A stretch of 64,000 bases of DNA, taken from NCBI RefSeq assembly GCF_009914755.1, contig NC_060939.1; one strand, 5' to 3'. The notes beneath the pieces were generated by a model. The model saw only the letters and a list, made by a program, of their open reading frames with translations. It did no database searches and was not told where the DNA came from. Each line of letters begins with the position of its first letter. The first letter of the stretch is position 1. The DNA is from the human T2T-CHM13v2.0 reference genome, Homo sapiens. The position numbers and the translations under genes are program-made. Below, piece by piece: positions 1 through 64,000 of this stretch.

Positions 1-1395
1 TTTTGAAATACCACCATATTTAAGATTTAATATTGTTATGTGGCTGATTCATTGGTTGCATTGTTGTTGAGCATTTTGTTGTTTGATCACCACTAGATAC
101 TCCAGGCTAATTGTATTTAGTCCCTGTTCAAGTCAATTATTGACCTTTTTTTCACAGATCCCTACCTTTTTTGTTGGAGAATGAAATTTAAAATGAAGAT
201 TTGGGCACTCATTGGTTGTACACATTGTTACTGGTGAACGTGTTGATTGGAGGCCTTCCTAGCTAACAGAGCAAAGAGTAAATATACACATATGTTTACA
301 AATTTCTACAAGTCTCCATATGTATCTGCATTAAATTAAACATGAATTCCTGCAGCGTCCTCAGTCCCACACGATCTTATTCAGCACCATGTGAATCTGT
401 CTACCCATCTCACTAATCTATATGTAGCCTACCACTGTAATATTTAACCACCTGAAAATGCAGGCATAGTGGTTTCAGAATAAGAAACACACAACCCCAT
501 GAGAAACACCCTTACCACCTGTTTATGTATACCAACTGCTTATGTATAAATCCTTTAGCCTTTAGACAGAATCTGCACTTATTATGCAAGTTGCTTAGGA
601 AGGCTTATTTTTCCCCTTCCTTCAGTGGATTATTTCATAGATTTGTATAAAGTATTTTCTCTGCATTTCTTCCTGGACTGTTCCTATCTACTAAATAAGT
701 TATTTTGTTAATTTACATACTTTTAGCTTCACTCTTTGTGTTATAAAGTTTTCTGGGAGTTGAAAAACTGTACCTTTTATCCACGTTACAGTAGCATACA
801 TAATAATATACAAAGAGAAATTTTCTATCTTTACAGATTTGTCTTTCCTTTTTGCTGAGACCCGGGTAACCAATAAACTCTTTACTGTCTTTATACTTAT
901 GCCTTTTCTAGAGTGTCATATATTTTTTAAAAAAGTATTTTGCTTTTTCCAAATTGCTTTTTGGACTTAGTAATATGCCTTTTGGGTTAGTAAAGGATAT
1001 CTTCTGGTTGGGATTTACATTTCCCTAATGACAGAGGCATTGAGCATCTTTCCATATGCTTATTAAACATTACTATAGCTTATTTGGAGACATGATTGTT
1101 CAAATTTTCTATTTTTGATTGGAGCATTTGTCTTTGGATTTTTGAGTTGTAAGATGTTGTAGTATATTCTGGATTATAAATTCTTATTGGCTATTTGACA
1201 TACAAAGACTTTTCTCCCATTTTTAAATTTTTATTCTTTTATTATGTACCTTAAATTATGATATATTTTATTAGTGATTTTTCAATATATCTATTTTCTC
1301 CTTCCTCTTGTGCATTAGTTGTCATATCTTAGAAACCATTGTTTTTGTTAAACAATTTGTTTCTGTTTTTAGTTTTGGCTATTTAGATGTATGAT
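1..1395 (-). mobile_element. Old L1M (L1MC/MD-like) remnants, part of the duplicated unit
   Basis: Antisense L1 ORF2-end/3'UTR motifs (tttacatttccctaatgac..gagcatctttccatatgcttatt); homologous blocks at ~19030-20760 and ~29930-32030. Confidence 0.65.
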
Positions 1396-2806
1396 TGTAT
1401 TAGTCTGTTCCCACACTGCTATAAAGAACTACCTGAGACTGCGTAGTTAATAAGGAACAGTGGTTTAATATATCCACAGTTCTACAGGTTGTACAGGAGG
1501 CATGACTGGGGAGAATTACAATCATGGTGGAAGGCAAAGGGGAAGTGAGCACATCTTACATGGCTAGAGAAGGAGGAATAGATAGAAGAGGGAAGTGCCA
1601 CACATTTTTAAACAACCACATTTTGTGATAACTCACTATCACCAGAACAGCAAGGGGGAATCTACCCCCATGAGTCAGTCACCTCCCACCAGGCCCCTCC
1701 TCCAACATTGGAGATTACAGTTTGCCATGAGATTGGGAGGGGACACAAATCTAAACCATATCATCCTGCCCCTGGCCTCTTCTAAATAACATGTTTTTTC
1801 TCATATTGCAAAATACAATCATTGCTTCTCAATAGTCACCCAACTCTTAACTCATTTCAGCATTAACTCAAAAGTCCACAGTCCAAAGTCTCATCAGAGA
1901 CAAGGCAAGTCCCTTCTACCCATGAGCCTGTAAAATCAAAAGCAAAGTTATTACTTTCAATATACAATGGGGGTACAGGCATTGGGTAAATACCCTCATT
2001 CCAAAAGTTATAAATCAGCTAGAACAGAGGGGCAACAGGCCCCATGCAAGTCTGAAACCCAGCAGGGCAGTCATTAAATCTTAAAGCTCCAAACTGATCT
2101 CCTTTGAGTCTGTATCTCACATCCAGGCCACACTGATGCAAGGGATGAGCTTTCAAGGCCTTGGGCAGCTCTGACCCTCTGGCTTGGCAGGGCTTAGCTA
2201 CCATGGCTGCTCTCAAGGGCTGGCATTGAGTGCCTGTGGCTTTTCCAGGCACATAGTGCAAGCTGTTGGTGGATATACCACTCTGGGGTCTGGAGGACAG
2301 TGGCCTTCTTCTCACAGTTCCACTAGGCCCCCAGTGGAGACGCTTTGTGGGGGCTCCAACTCTGTACTTCTTCTCTGCACTGTCCTAATACAGGTTTTCC
2401 CTAAGGGCTCCATCACTGCAGCAGACTTCTGCCTGGGCATCAAGGCATTTCCATACATTCTCTGAAATCTAGGCAGAGGCTCCCAAGCCTCAACTCTTTC
2501 CCTCTGTGTACCTTCCGGCTTAACACCAAGTGGAAACTGCCAAGGATTATGGCTTGCACCTCCTGGAGCAGTGGCCTGATATGTATCTGGGGACCTTTTA
2601 GTCAGAGCTGGAGCTAGAGCCGCTGGGGCACAGTGATAAGCAGTGGCTCCAGGTTGCACAGGGCACCAAGGCCTTGGACTTGGCGCTTGAAATGATTATT
2701 TTCTCCTAGGCTTTTGTGCCTATTATGGGAGGGGCTGATGGGAAGGTTCCTGAAGTGGCTTTGAGGCATTTTCCTTATTGTCTTGGATATTAAAATTTGG
2801 TTCCTC

Positions 2807-3107
2807 TTTTTTTTTTTTTGTTTTGAGACGGAGTCTCGCTCTGTCGCCCAGGCCGGAGTGCAATGGTGCGATCTCGGCTCACTGCAAGCTCCAGCCTCCA
2901 GGGTTCACGCCATTCTCCTGCCTCAGCCTCCCGAGTAGCTGGGACTACAGGCACCCACCACCAAGCCTGGCTAATTTTTTGTATTTTTTAGTAGAGACAC
3001 AGTTTCACTGTGATAGCCAGGATGGTCTCAATCTCCTGACCTCATGATCCGCCTGTCTCGGCCTCCCAAAGTGCTGGGATTACAGGCATGAGCCACCACG
3101 CCCTGCT
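2807..3107 (-). mobile_element. AluY
   Basis: Full Alu with Y diagnostics (caagctcc, ttcacgccattc); TSD aatttgg(t/c)tcctct. Confidence 0.9.
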
Positions 3108-3170
3108 AATTTGGCTCCTCTTATGCAAATTTCTGCAGCTGGCTTGAATTCCTCCCCAGAAAATGGATTC

Positions 3171-3470
3171 TTTTTTTTTTTTTTTTTTTTGAGACGGAGT
3201 CTCACTCTGTCGCCCAGGCTGCAATGCAGTGGTGCGATTTCAGCTTACTGCAACCTCCACCTCCCAGGTTCAAGTAATTCTTCTGCCTCAGCCTCCTGAG
3301 TAGCTGGGACTACAGGCATGTGCCACCATGCCAGGCTAATTTTTGTATTTTTAGTAGAGACGAGGTTTCACCATATTGGCCAGGCTGGTCTTGAACTCCT
3401 GACCTTGTGATCCACCCATCTCAGCTTCCCAAAGTGCTGGGATTACAGGCATGAGCCACAGCACCTGGTC
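3171..3470 (-). mobile_element. AluS (Sg/Sc-like)
   Basis: Full Alu dimer with poly(T) head. Confidence 0.9.
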
Positions 3471-4824
3471 AGGTTTTTCTTTTTTACAAAATGGCTGGAC
3501 TGCAAATTTTCTAAACTTTTATGCTCTGCCTGTTTTTTAAATATAAGTTTTAGTTTCATAGCATCACTGTGCTCACACTATGACAATACACTGTTAGAAG
3601 CAGCCAGGCCACATCTTGAACACTTTGTGCTTAGCAATTTCTTCTACGAGATACCCTAAATCATCAGTCTCCAATTCAAAGTTCCAGAGATCCCTAGAGC
3701 AAGGGCACAATGCCAACAGTCTCTGTGCTAACATAACAAGAGTGATCCTTACTGTAGTTCCCAGTAAGTTCCTCATCTCCATCTGAGACCACCTCAGCCT
3801 GGACTTCATAGCCCATGTCACTATCAGCATTGTGGTCACAACAATTTAACCAGTCTCTGGAAAGTTCCAACTTCTCCTCATATTCCTGTATTTTTCTGAC
3901 CCCTCCAGACTGTTCCAACCTCTGCTCATTACCCAGTTTCAAAGTCACTTCCACGTTTTCAAGTATCTTTATAGCAATGCCCCACTCCCAGTAGCAATTT
4001 TCTGTATTAGCCTGTTCTTGTATTGCTATAAAGAACTACCTGAAACTGGGTAATTTATAAAGCAAAGAGGTTTAATTAACTCATAGTTCTGCAGGCTGTA
4101 GAGGAAACATGGCTGGGGAGGCCTCAGGATACTTACAATCATGGCAGAAGGAGAAGGGAAAGCAGGCACATCTTTTATGGTCTGAGAATGAAGAGGAGAA
4201 AGAAGGGTGAGGTCCTACACACTTTTAAATAATGATATCTCATGAAAATTCACTTACTGTCATGAGAACAGCAAGGGGAAATCTTCCCCCATTATCCAAT
4301 CACCTCCCCCCAAACCCCTCCTGTAACATTGGGGATTACAATATGGCGTGAGATTTGGGCAGGAACACAAGTCCAAACCACATCAGTGACTAATTTGAAC
4401 TATTTATGCATATACTGTGAGGGAGGAGTTTAACTTGCCTGTTGATGTCAATGATGTCAGCTTGTCACAGAATCCATCCACAGTGCATGAATTGTATGCT
4501 GAACAAAATTTGCATTCCTGAGGAAATACCCTTAGCCATAGTGTATGATACTTTTTGCATGTTGCTGACTTGTTTTGCTATTATTTCCTTAAGGATTTTT
4601 GCCTCTTTATTCATAAGACATATTGGTCTTAATTTTCCTTTCTTGAAGTGTTTTGGTCTAATTGTGGTATGAGGATGAAATACCACATAGTGTGCATTGG
4701 GAAGTGATCTGTTCACCACTGTCATTGCTGTTGTTTAATGTTTTTAGAGAATTCATAATGAATTTGTATTTATTCTTTAAAAGTATGAAATAATTTCCTA
4801 GTGAAGTCATCTTAACATGGAACC

Positions 4825-5018
4825 AGAATTAAATCCTAACAACAATCATGTGAGCCTGGGGAGGATCCTTCCCCAGCTGAGCCTTCAGGGGAGACTTCAG
4901 CCTTGGCCATCTTCTGCATCTAGATTCCTGACCAAGAGAAACTATGAGTAATGTGTATGTGCTTTTCAGCCACTAAGCTGTATGGGAATTTGCTATACAA
5001 CAATAGCTAAGTAATACA
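4825..5018 (+). mobile_element. MLT1 (MLT1D/E-like) LTR 3' fragment, unit copy A
   Basis: gatccttccccagctgagccttcag..cagccttggcc..gccactaag..taataca; the same fragment occurs in B, C, D and E. Confidence 0.8.
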
Positions 5019-5019
5019 C

Positions 5020-5280
5020 CTTGCATTAAATGTAATGTGGTATCCTAGATTAGATACTGGAATAGAAAAGTGACATTATTGGAAACCTGAAGAAAACTAT
5101 GAAGAAAGTCTGTAGTTCCATTGATAGTTTTATATCACTGTCAATTTCTCAGTTTTCATGAATAGTCTATGGTTATATAACATGTTAACATTCCTTTAAG
5201 CTGAAAGGTATATGAAACGCTCTGCACTATATATACGTCCTTCTGTAAGTCAAATATGATTTCAAAATAATTTTTAAATA
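5020..5280 (+). mobile_element. Old L1M 3' end, unit copy A (paralogs ~21655-21880, 25065-25310, 33565-34130, 54115-54365)
   Basis: aatgtaatgtggtatcctagattagatactggaatagaaaagtgacatt.. typical L1MC/MD 3'UTR. Confidence 0.75.
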
Positions 5281-5782
5281 ATATTTTGGTGCAAAACAAA
5301 AACCAACAAAAAGACACAAGCACATTAGCTTGGTTTCAGGAGATGGGGTGGGCAAGTAGGGAAAGAACAGCAGCAGAGCTTTCATAATCTAGCCACCATT
5401 CCGAACCCAGGTGCACCTGCTTCAGTTAAACACAGTTAGCTCCAGGGACTGTCATCCATTTTTGTCTTTGAAATCATGCTACTGATTATCCAGGACCATT
5501 TCAAGTGTCAGTAACCACTTCTTCAGAGAGAGGTGCCTGTTCCTCATATATCCCAGGACGCCCCATTTTCAGACATTGTCTGGCAGTTTATTCACATAAT
5601 TCCACTAAAGCCTTTCTGGAAAAAATGACTGCTGGACATTAGAAGCCAATATTGCAAAATGTCAGTGACAGGGAACACAAATTGTATTTCTACAATCAGC
5701 AGAGTGTTTTAATTCCCTTGGTACAGGGATTTGTTCTTCAACTGATTATCAGATCACTGTGATAATTTCTATTTCTCTTGTC

Positions 5783-6436
5783 ATGAATTATTTGGAACCA
5801 TATATTCTGTTGCTCTTCACATCTTGGAATTATATTGTCCATTTCCAAGGTCAAAGACCACAGAATAAATGTCATCATGACAGCAGGTGAGTAGGGCACA
5901 CAAACAATGCTTCTAAATATGGTGGTTGATGACAGTGCTTGCTTACTAAGACCTCCATATGAATCTGTGGACAACTGGTTTTTGGCAGGTGAAGTCATGT
6001 GAGTGATTCAGTATATGCTGTGTATGGCTGGAGAAAGCTCAGTAGATACAAGAAAAAGCAGTATGTAACAGATCTCCCTCCACCATGCAGTGATCTAAGA
6101 GAAGGACCCAGGCTAAATGGTGACTCTGCACATGTTCTGGCTAAACAAAGAATCTCACAGCAGGAAGAACTGTCCAGCTGTCCCCCACATAGGTCCCTGT
6201 TCGTAGTTCACAGCACTCTGCGGTGTTAGGAACAGGGTTGTGCCAAAGACCCATGCCTACAAAGCATACCAAGCCATGAATCTGCATGCTGCACTCACAC
6301 AGACATAGACAAAGCCAAGACTATTGCCTTTATGATGGTCCATAAACATGGGGCATATTCTCTATAGCACATTCATAGTTTATATGAGAAAATGAGATCT
6401 TGCAGCCTGGAGACCTAGAGTGAGAGATATGACTGA
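5783..6436 (+). pseudogene. Candidate fossil two-exon secreted-protein gene, copy A (exon 5783-5886, intron 5887-6090, exon from 6091)
   Basis: ATG then MNYLEPYILLLFTSWNYIVHFQGQRPQNKCHHDS; donor AG|GTGAGT (phase 2); acceptor ccaccatgcag|; the frame continues DLREGPRLNGDSAHVLAKQR.. to TAG at 6229; TGA at 6434 is shared with copy C. Confidence 0.45.
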
Positions 6437-7779
6437 CCTTGACCACATTTTTCACTTCTGATATCAGCATAGAAGTGATTTAGGTGCTGTTATTTGAGCA
6501 TCTGTACTTTAAGAAACCTTCCAAGTCTTACAAGTTCCATGTACTTTACTCTTTAAGACACGATTCCTCTTTTAAACTTGACATCTTAAAGGAGGTTTAT
6601 TCAATTTTTTAAAATTTTAACTGAAGATACTATAGTACAATACTTAAATGACAGATCTTCTGTTTATCTTCATTTTAATGCATACTTTTTGATCTATTAT
6701 GATGCATACTGTGAATATTGTGCCCACCAGTAAATGGACCCAAAAATGGCCAGAGCAACAGACATGAGCCACAGTTAGACCTGGACATGAGTTATGAGGA
6801 CTACCACATGGTGGTCACAATAATTGAGCTCTGAGTTCTCAAGTTTAAAGGAAAACAGGCAATATACACAAAACTCTACTGCCATATTGGCGTGGACACA
6901 GGCAGAGTGCTGAGCACTGAGTGCCCAAACAAGTGCTTTAATAGCATGGAAGGCATGATTTCCCACAATATACTAAGCCACTAAATTCACAAAGGCCACT
7001 GCAATTCTGAAAAAGATGTCACTGCAAACAAACGCAAGTGTTAGACCACAATCTAAGACAAATGCTCCAATATGCTGTCTCCACACTCTAGCCTGATTAG
7101 GAGTTGTAGTTCAGTGGATGAATGGCTCATATATTTAACATCATTACTTCATGTTCATGTAATTCAACCTTCCTGGAGTCTAAAACTATAGGTGAAATTT
7201 CAGTCAAAGTCCTAAATTATGAATTGTATGAGTTTCTTCTTCACTTAATATTTTCCCAAGGAAACAGGAAAACTAATTTCAATATCCAAGTGTCCAAAAG
7301 TAGACTTTGCCAGAGTAGCAAGGGGGCAGAACAAAGCATTTTATGACAATCACAGTGCATCTGCTTCTACAGTGACTATATATTATCACCATTTGTGTGA
7401 TTAAAAGGGTGAATGAGAATGAAGAAAAACAGAGATCAAGAATGTTATAGATTAAAGAATTAAATTTGTAATATAGCTTGCAGGGATCATTGGTTATATT
7501 TCTAACTTTAGGACACAATTTTTTAAATATAGATTTTCCTTAGTCTTTAGAAAACTAGCACTTCAGGAAAAATTTCAAGTGTCTCTCTACAATTTATATC
7601 TTCCTCATCAACAGATTTCTTGAACCATAGTTTATAAAACAATTACAGCACTTCACTAATAAGTCTAAAATTTCTAATAACTAAGTAGAATGTAAATATA
7701 GTTGGTAAATTAATGTGAAAATATATACAACAATGTTTACTTAATAACAGACTAAAATATAGCACATTAGCCACCATGA

Positions 7780-7899
7780 TTTTTTTTTTTTTTTTTTGAG
7801 ACGGAGTTCGCTGTTTTGCCCAGGCTGGAGTGAACTGGCGCGATCTGGGCTCACTGCAACCTCTGCCCCCGGGGTTCAAGCGATTCTCCTGCCTCAGCC
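7780..7899 (-). mobile_element. 5'-truncated AluS right arm
   Basis: Poly(T) plus Alu 3' end; TSD agccaccatgattt; empty site in copy D (~35881). Confidence 0.9.
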
Positions 7900-10834
7900 A
7901 CCATGATTTAACACTGAGAAGTGGGCAGTCACAGAGAAAAAGTGTGTAAACAATTCTTTGGTATACATTTTAACATCTTTTAAAGAGAGATGCATCTTCT
8001 GTTTGAAAGGGTTATAACATTATTGCCAGAAAGCCGTATGATGTGGTTGTCCTCAGGCACACACACATGAACTTGGTCTAAACCTCCCCAAAGACATCTT
8101 TGGGTAATTACATCAAGCATCAAAACTTACAGAAGGGTGTCAGGAGACTGGAAAGATAAACTTACATAGAGTAGTGTAGGAGTCCCATGAGAAATGTAGC
8201 AACATTGATGCTTGTGATTAGCACAGATGATGATATTGTGGGGAAAATCATGGACAAGATGAGTTGAAAGTGATTCAGAGAGTTTGTTCTGAATGAAATA
8301 AGTGTTAGCAGTACCTTTGTAAACGTATTTTGCATATATGTTCTGTCTCATGTAATCACAGGAATGATATAAGACAAATATAAACGTGTTAGTCGAGAAA
8401 AGTTTATAAAATAATTATAAAACTCTAATTAGAAATATTTGCTCCATTATTTATTAGTGGTTTTATTATTTCATTCTGATATATAAATCTAAAAGATAAA
8501 TCTCACAATTTATTATAAAAATTAGTCTTAATGATATGTATAGATGTGATATTATACTACATGCTTTATATATTATTTTATACAAACCCACCTGACATCT
8601 CAAGAAGTGAGCACTGTTACCACTGCCACGGGCCAGTTCTGAATCTGAGACTAAGCACTACATGAAAGGATTAAAAGTGCTTTGAGTTTGATTCAGTCTG
8701 TATCCAAAGTCGTTGCTCAAGTCAACTATGTATAATATGTAGAATATTTTCTTATATAATTAGTGCTTTCTAGGTCTAGTTTCAGGCATCTTACCCTACC
8801 ACATAGTCCCAAAGATATTTTCTTACGTGTTCTACATACTGTACTAAATATATATATATATATAATGTCTGTGATCCACCTGATTTTGTGTGTAAAATGA
8901 AGTTAAAGGTCAGATTTTAATTCCCTTGTGAATATTCAGTTTTTTGAATAGTTTTAGAAAAATTGATCTGTCCCCATTTATTGACTTACAAATGATTTGT
9001 TCATATATACACGTCTGTATTTATGCTGTTTTCTTTCTTCATTGGTTTATTCCCCTGTCTCTGTGCAAATGCAACAGTTTCTTAGTTGCTAACAGACTTC
9101 ATTTAATACAATAATTTTGTGACCATTCTCTTATTGAGTGTGCTTTTCCATAATGAAGTGAAAGATTAAAAATCTCCATGCCTTTCACCTACACCAATAC
9201 TCTCAGCTGGACTTTGAATCCATCAGTGGCTTTAGAGTTTCAGAATATCACTGTTGTCTCTTATGTCTGTAATGTCTTGGTTAATCTTATAAGATCCATG
9301 AACACCATTCTTCAGTTTATGTATTTCATACTTTCAACAACAGCAAGTGGTGGGAAAACCTGGAGATGCAGCCCTGGGTGCCTCCTGCGTTGCTGTAGAT
9401 GATGCTGTGGACATGGGTCTCCTCCTCCAGATGATGCACATCAAAGGCAGGACCAGCAGGGCGCCTCTGAGCTCAGAACCTCTCTGTGGGGTCTGCATGC
9501 ACAAGGGGAGGAGCTCCCTGTTGGGTGGGGTGGGGAATTCAGTTATTTTGTATGAGCTTGAATTTGTTAAATAATCATTCTTCTTTCTGACCAATGGCAC
9601 ATTTCCCCTTGAGTCCTGGCACTGTAAAGTTACATCTTGGTTTTTGGTTTTGTGTACAAGTGTGTTTAAAACTTTTGTATTAAACACAAAGAAAACACTC
9701 TTTTCTTGGTCACATAGCCATCATGTACAACCAAATGCATACTTTTGTATTTTTCCAAAACAAACATCCCTGGGTGCTTCCTGCACAGACACAGACAACT
9801 CACTAGATAAGTTTACCTCCTCCACACCACGCCTATCCAAGACAGTGCCTAAGTAGATGCAGGAGAGTTGAGTCTGTCTCTGTGGTGTCTTCATGGGAAA
9901 CACCAACATTTTCTTGCTCTACTTCTGGTGTTGGTTCGGGAACTTGGTTATTTCTTGGAAAGACTGAGTGTGTCAAAGAATCATTCTGTTTGCTGTCTGA
10001 AAACAAATGACACAGAATTTGTTTTGAACAAATGAAATGGTGTTTGTTTTGGTGTGCAAAGGCCTTTGACACTTTCTGTGTAAACGTACTTTTTATCATC
10101 ACATAAACATCATGTATGACCAAATTTAAATTTTTTATTGCATATTAATGCCTTTTATTTTAATTATTCATAATCATTTTTCAAAATATCTTTATTTTAA
10201 TAATTTATCACTCCATTAAATTAATGGAAACATCACCCATTCTCTATAATTGTTTTCCACAAATTTCCTCTGAAATACTTCTAGTTGAAGAGGTGCAGAA
10301 AGTTTGCTAGGAACCACAAGACAAAATTTGCTAGAGACTCATATTTAAAAAGGGTTGTGTATGTGGCGTAGTTTCTTCTAATTTGCAAGGTTCAAACGCA
10401 TTAATTTGAATAGATGGTACATCAAGACTCCCAGCACACAAAGACCAGTTATTTTGTTAATATGCACGAATAAACTTCAGCATATTGTTTTTCTTTTACC
10501 TGAAATTTATAGATACTGGCTTGAATGTCTGATTCCTTCTACATAGTATTTGTAAACGTCTGCAAGGCATTTCCTTATACTTATGGCTCATAATATAGGT
10601 GTGTATTCTTCTCTTACTCTTTGATGAGTAAATACCAAAATTGCTTCTTCAGTAAAAAAAAAAAAAGCCACTCCGAAAATTTGTGCATACAACTCCACAC
10701 AGCAAATGTTTTCCGATTATCGTCTGTAGAAAAGAAGTGGGAACTTCAATTTATTTTCTTTCATCAGATAATAATATTTTAAAAGTGATTTATACTTTTA
10801 TAGATTACCAGAGAATTTTCAGAGTTGCTTTTTG

Positions 10835-11150
10835 TCCAGGACATGTGTGGGGCTCAGAGACACCATAGACAAAGTTGCCATGTTCTGTGATGCTTCTGTC
10901 CAATAGGGTTTCAGAAAACTTGACAAAAATTAAACTGTAAGGTGGAAGAGCTGCCCTTGGGAACTGAGAGGACAGGTTTCAGGCCTGGGGTGGGATGGAC
11001 AGGGGAAGCCTCCAGGAGGAGGAACATTGGAGGAGATGCTGGAGAGTGAGGCGCAGTGGGTCCAGGAGACAGGGGAGGGAAAGCGAGGAGGAAAACGTGT
11101 GTGCCTGGCACAGGCCAGGCCATGAGAAGAGGACGGTGGATTTTCTAGGA
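10835..11150. mobile_element. L2-like fragment
   Basis: gaagcctccaggaggaggaacattggaggagatgctggagagtgagg resembles L2 3' sequence. Confidence 0.45.
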
Positions 11151-11429
11151 CCACTGGGATGAGTAATTGGTGAGGACGCAGGAGCAGGAAGGGCAGACCA
11201 TGGAGGGACTGGGCAGGGGAGGCAGGGAGGGCTGATCCCTGAGGACTGCGCTCTGTGGGGAGGGATTCGAATGTCGGTTTGGTTCCCTGAGATGTTACCC
11301 CAGCCCATGAGCTCAGCCTATGGGAAGGACATTGAGGAGTGAGTGGGCCCTGTCCCCTGGGGAGGCTCCTGGGCTAAGTCAGTGGGGTGTGGGTCTGGGA
11401 GAAAGGAGGGTGGAGAAGAGCAAAGAGGA

Positions 11430-12000
11430 CCCCCGGCTGCCTGACTGCAGGGCTCATGGGGCTGCTCTTGTTCGCCGCCTTTTCTCCATCGCTCAGACCC
11501 TCACTTCCCCGCCAGGGCAGGTTTCTGCCCCCTCCGTCCTTTTGCAGATGTAGGTGGGCTCCATGGACCAGAAAACTCAGATCTGCAGTCTCCTCTCCAC
11601 CTGGCGCCCACACAGGTGAGGCTGGGAGCAGCCTGAAGGGAAGTGCGGGTGCGGGGGTCGCAGCTGCGCAGTGAGGGGAACCGGAGGCTGCCGCGCAGGC
11701 TGGGCTTGGGGGCGGGAGCCAGGCCCACGTGGGGCGTGAGGGCCGCGGGTGGAGGGCGAGGCTGACAGGGAGTGAGGGAGGAAGGTGGAGGGCGGTGATC
11801 AGAGGGCGCGGCTGACAGGGGGAGAGGGCGGTGAGATCTACAGGGGAACTCAGGGCGGATGTCTGCCGGGTCCGCGTTGGGCTTTCTGGTAGCTTCTCCG
11901 CGAAGCGCGCTTGTTCCTGAGGCGGTGCCTGCCTGTGTCGTCGTCCCTGTTTGTTCTTCTTCAAACGTCAGGATTTCTCCGTGTTTCCCAGACCGTAACG
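11430..12000 (+). promoter_or_regulatory. Small CpG island / candidate promoter
   Basis: About 30 CpGs in 11640-11950 within an otherwise CpG-depleted region; four GGGCGG boxes, CACGTG at 11726, TGCGCA at ~11665. Confidence 0.65.
11548..11615 (+). ncRNA. Candidate exon of a + strand (probably non-coding) transcript
   Basis: Pyrimidine tract + tttgcag| acceptor and CAG|GTGAGG donor followed by G-rich sequence; no transcript evidence available. Confidence 0.35.
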
Positions 12001-12114
12001 TACATTTAAAAAGCTTGCTTTCTGTCACATATGCCCTTTTATATTATGGACATAACAATTGTTACTTACCTACGTTTCCTATCTGTGAATTATTCATAGA
12101 TACAGAATTTACCA

Positions 12115-12287
12115 AAACTTTTAGTTGACACATTGCGTATATTTATGGATAACAGTGTGATATTTTGATTCTTGTATTCATTGGGGAAGATTCAATCAAG
12201 CTAATTAACATGGGCATCAACTCACCAGCTAATACTTTATGGTGAGAACACTAAAAATCTATTATTTAGCTATTCTAAAATGTACAG
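12115..12287 (-). mobile_element. L1MA-type 3' end fragment
   Basis: tatatttatggataacagtgtgatattttgat..aatcaagctaattaacat..ggtgagaacactaaaaatct. Confidence 0.7.
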
Positions 12288-12489
12288 CGTGACTTCGGAG
12301 GAAATGATACTGCCCGGCCTCAGTAGCCCGAGACTGATCATTTCTAAATCCTGAGGTTCCCATTTCTGAGGGGGTCATGGCTGCATGCCCGTAAGCAAGG
12401 GGGGTGTTGGGGTGCTTTGTTTGCCCTGTTAATTTTGGGTGCCTCTGTGTTCTGAGAACTATTAAGATAATATGTGTTTGAAAAATCCA

Positions 12490-13690
12490 GTTGCTTTAAC
12501 TTTTCCTTTGTTTTAGTCTGTTAACAACGTTATCGCTTTTCTTTTACTGACTTTAGATTTAATATATTCTTCCTTTTCTAGGTTCCAAAGGTGGAAACAC
12601 AGATGACAGATTTTTGGTCTTTTCGTCATTTCCTATATATGTGTTCAATAGTATTTATTTGCCTATATGTTCTGCTTTCCTTTCATCCTACAAATTTTGA
12701 TAAATTGTGTTTTTATTTTCATTTAGTTAATTTAAAAAAATTTCTCTGGAGATATCTTCTTTGATCCATATATTATATGGAAGTGTGTTGTTTAATCTCA
12801 ATGCGTTTTGGGATATTACAGTTATCATTCCATTCATCCTTTGATTTCTATTTTAATTCCACTGTGGTCTGACAGCTGACATTGTATGATTTACTTTTTA
12901 AAAATTGTTGGGGTATTTTTTGTCCCAGAATGTGGCACATTTTGCTGAATATTCCATGTGAGCTTAAGAAGAATGTGTCCTCTGGAGTAGTTGAGGGAAG
13001 GAGACTGTAGGTGTCAGTTATGCCCAGTTGCTTGTTGGTGCTGTTGAGTTCAGCTTTTCACTCCTGAATTACTGCCTGCTAGATCTGTCCGTATCTGATA
13101 TAGGGTTTTAATGTTTCCAACTATAATACTGAATTCATCTTTTTCCTTGTGGTTCTCTTGATTTCTGCCTCATAGTTTATGCTCTGTTATCAGGCTCACA
13201 GGCTTTAAGAATTAGGACATCTTCTTGGAAGAATGGCTCTTCATCTCTATGTAATGCCCTTCTTTATTCCTGATAACTTTTCTTGCTTTGAAGTCTGCTC
13301 TGCCTGTAATTCATATAGCTCCTCTTGTTTACTTTGATTAGAGTTAGCATCGTACATTTTGTTCCATTCATTTACTTTTATTTGTCTTTATATTTAGATT
13401 GGGCTTATAAATAACAGTTGTGTCTTGTTTTTTGATTCACTTTGTAAATCTGTGTCTTTTACTTGGTGCAGTTAGACCACTGACATTCAAAGTGGTAAGC
13501 GATGCAGTTGGATTAATATTTATCATATTTGTCAATGTTTTCGATTTGTTGTCCTTGTTCCTTCTTCATATTTTCATCTTCCATTCATTTTCTGGCTTTT
13601 GTGGTTCTCATTGAGCATTTTACATTTTTCCATCTCGTATTTATAAAAATATCAGTTATATATAATTTTAACTTTTTATTGGTGTAACAT
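12490..13690 (-). mobile_element. Old L1M ORF2 remnant
   Basis: Antisense L1 ORF2 motifs (ttccactgtggtctga, gaagaatgtgtcctctg, ttgctttgaagtctg). Confidence 0.7.
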
Positions 13691-13991
13691 TTTTATATTC
13701 TTAGTTTATTATAAGAGAAAGCAATTTCATGAAAAAATAGAAAAATTATTAAATAATATATGCCCATGTATATATCTTATGTATAAGTCTATATGTGTAC
13801 AGATATATGCACATGTGCATGTGTGTTTGTATATGTGTGTGTACATGTTTATATATACACATATATATATGAAGTGGATATCAGCAATAATGCAAAGGAC
13901 AGGAGAAAGGAATTAGGATTATTTGTTATAAGATACAGCAACTGTGAAGCAATATAACTTATTTGAAAAGTAGCTGAGTTTAGTATTTTTT

Positions 13992-15415
<1,424 letters not shown>

Positions 15416-15499
15416 TTATATGCAAGCAATATAACTTTATTTGAAAAGCAGGTCAGTTTAGTATTTTTTAGTTTTTATAGTTTTTATATGATTTTGATT

Positions 15500-16687
<1,188 letters not shown>

Positions 16688-16794
16688 CAAGGGGTCGGGT
16701 GCACTACCGAGGCTGCCTTTATGGAGAACCCTGCACTTGTCCCAAGCCTGAAACCCCCGAATTGCCGGGTCCAGGAAGACTGGAGGTGGTGCCT

Positions 16795-18877
16795 GATAGA
16801 ATGACTTCTTTTCATTTGGGTCCATGCCCAGTGGTGGGATTGCTAGATTGAATGGTAGCTCTGCTTTTAAAAGTTCATTGAGAAATCTCCATACTGTTTA
16901 CCATACAGGTTGTACTAATTTCCATTCCCACCAAGGGTGTCTAAGCATTCCCTTTTCACCTCATCCACACCAATGTCTATCATTTATTGACTTTTTCATA
17001 ATGATCCTTCTGACTAGGGTAAGATTGGTATCGCATTGTGGTGTTAATTTGCATTTCCTGATGATTAGTGATGTTGAGCATTTTTTTTTCATATGTTTGC
17101 TGGCCATTTGTGTATCTTCTTTTGCCTGTTCATGTCATCTCCCCACTTTTTAATGGGGTTATTTATTTTTTTCTTGCTGATTTGTTTGTGTTTCTTGAAG
17201 ATTCTGGATTAGTCCTTTGTTGGATGGACAGTTTCCAAATATTTTCTCCCATTCTGTAGGTTGTTTCTTTATTCTGTCGATTATTTCTTTTGCTCTGCAG
17301 AAGCTTTTCAGTTTCACTAAGTCCCATTTATTTGTTTTTATTTATGTTATAGCTGCTTTTGGGGTCTTAGTCAAACATTCTTTGCCAGGCTAATGTCCAA
17401 AAGATTTTTTCCTAGTTTTTCTTCTAGAATCTTTATGGTTTCGTGTCTTACATTTAAGTCTTTAATCCATCTTGAGTTAATTTTTATTTATGGTGACAGA
17501 TAAGGATCCAGTTTCATTCTTCTGCATGTGGCTATCTTATTTCCCAGCACGTTTTATTGAATGGGGTGTTCATTCCTCAGTGTATGTTTTTGTCTGTTCT
17601 GTTGAAAATCAGTTAATCGTAAGTATTTGGCTTCATTTCTGGGGTCTCTGTTCTGTTCCTCTGGTCTGTATGTCTACATTTATACCAGTACCATGTTAGT
17701 GTGCCAGCAGATGTTGTAATGGACTGTGTTGGTTGACCGTGGGCCAGAAGGTGGCACTTGCAGGAGAGAGCCAGCTGCAGTCACGGTGGTGGGATTTATG
17801 CTTAACCTTTGTTACCCAGGGGAAGTAGTCAGCTGATGGGAAGTGACGCGGAACTCTGAAAAGTCACTGTTCCTGTTCTGCTACTAGGACAGGTAGAGGG
17901 GCAAAGCCGAGTGTGGACTGGGTCAGGAAAGTCCATACTCTGCCTCTCCAAGTGTGGGTGTAAGTAGAAGCCACAGTGGGATTCAGTGGACAGTTCCCTG
18001 ACCACTGGGATAATGTTCCAGGGAGGAGAACACCCTCTGCTACATGAGAGTCTGTACATGGAGAGAGGGGTAGCAAGTGGCAGGTCAATTCCCACGACCT
18101 TGACACAGAAGGTCTTACACATGCAGACTTCTGCTGGCAAACACCCACGACAGTCAGCTAAGTCTCAGGCAGTCTAGGCTGAGAACACAAACCTGCCCCA
18201 GGCTGCAAGACTTCCCACTGGAGATTGAAACTGAAACGGTAGCTCTGAGGCCACACCCCTTGATTTGACATGTGAAGTAGCAGTACCCAACTCCCATGAC
18301 CCTGGCACAAGAAAGCTTCCTGCATGCCCCTTGGTTCGGGTCTTAGGGGGTTCATCCTCTGCTCAGTATTAGATCAAATACAAATCTTAGTTGGTCAGCT
18401 TCTCCCTCAGTTGGGAGCTTCTTCCAGTGCGTGACTGCTGCCTGGGTTACTTGGCTGATTTCTGCAAGATCTTCTGTGAATTAGGGTCAGGAATATCTTC
18501 CCTCTGTCCCTGCTGAGATCTGGGAGTGCACACGCAGCACACCCAGGTGCCACTCCTTCTTTCATGGTCCCCTCCTCTGTAAGTCAGCTCCAGTGCTGGG
18601 CAGGGTTAAGGCACTTCCCTGTGTCCTCGACTGCCTGGTTCCCCAGTGGGAATGTAACACAGAGAGAGTCTCCTCCTTTTGCACTCTGAAGGCTCAGTTG
18701 TCCATCTGACACATGGTGCAAGTTGCTGCCTGCTGCTCCTTTCAACAGGTTCTTTCACTTTTTCTGTTGAGTTCCTGGGTTTGTTGCATACAAATTCACA
18801 GTGTGAATCTCTAGATACTATTTTGCTCTTTCTAAGCAGGTGAGGCACACTAACAAAGTCTCCAATCTGCCATTTTG
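16795..18877 (-). mobile_element. Old L1 (L1PB/L1MA-like): ORF2 3' part (16795-17697) joined to 5'UTR (17698-18877)
   Basis: Antisense ORF2 motifs, then a GC-richer 5'UTR ending ctccaatctgccattttg, a typical reversed L1 5' terminus. Confidence 0.7.
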
Positions 18878-19084
18878 AAAAACAAAAAACAAAACAAAAC
18901 AAAAAATGCTCCACTTTATGAGCAGAATGTTTACCAAAAGTTATTTGGACCTTTCATCCTGAAAGTGTCTATTCTCCTCCAATCATCGTTGTATTTATGC
19001 AGTCATTTTTATCAGTATGCAAACATGGATATTTGTTTTACTCTTTCCTTCTACTACTTCATTTATTTGTTTAAATTGTTGCAG

Positions 19085-19291
19085 TGTTGGCTATTGGAAG
19101 GTCTTTAAGTTGGATCGTTTGTCATTTTGAAACACTACCATAATGAAACTTCGCTGTTGTTATATGGTTGGTTAGATGTTTGCACTGTTGGCTATTGGAA
19201 GGTCTTTCAGTTGGATCGTTTGTCATTTTGAAAGACTACCATAATGAAACTTCGCTGTTGTTATGTGGTTGGTTAGTTGTTTGCACTGTTG
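19085..19291. repeat. 101-bp tandem duplication
   Basis: Two copies with 4 mismatches; junction microhomology tgca(g/c)tgttg. Confidence 0.95.
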
Positions 19292-19517
19292 TTTGGCGTT
19301 TTATTTTTTCTGGCACTACTAGGTGCTTAAGCTAATTGTGTGGATTTCCTCACAAGCCTGATATTAAACATTTTTTTTTTCACAGAGACCTAGTTCTTTT
19401 TATGGGAAAATTGAATTAGAAATGGAGATCTGGGCTCTTGGCATATTCATTGCTCCTGGGGCATCTGTTGATTCGTGATCTTGTGTGCTGACAGAGCAAA
19501 TACATCTATGTACACTG

Positions 19518-19520
<3 letters not shown>

Positions 19521-19550
<30 letters not shown>
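19521..19550. repeat. (CA)15 microsatellite
   Basis: Seen directly. Confidence 0.98.
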
Positions 19551-19553
<3 letters not shown>

Positions 19554-21474
19554 ACATACACACGCACACAAATATTTTATCATGTATCTGTATCTTTAAG
19601 TTAAACATGAATTCCTAATAATCCTCCAGCACCCCATGATCTAATCCAGTACCACGTGAATCACTGCACCTATTCCCGCTTACTTGTATGTAGCCTACCA
19701 CACTAACAGTGATAAAGATGCTTCTGTTATTTAATCACATAATCTGAAAGACTTGTATAAGTGGTTTCAGAATTAGAAATGTATATGGCCATGAGAAATA
19801 ACTTTACCAACTAAAGTTTTTAGGGATAAATCTTTACCCTTTAGACTCAGAGTATCCACTTACTTGCTACGTTCCTTGGGTCAGTTGCTTTTCCACCACT
19901 CCATTCAGTGAGGTTATTTCACTGATGTGTTATTTCATTCTATTATGTGTATAGCCCCATGCTATCTGCCACCTACTCTAGGAGGTTTTTAATTTGTATA
20001 TTTTAAATTCATTTTTTGTATTATAAAGTTATTTAGGATTTCTAAAATATAATCATGCATTTATCATTACAGTATGATACCAGAATAATTTCACTGCCTA
20101 GAGCAAATCTGCTGTACCTCACCAATTTGACCTGCCTCTTTTCCAAGCTCCTAGTAAATACCAAACATTTTATTATCTGTATACTTTTTCACATTGCAGA
20201 GTGTCACACGACCAAAATCACACAAATATTTTGCCTTTTTAAATTTACTTTTTTTTGCAATATACCCTTTAGATTTGTGAAATGTATCTCATGGTTGTTT
20301 AGAGTTGCATGTTCCTAATGACAAAAGACTTAGACCTCATATGATGTGCTTACTAGACGTGACTATAGTATCTTTGGATACATGTCAGTTCAGATAGTTC
20401 ACCAATTTGATTGTGATATTTGCCTTTTTGAGTTGTAAAATATTTTATATATTGTGGCTAATAGATTGTTTTCTGCTATGTGATTGTGAAGATTTTCTTC
20501 TATTCTTTGCATTATCTTTTTACTTTTAATTATGTACTTTGAGTCTCAGAAGATTTTACTTCTCACAAAGTTAAATATATTCATTTTTTATTTCCTTTTC
20601 TTGGGCTTTAAGTATCATATCTTAGAAATTATAGGAGTTATTGTTTAACCTAAGACCCAAATTATGTATTTCTATATTATCTTCTAAGGGTTTGGTCTAT
20701 TTAGATCTTACATTTGGATATATGATTATTTTGAGCCAATTATGTATATGGTATGAGTGAGAAGTTCAACTTGCTTGTGGATATTCAATTGTCCTAGCAA
20801 CATTTGTTACAAATATATTTTTCCATATTGAATTGGCTTGGCAACCTTATAAAATCATTTGACTATAAAGGTAAAGATTAATTTTTGGACATTGAATTCT
20901 ACTATATTCCTTTGACCTGTATGTCCAAGTTTATACTATTATTGAGCCTTTAAATTAAATTATGATGATACTGAGTTTTTCATGGATGCCCTTTAAAATA
21001 AAGAAACTTTCCTTATAGGCTTAATTTGTTGTATACTGTTATCAAAAATGGATTTTGGATTTGTCAGGTGCCTTTCCTGCATCTTTTGAGATGATCATAT
21101 GGCTTTTGTTTTTTATTTTATTCTTATAGGTCATGACACTAATTATTTTATATGTTGAACCAAATTTGCATTCCTGAGACAAATACCCTTGATGATGGTG
21201 TATAATTCTTTTTACATTTGCTGATTTGTATTGCTAGCATTTTATTGAAGACATTTACCCTTTATTTATAAAACATATTGGTCTTAATTTTTCTTTCATG
21301 AAATGTCTTGCTTTAGTTGTAATGTCAGTGTAAACTAACTAATAGTATACATCAGGAAGTGATATCTTCTCCACTTTTACAGTTGTTTAAATTTTTATGA
21401 AGAGTTTGTGATAGATTTTTATTAATTATTTTCAGGTTTGGAATAGTTCACCAGTGAAGTCATCTCAACCAGCA

Positions 21475-21652
21475 CAGGGCCTTGACTCCTAACAACAATC
21501 ACACGAACTTGGAAGAGGAGCCTTCCCCAGCTGAACCTTCACTTGAGACCTCATCCTTGGCCATCATCTACATCTGGATTCATGATACAGAGAAACCGTG
21601 AGTAAGAGCCACTTAGTGTGTGACAATTTGTTATTCAGCAATAAATAATACA
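21475..21652 (+). mobile_element. MLT1 LTR fragment, copy B
   Basis: gagccttccccagctgaaccttcacttgagacctc..agaaaccgtgagt..taataca. Confidence 0.8.
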
Positions 21653-23786
21653 CCTGACAGTCAATGCAATGTGGTATCCTGGACAGAAAAATGACATTTT
21701 TTACTTAAAAGCCTAGTAAAATATGGAAAAAGCCTATACTTCAATAAATAGTTTTGTGCCAACTATTTTTTAGGGCTCATGGTTACATAATCTATTACGT
21801 TGCATGTAATTCAAAGATGTCTAAAGCTTTCTGTACTATCTGTGCATATTTCTGTGTATTTAAAATTATTTCAAAGAAAAAATGTTTTTGAAAAAAGTAT
21901 TAAATGTGATATGAAAAAAATTCCAAAGCACAGACAGAATAGCTTCAGCTCAGGAGATGAAAGGGCATGTAGAGAGAGAATAGCAAAGCATCCTTCCATA
22001 TTGATTTACCAACTTGAACACCGGTACACTTGCTTCAGGAAGATCCCCCCAAGTTCCAGAGACTCATCCTCTTTCATCTTCTTCATCATATTCCGCATTT
22101 TTCAGTCACCAGTTTTAGCATCTGGTGCTAACTACGTAACGATTTTTTGAAAGACAGATGCCTATTACTCACATGTCTCAAAAAGCCCCATTTTCAGATA
22201 TAATTTAGCAGGACTCCAACAAACAGACCAGAATTTATTGAGAGCTTGCAGTGAGGAGTGTCTTAATTCGAACACGACTATGTTGACAACACATCCTCTT
22301 GTGAGTGAAGCATTCATACAGAATGAGTCGCTGAAACTCAATAACACATGTCTACTGTACAAGAAAGGTAACAATCAATATAATGATCTAAAATTATTCT
22401 GGGGACATAGGGGACATGTGTCCAAGATTTATGAGATGTGAGCAACCAAGAGAGCGTGAACACTGATATTTTATAAGTGCTCCAAATCAGTAGATGGGCA
22501 TTTGATTTTCCAGTTAGGGCTGCAGTCAGGGTCTCTTGGCTTCAATACTGTACACGGAGAATTTCAATGACAGATCTTGGTTAAAATAACAACAGTAATA
22601 ACCCCTCATCTATGATATTGCAGCCTGGCACCATTTAACTTAATTTTACTGCGTATAAATAGCAACCGTATACTCCACGCAAACTAGAATGGCAGTGGAA
22701 TTGATGTAGTGAAGAAAGTGACAAATTATTTTCCAAATATAAAGCAAACTTCAGGTTTTATAGGGAAACAAATGGAGGTAAAAATATTTTTATCCTTATT
22801 TTTCTGATAATTCTGTTCTGCTCTTATAAATAGAAAGCTCCACTTTCATTATTTTATAATATAGTGAGTTTATCAGCCACATGTATGAAAATTGTAGAGT
22901 AAAAGTAGGTTTGTGTCGACTTGGTTGGTTCATTTGACTTACACGCATCATTTACTTTATCTCGAATGGTTATTTTTTAAGCCTTGGTTTTGGTACAACA
23001 TGTAAAAGTGTCAGTCTTTGTGCAATATTAAATCTTCACTCAAATAACGTTTCTTTGTGCCTTTGCCTTTGTTTCTGCGTTGCTCCTGTACTTCTGTGAA
23101 CCATATTTCAGTGAGTACTGATGACACTAGCAGTCCAGCCTGCATGGATGCTGACATGGATGCTGTCTCCCATTCTTACCACTGGATGTGAAGAAATGCT
23201 AGATGCAATCCATCCAATCTGTACTCGACTCTCAATTGCATCTTCTCAACTCACAGTGACTTCCAAAGTCCATGACACACCACAGCCTGGAACATCTCCC
23301 AAGGTGGTATCTTGAGGCAATGGTAGAGCTCATGTCACAGTATTGTATGTCTCAGGTATCACTGTCCTTCACTGTTTGATATAATCTCTCTTACAAACCA
23401 TTGTTCCATACATTTTGCCCCTTTTCTGTTTGTTTATACATGTGGTATGGCGTGTCTAAACCTCAGTGAGGATATTAGAATAGGGTTCTGCATATTTAGA
23501 GGTGTGGATCATTGGAAAGCATCTTAGAACCTACCTGCCACATGAAGTCCTGTCTAATCTGTATCAGTTTCTGGGTCTTCACTTATTTTTTTGCCCTTGA
23601 TCTTAGTGAAAAGAACTTGTCAGGTGTTCCATAGGATGTATCGCAATATGGATTTGTTATGTTTTTTCATAATTTGAGTAAGATTAAACATTCATTTATA
23701 CACGTATTTGTCTAATGTTGAAGACAAAAAACCTGAACAATATATTATTTGGAAATACAAATTTAGAAAATAATAATGAAGAATGA

Positions 23787-23946
23787 GGCTGGGCATGGTG
23801 GCTCATGCCTGTAATCCCAGCAATTTGGGAAGCTCAGGTGGGTGGATCACTTGAGGCCAGGAGTTTGAGCCCAGCCTAAGTAACATGGCGAAACCCCATC
23901 TCTACTAAAAATACAAAAATTAGCCGGGTGTGGTGGTGCATGCCTG
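23787..23946 (+). mobile_element. AluS, 3'-truncated (left arm + start of right arm)
   Basis: Stops at gcatgcctg with no tail or TSD and joins directly to L1M sequence. Confidence 0.88.
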
Positions 23947-24894
23947 AATGTTTCATATATTCTGGATAATAATCTCCTAACAGTTATATGACTTGAGAAT
24001 ATCTTCTTCCATTATTTCAGTTGTCTTGATGGTGTACTTTGCATCTTAAAAGGTATTGATCCACATGAAGTTCAATGTATCTATTTTTTTTTTCTGTCAC
24101 TTGTACTTTTGTGTCACATGTTAGAATCCATTGTTTCATGTAAGGCCATGAAAATCTATTTTTATATTCTCTTCTGTGGGATTTTTAGTTTTAGCTCTTA
24201 CATTTAGCCACATATTCTATTTTGAGTCAAATACATATATGGTGCAGGAAACAGTTTAACTTGCATGTGGATATCCCTTTCTCCCAGCAACATTTGTTGA
24301 AAAACTATTTTTTCATGTTGAATTAATTTTTCAACTTTGAAAATAAGTTTGCCCTATATATAAAGATTGATTTTGGGGTGCTCAACTCTATTCTGTTGGC
24401 TTATATGTCTTTCCTCATGTTATGTGAGTTTTCCATGGATGCTCTTTGTAGATTTAGAAAGTTTTCTTCTATGCCTAATTTTCCCAGAGCTTTTATCATG
24501 AATGGGTTTGGAATTTGTCAAATGCCTATTCTGTGTCTTTAGAGGTGACCATGAGTCTTTTTAAAAAATTCTGTTAGTATAGTTTATAACACCAGTTGTT
24601 TTTGTATGTTTAACCAGACTTACATTGCAGGGATAAATAGTTTTGCTCCTAGTGTATACTCCTTTTTATATGTTACTAGTTAATTTTGATAGTATTTCCT
24701 TGATAATTTTTGCCTGTTTCACATTGGTCTGTAATTTTCTTTTCTTGAAATGTCTTTGTCTAGCTGTGGTGTCAGGGAACACTGGCTTCATACATTGCAT
24801 TAGGAAAGGTTCTTTACTAGTCTGTTTTTATTGATTGTTATTAATTCCCAAAAGGCTTTGAATAACACACCAGTGAAGTCATCTTGACCTGGAC

Positions 24895-25062
24895 AGAAAT
24901 TGAATCCTCCCAAGAATCCCAGGAGCTTGGAAGGGGATCCTTCCCCAGATGAGCCTTCCCTTGAAATCTCTGCCAGGCATCTGACCTAGAGAAACTGTAA
25001 GTACTGTGTAGGGCTGGGTTGGAAAGTCTAAACTATGTAGACAACAATCGGTCAGTTATATG
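24895..25062 (+). mobile_element. MLT1 LTR fragment, copy C
   Basis: gagcttggaaggggatccttccccagatgagcc..agaaactgtaagt. Confidence 0.75.
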
Positions 25063-25858
25063 CCTGACAGTAAATGTAATGTGGTATCTTGGATTAGATC
25101 CTAGAACAGAAAAATGACACTAGTGGAAAACCTCATAAAATATGAAGAAAATCTTTTCCAGTTAATAGTTTTGTACCACTGTCAATTTCTGAGTTTTCAT
25201 AAATATGCTACGGTGATATAAGGTGCTAACATTTCAGGAAGCTGTAGGATATATGAAACTCTATTATCTTTACTACTTTCTATAAAACTAAAACTATGAT
25301 AAAATAAAAATATTTCTTGAAATGTAATATTCAGGTACCAGAAAATAAAACAACAATAACAAAGACAGATTTAAACCACAATAAAACCACAGATCAGAGG
25401 ATGAATGGAGATATAGGGAGACTATGGCAAAGTAGCTTGCCTTATTATCCCCCATTCCTACACAGGGCACCTGCTTCAGAAAGACACCATCAAGCTCCAG
25501 GGACACTCATCCACTTTCTTCTTTCCCATCACACTTCCCATTACCCAGTTATCAATTGTGTTCATAACCACTTTTCCAAGGAAAGACGCCTTTCTCACAT
25601 ATGTTAGAAGGCCCTGTTTTCAGGCATTTTCTGTCAGTGTCTTTGTAGGATCTCACTATAAAGACATTTTAGAAGACATGACTTCCAGACATTAGAAGAG
25701 AAGATTGAGAAACGCCAGTGATGGTGAACATAAATACTTGTGCATTAAGGGTGTTTTCTTAGTACAGGGATTACTTTTATTCCCCAAGTTTTAAAAGGAA
25801 ATGATGCCTTAAGCCTTTGAGAAAACACTGTGATAATTCAGTTTTCTTCGTCATGCAG

Positions 25859-26873
25859 ACTCCATCACGAATTTATGGGACCACACATTCTCTTGACACT
25901 CACATCATGGATCTATATTGTCTTGTGATATATTAATCTGTTCTCATGATGCTAATAAAGACATACCTAAGACTGGGTAATTTATAAAGGAAAGCAGTTT
26001 AATTGGCTCACAGTTTCACATGGCTGGGGAGGCCTCACAATCGTGGCAGAAGGCAAATGAGGAGCAAAGTCACATCCTACATAGCGGCAGACAAGAGAAC
26101 TTGTGCAGGGGAACTCCCATTTATAAAACCATCAAATCTTGTGAGACTTGTTTACTACCATGAGAATAGTATGGAGGAAACTGCCCCCATGATTTACTTT
26201 TCTCCACCTGGCCCTGCCCTTGACACTTAGGGATTATTACATTTCAAGGTGAGATTTGGGTGGAGACACAGCCAAACCATTTCAAGCGACAAGCCCAAAA
26301 GCCACAGAATAGACATTATCATGGAGGAAAGTTAACTAGATATGAAAAAAGTTTATAATCATGGAGTTGTAGGTTAATTCCTGCTCAAAAAGACGTGGAA
26401 ATGAGCCTTTAGACAGACATCAGATATATGAAGGTGAGGCATGTTAGTGATACAGAGTGTGTTGTGCAGAGGTGGAAATAGCCTAATAGAAAAAAGGAAA
26501 GAAAGTACAACGTACCCCAGCCCACCATGCAGTGATCTAAGAGATGGACAGAGGCTGAGAGCTGACTCTGGATATGTGCTGGATAAACAAAGATCCCCAC
26601 GGCAGGGAGGACTGTTTCATCTTTCCCAACACAGCTCCCTGTTTACAGGCCACACCACTTTACAGAGGAACACCAGGGATCTTCCAGGAACCATGCCCAC
26701 AAAGCTTACTAAGCCATGGGACTGCATACTACACTCCCAAGGACATCCACAAAGTCAAGACTCTTGCTTTTTCAGACTGTGATCATGGGCTACATTCTCC
26801 ATACCATGTTCATAGCTTCAGCGAGAAAACAAACTCCTGCATCCTGGAGACCTACAGTGAGAGACACAGCTGA
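25859..26873 (+). pseudogene. Candidate fossil secreted-protein gene, copy C (exon 25859-26330 split by THE1; exon from 26533)
   Basis: Acceptor tcatgcag|actccatcACG; (M)GPHILLTLTSWIYIVL[THE1]RQAQKPQNRHYHGG; phase-2 decayed donor; acceptor ccaccatgcag|; then open DLRDGQRLRADSGYVLDKQR.. Confidence 0.45.
25929..26284 (-). mobile_element. THE1C-like solo LTR
   Basis: THE1 consensus motifs (gctaataaagacatacc..ggccctgcccttgacac..gccaaaccat); decayed TSD tgtga/agcga. Confidence 0.9.
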
Positions 26874-28094
26874 CCTTGAACATATTTCTCACTTCTGAGA
26901 AGATTATAGCAGTAACTCAGGTGCTATTATTTGGGGCATTTATAATTCAGTAAACCTTCTTACTCCTCTAGTCTTACAATTCACCCCATAGGAAAGGATG
27001 GTTTCATTTAAATTGGCAATCTTAAGTCATGGAGGTTTGCTCTTTTTATTTCATTATAACAGGAGTTTCTATAAGGTAAGTGACTTGTACAATCCCATTT
27101 TCCTCTTCATTTCAATGCATATATATGGTCTATTATGATGTGTACTGTTAAGATCATCCATGACCAAATTCTTCAGGAAAAAAAAAATCACCAAGTGGCA
27201 GGCCATGAGGGAGACAGAAGTAGATGTGTAGAAGGACAGACTCATCCGTAGGTGGCAAGAGGGTTGAGGAGCTCTGAGTGCTCAGGGTTAAGACTGGAAA
27301 AGTGATTAGACATGAAACTCTGCTACCATAATGTCCCAGGCACAGAGGACACAGTGCTGAGCACTAAGCTCCTAAACATTACCATGAGTCTGGATTGGCT
27401 GAGTCTGGATTGGCCACCAGAATTCTCAGAAAGATGCCATTGAAAACACCCCATCATCCAACCACTTCCTTAGGCAAGAACCCAGTGCTGTCTCTGCCCT
27501 CTAGTCTGAATACTGAATCAAGTTTAAAGGGTGCATGACTCCTACACTTGAGATTAGGGCTTCTTGTTCACTGAATTGAGCCCTAGTAGAAGCTGAAACT
27601 CTCGGTACAAATATGCTCAACATTCTAAATTATAAATTATAAGAGTTTCCTCTTCATTCAGTACACTCTTTGGGGAACACCAAAGCCTTTTTCATTTTCT
27701 AAGTATCAACAAGTGGAGCTGACAAGAGTAACAAGTGGTCAGAGCAAGGCATTTCATGAAAACAGCAATGCACAGGCGTCTGCAGTCCCTGCTTACAGTG
27801 AGATTCACATGACCATCGTTCATGGGATACGAAGGATAAAAGGGGAGGGAGAAAAAAATATGCAGTTGATCTGGATGAAGAATCGGATTTGAAAGCAACT
27901 TAGAATAATCTCTGCTTATATTTCTAAGATTAAGGCAAAAAGTCTCAAGATACAGGATTTTCTGTCTTCAGAGAGTTGCACTCTGCTGCAAACTTTCAAG
28001 TAACACTTCACCATTTCTATCTTCCTTCTCCATGGGATCTTTGAGCCATAATTTATAAAATCACCTGTACGTCCCTTGTATTTTTGTTATGTCT

Positions 28095-28435
28095 AATAAT
28101 CTCTTGAGGTCTCTCTAGGGATAGTGACTATAAATTATCACCCTGCCCAACAGGACTCCAGGAAACTGTATCCTGGATGTTTACAGTGTGCCTTTCATGG
28201 GATACTTATTTATCCTGGTGGATACCCCAAAGCATAAGTGTACAATATTTGACCCAGCATCCTTCTCACAGGATATTTGTTTATACTGTCAGACACTCTT
28301 GTGGCACTTGTCAGACCTGTGTCCACTCCATTCCCACCAAGGTTGCCACAGTCTAGGGGAGCTCTGAGTTCAAAAAAAGTTGAGTTCACATGTGTTGGTC
28401 ATGTGAGACATGGAGGAGGCAACTCAACAAAGTAC
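28095..28435. mobile_element. Old ERV LTR fragment (MER67-like; family tentative), shared with copy E
   Basis: gtgcctttcatgggatactt..gacctgtgtcc..gaggcaactcaacaaa; paralog at 55440-55752. Confidence 0.55.
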
Positions 28436-29474
28436 AGGAATTTCTTGCAGTTGGGGATCACTGGGCACCATTGCAGGGTCTAACTGACACATTAGGTCTT
28501 CTCCAATCTGCAAGTTTCATAGTCTTCACTTCTTTTTCTTGACCTTGACCCTGTTGAAATGTACAGGTCAGATATTTTGTAAGATGTCCCACAATATGGA
28601 TTTGTCTCATGATTTCTCATGATTAAACTAGGGACATGTATACATTAAACACATGTCATCTAATTTTGAAGACAGGAAAAACTAAACAGTATGGATATTA
28701 GAAATATAAACATAGAGATAAATATAACAAACACAAATTAGAGGATAAATCACAGTAATTGCAACCTTCAGTGATTAAGGAAGGTGATGAAGCTAAGGAG
28801 ATCCATGAATGGCCATCAACATATTGCTCATGTTCTATTTTATAAGATCAGCAGTGACTTTAAATAAAAAGAAACTTTATACATTTTAGAGTCATTTAGG
28901 ATTTACAGAATTGTTTTAAATACAGTACATAGACTTTCCATATATCCCACTACAGTTGCTCTTTTTATTAACTTCTTAATTTAGGACATTTGTCACAATT
29001 AACCAATTTTAAACAGTATCATTAACTACTCTTCATACTTTATTCAGATTTTCTCAGTTTTCACTTAATGTCTGATTTCTATTCCAGGATTTCATCCAGG
29101 ATACCTCAGCACAGTTAGATATCATGTCTCCTTAGACTTCTCTGACTGTTGCAGTTTCTTAGAGTTTCCTAGTTTTTGATGACATTGACATTCCTAATGT
29201 GGGATTTCTCTGAGGTTTCTTTTATGATAAGACTAGATTTGTGGGTTTAGGAGAGGAAGATGACAGAGGAAAGGTGCCATTCTCTTCACATTATACCAAG
29301 GGCATAGGCTCTCAACAGGCTTTATCACTGTTAATGTTAATTTGATCCCCTGGATGAGGTGGTTTTTATCAAATTATCAAACACTGTGAAATTATTATTA
29401 TTTTTCCCTTTCCCCATAGAATGTTTCAGAACAAAGTCACTAACACAACAGACATTCAAGAAGTGGGGGTCATG

Positions 29475-29774
<300 letters not shown>

Positions 29775-30925
29775 GTGGGGATTCATGATCTACCTTCTTA
29801 TTGGCAGAATGTCTACAAGTTTATTTGAACCCTCAACCGTAAACATGTGTCTATTCTAACTATTACATATTTATTCATTTCTATATAAATTATTTATATC
29901 ATCATCTAAACATGGATATTTATTTTATACTTTACATATGCTAATTTATTTGATTGTTCAAATTGTTCCATGGTTGGCTATTGGAAGGTTTTTTAGTTGT
30001 CTCTGGTATAATTTTGAAATACCCACATAATTAAGGTTCAATGTTGTATGGTTGGTTGGTTTTGTTGTTGGTTAGCATTTTCTTTTCTTTAACCACTAGT
30101 AGGTGCTCCAGACTTGGTTGGTTTTCTTGTTGTTTAGCATTGTCTTTTCTTTAACCACTACTAGGTGCTCCAGGCTAACTGTGTATTTAATTGTACTCCA
30201 GGCTAGTTGTATAATTGTGTAATTTCTACTAATGTTTCCGATACCATATGATCTAATCCAGCACCATATGAATGATGTATGTAGTCTCTTACTCTCCCTG
30301 TGAAGAAGTCGATGCTGTTCACTTAATCGTACTACCTGAACATCCATGCAGAGTGGTTTCAGAACTGGTAACTTATACCCCAATGGGAAACAATTTTACC
30401 AAGCAAAGTACAGTACATAGGTATAAATACTTTGGCTTTTAGCCTCAGAATATCCACTGATTACCCAAATTACTTAGGTCCATTGCTTTCCTCCACTTTC
30501 TTTAGTGAGGTTATTCCATACATTCATTACATGGTTATATTATTTTTTTGGGCATTCCTCCTTGGAAACCCTCTACCTACTAAATAAGGTTTTAAATTTG
30601 CATAATTTAGATACACTGTTTGTGTTATAAAGTTCTTCAGGATTCGGAAAACATTATTATGTATCCACCATTACAATATCAGAGAGAGTAATTTCACTGC
30701 CCCAAAGAAACCTCCTGTATTTCACGCATCCCACCTTCTCTCTCCCAAGCTCCTCGTTACCACCGAGCTCTTTGCTATCACTATCCTTTTCTCCTTTTCC
30801 AGAGAATCATATAGGTGGAATTACACAGTATTTTGCCTTTTCCAACTTATATTTTGTCACATAGCAAGATACCTTTTAGATTTTTGAAGTATGTATCATG
30901 TTTTTTTAGACTTCCCTTCCCCTAT

Positions 30926-31451
30926 TGTTGCAGGACAGGTGAGCCCCAAATTTGGGGCTTCAGCTGGCAGGGTTCTTGGCTTTGCCTAGGAAAGTGTTTA
31001 AGGGCAAGACAGTGGTGATAGACAGAAATGTTTTATTGAACAGTACTGCTCCTTAAAGAGCAGGGCTAACTCATAGGCGTTGCGTTTGTTGGTAACCTAT
31101 GGGCCCTTGTCAACTATCTTTACACTAAGGGAAACCCACTTTCAATTACATGTAAATTGAGGAGTGGATCAATGAAATTTGATGGGCAGGTTATTCAGAA
31201 CTTTCCAGGACAGGAGTGGTAATTTCTGGGTTGTTGCCATGGAAAGAGGTGGTTAAATTCCAGGTTGTTGGCATGGAATTTATAAACAGTCATGGCGCTG
31301 GAGGGAATGTCTCATGCCAGTGAGCAATGAGGACAACCAGGGATCCCTTTGTCTCTTTTTGCCAGTTTCTTCACTGTATGCTGTCTGGACCAGATCTTGT
31401 TTTGATCAGCAGGGTTGTGACTAGAAAACAACTTGCCGGTCTCCTATCTCA
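30926..31451 (-). mobile_element. ERV1 solo LTR (LTR19/LTR26-like; family tentative)
   Basis: TG..CA ends; absent at the paralogous site (cctaatgac) in A and B. Confidence 0.7.
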
Positions 31452-31644
31452 TAATGGCAAAAGGCATTGAGTGTCTTTTCGTGTGATTTGGGTATGACTG
31501 TAGCTTTTCTGGAGAATTGGGTATTTGAATAAATTCCATTTTTGATTGAGATATTTGCCTTTTTTATTTTTGAGCTCTAAGATGTTGTCATATATATATG
31601 ATTAACAATAGACCATTATCACCTATAAAATTTGCAAATATTTG

Positions 31645-31820
31645 GTTTTTAATTTAACTTTTAAGTTTCAGGGTACAAGTGCACATTTGTTACATAGGTA
31701 AACTTGTGTTATGGTGGTTTGATGTAGATTATTTCATCACCAATGTACTAAGCCTAGAACCCATTAGTTATTTTTTCTGATCCTCTCTCACCGCCCACCC
31801 TCCACCATCTGATAGGCCTC
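31645..31820 (-). mobile_element. L1PA13-16-like 3' end fragment
   Basis: ttttaagtttcagggtacaagtgcac..ataggtaaacttgtgt..ccaccctccacc. Confidence 0.8.
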
Positions 31821-33374
31821 TAATGAGGTTTAATATATCTGTTTTTTCTTCTTCCCTTTTGCTTTCAGCATCGTATCTTAGAAAAGAGTGTTTAACCTAA
31901 GACCATGAAGATGTATTCCTGTGTATTTTCTATATTTTGGACCTTTGTAGCTATTATATAGAGATATATGATCATTTTGAGTCAATTACATTTTCAGTGT
32001 GAGGCAGGAGTTCGACTTGCATGGAATATGCACTTGTTTCAGAAATATTTGAGTAAAAATATTTATCCATATATAATTTATTTGGTGACATTATAAAATT
32101 GTTTCACTATAAATGTAAGTATTCACTTTTGAACACTATATTCTATTACATTGATCAACATCTGTATTCTTATACTAGTACCATAAATCTTGATTATTAT
32201 TACTTTGTAGTGAGTTTTGAAGGCAGGAATTATGTATCTCCCATGCCAGCCTTTTTTCTTCTTTCTCAAAATTGTTTAGGCTGCTCTGGGTCTATTGCAT
32301 TATATATGAATTTTAGATAAACTTTGTGAATTTAGAAAAAGGAAATGTCACCTGGGATTTTGATAGAGGTTGCATTAAATCTATAGATCCATTTGGAAAA
32401 TATTGCCAGGCTAACAACATTAACCTTTATAAACAATGAATAGTCAAAGGTTTTTTTCCATTTTTTTCAAAATGTTTTCTATAGTTTTTGTGTATATATC
32501 TTATACTTAACTTGATAAACTTATTTTTGATGTCATCTCAGATGGAACATTCTGAATTTTTTGTTTTAGATTGTTAATTGCTAGCATATAGAAATTCAGA
32601 GGATTTTATATATGTTGACCTTATATACTGGAAGTTTGTTGAACTCATTTCTAAATTCTAACCATATTTGATTAGAGCCCTTTGGACATTTTATACGTAA
32701 GATCATGTCATATGCCAACAGACATAGTTTGACTTCCTTTCCATACTGGAAGCCTTACATTTATTTTTCTAGACTAATTGCCATGTCTATATCCTCCAGT
32801 ACAATGTTAAAAACAAGTGTCAAGAGTGGAAATCCTTGTCTTGTTTCTAATCTTGGAGAAATTAGTGAACCTTTCAGATAACTTATGATGATATGTTGGT
32901 TGGTTTTTTATGGATCCCCTTTAAAAGGAAGACAGTTCCCTTATCTGCCTCATTTGCTGCATGTCCTTCTCATAGGGAGTTTGAGAATTCTCAAGTGCCT
33001 ATGCATCTTCTGAGATGATTATGTGGTTTTTGTTCTTTATTATATCAACATAGTGCATAGCACTTGTTGTATGTTGAACCAAATTTTGCTTTCCTGAGGT
33101 AAATACCCTTGACATAATGTGTAATACTTTTTACATGTTTCTGGTTTGTTTTGCTAATATTTCCTTGATGATTTTTGCCCCTGTATTCATAAGGTATAGT
33201 GTTCTTCGTTTTCCATATTTGAAATGTCTTTATCTAGCTGTGGTATCAGAGTAAACTAACTCAGTGTAGAATGGGAAATCATGCCTTCTCCACTTTTTTG
33301 GAATAATTTTTAATAAATTCGTATTAATTTTTTAAGTGATTCTAATAATTCACTAATGAATTCTTCCTGATGAG

Positions 33375-33562
33375 GTCAGAGAGGTTAATCCTAAGAACAC
33401 TTACATGAGCTTGGAAGGAGACCCTTCCCCAGCTGAGCCTTAGCCTGGGCCATCACCTACATCTGGACTGAAGACCTAGAGAAACTGTGAGTAATATGTG
33501 TGTGGTTTTGAACCACTAAGATGTGTGGGAATTTGTTATGCATCAAGTCATAAGTAATATAC
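33375..33562 (+). mobile_element. MLT1 LTR fragment, copy D
   Basis: atgagcttggaaggagacccttccccagctgagcc..agaaactgtgagt. Confidence 0.8.
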
Positions 33563-33636
33563 CTGACAGTAATTGCAATGTGGTATTCTGGGTTAGGTCT
33601 TGGAACAGATAAATATATCATTATTAGAAATTCTGA

Positions 33637-33944
33637 GGCTGGGTGTGGTGGCTCACGCCTGTAATCCCAGCACTTTGGGAGGCTGAGGCGGGCAAATAAC
33701 GAGTTCAGGAGATCGAGACCATCCTGGCTAACATGGTGAAACCCCATCTCTAATAAAAATAGAAAAATTTAGCTGAGTATGGTGGTGGGCGCCTGTAGTC
33801 CCAGCTACTCAGGAGGCTGAGGCAGGAGAATGGCCCAGAACCCAGGAGGCGGAGCTTGCAGTGAGCCAAGATGGCGCCACTGCACTCCAGCCTGGATGAC
33901 AGAGCATGACTCTGTCTCAAAAACAAAACAAAATAAAACAAAAA
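33637..33944 (+). mobile_element. AluY
   Basis: gatcgagaccatcctggctaac, ggagcttgcag; TSD agaaattctg. Confidence 0.9.
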
Positions 33945-34652
33945 GAAATTCTGGTAAAATATGAAGGAAGTCTGTAGATCAGTTAATAGTTTTGAAATAG
34001 TGAAATTCTTAGTTTTCATGAATATACTATGGTTAGAATAGTACATTCTAGTTAGCTGAAGGGTATATGGAACTGTCTGTTCTACCTGTGTATCTTTTTG
34101 TAAATCTGCAATTATTTCAAAATAAATTTGTTTTCTAAAATTATTATATTTTTTAAAAGAAAACAAAGACATAAGCAAAAAACTTTGGCTTCCAGAGATG
34201 CATGGACACATAGGGAGAGAAAAGCAATCTAGAGTTTTTTATCTAGTTGCCTTTCCAAACCCAAGTTCACCTGCTTCAAGAAGGCACCATCAAGCTCCAG
34301 GGACTGTCATCCTTTCTCTCCTTCTCCGTTACCCACTCAGCAGTTGGAGTGTCAGCAACCACTTATTCAGAAAAAGCTGCGTTTCCTTCACATATCCCAA
34401 AAAGCCCCATGTGTGGACATCATTTAGCAGTGTATATTCAGGATCCCACTGAAGCATTTTTGGGAGATATGACTCTCAGATATTAGAAGCCAAGAATAAG
34501 AAATTTCAGTGACAGGGAACATAAATCATATTTCTGCATTCAGGATAATGTTTTCCTGGTACAGGCATTTCTTTTTCAAGTAATCAAAAGACAACTGTAC
34601 CTTCAAACCTTTCAGAAAAATATGTTCTAATTTAGTTCTTTTGATTCTACAG

Positions 34653-34749
34653 ACTCCATCAGGAATTGTTTGGGACCGTGCATTCTGTTGACACTCACTT
34701 TGTGGAATTATGTTGCCCACTGCCAACCCTAAAGCCACCAAGGTAGCAG
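34653..34749 (+). pseudogene. Candidate signal-peptide exon, copy D (second exon deleted)
   Basis: Strong acceptor ttcttttgattctacag|actccatcAGG; reads RNCLGPCILLTLTLWNYVAHCQP*; donor CAG|GTAAGC. Confidence 0.45.
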
Positions 34750-37149
34750 GTAAGCAGAGTACAAAAAATGTTTCTAATAAATTGGTTTAGGCCAGTCCCT
34801 ACTTACAGAGACCTGGATATGAATCTTTTACACAACAGATTTTTTGCAGTTGGATGCTAGTGAGTGGAGAAAGCAGCTGACAAAGTGCTGAGCAATGAGT
34901 CTCCAGACAAACTCTAACTGCATGGAAGATGTGATTTCCCACAATATCTTAAACCAGCAGTTCCTTAGAGGCTGGCCTGGACACCACAATTCTAAAAGAG
35001 ATACCATTTAAGAGAAACCAAATTCTAGACCAGATCATGAGGCAAACACCCAGCACTTTATCTCCACATTCTAACCTGATTAGAAGTTGCAGTTCAATGA
35101 AAGAATGTCTTAGATATTTGAGAGCATGACTTTATCTTTATTTAATTTAGCCTTGCTGGAATTTAAAACTGTAGGGCAAAATTCAGTCAACCTCCTAAAT
35201 TATGTGAGTTTTTGTTTTTGTATGTGAGTTTCTGCATACACATAAAGAAACTCCTATAGTTTAGGAGGTTGACTGAATTTTGGGTGTACAGAAACTCATA
35301 CTTTATGTGCTGCTTCTTCAATCAGGGTATTCCTGAGGGAAAACCAAAAGCAATCCTCAAATGCAAGTACCCAAATTAGGGTTGAGCAGAGTAGCAAGGG
35401 GGCAGATTAAAACATTTTATAAAGACCATTATGCATCTACTTCTGCAGTGACTAATTACCAAGTGATTTCTATGATCACCAACCATATGGTTAAAACAGC
35501 AAATGGGAATGAAGAAAACAGAGTTACATAAATGATATAGCTGAAAGAATGGAGTTCATAATGAAGCTCACAAGGGTCATTGGTCAAATGCCTAAGATTG
35601 CAGTGGGAAGTTTCAAGTTACAGCTTTTTCTAGGTCTTTAGAAAGCTATCACTCCAGTGAATTTTTCAAGTAACTCTTTATAATTTCTATCTTCTTCCTC
35701 AGTGGATTTCTTAAACCATAGTTCATAGAACTACATTTCCATGCATAACAGAAGAATTATAGAATTCCACTAATAACTGTAATGTCTCTAATAGCTATGT
35801 AGAATGTAAATACACTTGGTAAACTTATGTGATAAGATTTAAGCATGTTTCTTCAATAACAGATAAGAATACAGTTGATGAGCCACCATAATCTAACACT
35901 GAGAAATGGGCAGTCACAGAGGACAGTGTATTCCATTCATCATAGGGGGCACATTTTCACATTTGTGAAACACAGATGCACCTTAAATTTGATAGTGTTA
36001 AAACATTATTGACGAGACGGCGACCATAACGTGATTGTCCTCATTTACATATACATGAGCTTGGTCTATAAACCTTCCATTGACATCTTCAGGTCATACC
36101 ATCAACATCATGTCTTGCATAGGGGGTTTCAGACGGTTGGAAAGATAAACTCACAGGAGCACCATAGGAATCTCGCAAGAAGTGCAGCATCACCAAAGTG
36201 TCAGATTAGCACAGGTGATAATAATATGGGGAAAATCATGAGCAGATGAGTTGAAGAGTGATTCAGGAGAGTTACATCTCAATGAGAGAAAATTTAGGAA
36301 AACCTTTGTCAATGTATTTTTCTTGTATGTTCCATCCCATGTAGGAATGACACAAGACAAATATCCACATGTACGCACATTGAATATATTTTTTCCAGTA
36401 ATTGTAATGTATTTATGTTATTACTATGTGATTTATTTATAAGTGATAAAAGTACTAGTTTCTTCATTTGTTAGTGGTTTTGTTCTTCCATTCTGGTGCA
36501 TGAAATAATGACATGTTACAATTGACGCAAATGATATATCTCGCAATTTATTAGAAAATTAATTTTTAGGGGTTAGAATAGGCTTGATAGTATACAACAA
36601 TCTTTATATGTTATCATTTCATAGAATCCATACTGACATCTCAAGAAGTAAGCATGATTTTCACCTCTGTGGTCCATTTCGGAGTCTGAGCTGACTTTCT
36701 ACAGGACAGGTATAAAGGAACCTTGAGTATGATACTGTCTGCCCCAGAGTCTTTGCTCACTTTGACTATGTAGAATGTGTCTTCTCTTACATGGTAAATA
36801 ATTTTCAGGTCTAGTTAGACAGCTCAGCCTACCCTCTGTCATGAAGATATTTTCCTAAATTGTTTTGTTAATACTCTTTTATTTTTATATTTAAGCCTAT
36901 GAACCAACTAGAATTGATTTTGTGTGTATGTGAGGTCAAAGGTCAGATATTGGTTATTCCCTGTGGATATTCAATTTCCTGGAACATTTTAATAAAAATT
37001 GATCTTTCCCCCATGCATCAATGTATAAATCAATTTTTATATATGTATATGTCTGCATTCTAGCTCTGTTTTTATTTTTTAAGTTACTGGTTGTTTCTTC
37101 TATCTTTGTGCAAATTCTACACTGTCTTATTATTATCATTATTATTATC

Positions 37150-37437
37150 TTTTTTTTTGATACAGAGTCACTCTGTTGCCCAGGCTGGAGTGTTATGGTG
37201 CAATCATGGCTCACTGCAACCTCCTCCTCCTGGGTTCAAGCGATTCTTGTGCATCAGCCTCCCGAGTAATGGATTATAGGTGTGCGCCACCACACCAGGC
37301 TAATTGTTTTGTATTTTTAGTACAGATGGAGTTTCACCATGTTGGCTAGGCTGGTCTCGAGCTCCTGACCTCAGGTGATCTACCCGCCTCAGCCTCCCAG
37401 CATGCTGGGATTACAAGTGTGAGTCACTGCACCTATT
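37150..37437 (-). mobile_element. AluS
   Basis: Full Alu; TSD acactgtcttattatta. Confidence 0.9.
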
Positions 37438-37504
37438 CCACACTGTCTTATTATTAAGAGAGTCTATTTAGAACAATAATTTTCTCTCCAGAGATTTTTT
37501 TATA

Positions 37505-37810
37505 TTTTTTCTTTTTTAAGAGAGATAGAAGATTTCATCCGGTTGTCCAGCTAGGGTATAGTGGCTCAGTCGTAGAACAGATTATGTGTTCAAACTACTG
37601 GGATCAAGTGATCCTCCCCTCTCAGCATCCTGAATAGGTAGGACTACAGGCACAAGCCACCATGCCTGGTTAATTAATTTTTTTTTTTTTGGTAGACACC
37701 AGGTCTTCCTGTGTTTCCCATGCTAGTGTAGAACTCTTAGCCACAAGCAATCCTCCCTGCTTTGTCTCCCAGGGTGCTAAGATTACAGGTGTAAGCCACT
37801 GTGCCTGGCC
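37505..37810 (-). mobile_element. AluJ
   Basis: Diverged Alu dimer with J-type tcaagtgatcctccc. Confidence 0.85.
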
Positions 37811-37954
37811 CAGAGCCTCTTCTTTTAGCCACGGTACTTCTCTATAATGAAGTAAAAAATGTAACAACCTGCATGTCTTGCACCTACACCAATACTTTCA
37901 GCTGTACCTTGAATAAAGCAGTAGGTTTAGAACTTTTTTTAAAAAAAAAATTTA

Positions 37955-38254
37955 ATTGTTTTTTGAGACAGGATCTCGCTCTTACACCTGGGCTGGAGTG
38001 CAGTGGCAAGATCTTGGCTCACTGGAGCCTCGACTTCTGGGCTCAAGCAATCCTCCCACCTCACTTTCCCAAGTAGCTAGGATCACAGGTGCACAACTCC
38101 ATGCCCAGTTAAATTTTTTTATTTTTGTATTTTTTGTAGAGATGGGGTTTCACCTTGTTGCCCAGGCTGATCTCGAATTCCCGATTTCAAGCAATCCACC
38201 CACCTCAGCCTCCTGAAGTGCTGGGATTACAGGTGTGAGCCACCGCACCCGGCT
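37955..38254 (-). mobile_element. AluJ
   Basis: Alu dimer; TSD ggtttagaactt. Confidence 0.88.
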
Positions 38255-39035
38255 GGTTTAGAACTTAGAACGTTGCTGTAGACTCTTAAATCCCTTAATA
38301 TGCTTGTGAATCTGAGACAATCCCCCAACACCACTCCCCAGTTTATGTATACATACTTTCAACAACAGCCAGTAGTATTGAAAACCTTGAGATGCACCCA
38401 TAGTAACCTCCTGCACTGGTGTAGATGACCCCGTGACAGGTTGCTTCTTCTCCAGACCATGCCCACCAAAGTCACAGCCACATGGGAGCCTCTGAGCTCA
38501 GAGACACTGTTTGGGGTCTCCATGCACAAGGGCAGCAGCTCCCTGTCCTTTCTGTTGGTGAGGTGGGGAATTCAGTTCTTTTGAATAAGGCTGAGTTTAT
38601 TCAATACTGATTCTGCTGGCTGACCAGTGATACCTTAAGACTTTATTTCTTGCATTGTAATATTTATCCTGGTTTTGATATGATTTGTTGTGCAAATGTG
38701 TTTAACTCTTGGGTATAATTTTTTTCTTTTTTTGTTGTCATAAACGTCATCTAAAATCAAATTTTTATTTTTGTGTTGTGTGTTTAAGGTCTTTAGTCCT
38801 CTGTTTTAAAAATGCATTCACAATTATTTTTCAATGAACACTTTTAATTTTTTTAATCTTTTCTCATATTTCTCTCTCCTAAATTGAATGTGAATATCAC
38901 TTTTATTAGAAAAGATAGATGTTACACATTCTCTGTTTTATGTTTTTGTGCAAATTTTCTCTGAAATATCTCTGGTTGAAAAGGAGAAGGACAGAAACTG
39001 TTCTGGAAGCCAAAAGGCAAAATTGGCTCAGATTC

Positions 39036-39216
39036 CTAAAAATACAAAAAATTAGCCGGGCGAGCTGGCGGGCGCCTCTAGTCCCAGCTACTGGGGAGGC
39101 TGAGGCAGGAGAATGGTGTGAACCCCAGGGGGCGGAGCCTGCAGTGAGCCGAGGTCGCGCCACTGCACTCCAGCCTGGGCAACACCGAGACTCTGTCTCA
39201 AAAAAAAAAAAAAAAA
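39036..39216 (+). mobile_element. 5'-truncated AluY (Ye-like)
   Basis: gggcgag.., gaaccccagggggcggagcctgcag and the 2-nt deletion near the 3' end; TSD aaaattggctcagat. Confidence 0.85.
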
Positions 39217-40058
39217 TTGGCTCAGATCCTTATGCTTAAAAAGATGTGTGAAACTTTCTATTATATGGCTTAGTTTGCTGTACGTGTGGAAGGTTAACAA
39301 GGTATTGATTTGTGTAGCAGTACAGTAACACTTCACGTCTGAATACAAGGAGCAACCACTTCCTAACTGTGCAGGTGTGAACTTCATGATGTTGCTTTAT
39401 CTTCCGCTTATACAAAGATTTAGACAATGGCTGGACTCCGTAATTCCTTCCACCTCACTTCCATAAATGTGTGCATGACATTTCTTTGTACAGATCACCT
39501 AGTCTATTAGATAATAATTTTTCTTATTTTTGATGAGTGATTATTAAATTTGGTTTTAGTTCTCAGAGATATAAAAAATACCACTTAGAAAATGTGTACA
39601 TTGAGTGCTGTAATCAGAAAATACTTTTGTGCCATTGACTTGTAAAAAGGGAATTTCAATTTTTTATTTATTGTCATTTTCATCTACCTTAATATGCTCA
39701 AAAGGCTTTCATGCTTATGCTCTTTTTAGATTTTAATTTTTGTTGTCTTAGTCAAAAAACATGTGAGGGTTGGACACACTTGTTCAAGATGTGTGAGACA
39801 TGAGCAATCAACAGAGCAAAAACACTGGTATTTTATGGGAATATGTAATAAGAGATGGGCACTTGCCCTGCTAGGTGTGGCAGCCGTCAGGGTCTGTGGG
39901 CTTCGGTGCTGTACACAGAATCGACAGATCCTGCTTGAAGGAAAAAGTGCCCCTCATCTGTCGTACGACAGCCTGGCACCATTTTGTTACGAAACCCAGG
40001 TTTGGCCATGGCCACTTCCAAAATCAAGTAACAGAAGGGTAGTAAAAAGAAAGTCACT

Positions 40059-40269
40059 GGCCGGGCGTGCTGGCTCACACCTGTGATCCCAGCACTTTGG
40101 GAGGCCGAGGCGGGATGATCACCTGAGGTCAGGAGTTCAAGACCAGCCTGGCCAACATGGCGAAACCCTGTCTCTACTAAAAATACAAAAATTAGCCGAG
40201 CACCGTGGCGTGTGCCTGTAATCCCAACTACTGGGGAGAGAGAGAGACTCCTTCTCCAAAAAAAAAAAA
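40059..40269 (+). mobile_element. AluSx with deleted right arm, inside the 3' LTR
   Basis: TSD aaaaagaaagtcact; most of the right arm is replaced by (GA)n. Confidence 0.9.
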
Positions 40270-41073
40270 GAAAGTCACTTTATTCCCGAGCTTAGCAATG
40301 TGGAAGGGCTGGATTCATATCTAAAGGAACCATATAAGTTTTCTGGGCAGAAAACAGAGTTTTAAGAAGAAAAATTGGCAAGCAGGGCACGCAGAAGGGG
40401 TGTGGAGGTGTAGGATCTGCATGACTCGATGGATGACTTATCTCTAGTCATGGGTCATTCGTTAGCCTGCCCAGCATCACTGGGGACAGAGTCAGGTTGT
40501 GGATTAACTGATGTCTTGAGACAATCTCTCTGTGGAGGAGAATTCTGGTGGATGCTTATTTTCGTTCAAGATTTGGTAATTTGTAAGCAAACATGTACTT
40601 AGATAAGCTGACAGTGCTTGCTGGTTGTTTGGCTGGTGGAAAGGAAGGAGGGAAAAGTTTGAATTTTCATTTCTAAGGAGCTAAGTAAGACATGAACACA
40701 CAGGAAAAAGAGAAAAAGTAAATATTTTTTAAGGAAAATGAAGTACTTGTTTACAACACCCCACTGTCAAATTCCACTTTATTTTTATGCGATTGGAGCA
40801 TCATACACATTTGGTGTGCTTCCTACTGAAAGGGAGCATAGTTACAGAGCATTAGAATGGAATCTGTTTACCTGGAGTTGGAAATATTCTTGAGTTTTCA
40901 GCAGGAACTTACTGTGCATGTATGGTGTGAGGATCCAAGAATTTCTGAGAATGATTTCCTGCATCTCCATGTAGAGTGTACAACAGCAATAAAATTCATT
41001 GCAGCTGAAGAGGGCATTTAACAGTATTAATAATATCTATAAAAGTATTTTATGCATCAGGAAGCCAACTAAA

Positions 41074-41400
41074 TCATGATGTCATAGAGTCCTGACAGAG
41101 GGCATCTATAGTAGAAATATGGGTATCTACATGTATAGCTTGGGTTATATTGTGAGAATAATCTGGTGTGTGTGTGTGTGTGTGTGTCTGTATGTGTGTA
41201 AAATGGTCAGCCTTAATGAATGCACAAGTGCCACCCTGGGCTGCAGTTAACATATCTAAAGCCATATGATTTAAAGACATCATGAGATTGGAGATAGGAT
41301 TAGTTTGCTTGTGCATGTCTTTTAGGGCTGAGGATATGTTTCTGGAGTTATCCAGGAAGTATACACAGCATTTAGTCTTAATTATAGTGCAAAGCCCCAA
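41074..41400 (-). pseudogene. env: Retroviral env TM remnants (two tandem ISD/CX6CC regions)
   Basis: GLCTIIKTKCCVYFLDNSRNIS and NHMALDMLTAAQGGTCAFIK..PDYSHNITQA in the ORF track. Confidence 0.85.
41166..41187. repeat. (TG)n microsatellite within the env remnant
   Basis: Seen directly. Confidence 0.95.
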
Positions 41401-41429
41401 ATGTCAGTTGTACCCAGAGCTCCAGTGGA

Positions 41430-42145
41430 GATATGAGGACAAGTTGGTTAACTATACATACTTAACAGGCTACAGGAGGAGTTGTAAATGTTCATGAAGG
41501 TGGTCCTCACCCATGTGTATTAACAAATATCCATGGAACACACAACTCATTTATTTTGGGGCAGAGACTTAACTTTTCAATATATTATAATTATGCCCTA
41601 TATTTCAAAAGTTCTTCTGAGGACAAAGGCATACAAGTGTGCATTTACTGTAAACCGGCCAAAACTAGTTTATGGTGAGTGATCTTTTATCAGGAGAAAA
41701 TTACCGAAATTGGTCCCTTGTCTACTTCAATCTGTAGTTATGGCTGGTGGAACAGTGTCTGAGGTCAGTCAGTCAGCTTATCTTGAGGCTAGTGCTTGCT
41801 TGGCTGCTAGAGAAACACAGAAACCTTGTGGCAGTTGTAAACATAGTCTGCTTTTTTAAAGTGTAGGAATGTGAGACTTAACGCTTGCCTGGCATGTTTT
41901 TAAGTCCTGTTCATAATTTGGTATTTTATTGTTATAAAGAGTCTGTTTTACAGTTTTTATTGTAACGTTAATGCTGATCAGTTGTGCCTAAATTCCCATA
42001 ATGGGAGGAAGGTATAGTGAAGCATGTTCAACACCCCTCTTGTTGTCATGGCCTGAATTAGTTTTTCAGGTTGCTTTGGCTAACATGCGGGTAGGGAGTC
42101 TCCATTAAGTTGGTGGGGGCTTAGGACTTTATTTTGTAGTTTATA
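41430..42145 (-). mobile_element. MER4C-like LTR (3'-truncated) inside the provirus
   Basis: Minus strand starts ..aaaataaagtcctaagccccc..aaaaactaattcaggccatgac, preceded by the purine tract gacaaaaaaggagaa. Confidence 0.7.
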
Positions 42146-42730
42146 TTCTCCTTTTTTGTCAAGGTATGCCAGAGGCAGTATTGGTAGCCACGCTTCTATT
42201 TTCCCTCATGTCAATGCCAGAGCGGCGTGCTACCTGACCTGTGTCCATCATGTTCCTTGGTGAGACCACTATGTCCAAGGGACTTAGAATCAAAGGTCTT
42301 ATATCCAATTAAATGTTGTAGGCCAGACTGGAATGAACATGGGCAGGCAGTCTTTAATCCTTAAAACCTCTTTTAAGCAATGTAAGAGCCAAAAACTAAA
42401 AGTCAAAAGGTAAGGTTATATAACTGAATTGTCTCTGAATTTTATGCATTGAGCTGTTGTAATCTTGGCTTATAGGAAATATAGCTATACAAAACATAAG
42501 TATTTTATTTAGCTGTTTAGGCATCCATGTGCCCATCCTTTATTTGGGGGTCTGAATTAATTTTATTCCACAAGAACCGGCCCTTACAATCTCATGCATT
42601 CATACCTTCCATGATAGTCCCTGGGTCTGCAGGAATTGAACAGTTTTAAATTCTGGATATATTAATAAAACAAAATATTCACCATTAACAACATTTTAAG
42701 CAAAAATGCCATAAGTCTTGTCTTTTCCTA

Positions 42731-43096
<366 letters not shown>

Positions 43097-46000
43097 TTAG
43101 AGGAGCTACATGTATCCTGGAGTCAATTCTTTGTACCTTAACACCAGAAAGATTAGTTAATAGCACCTGATAAGAACTTTTTCAGGGTGTTGGAGGTGGT
43201 GATACACTTCACAGTGATTAAAGTTTTTTACCTTTGATAAGCCCCAGAAATAAGTCAGAGACTTAATTTAGGATTCAATTTGAGAGATGTCTGTGAAAGA
43301 TGTGAGAAAGCTTAAAATACTTGATCAAAACTAAACCACAGGTCCTTGTGAAACAATAGTTATTCATTTAACCAAAGTGATTTAAAGGCAATAGAAAAAG
43401 TTACAAGGGTGTAAAAACCGTACTCCTCTCAAATTTCAGGGGTTTCTGAAAAGCATTAAACACTTAACAAAGGCAGCATAGGAACTATCTTGATAAAATG
43501 TAAAATCTTGTTTCTTAAGCCAGTTACCAAAAAGTCAAAGGAAAACCTTTCTTAGTGTGAGTGCCTCTCCTTAGAAGAAAGCCCGTTTACATAATCTGGA
43601 AGTACAACTTAAGATAAAAAGTGCTTGAATTTAATCAAACATGGGAAGAGTGTGTACAAGATTTTGAGTAGAACTGGGGAATACATGACTCTTAGTAGCT
43701 GCATGATAAGTTTCCTGATTACAGTGAAAATTTAGACACACCAAAAACAACAACAACAAAAAAACCCAAGAGTATAGAATCAGGTTATCCTGGAGGAAAA
43801 CATTTCTTTTATAGACCTCTAAAATAAAATATTTCAGCATCAGCCACAACAACATTTAGAACTAAGGAAAAAAGTTATAGGAGCTGACAAGAAGCTGAAG
43901 GATAGAGTTATCATCCCAGGCCACATCAAAGGGAGAGAAAGCTGATAGCAGCAAGACAACAATTGAACATTTGAGATATGAATCTCAGAAGTTTTCAAAA
44001 GAAGTAGATTATAGAACAGAAAATCAAAATTTACTGTAATTTTATTAAGAGTAAATTGATACCTTAAGAAAATCTTGATTTAACATAGGGGACCATTCTT
44101 TAGAAAGACTTATTAATTCCTTTTTAATTATGGCTAACTTAATTGCATACAAAATTTCTTTTATAAATTCCCCTTCACAAGCCTTATCATGACTTACACA
44201 GACCATCTGTCACATGCTTGGACTGTATACTTGTCCTGTAGTACCTGTTTCTTTTTTAATTTTTTTTCAATTTTCTTTTTCTAGATTAACTTTGTAATAA
44301 GAATCTGTTGCTTAAATAACCAGTCATTTTACTTTAGGAGAATAATTTCCCATACAAGATTCTTTCTCATAGAAAATTACTCTTTTTCCTTTATAACCTT
44401 CCTTACCAAAAGTATATGTTCCTTTCTGTATCTTTCTTCACAACTCTGTTCACCACTTACTGCTTCCTTCCCAGCTTGTTTCATAAATAACCTTTTCAAA
44501 CCCGTAATTTGAATAAACTTTTATATAACTTTGGAATTAGACAAAATAATTCTTTTTCTCAATAAGGACACCTCTTCTTTGGCACATTTGATAGAAACCT
44601 AGGAAAAAAGAAATCCTGAACTATCAGATATTAGTATTGTATAGATGAGAACCATTTCACAATTTTTAGAACAGTTTTCTCTATATAATAACCCTTTCTT
44701 AATTGGAAATGACCTAGACATCTAGTAAGCATCCAAAATGATTTTAAGATTTTAAATTATACAAAAATTTCACTTAGAAACATTGATCTCATTTATGTGT
44801 ACTCAGCTTTTCCATTTTACCAGTTTACCTAGAGTACTTTTGAAAACTGGGATATTACATCAAAGTAGTAATTATTTATTTATGTCCCTATGACCCATTT
44901 TTAAAGTCTGTGGACATTAGGTGTTTTACCTAAGTAAGAACCTTAAAGTTCAATATATGGGCATTTTGTCAATAGCACAGAAGATTTAACTGTTTTCACT
45001 GAACTAGTAATATTAAATTAGTCTAACTCATCTGTAAAATCACACAAACAAAAATGATTCTGTTTTTGGCTGGGTTTATGGTCTTATAACCTTTATGTCA
45101 TATCCTGACACCTGATGATATAGACAGAGATAAATACAAAATCATTTGTTCAGTAAACTCAGATAAAAATATATGCTGATCATTTTGAAGATATTTCCAA
45201 TATTATGTCACGAATAATCTTAAAACCAATTTTATTTCTCAAGGATTACTAAATTTACGTGAACTTGAAAAGCATCCTGACTTAATTTATGAGCACTTAT
45301 TTACTTGTAAGTCAATTTGGTAGCAGGCTAGACATAACACATAATACACATACATACACACAAACATATCTAAATATGTATACACACAGAAGTAAAGTTC
45401 TAATAGCTTTTACCTTGGGATTCTAACCATAAAATAACAGTACACACTCAGTATTTTATAAAGATAGCTGGATACACGTTATTGTCTGACAAAACTGAAA
45501 CCTGTTTCCATGGCTAAATTTTGTTTTCTGCAATACATAATCCCATGAAAGCTGTGAACCAAAATTTGGGTAAAGCAATCTTTATGGCAGTTTTGTTTTT
45601 AAAAAAGCATCTTTTCCCTTTTATTTCCTTTAGTTTTAAACAAGTTTCTTGTGTTTACTTTCTAGTTAGTCCATAAATAATGAGTCTTAGCACCGGCAGC
45701 TTAGTAACATCCAATTTGAAGCAGGCAGAAAAGAAAACAGAGGAAGAAAGAGAGGTTTTGATGACTCTGCTTAACTTAATAGTTGCAGTTAACCATTTGA
45801 GCTCTAAAGTTTTCTTGCTAGAATTTGCCTATCTGTTTAAAATGTTCACAAAAGTAGGTCTTAATAAGTAACCAGCTGAAATCCCAAAGAGAATGAGAAT
45901 ATGAAGTTCCTGCCAGGCCTTTTAAAAGGAGGGAAAGAAAAAGAAAGAAAAGGAGGTTTGTGAACCTTCTAGCGCTGCATGGTATAGGGTTGGTACCCCC

Positions 46001-46751
46001 ACCACTCTTGCTTACATCCCATCAGGGAGAGCCCCGCTACCCTAGACATGCACAGTGTGAGACGAATCCCTCCCACCTCTGCCATCATGGGGGAAGGAAA
46101 CTGTTTACAGCTGGAGAGAGCTAAGGGTACCTTTGACTGAAATGAGTAAGGCTGTAGGTGGCTTCCAAGATAGTCAGTAAGATGAAGTTGGAAGTGAAAA
46201 GGATAGGAAGAGATCAGGGCCCACACTCAAAGGTCATACACTCACACTTACAAACAAATGGTGAGCTTCCAAACAAACCCCAGTTAAGGGGCTGAGTAGA
46301 ATCCTGAATTTCTCTCCTCTGTTCAAAACAGCTCCATGGGTGTCTGAGACCAAATCGAGCAATGTCCAGTAGTGCCACCAATACAAATCCGTAAAACACT
46401 CAAATGATAGTCCCATTAGTGGACCAGATGAAACAGCAAAGCCCCAGCAACACCCCAGAAGACACAGGAAAGCGGGGTGCACTCTACTAGCTCACTTGGT
46501 TGCATGGGCTGCCAGCTTCTTCAGAGGTCACATTCTTTGTACCAGCAAAGTGTTGATGGCTGCAGAAGTTGTGCAAGGAAGTGAAAGGGAGGGTCTAGGA
46601 AATGAAAGATTTTCAGCAGCTGCTTGGAAGTTCCCTAACATTCCTGCCATGGGGTCTGCTAGCCTTCAGCTGCTGGTGCTCACAGGCAACCCTCCGCCTT
46701 GGTAGAAAAACCAGGCTCACAGGCTTGGGTTGCTCAGAGCACATAATGCTG

Positions 46752-46767
46752 CCCATACGGGCCACCA
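46752..46767 (-). other. Primer binding site, tRNA-Ile
   Basis: TGGTGGCCCGTATGGG, 15/16 to the complement of the tRNA-Ile(AAU) 3' end, 4 nt after the LTR end. Confidence 0.8.
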
Positions 46768-47414
46768 AATTTGTTACCAAACACAGGTTTGGCCACTTGT
46801 CACTTACAATATTAAATAACAAGCAAGAGGGTGGTAAAAAGAAAGTGACTTTATTTCACAGCTTAGCAATGGAGAAGAACCAGGTTCATATCTAAAGGAG
46901 CCGCTTCAGTTTTCCGGGAAGAAAGCAGGGTTTTAAGAAGAGAAACTTTCTTGTGCAGGGTATGCAGAAGGAACATGGAGGTGTGGGGTCTATGTGACTT
47001 GCTGTAAAACTTAGCTAAGGGGTCATCTGTTAGTCTGACCAGTGTCATTGAGGAAAGAGTCAGAATGTGGATTAACTATTGTCTTGAGACAGTCTCCTTG
47101 TGAGGGAGAATTCTGGATGTTGCCTGCTTTGGTTCAACATTTGGTCCTTAGAATTTCTAAGGAAACATATACTTAGATAAGCTGGCAATACTTGCAGGTT
47201 GTTTCACTGGTGGAAACGAAGGAAAGAAAAGGTTACATTTGCATTTCTGAGGAGCTAAGCAAGAGGTGAACACTGAGAAAAAGAAAAAATGCAAAGGTAA
47301 TTTTTAGGAAAATAGTATACTGGGTTACAACTTAACTTAATTTCACTGTGTCTAAAGAGCAACCCTATACTTCATGCAAACTACATAGCCTGGGGCATTC
47401 ATGTGGTGAAGAAC

Positions 47415-47423
47415 AGAGAAAAA

Positions 47424-47459
<36 letters not shown>

Positions 47460-49079
47460 TTGTAGTGCTCTTGAATTTATTTACAATGAAAATAACAAAA
47501 AGCAGTGAGAAACAGCATTTCACTGAATAACAGCACCTTAGTATTATAGTAAGCAGAGCATGGTTTGGGATAAAATTACCTGAATAATTGAAAGAATTCC
47601 ATCGTAACATGATTTCACCTATATGTTAGACCCATGGATTCTATAAACCCACTTAGAGCGTTGTACCAATGTTTAAATTACATGCTTTACAGAATCCAAT
47701 TCAAATGTATTTTTATATGTCATCAGAACTGCCATGGAAAGTGGTAACTATACATGCATTGTGGTTTTAGGTAAATTTTCTTTTAAAAAGAGGAATTGTA
47801 TATGTCTTCATAGGAAGTGATCCAGGGAAAGCTTGATTTGTTTTAGTAATTCTTTTCTTAATACTTTTACACTCTTTATCCTACTCTCATTTCTTCACAT
47901 TCACAAGAAAGAGGCTTTGTTTACCTTTCTGCTCACTTTTGGGTGATCATGATGTGTCAATGAACTCAAACAAATTTACAAGAAAAAAACAAACAACCCC
48001 ATCAAAAAGTGGGCGAAGGACATGAACAGACACTTCTCAAAAGAAGACATTTATGCAGCCAAAAAACACATGAAGAAATGCTCATCATCACTGGCCATCA
48101 GAGAAATGCAAATCAAAACCACTATGAGATATCATCTCACACCAGTTAGAATGGCAATCATTAAAAAGTCAGGAAACAACAGGTGCTGGAGAGGATGTGG
48201 AGAAATAGGAACACTTTTACACTGTTGGTGGGACTGTAAACTAGTTCAACCATTGTGGAAGTCAGTGTGGCGATTCCTCAGGGATCTAGAACTAGAAATA
48301 CCATTTGACCCAGCCATCCCATTACTGGGTATATACCCAAAGGACTATAAATCATGCTGCTATAAAGACACATGCACACGTATGTTTATTGCGGCACTAT
48401 TCACAATAGCAAAGACTTGGAACCAACCCAAATGTCCAACAATGATAGACTGGATTAAGAAAATGTGGCACATATACACCATGGAATACTATGCAGCCAT
48501 AAAAAATGATGAGTTCATATCCTTTGTAGGGACATGGATGAAATTGGAAACCATCATTCTCAGTAAACTATCGCAAGAACAAAAAACCAAACACCGCATA
48601 TTCTCACTCATAGGTGGGAATTGAACAATGAGATCACATGGACACAGGAAGGGGAATATCACACTCTGGGGACTGTGGTGGGGTCGGGGGAGGGGGGAGG
48701 GATAGCACTGGGAGATATACCTAATGCTAGATGACACATTAGTGGGTGCAGCGCACCAGCATGGCACATGTATACATATGTAACTAACCTGCACAATGTG
48801 CACATGTACCCTAAAACTTAGAGTATAATAAAAAAAAAAAAAAAAAAAAAAACTCAACAATAAGAAAGCACACAGCCTGATTTTTTAAATGTGCCAAAGG
48901 CCTTAACTGATGCCTCTCCAAAGAAGATATTCAGATAGCAAATAAGCATACAAAAAGATGCTCTACCTTGTATGTCATTTGGGAAATGCAAGTTAAAACA
49001 ACAATGTGATACCACTGTTACACAATTGATGAACCTACATTGACACATCATGATCACCCAAAAGAGAAAAAATATTTTT
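47415..49079 (-). mobile_element. L1HS insertion with 3' transduction and 5' inversion (whole event including TSDs)
   Basis: TSD AGAGAAAAAATATTTTT at 47415-47431 and 49063-49079; poly(T) 47427-47457; AATAAA on the minus strand at 47476-47481; 27-bp inverted overlap. Confidence 0.9.
47958..48852 (+). mobile_element. L1HS Ta (Ta-0) 3' ~890 bp: ORF2 C-terminus, 3'UTR and source poly(A)
   Basis: Ta diagnostics gatgACAcatt and cttaGagtataat; aaGgaCtataaa fits Ta-0; ORF 48022-48624 is the ORF2p C-terminus. Confidence 0.93.
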
Positions 49080-50608
49080 AAGATGCAAAGGAAACTGGAG
49101 ATTTTTTTAAGGAAAATCAATGAAGGAAGAAACCTTTATTGGCTTCTCCTTTTGGTGACAAATGTATTGTTCTCTTATAAGTAGAAAACTATACTTTAAT
49201 TATTTCGTAATGTAGTGATTTTACCAGCCACAACTAACAGGATAACATAGGAAAGGCAGGTTGGTGTCCACACAGGGTGACTGAATCTACCTAACACACC
49301 ATTTACTTTGTTTCTAAACAGTGTGTATTCCTTCATTCTTGGGTTGGATGCAAGATCACTGAGTCATGGAAAACTTTGTCTTTTTGTAGTCAGAAATTAG
49401 ATGAAAGCATAAAGGGGAATTACTGTTTATTAAATAATTCATTTAAATTACTTTACTTTCAATCTTTGCTTTTTGTTTCTGTACTGCGCCAGTACTCCTG
49501 TGAACCATGTCTCAGTGGAGTAATGATGGCACCACAGTCCGGCCTGCATGGCTGTTGGCATGCGTGCTCCCTCCTCGTGCAGCCATGGAGAATGGCTTCA
49601 TGAAATTCAGCCACCTCTTTCTCCAGACTGTCAGTTCCATCTTCTCAACTCTGAGGGTCTTCCAGAGTCCGTGCCACACCACAGCCTGGAAACTCTCCCC
49701 AAGCAGTAACCTGAGGCAACAGTAGCCCTCATTGTTTCACGTCTCTCAGATGTCACTGTCCTTCATTGTTTGATGTGCGCTGTCTTGCAATCCATCCTTC
49801 CAGATAAATCGTCCATTTTTACCTGTGATAAGCCATGTCCAATTGCCATAAGTTTTTCCACAACATTTTGTTTCATTCTTCCTGCAATTACGCAATCATT
49901 ACTGTACCACCGCCTATATGGATATACTTGTCAATGTGAAGCTGAGTAAGGAACAACGTTCACCAAACTCACAGACAAAGATGGACAAGCGAGCAGGCCT
50001 TTGTATCACTAAAGGGAAGCTCAGATTGGTAAATATGTAATGTCTGTAGTAGTCTCGTTGGGGACATCCACAGTATGTTAATGAATCAAAGACTGAAGAA
50101 GGATCTCAAAAAAAGAATAATATCTCTGTCTCAACTCTTATACACATAACAGACTTATTTACCCTTATTGAAAAAGTCCTTCTAGAATTTTAAATTTACA
50201 CTTTATTCATATAAAAATGAAAGCAATATTGAAATTAATTCATAAATTCACACGTATCTTGGTATTCTGATTGTGATTGTTCTGAATTAGGTGTTGACAC
50301 TTTTTCAAAGTGATGATTGATATAGTTGGATGAATATCCACCATGTTTGTTAGAATCTTCTAGTTTTTGCGCTTCCCTGTTTCCATTTTTGTCTTCCATT
50401 CATTTTCCTTTTTTTGTGGTTTTTATTCAGCATTTCATATAATTCAATCTTCTTTCTTAGCATCTCAGACTTTTTTATACTTTTTTATTGGTTACTCAAG
50501 ATAAAAACTTTTAATTTTCATATTCTTAATTGATCTTACATATAAGAGCTTATTTAATATAATTATATTCAATAGCAGACAGGTGCCTTTCAAAAAAAAT
50601 AGTAGCAA

Positions 50609-50914
<306 letters not shown>

Positions 50915-52283
50915 GCAGCAATTAATTTAATTATATTTTCCTAAGTATAAGATATATATAGATATGTGTGTATATATATACATATAAGTAAAATGAAAGG
51001 AAAAAAGGGAGAAAAGAAAAAATACAGGAAAAAGGAAGAAATAGTTAGAACTATTCTTTTATAAGATGGTTACACTACTTCTGAGGCTGTATACTTTTAT
51101 ATGACAGGAGCTTAGATTAGTAGTAAATATAAATTGCAACCTCTAGGGGAGGACACTGGATGAGGAGCCTCAGTTTTTTGCTGTCTGTGGCCAGAGGCTG
51201 CATGCAGTTATTTCCCATGTTGGCTTCTCTCCCATGGCAGAATGTGTCATCAAAGCCACCATGACAGAGAGCTTGCAGCAAGACAGGTATCATAATCTTA
51301 GGTAACATGATTACCCAAGTGACATCCTATCAGGTTGTAGTCTTCTGATATATCAAAGCAAGTTTCAGTTTCTCCCCAAAGTCACAAGGAAAGGATTAGA
51401 TATTCTAATTAAGCTCTGAGGATCATTGTGCACCATCTGAGAGTTCACCTGCCAACGTCAGGTCTTGCTTAATCTGGGACAGGTTCTCAGTCCTCACTTT
51501 GTGAGAAAACAGGTCACATAGTTTGTAAAATGTATCAAAATCCAGATTTCTCTGAATGTTTCTCATAATTTTACTGAGCAATATAGAGAGAGACATGTAA
51601 TTATCTATTTGTGAAGAGAAGAAACAGCAAACAGGACATTATTAACAAATACAAATTTAGAGACCAAAACTAAGAAAGAAAAGTTTGCGAATGGGAAAAG
51701 GAAAATTAAAAATAATGGTAATGTTCACCAGGGTAACAAAAAGCGTGGGAATGGGGAGGTGAGCACCTGGGACGCTACGAGATCGACAGTGTTCTGCTTA
51801 GTAAGCTCAATAGTGTAATTTTTAAAATATATATATTTTATTTATTTTTTAAGTCTGTGTTAGAATAGCTTGGATTTACAGAATAGTTAGAAGTACATAC
51901 AGAGAGTTTATATATATTCAACACATAATTTCCCTTTTATAAATTCTTACATTCATTTGAGACATTTGTTGCAATTGATGAACCAATATTATACATTATC
52001 ATTCAGCAACATTCACAATTAATCAGATGTTCTGTTCTCACCTAATGTCCATATTCTGTTCCAGGATTCCACCCAGGACACCACATCACATTTAGGTATC
52101 GTGTGCCAGTTTCTCAGATTTTCCTTATTTCTGATATCATTGAAATCCTTCCTTTGGGATGTCTCTGGTGTTTTCTTAATGATTGGATGGCTGTTGTGGA
52201 TTTAGCAGAGGAAACCCACAGAGGGAAACTTTTATTCTCATGATATTATAACAAGAGTACATAGTGTCAACATGCTGTATCAG

Positions 52284-52594
52284 TTTTTTTTTTTTTTTTT
52301 TTTTTTTTTGAGACAGGGTCTCACTCTGTTGCTCAGGCCGGAGTGCAGTGGCATGAACAAAGCTCGCTGCAGCCTCGAACTCCTGGGCTTGAATGATCCT
52401 CCACCTCATCCTCTTGAGTAGATGGGACTACAGGCATGTGCCACCACATCTGGGTGATTTAATTTTACTTGTACTTTTGTAGAGGCAGAGTCTCACGACA
52501 TTGCTCAGGCTGGTCTCTAAGTCCTGGCCCTAAGCGATCCTCTCACCTCAGGCTCCCAAGTGCTGGAATTACAGGTGTGAGCCACTGTGCCCAG
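52284..52594 (-). mobile_element. AluJ
   Basis: Poly(T) plus J-type dimer; degenerate TSD tgct(g/t)tatca. Confidence 0.9.
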
Positions 52595-53934
52595 CTGCTT
52601 TATCATGGTTAATGTTATTTGATCACACGGATGAGGCAGTTTAGCTCAGTTTTCTCCACTATAAAATTAATATTATTCCCCTTCTCATGTTGTACCTTTT
52701 GGAAAAAACATCACTATGCACAGCACATACATACTTCTATAAATGTCATTTGTGTTTCTGTAAAAAATATTTAACATTCCTTGGGCTGTTCTGGATCAAT
52801 TGCATTTTTCTGTGCGTTTTAGAGTCAGTGGTCCAAGAGTTGCTAAAAATGAAAAAAAATTAAAGTTAGAATTTTAGTAGGGCTTGTATTGAATCTGAAG
52901 ATGCATTTAGAAAGTATAAGCATCTTGGTTAATACTTAATAGCTTTCTGATCAATGAAAATCTAGTTCATATAGTATATTACACTAATTCTTTTATTCAT
53001 TTATTTAGGATTTCTTTAATACTTCAATATCATTTGTAATTTTCAGTATATATATCTTGCAGTTATATTATTTTCAAATATATTTCCTTTTGGATGCCAT
53101 GTTAAATGAAATTACTTTCTGAGTTTCATTATTTGATTAGTTTCTATTGTATAAGAATGCAATTTATTACATCGATCATGCATACTGAATTTTTTTTTGT
53201 TCCAACCTTATTTTAGTGAATTTTTTAGGATTTTCTATACATTAGATTATGTCACTGGCCAATAGATGTTTGACTTCTTCCCTTTCAATTTGGAAGTCTT
53301 ATATTTATTTTTCCAGCCTAATTTTATAAATTACATCCTCAGGCATAATGTTTAGTTGAATTAGTGGAATAGATAACCTTTTGTGTTTGTAATTTTGGGA
53401 AAATTACTGAGACCTACTTGATACCATGTGTTGTCATGTGAATTTTTCATGGGTGCCTGTGTTAGGTAAGAACATTCCCTTTATGCAAAATTTGTTTAGT
53501 GTTTTTACTGTGAGTGGTTTTTTGAATTGGAAAGTGCTTATTCCATATCTTTAGATGTGATAAAGAAAATTTTGTCATTTATTATATTAATATAGTGATT
53601 ACACTAATTCTTTTTATATGTTTTACCAAACTTGTGATCCTGAGAAAATAAATAAATAAATTAGTGTTTAATTCTGTTTTACGATCCTGATCTGTGTTCA
53701 GACTATTTCCTCGAGAATTATTGCTTGGGTATCCATAAAGCATATGAGTTTATAGTTTTCCTTTTTTGGACTGTTTTTGTTTGGTAGTGGCCTCAGAGGA
53801 AACTGCCTCATAGAATGTATTGCACACTGATCTCTTCTCTATTATTTTATCTTTTTGGAGAACAGTTAGTAAAAAATTGCTGTTAATATTTTAAGGGTTT
53901 CATATAAATCATCAGTGAAGTCTTCTCAACCAGG

Positions 53935-54110
53935 TCAATCACGAGAACTTAGAAGATGATTCCTCCCCAGCTGATCCTCAGGTGAGACCTCAGCCTTGGC
54001 CATCATCTACATCTGAATTCCTGACTCAGAGAAACTGTGAGTAATTTGTATGTGCTTTTGAGCCACTAAGTTATGTGGTTATTGGCTATGCTGCAATAAA
54101 CAATAATACA
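53935..54110 (+). mobile_element. MLT1 LTR fragment, copy E
   Basis: ccccagctgatcctcaggtgagacctcagccttggcc..agaaactgtgagt..taataca. Confidence 0.8.
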
Positions 54111-54726
54111 CTTAACGGTAAACATAATATGTTATCCTTGATTAGATCCAAAAAAAGGAAAAATGGCATTAGTGGAAAACCTGGTAAAATATGAAGACAG
54201 TCAGTACTTTAGTTAATAGTTTTGCGCCTTTATCAGTTCTTGAGTTTTCATAGATAGTCTATGGTTCTGTTGTGATATTAATATAATAGGAAATTGAAGG
54301 GTATATACAACTTTATGTAAGGTTTTAACAACTCTCTGTTAATCTAAAATTATTTCAAAATAAATAGAAGTGTAGACATGGCTCATATATTTGAGATCAG
54401 GTCTCCCTGTTAACTTAATTGAGCCTTCATGGAACCTAAATCTCATGGCACAAATGCAATAATATTATAAAATATAAATCAGATGAGTTTCTATTTTACT
54501 CTCTTCTTCAGGGAACGCTAAAGCCCATTCTTCTTCTCAAGTATTCAAAAACAAAGTTGATCCAAGTAACAAGTGGACAGCATAAAAGATTGTATGGAAA
54601 CTATAATGCATCTACATCTGCAGTAACTAATCATAAAATGATTTGTATGATCATTCTTCACATGATTAGAATGACTATGGGAAAGAAGAAAAAGAAGTGC
54701 AACTTTCTTGATTTAAAAATTGTATC

Positions 54727-54905
54727 CGTGCAAGTGTGGTGGCACACACCTGTAGTCAGTCCCAGCTGCTAGGGTGGGTGGGTAGGATGAACATGTGGTA
54801 CCAGGATTTTGAGGCTGTGTAGCGTGCTATGCTTGTGCCAGTGAATAACCAGTGCACTCCGGCCTGGGCAACATAGTGAAACCCCATTAAATAAATAAAT
54901 GAATA
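54727..54905 (+). mobile_element. FAM/FRAM-type Alu monomer
   Basis: gcgtgctatg..gtgaataaccagtgcactccggcctgggcaacatagtga followed by a (TAAA)n tail. Confidence 0.75.
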
Positions 54906-54964
54906 AGTTACAGAGATCATTGTTTATATTTCTATGATTAGGTCTGAAATCCTCTAGATAGAGA

Positions 54965-55265
54965 TTTTTTGTTGTTTTGTTTTTTGAGACGGAGTCTCAC
55001 TTTGTCACCCAGGCTGGAGTGCAGTGGCGTGATCTTCTCCCTGCAAGCGCCTCCTCCCAGGTTCACGCCATTCTCCTGGCTCAGCCTCCCCAGCAGCTGG
55101 GACTACAGGCGCCCGCCACCATGCCCAGCTAATTTTTTTGTGTTTTTAGGAGAGGCAGGGTTTCACCATGTTAGACAGGATGATCTGGATCTCCTGACCT
55201 CATGATCCGCCCGCCTCAGCCTCCGAAAGTGCTGGGAATACAGGTGTGAGCCGCCGCACCTGGCC
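54965..55265 (-). mobile_element. AluY
   Basis: ttcacgccattc; TSD gagatttttt. Confidence 0.88.
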
Positions 55266-55439
55266 TGAGATTTTTGTTTATCTTTGGAGAGCTACCACTC
55301 CAGTGCAAACTTTCAAATAATGCCTTGCCAGTTTTACTTTCCCTCTCAAGGATTCCTGGAACTATAGTTTATAAAATTATCTCGCAGCATGTGTGTTATT
55401 TCACAGCATGTGTTTTATTTTTACTTCTGTTTGCTGTTA

Positions 55440-55752
55440 AGGCCTCTCTGGATGGTGACTATAACCTATAACCTTGCCCAATACGACTCAGGGTTTGGTA
55501 CTGGCTGTGCCTTTCATGGGATGCTTACTTATCCTGGTCGATGGCCTAAAGCCCAACCGTCCAGCTTACATCCAGGTATCCCTCTCACAGAGTACTTCTT
55601 TATACTGTAAGACACCCTGTGGCTCCTGTCTGACCTGTGTCTAGTTTATTTCTACCAAGGTAACCACTCTCTAGGAGAGTGCTAAGTGGGAGAAAAGTGA
55701 TGTCCATGTGTGTTCGTAAAGTGAAATACAGAGGAGGCAACTCAACAAAATG
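55440..55752. mobile_element. Old ERV LTR fragment (MER67-like), paralog of 28095-28435
   Basis: Shared motifs and the same position within the unit. Confidence 0.55.
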
Positions 55753-55933
55753 TGTATAATGGCATGAGTCATGTATTACTAACCAATCCCAGTAAGAAGA
55801 GGGCAGCATTCCTTGAAGTGCAGATGGAAAGAGAAGAGCTCTCCAGGACATACACTCATAAGCAGCAGGGGTGGTGGAGGAGCAACTAGAGACAGACATA
55901 GTATTGCACCATTTGGCTGAAGTCTTTATGGGT

Positions 55934-57155
55934 GTATTTGTCAGTTGTTTTTTTTTTCCAGAGAGACAGGGAGGTAGATAGGTAGGTAGATAGATACATA
56001 TATAGATGGAGAGTTGATAGATAGATAATAGTTCAATGAGCGGCATTTTGTTTGGGGATTTACTCATGTAACATTGTAGAGACGGAGCATTCCCGAGACA
56101 GCCATCTGTGAGTTTAAGGACCTTGGATGCTGTAGCGTGGTGGCTCAGTCCAAAGCTGAAATCTTCAGAATCAGGGAAGCCCTTGGTGTAATTCTCAGTT
56201 TGGGACCAATGGCCTGAGAATCCAGGGCATTTACTGGTGTAACTTCTGGAGTTTCAAGGCCATAGATCATGGAATTCTGTTTTCCAAGGGCAGGAAAAGG
56301 AGTATACCTTCTTCAGGAGAGAGAGACAGGAAGACTTTTTAAAAATTTTTCATTTTTGGTTCTATTTGGTCCCCAAGGAGATTGTATGCTGCCTTCCCCC
56401 ATTGAGGGTGGATTTTTTTCCACTAAATTCCCTGAGTCATACACCAATCTCCTCTGGAAACACCCTGGCAGACACACCTAGAAGTAATGCTTCACCAATT
56501 CTGTAGGTATTCTGTAATCCAGTCAGCGTCTTAAATTAACCATGACAAATCCAGCACCTTTCTAGTTGGCACCTATATGTGTCACCTTAAGCCATAACTA
56601 ATCTTCAAATACAGACAATAACAAGGCAATAGTTCTACCTAACATTATGCAACGATCCTGTGTGCAACCAGAACACACTATACTATTTTTCTTAAGAGTA
56701 GTAGAAGTTTGTGGGTGATGTTTACTCTTCTGATACCCCATAACTTCAATACAAATATATTAAATTACTAACACTTAACTGCTAATATCAAGTTAATGCA
56801 TTCTTGTGTTATGTGATAAAAGAAGAGAGAAATAAAAACAATGTTATTTGGCTAATAAATGTATATATAACATGCAAATGTATTCTTAAAGTAGATAGGA
56901 AATACTAGTGACAATTTTAATCCTTGTTTCTTTAACTGGTCACCTGGTCCTGTCTGCTATTTGTAACTCCCTTCTACTGCTACCCATTCAGTATTCTCTT
57001 TGTCTTCAGCAAGCCCCTCTGCTGGTCCTGGGTCTTTACCTGGCAGGGTGATGCAAACCTTCATTCCTGAAAGATCTGGATCATTTGTATTCTTGTCTGG
57101 AATGGTTGTAATATTCCATTGAACTTAATAACAGGGCATAGTAATACTAAGACTT
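55934..57155 (-). mobile_element. MLT2B-like LTR (55934-56547) plus ERVL internal
   Basis: TAGA-rich tract, ggctcagtccaaag, ggaaacaccct..aaattaaccat, followed by ERVL-int sequence. Confidence 0.82.
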
Positions 57156-57760
57156 TGTTTTAGTCCATTTTCTGTTACTTATAACAGAATACCTGAAACT
57201 GGGTAGTTGATAAAGAAAACACATGTGTTTCATACAGTTATGGAGGCTGAAAAGTCCAAGGTTGAGACGTTGTATGTGGCGAGATCCTGTTCCTGGTTGG
57301 AACTCTCTGAAGAGTTCTGAAGCCTACAGGGTAGCGTATGGCAATGGAGTAGAGCTTGCTGACATGCAAGATCATGTCTCCCTTCTTATAAGCCACTCTT
57401 CTCTCATAGTAGACTATTAATCTTTAAATATTAATTTATTAATCCATGAAAGGATTAATTCATTTATGGGGTCAAACTCTTCATGATCCAGTCACATTTT
57501 AAAGGTCTCACAATTCAGTACTGCCATGTTAGGGATGAAATTTCAGCATAAATTTTGGAGGGAAGCAATATTCCAACCACAGGACTCCACTTCTGACTCT
57601 AAAAATAAAGCCCTGTCACTTACAAAAAGTTTATTTAATTCCTATCGTTCAAAGGCTTAAATTGTTCTAGCACCAGCAGGAAGTTCCCAAATCTAAAGTC
57701 TCCTCTGTCAGCCCATGAAATCAAAACAAGTTATCTTCATACAAAATTCAGCAGTTGGGT
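57156..57760 (-). mobile_element. MSTC-like LTR (57156-57584) plus short MST internal
   Basis: tgttttagtccattttctgttacttataacagaatacctgaaactggg.. Confidence 0.8.
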
Positions 57761-60700
57761 TGTTAATGGTCAATGGGTTCATGTTGGCTGCTGCCCAGAT
57801 AGAGTCACTTTATCAAGATAGGGGAATTGCTGTAGAGAAGATTTTATACATGTAGAGCCAGCTAAAGGAGAGAGCAGTTTTCGTATTACTCAAAACTGCT
57901 TCCCCAAATATTCAGAGGCTAGAGTTTTTATAGATAGTTTTGTGGGCAGGGGTTAGAGAAAGGGACATGCTGATTGGTTGGGTCAGGGATGAAATCTTAG
58001 GAAGTCAAAGCCATCTTCTTTACTGACTTCAGCTCCTGAGTGTGGGCCACGTATCCAGATGAGCCAGTTTATGGGTTTAGGTGGCACCCACTGATCTGTC
58101 AGAATGCAAGTTATGAAAAATACCTCAAACACCAATCTTAGGTTTTACAATAGTAATGCTATTTATAGGAGCAATCGGGGAGGTTATTAATATTGTGGCC
58201 TCTGATTGTATGACTCCTGAGCCATACTTTCTAATATTGTGGTTAATTTGTTAGTTTTACAAAGTTGATGTGGTCCCCAAACAATGAGGGGTTTTGTTTC
58301 AGGGAGGAGCTGTCATTATCTTTGTTTCAAAGTTAAGCTACAAAGTAAATTTCTCCCGAAGTTAGTTTGTTTTTGCCCAGGAATCAGCAAAGGCCTCTTG
58401 GAGGTTAAATGCAAGATGAAGTCACTTAGGTCATATCTCTCTCCCTATCATAATTTTCTTACTGTTACTGTTTTTGCAAACGTGATTCCAATTTCCCTTT
58501 GCAAGTTTCATTGCATCTTATTCTTAATGGGTGAGGTACAGAGTTGGGAAAAGGCCAAAGACCATTCTAACTTCTTCCTGCTGACAAGGGGTATACTTGG
58601 GATAGGGTTTGGCCCAGAGTAAATGGAATGAAACTGCTTTGCAGCTGCCTGCATGTATTCACAGGTGCCTGGTTGGGGTTCCTAGGCTTGCATGACCAAG
58701 ATGTTAGTGCTCTCATCCACAGTTTTAGTACAGCACTTAAGTGAACAGCTGACTATAGGATAATGAGTCCTAATATAAGGAGTGGAAGTCCTAGCTTCAG
58801 AAGTCCTTATATAATTCATCTAAATCCCTGAGCGATTTGGGTGAATAGCGCCAAGAACCAGTCAGACATGGGGTCAATAGTCAAGAGAGATATGGGTCAG
58901 AGGTTGTTAGAAAGACAAATTTGGATAAACAGGAAAGAGCAAATTTAAATATACCATCTCATATCTTTTTAGTTAGTTTCCTAGTCCTCAGAATAGATCC
59001 CAGCAGTGTTTCATTCCAGGAGGCGTCACTGCAAATGAACTAGGCCCCCTTATGTGATTAAGGCAAAAAACATTTTTAATAACAGGCATTTGTATGGAAA
59101 TAGAAAATAATAACAAAGATTTATATTGGGCACAATGCATCCAGATGTTAGATTCAAAGCATTTTTAAGTTGCAAAGGAGGATAGTGATGACAATCTCAC
59201 ATATTTCGCATCTGTATCTCAAGGGATAAGCTTCAGCCTGCAGGGCCTTGGGAAGAAGTTCGTAGCCATTTCATTGAGTCCAGGTCAGAAAAGGGGAAGA
59301 AAAATGTGAATGTGTTAGTTTGAGCACTTTAGCTCTGAGAGATTTCAGGATTCAGTACAAAATGCAGAAAACAATAAAAAGCTTAAAAACAATAGACAAG
59401 ACTAGAATGTAACAACAGGTGTGCTATAGTATTTTTCTGAAATACAATGTTTCGCTCTCTAGTTCTCATTTTTTAAAGACATATCATAGTAGGACACATT
59501 TATTTGCAAAATAAGTTTTGGTATTATTATACTTAGCCTGATTATTTGCGTAAAGTTCAGCAAGAATAATTATTTGCCATATTAGCTCTTTCTAAATTGG
59601 GTTTGCTGGAACTTTGTTCCCTAAGGAATCTCGGATTGGACTTTTTTAAAGCCTTCAAGGGATGTATCTGTGCCTGCAAATACTTGTACAGATTGCTTGA
59701 AATTCTCTCTTCTTCAGCTCCCAAGATAATTTAGGAATCATAGGCCTGTCAGAATGTGACATTTTTTACTAACCACAGGTCAGGAACCCTGTACAAGGCC
59801 TGTGTAGACAGTTATGAGGTCAGTTTCTTAAGGGGCTTTTATCATGTCTGTTAGTCAACTTTAATTCCTCAAGCCTGTCTGTTTGTATCTGAAAGTAGGC
59901 CATTCCACTGGTAACATCATCACATCTTTGGTAAAATAATCAGTGTCTCCAATTGTGTTCTCTTACAAAAGAAATCAGATTCTTATTTTACTTATGTCAA
60001 TAACTATATCTCCATAGTATAGAATACTCATAAATAAATAGTTTTCAAATTCTGGAGAAATCAAGTAGAGAAAATGAAATATCCTTCATCTTTTGTTCAC
60101 AGGAATATACTTTACTCAATCATGAAAAGCTGTAAATAGCTGAGAAGAAAAAATGTTGTCTTGACTCTGAAAAACAACAAAAAAGATCAGCAACATTTCA
60201 AGCAACAAGTCATAAAAGGATTATTGTGGTGTTCTATTTCTTCTATTAGTTCAGTCCATGCAGTTAACTTTGTCTGACATTAGGCCTGCAGTCCTCATAA
60301 ACATACCAGCTATCTCTGACAGTCCTGGAAGTTTGTTTGTTTGGTTTTGTTTTTTTCCTATTTCAATGCCACAATCTTTAGTTATCAGAAACCTGTATTC
60401 AAGAGAACATTTCAAAGAGCAAACACATTTTGAATAGTTTAAAAAAAAAAGAGCACAATAATCTGTGGGTGACAGTAATCTCAGGACAGCCATTGTTTTA
60501 TTAATTTTACTTTGATTTTGTTGAGACAGGGTCTGAAGCCACGCAGGCTGGAGTGCAGTGGCACAATTATGGCTCACTGTAGTCTCACCTTCCTGGAATC
60601 AAGCAATCCTCTTTCTTCAGCCTCCAGAGGAGCTGGGACCACAGGCAAGTGCTACCACATCCAACTAATTTTTTGACTTTTTTGTAGAGAAAAGTTCTCA

Positions 60701-62095
60701 CTATCTTGCTCAGGCTGATCTCAAACACCTGAGCTCAAGCAATCCTCCCAACTTAGCCTCCTAAAGTTCTGGGATTACAGGTATGAGCCACTGTGCCCAG
60801 TGAGGACATTACAGGCATGAGTCACTGTGTCCAATGAGGCCATTGTTAAAGACACAGTCAACAAAGAAATCTGGTCATTTCTGTGACACATAACAATTCA
60901 GCGTAATAATCATAATTATTACTGATAACATATACTAAGACATATTAGAATTATTTCTGAATATTCTTAATTTATGGTATTATAAGTTATTTGCATATGA
61001 TCGATATGATATTTTTTTTTGTATCATGATACAATTGGAGACAGTAGTTACCTTGCCAAGGCTTTGGCTGGAATAGCATATTTTCATCTATGAGCAGATT
61101 GCTTTGACAAATTTAGGTTGAATAATAGAGCCAATAAAATTCCCTTGGAGAGACTGGCCTTGTACCTTCTCTACAGATTTTCTAACCTGTGGTAAGAAAA
61201 GCATGTTACCTTCTGACAGGCCTAGGAACTCCAAGTAATCTTGCGACCTCAAGATGAGAGGAATTCACCCAGTTCATAAGTTATTTGCAGGCACAATAAA
61301 TCCTTGTTTGAGCTTGAGGGGCTTTTTGAAAAGTCAAATCTTAGACACTTTGTTTAAAAAAAAAGTTCCATCAATGCCAAATTAAAAGAGCCTATATGGA
61401 AAAAAAAATATCCTTGCTGCACTTTGTGAAAATAATCAGGCCAAGTACAATAAAACGAAAACTTACTTTGGAAATAAGTTGGTCTTACTATGATTTTTCT
61501 TTAGTAAAAATGGAAGACTATAGAAAGAAAAATGTATTTCAAATGAAACTATAGTACATCCTTTATTGGATTCTAGCCCTGTTCATTGCTTTCCAGTTTT
61601 ATTATTTGCCTACAATTTAGCTAGACTGGATCCTAAATTCTTTGCCGGTTACAAGTCTCCAAACTAACATTTTCAATGTTTTATTTTTTTTTCCCATTTT
61701 TTTCTGACTTGGAATTAGTAGAAATTAAAACTGTGCTTTGTGTAAAGCCCTGCACACTGAAACTAGAAAACTTAAACTTTGGGAGAAACAACAGCATCTT
61801 ATTTATTTACATAAAAGATTTCAGGACTATCTAGTTATATATGGACTGCTCTGTAATATAGTCTATCAGTTTTCAAGGATTGCTTTCTACTTTGTTGCTA
61901 TAATCCAGCTGTGTCTCTTTTTTCTTATCTTTTCCCTTTATTTTTTATTCCCCCTATTTCTTCACAACCTTCTAGAATGAGTCTCCTTAAAAATGTAGAT
62001 CCTAACTTTCTAGGAATAAACCATCCTAATGTTGAAAGATTAGGGAAAAAATATAACCAAACACTCATTTTCTTCTAAAATGCTTTCTCTGAAAT
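57761..62095 (-). mobile_element. LTR8A/B-like 3' LTR (57761-58490) plus MER4-group internal
   Basis: LTR8 motifs (tttgcaaaaa..gaaaattatga; catgactcct..ctaatttgttag) and AT-rich MER4-int-like sequence. Confidence 0.78.
60505..60800 (-). mobile_element. AluJ (followed by a ~34-bp duplication of its 5' end, to ~60842)
   Basis: J-type dimer; attacagg(t/c)atgag(c/t)cactgtg occurs twice. Confidence 0.85.
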
Positions 62096-62104
62096 ATTTT
62101 GAAG

Positions 62105-62551
62105 AACAAGGAAAATAAAATTTTGGGACCCCAAACTCACTGTGCCAAAGGAAAAGTTGGAAACTGAGTCATGCTAATACTACCTTCCTTTTGTTCCCAA
62201 AGAGTCAGCTGTAATTTCACAAGTTTGCCTATCTTATGTAAAATGTAGATCTACCACGCACAAGACAAATGCACAATTAACTTTTACCCCATTCCTCTTT
62301 ACACATGCAACCTCTGGATGCAGTGAGTGCTAATTTGGATGTAACACTTGCCTCGCTGTCTTTCCCCCATTTCTTTATCCTCCATCCACTCCTCCCTGGT
62401 CTCACCTCTATAAATATGGAAGTCAGCAAAACCTTCTTTGGAAAAAGCACAGGCCACAGAGCCTACTGTGACTTGTGTTTCTTTATCCTTAAACATGGCA
62501 AAATAATTCTCTGAATTGAATGAGATCTGTGTCAGTCATTTTTGTTTTACA
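62105..62551 (+). mobile_element. MER4-group LTR (LTR29/LTR49-like; family tentative)
   Basis: aaggaaaataaaattttgggaccccaaactcact..tataaa..ttttgttttaca. Confidence 0.7.
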
Positions 62552-62554
62552 TAG

Positions 62555-64000
62555 TTCTGCACTAAACACTAAGTCAATATTTGCTACTAGTGACAGCTTT
62601 TTCCAAGTAATTGCAAGAAGTATCGTATGTATCAACTGTAAAATACATCATTATTTTACATCACAATAAAAGCATAAAACTATTGAAAAACTATGACATC
62701 ACAAAAATTTTATCTCATATATGTTGCAAATAACACTTTTTGTTTGAAATGCCTGTTCCTTGGTGCCATAAAGAAATACCACTTGAATATCATTTCCTCA
62801 GCAAGGCCATTTTTATATTTTCTGCAGAAAGGGTACACTTGCCAGCAGTTTTGCAATGAGAGTACACCGAACAAAGGAGACAGGGTCATTTATAACCTGA
62901 TGCTTCCACCCTACTGCTGTGTCCGGTTTCCATTGGCTGGAACAGGACCTCACATTCTATATTTGTCCCAACTGGCTAGCAACTTAGAACTTTTTAAAAG
63001 AGGCAAAGGCAGAGGAGAACAAAGGAAGGAGGAAGTAACTTTTGGAATCTGGAGAAAGGTAAAAACACCTTCAAATAAGGAAGAGGAACAGGCTATGACC
63101 TAATGCTTGCTTGGACCAGTATAAGCATGCCAGGGGAAATATTTAGGCTAAATTGTGGGAACTAAGAACATAAAGTACATTCATTTCTTTATTACGGCTA
63201 GCAGATATTTAAGAATGTTAGCACAGGTCTTTGAATAAATTTTGCTTCTAAGAGAAGTTACTATGTATTCCTAATGAGATGGGGAGGAAAGTCTTTGAAG
63301 AGGAATCTCTACTTTACTTTTTACACTTTTGAATATAAATGTGTGTATTTATGTTTTATCACTCCTATGATCATATGAGATAGAAAGTAAAAGCAAAATA
63401 GGTAATCAAGGTTTTCTAAAATTTCTCATATTTGGATAAAACTCTTCTAAATCACTGTGCGTCTCACCTTGTCCATGGATTCTTCCTACATTAGCATCAT
63501 CTCTGCTAATTAGGAGCTTTGCAGATGCCATATTTGTAGTGAGAGAACTATAAGAGTTTATGTTAGATTGTTTCTCATCTACTAACGTCCCTCTCCAAAT
63601 TATGATGTTAAAGATACCACCAGAATGTGAAAATGGAAGTTTTTTACATCAAGTTCACGTGTGTGCACAGAAAGTTGATCACATTATGACTGTCTTCTAA
63701 CCAATAGTCTTTTCAGAATATTATGATCCATCTCTATTTGGAAGATGTAAAAATATGCCTTATAAAATGAATGGAACACACTATTTTTTCTCTGTGACTG
63801 CCCCCTTCTCAGTATAAAATTTTGTTGGCTCATCATATATATTCTGGTCTATTACTGCAAAAACATGCTTAACTATAGTTTCAAATTAGTTGAACAACTA
63901 GATTTACCTGCTACCTCAGGATTAGAGAGAGAGTTATTATTGGGCTACTAGAATTCCTATTTTAAATGTTGCTGTGAATTGTTTTAATTTGATGTAACCT
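62555..64000 (-). repeat. Unit copy F, inverted (homologous to ~35750-36570 and ~7650-8530)
   Basis: Reverse complement ttaagcatgttt..gatgagcca..actgagaag..ggcagtcacagag matches 35840-35925; attagcagagatgatg..catggacaag matches 8217-8260. Confidence 0.85.
62741..63325 (-). mobile_element. LTR10C solo LTR (HERV-I)
   Basis: Minus strand tgtaaaaagtaaagtagag..cttcaaagactttcctcccc; perfect 5-bp TSD ctttt. Confidence 0.9.

What the first reader, a model, noticed from the sequence alone, without database searches (positions are those of the whole stretch)
47415..49079. Human-specific L1HS Ta-0 insertion with ~690-nt 3' transduction and twin-priming inversion inside the transduced tag
Seen: a perfect 17-bp TSD (47415-47431, 49063-49079) at a canonical TTTT/AA site; a 31-nt poly(T) with AATAAA 18 nt upstream on the minus strand; 505 bp of non-L1HS sequence (47458-47962). 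Then, in the opposite orientation, 0.9 kb of L1HS Ta, the source poly(A) and 212 bp of source flank (48853-49064). 47936-47962 is the exact reverse complement of 49038-49064 (27 bp), with CAATG microhomology at the inversion junction and AG at the internal priming site. The paralog at ~22710-22745 shows the empty state. Known mechanism: read-through 3' transduction plus twin priming. Repeat annotation would show only a + strand L1HS without a TSD. The tag barcodes the source L1, which sits in an old L1M at aaaactcaacaataag.
Basis: partly seen in the sequence, partly recalled or inferred. Interest (0 to 1): 0.8.

Follow-up and report, generated by a model that had tools for sequence, protein, structure and literature searches.

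The report
Inverted L1 insertion carrying source flank
This is a young human L1 jumping-gene copy on chromosome 15 that dragged along about 690 bases from beside its parent element on chromosome 4 and was partly flipped during insertion; it is a clean textbook example of known mechanisms, not a new one.

Summary
Window 47432-49062 (1631 bp) is one retrotransposition insert. It lies between perfect 17-bp target-site duplications at a TTTTT/AA site.

The parent was found in the same assembly. It is a full-length 6012-bp L1 with its own 16-bp duplication at C4:115203142-115209153. Its 3' flank matches both non-L1 pieces of the insert as one contiguous 691-nt stretch. That stretch ends 18-19 nt after the first AATAAA downstream of the L1.

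The insert has two arms in opposite orientation:
- a non-inverted arm made only of distal tag;
- an inverted arm made of 867 nt of L1, A23 and proximal tag.

Both arms copied the same 27 nt. They meet at a 5-nt microhomology, which is the twin-priming signature.

The diagnostic bases are Ta-0. Source and offspring share a private base, 48708 C. A 95-98% identical paralog 57 kb away shows the exact empty site.

Human specificity could not be tested on ape DNA. It is supported only by subfamily and by 0.39% source-offspring divergence. Inversion breakpoints inside transduced sequence are already in print. Verdict: correct, well documented, ordinary.

The parts
47415..47431 (.). Left copy of the 17-bp target-site duplication. 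Its last five T are the primer for first-strand synthesis.
   Evidence: Identical to 49063-49079. It is present once in the paralog at L042 3516-3532.
47432..47457 (-). Poly(A) tail of the inserted RNA, seen as 26 T on the + strand. The last base may be templated.
   Evidence: T-run 47427-47457. The source has no A-run at the matching place; it reads CAACTA then CATATG.
47458..47962 (-). Non-inverted arm: the distal 505 nt of the 3' transduced flank, with AATAAA 18-19 nt before the tail.
   Evidence: blastn gives 47457-47962(-) = L002 2191-1686 with 1 mismatch in 506. Genome search of 47458-47935 finds 2 of 2 places: the window and C4:115209391-115209868.
47958..47962 (.). Inversion junction: the 5-nt microhomology CAATG is shared by the ends of both cDNAs.
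   Evidence: Both blastn alignments include these 5 bases: the L1 alignment starts at 47958 and the tag alignment ends at 47962.
47963..48829 (+). Inverted arm, part 1: 867 nt of the L1 3' end (ORF2 tail and 3' UTR) with Ta-0 diagnostic bases.
   Evidence: 5 mismatches to the C4 source. 99.65-99.9% identical to 29 other genomic copies. ACA at 48736-38, G at 48342, C at 48345 and G at 48821.
48830..48852 (+). Inverted arm, part 2: the source element's own poly(A) tract (A23 here, A25 at the source), which transcription read through.
48853..49062 (+). Inverted arm, part 3: the proximal 210 nt of the transduced flank. The first ~165 nt derive from an old L1.
   Evidence: 100% identical to C4:115209179-115209388. 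The other 38 listed hits are 77-84% identical.
49038..49064 (.). The 27 nt of source RNA that are copied into both arms; the partner copy is 47936-47962.
   Evidence: L002 1686-1712 is covered by both alignments. See also inverted repeat I5.
49063..49079 (.). Right copy of the 17-bp target-site duplication. Its first two bases, AG, also match the source RNA at the internal priming site.

Best explanation
One L1 retrotransposition event produced the insert.

The source is a full-length Ta-0 L1 at C4:115203142-115209153. Its transcript read through the element's own weak poly(A) signal. It was polyadenylated 691 nt further on, after the first downstream AATAAA.

At the chr15 target, the L1 endonuclease nicked the + strand at TTTTT/AA. 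The T-run primed reverse transcription from the poly(A) tail. This first cDNA copied the distal 505-506 nt of the flank.

The minus strand was nicked 17 bp away. Its 3' end, paired through AG, primed a second cDNA inside the flank. This second cDNA ran 5'-wards through the proximal 212 nt of flank, the source A-tract and 867 nt of L1.

The 3' ends of the two cDNAs annealed through the complementary CAATG/CATTG and were joined. This is twin priming.

Shown: the anatomy, the source, the contiguity of the tag, the empty site and the shared private base.

Inferred: the order of the priming steps, that a single RNA molecule was used, and the date after the human-chimpanzee split.
For: - TSD and endonuclease site.
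- Exact empty site with one copy of the 17-mer in a 95-98% identical paralog.
- Source locus: 48853-49062 is 100% identical to C4:115209179-115209388. The distal 478 nt match only C4:115209391-115209868 besides the window, 2 of 2 hits.
- blastn shows the two arms cover L002 604-1712 and 1686-2191, a 27-nt overlap.
- The source is full length, with its own TSD, an open 338-codon ORF1 and a 1275-codon ORF2 frame. Pfam finds L1 ORF1 domains, an endonuclease and a reverse transcriptase.
- The C4 flank continues past the cleavage point without an A-run. The AATAAA used is the first canonical hexamer after the L1's own.
- 48708 C is shared by source and offspring only; it is T in 29 of 29 and in 11 of 11 other copies.
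- Published passages describe cDNA overlaps in 5'-inverted L1s (PMC12016303).
- Published passages describe inversion breakpoints in transduced sequence (PMC13009371).
Against: Nothing contradicts the mechanism. Four points are open.

- The 27-nt overlap is longer than the published quartile range of 4-17 bp.
- All 5 L1 differences between source and offspring lie on the source side and none on the offspring side. This is mildly unexpected under a clock: p is 0.03-0.22, depending on the unpolarised sixth difference.
- The source ORF2 in this assembly carries an in-frame stop. The copy as it stands is therefore probably not autonomous. The stop is one of the source-private differences, so it is most simply later than the event.
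- Human specificity was not tested on ape sequence.
Confidence: 0.93

Rival explanations
1. Dual priming: two separate RNA molecules, both read-through transcripts of the same C4 source, were primed one at each nick. No single RNA was copied twice.
For: The 27-nt stretch was copied into both cDNAs. This is easy to explain with two templates. Meyer et al. propose such a mechanism and say it cannot be told from twin priming (PMC2837659, section 'Dual priming').
Against: In that model the second RNA anneals by its poly(A) tail. Here the second cDNA starts inside the flank at an AG microhomology, 479 nt before the tail. Overlaps are also reported for ordinary twin priming.
Confidence: 0.05
2. An ordinary, uninverted L1 insertion with a 3' transduction was later rearranged by a DNA-level inversion.
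For: The end product contains an inverted segment. Inversions between inverted repeats do occur.
Against: A later inversion would not produce a 27-nt duplication placed so that one copy abuts the TSD with AG microhomology and the other abuts the truncated L1 end with CAATG microhomology. The inverted part is precisely the 5' part of the RNA and reaches exactly to the TSD.
Confidence: 0.015
3. Two independent insertions from the same source landed side by side, or DNA was copied from chr4 by segmental duplication or gene conversion.
For: Both pieces come from the same C4 locus.
Against: There is only one TSD pair, and it brackets the whole insert. The paralog shows a single uninterrupted target. 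The + strand L1 arm has no tail-plus-TSD of its own. The insert ends in a non-templated A-tail 18-19 nt after AATAAA, whereas the C4 DNA continues with unrelated sequence. This points to an RNA intermediate, not DNA copying.
Confidence: 0.005

Closest known systems
L1 3' transduction (partnered), used as a barcode to trace source elements
   Same: An internal source poly(A) tract is followed by unique flank and then a second poly(A) tail 18-19 nt after a downstream AATAAA. The tag maps directly 3' of a full-length L1. The description in PMC13009371 fits: about 25% of insertions carry a transduction, and the tag ends 10-30 bp after a signal (passages).
   Different: Nothing in kind. The 691-nt tag is split into two pieces in opposite orientation, so the second tail lies at the 5' side of the + strand L1 fragment.
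Twin priming (5' inversion of L1 insertions; Ostertag and Kazazian 2001. The original was not held, so it is known here only through passages of PMC12016303, PMC13009371 and PMC3024322)
   Same: There are two cDNA arms in opposite orientation inside one TSD, and the 5' part of the RNA is the inverted one. The junction shows microhomology, and an overlap is copied into both arms.
   Different: Both the internal priming site and the end of the non-inverted arm lie in the transduced flank, not in L1. The non-inverted arm therefore contains no L1 sequence at all. The 27-nt overlap exceeds the published quartiles of 4-17 bp.
Inversion breakpoints in transduced sequence, and inverted orphan transductions, in colorectal cancers and germline polymorphisms (PMC13009371)
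   Same: That paper reports breakpoint clusters in the downstream transduced sequence of some source L1s, and a 16% inversion rate in orphan transductions (passage in 'Insertion length variation...').
   Different: This is a reference-genome germline insertion. Its source is not among the 27 chr4 rows of that paper's Data S1. The nearest entry, 4q25-1, lies about 194 kb away by my anchor estimate.
Poly(T)-headed truncated L1s (Meyer et al. 2010, PMC2837659)
   Same: A sense-oriented truncated L1 has a poly(T) touching the 5' TSD, read as twin priming with a short non-inverted arm.
   Different: Their screen required the poly(T) to lie within 20 bp of the L1. Here 505 nt of transduced flank lie between them. 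The locus is not among their 39 (Table 2). They found no junction microhomology; here there are 5 nt.

Membership tests
L1HS, Ta subfamily, Ta-0 subset | ACA at L19088.1 positions 5929-5931 (ACG in pre-Ta) | tested here: met
   ACA at 48736-48738. The rule comes from the methods passage of bioRxiv 10.1101/179705. Among 11 independently chosen copies the same column shows ACA, ACG and GAG.
L1HS, Ta subfamily, Ta-0 subset | G and C at 5535 and 5538 (T and G in Ta-1) | tested here: met
   G at 48342 and C at 48345, which lie 394 and 391 nt before the ACA as the published numbering requires. The source has the same bases.
L1HS, Ta subfamily, Ta-0 subset | G in the 3' UTR shared variant 'ACA/G' (older elements have GAG/A) | tested here: met
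   G at 48821. The rule comes from the introduction passage of PMC6354063. That this is the position numbered about 6015 is recalled, not from a call.
Endonuclease-dependent target-primed reverse transcription insertion | Target-site duplication, a TTTT/A-type cut site and a poly(A) tail | tested here: met
   A 17-bp TSD, a TTTTT/AA site and a 25-26-nt tail. The empty site is in a paralog.
3' transduction | The non-L1 sequence maps contiguously and immediately 3' of a full-length source L1 elsewhere, and ends at a downstream poly(A) signal | tested here: met
Twin priming | Two arms in opposite orientation within one TSD, with the 5' part of the RNA inverted and abutting the 5' TSD | tested here: met
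Twin priming | Microhomology at the internal priming site and at the inversion junction | tested here: met
   AG (2 nt) at 49063-64 and CAATG (5 nt) at 47958-62. That microhomology is typical of twin priming is taken (passage) and from recall of the original paper.
Human-specific insertion | Empty orthologous site in chimpanzee and other apes | not testable with these tools
   No ape or pangenome sequence is held. The support is indirect: the Ta-0 bases, and 6 differences in 1558 nt between source and offspring, which is 0.385% (Poisson 95% 0.14-0.84%). This compares with about 1.2% human-chimpanzee divergence (recalled).

The most novel reading that the evidence does not exclude
Since the jump, the full-length source copy has gained 5 (perhaps 6) substitutions over the 1558 compared bases. 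One of them is the ORF2 stop. The truncated offspring has gained 0 (perhaps 1). If this asymmetry is real and not chance, full-length L1s at their home locus would mutate faster than their dead copies. That would bias divergence-based dating of young L1s and of their inactivation.
Probability: 0.08. Interest if true: 0.45.

Novelty: new member of a known kind. Interest (0 to 1): 0.22.

Why it matters
The locus matters in three small ways.

First, it is a fully resolved parent-offspring pair of young human L1s: source, tag, poly(A) site, empty site and an inherited private base. It can serve as a worked example.

Second, it can serve as a test case for annotation tools. The non-inverted arm holds no L1 sequence. 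Pipelines that pair two L1 fragments to call twin priming can therefore miss it; RISCI states this limit. So can pipelines that look for a second tail 3' of the L1 to call transductions. They would leave about 0.5 kb of retro-copied DNA labelled as unique sequence.

Third, it shows that the C4 source was once active and now carries a premature stop in this assembly.

It does not change what is known about L1 biology.

Tried and rejected
- The original twin-priming paper (PMC311219) is not held. I relied on passages in later papers.
- Sibling insertions from the same source: I searched the genome with the proximal 210 nt, the proximal 65 nt and the distal 478 nt of the tag. Beyond the source and this insert I found 0 matches above 94%. 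A 35-nt 94% match on C3 was not followed up and is probably an old L1.
- Is the source the known non-reference source '4q25-1' (hg38 chr4:111707806, PMC13009371 Data S1)? I anchored the assembly with the only OAR-domain hit on C4 (113920064-113920117) and with recalled hg38 PITX2 coordinates. This gives an offset of about 3.30 Mb and puts 4q25-1 about 194 kb from our source, so I rejected the identity. The test rests on recalled coordinates.
- Meyer et al. Table 2 (39 loci) lists no chr15 locus. Their supplement is not readable here.
- The held supplements of PMC12350158 (3 files) contain none of six coordinate prefixes for the insert or the source. This is weak evidence, because the files may be cut or may use other coordinates.
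- A literature search for 4q25 + 15q11.2 + transduction + LINE-1 gave 1 paper, which was irrelevant.
- Pfam on the 219-residue ORF2 tail of the insert found 0 families. Its L1 identity therefore rests on nucleotide identity to full-length copies.
- A first Pfam call failed on a wrong frame. Two paper-tool calls failed on disallowed characters.
- Fisher test of 5/867 differences in L1 against 1/691 in the tag: p = 0.24, no excess.

Full report
**Observation**

The window sequence shows a perfect 17-bp direct repeat at 47415-47431 and 49063-49079. The repeat finder reports it as 19 of 20 matches over 47412-47431 and 49060-79.

Between the two copies lie 1631 bp, made up as follows:
- 47432-47457: a T-run. 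The whole run 47427-47457 is 31 T, and five of these belong to the repeat.
- 47458-47962: 505 nt of non-L1 sequence.
- 47963-48829: 867 nt of L1 3' end on the + strand.
- 48830-48852: A23.
- 48853-49062: 210 nt of non-L1 flank.

On the minus strand an AATAAA lies 18-19 nt before the tail. The pre-insertion target reads TTTTT/AA on the + strand. 47936-47962 is the reverse complement of 49038-49064 (pair I5).

**Source**

A search of the window's own assembly with 48853-49062 gave one other 100% match, C4:115209179-115209388. The other 38 listed matches are 77-84% identical and cover only the first ~165 nt, so they are an old L1 family.

The distal piece, 47458-47935 on the minus strand, has exactly two places in the genome: the window and C4:115209391-115209868 (2 of 2 candidates).

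blastn of the insert against the C4 locus gives two alignments:
- 47958-49064(+) = L002 604-1712, with 5 mismatches and a 2-nt difference in the A-tract.
- 47457-47962(-) = L002 2191-1686, with 1 mismatch.

The two pieces are therefore contiguous at C4 and overlap by 27 nt (L002 1686-1712). Together they make a 691-nt tag that starts right after the A25 tract of an L1.

That L1 is full length: 6012 bp at C4:115203142-115209153. It has the following coding features:
- ORF1 is an open 338-codon frame.
- ORF2 is a 1275-codon frame with one in-frame stop at codon 1131.
- Pfam finds the three L1 ORF1 domains, an endonuclease and a reverse transcriptase.

**Direction of copying**

The C4 flank continues beyond the end of the tag with unrelated sequence and no A-run. 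The chr15 copy ends there in a poly(A) tail. The AATAAA used is the first canonical hexamer downstream of the L1's own. So chr4 is the parent and chr15 the offspring, and the intermediate was a polyadenylated read-through RNA.

An independent marker supports this. At 48708 both copies have C. All 29 nearest L1 copies have T. So do all 11 copies chosen by similarity to a different part of the source.

**Empty site**

It is only 79% and 66% identical.

A far closer paralog lies 57.4 kb downstream, outside the window. It is 97.7% identical over 3 kb on the left and 95.0% over 3 kb on the right. It holds a single copy of the 17-mer, followed directly by AAGATGC, at C15:21928788-21928804. The tag searches found nothing there.

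This shows that the whole 1631 bp is one insertion into an intact target.

**Mechanism**

The non-inverted arm runs from the tail to L002 1686. It is the cDNA primed by the T-run at the first nick.

The inverted arm starts at L002 1712 next to the right TSD. There AG is shared by the RNA and the target. The arm runs 5'-wards to L1 position ~5146 of the source.

The 3' ends of the two cDNAs would end in CAATG and CATTG, which are complementary. These 5 bases are included in both alignments.

This is the twin-priming product. Published long-read surveys report the following:
- The two cDNAs overlap in many 5'-inverted L1s, more often in the germline, with a median of 12 bp and quartiles of 4-17 bp (PMC12016303, passages). 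The 27 nt here are on the long side.
- Inversion breakpoints also cluster in the transduced sequence of some sources, and 16% of orphan transductions are inverted (PMC13009371, passage).

The combination is therefore known.

**Rivals**

- Dual priming with two RNAs (PMC2837659, section read) cannot be excluded. However, that model primes on the tail, not inside the flank.
- A later DNA inversion does not fit the junction anatomy or the tail.
- Two separate insertions do not fit them either.
- DNA-level copying from chr4 does not fit them either.

**Subfamily and age**

The bases are ACA at 48736-38, G and C at 48342 and 48345, and G at 48821. These match the published rules for Ta and Ta-0:
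- bioRxiv 10.1101/179705, methods passage;
- PMC6354063, introduction passage.

Other genomic copies show the alternative states at exactly these columns.

Source and offspring differ at 6 of 1558 compared bases, which is 0.385% (Poisson 95% 0.14-0.84%). This is about a third of the ~1.2% human-chimpanzee divergence (recalled) and points to an event after the split. That the Ta subfamily is confined to humans is also recalled. No ape sequence was available, so this part stays inferred.

**Against or unexplained**

All 5 differences in the L1 part are private to the source. The offspring base is shared by 28-29 of 29 copies and by 10-11 of 11 copies. One of these differences is the ORF2 stop. 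The offspring has no private change there.

A split of 5:0 gives p = 0.06. With the unpolarised tag difference, p ranges from 0.03 to 0.22. The excess of differences in L1 over the tag is not significant (Fisher p = 0.24).

By bit-score differences, the source's ORF2 region is about 13-18 mismatches in 3166 nt from its nearest copies. The source is therefore moderately diverged throughout. I treat the asymmetry as probable chance.

**Is it in print?**

I found no record of this locus or this source. What I checked:
- The 27 chr4 rows of Data S1 of PMC13009371. The nearest entry, 4q25-1, is a non-reference element about 194 kb away by an anchor that rests on recalled PITX2 coordinates.
- Table 2 of PMC2837659. 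Its screen required the poly(T) to lie within 20 bp of the L1.
- The held supplements of PMC12350158.
- A keyword search.

Supplements that I could not read (PMC2837659), and catalogues in hg18, hg19 or hg38 coordinates, may still list it. RISCI notes that twin-priming calls fail when one arm is not annotated as the same repeat (PMC3024322, passage). That is the case here.

**Verdict**

This is a real, fully explained and well-read locus. It is one more instance of two known L1 side-reactions occurring together. Interest is low.

Noticed in passing
L042 491-6545 (C15:21925763-21931817, outside the window); window 44400-52100: The flanks of the insertion belong to a duplicated segment with a copy 57.4 kb downstream. 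That copy is 97.7% identical on the left and 95.0% on the right, and it lacks the insert. The extent and copy number of this duplication were not mapped.
   Followed up: partly
window 22630-23425 and 40265-40757: Older paralogs of the same flanks lie inside the window, at 66-79% and 76% identity. The region is therefore built of ancient repeated units.
   Followed up: no
L009 8511-8513 (C4 source L1): In this assembly the source element's ORF2 has a single in-frame stop at codon 1131 of 1275. ORF1 is open. The stop is one of the five source-private differences.
   Followed up: yes
window 48857-49023 versus 47978-48142: The proximal part of the tag is old L1 and is 65% identical over 167 nt to the young L1 ORF2 stretch in the same insert, in the same orientation. 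The source had landed in an old L1 close to the homologous position at which its offspring was later truncated. This is probably coincidence.
   Followed up: no
window 47751; 48014, 48058, 48132, 48188, 48809: Of six source-offspring differences, the five that can be polarised all fall on the source lineage.
   Followed up: partly
G000:C3:157693109-157693143: A 35-nt match at 94% identity to the first bases of the tag. It is probably an old L1 relative, not a sibling with a short transduction.
   Followed up: no
window 47415-49079 within 36710-53895: According to the hub's gene table, the insert lies in an intron of the + strand lncRNA LOC105370733. The tag's AATAAA is antisense to that gene. 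The inverted L1 arm, with its own AATAAA at 48826-31, is in sense.
   Followed up: no
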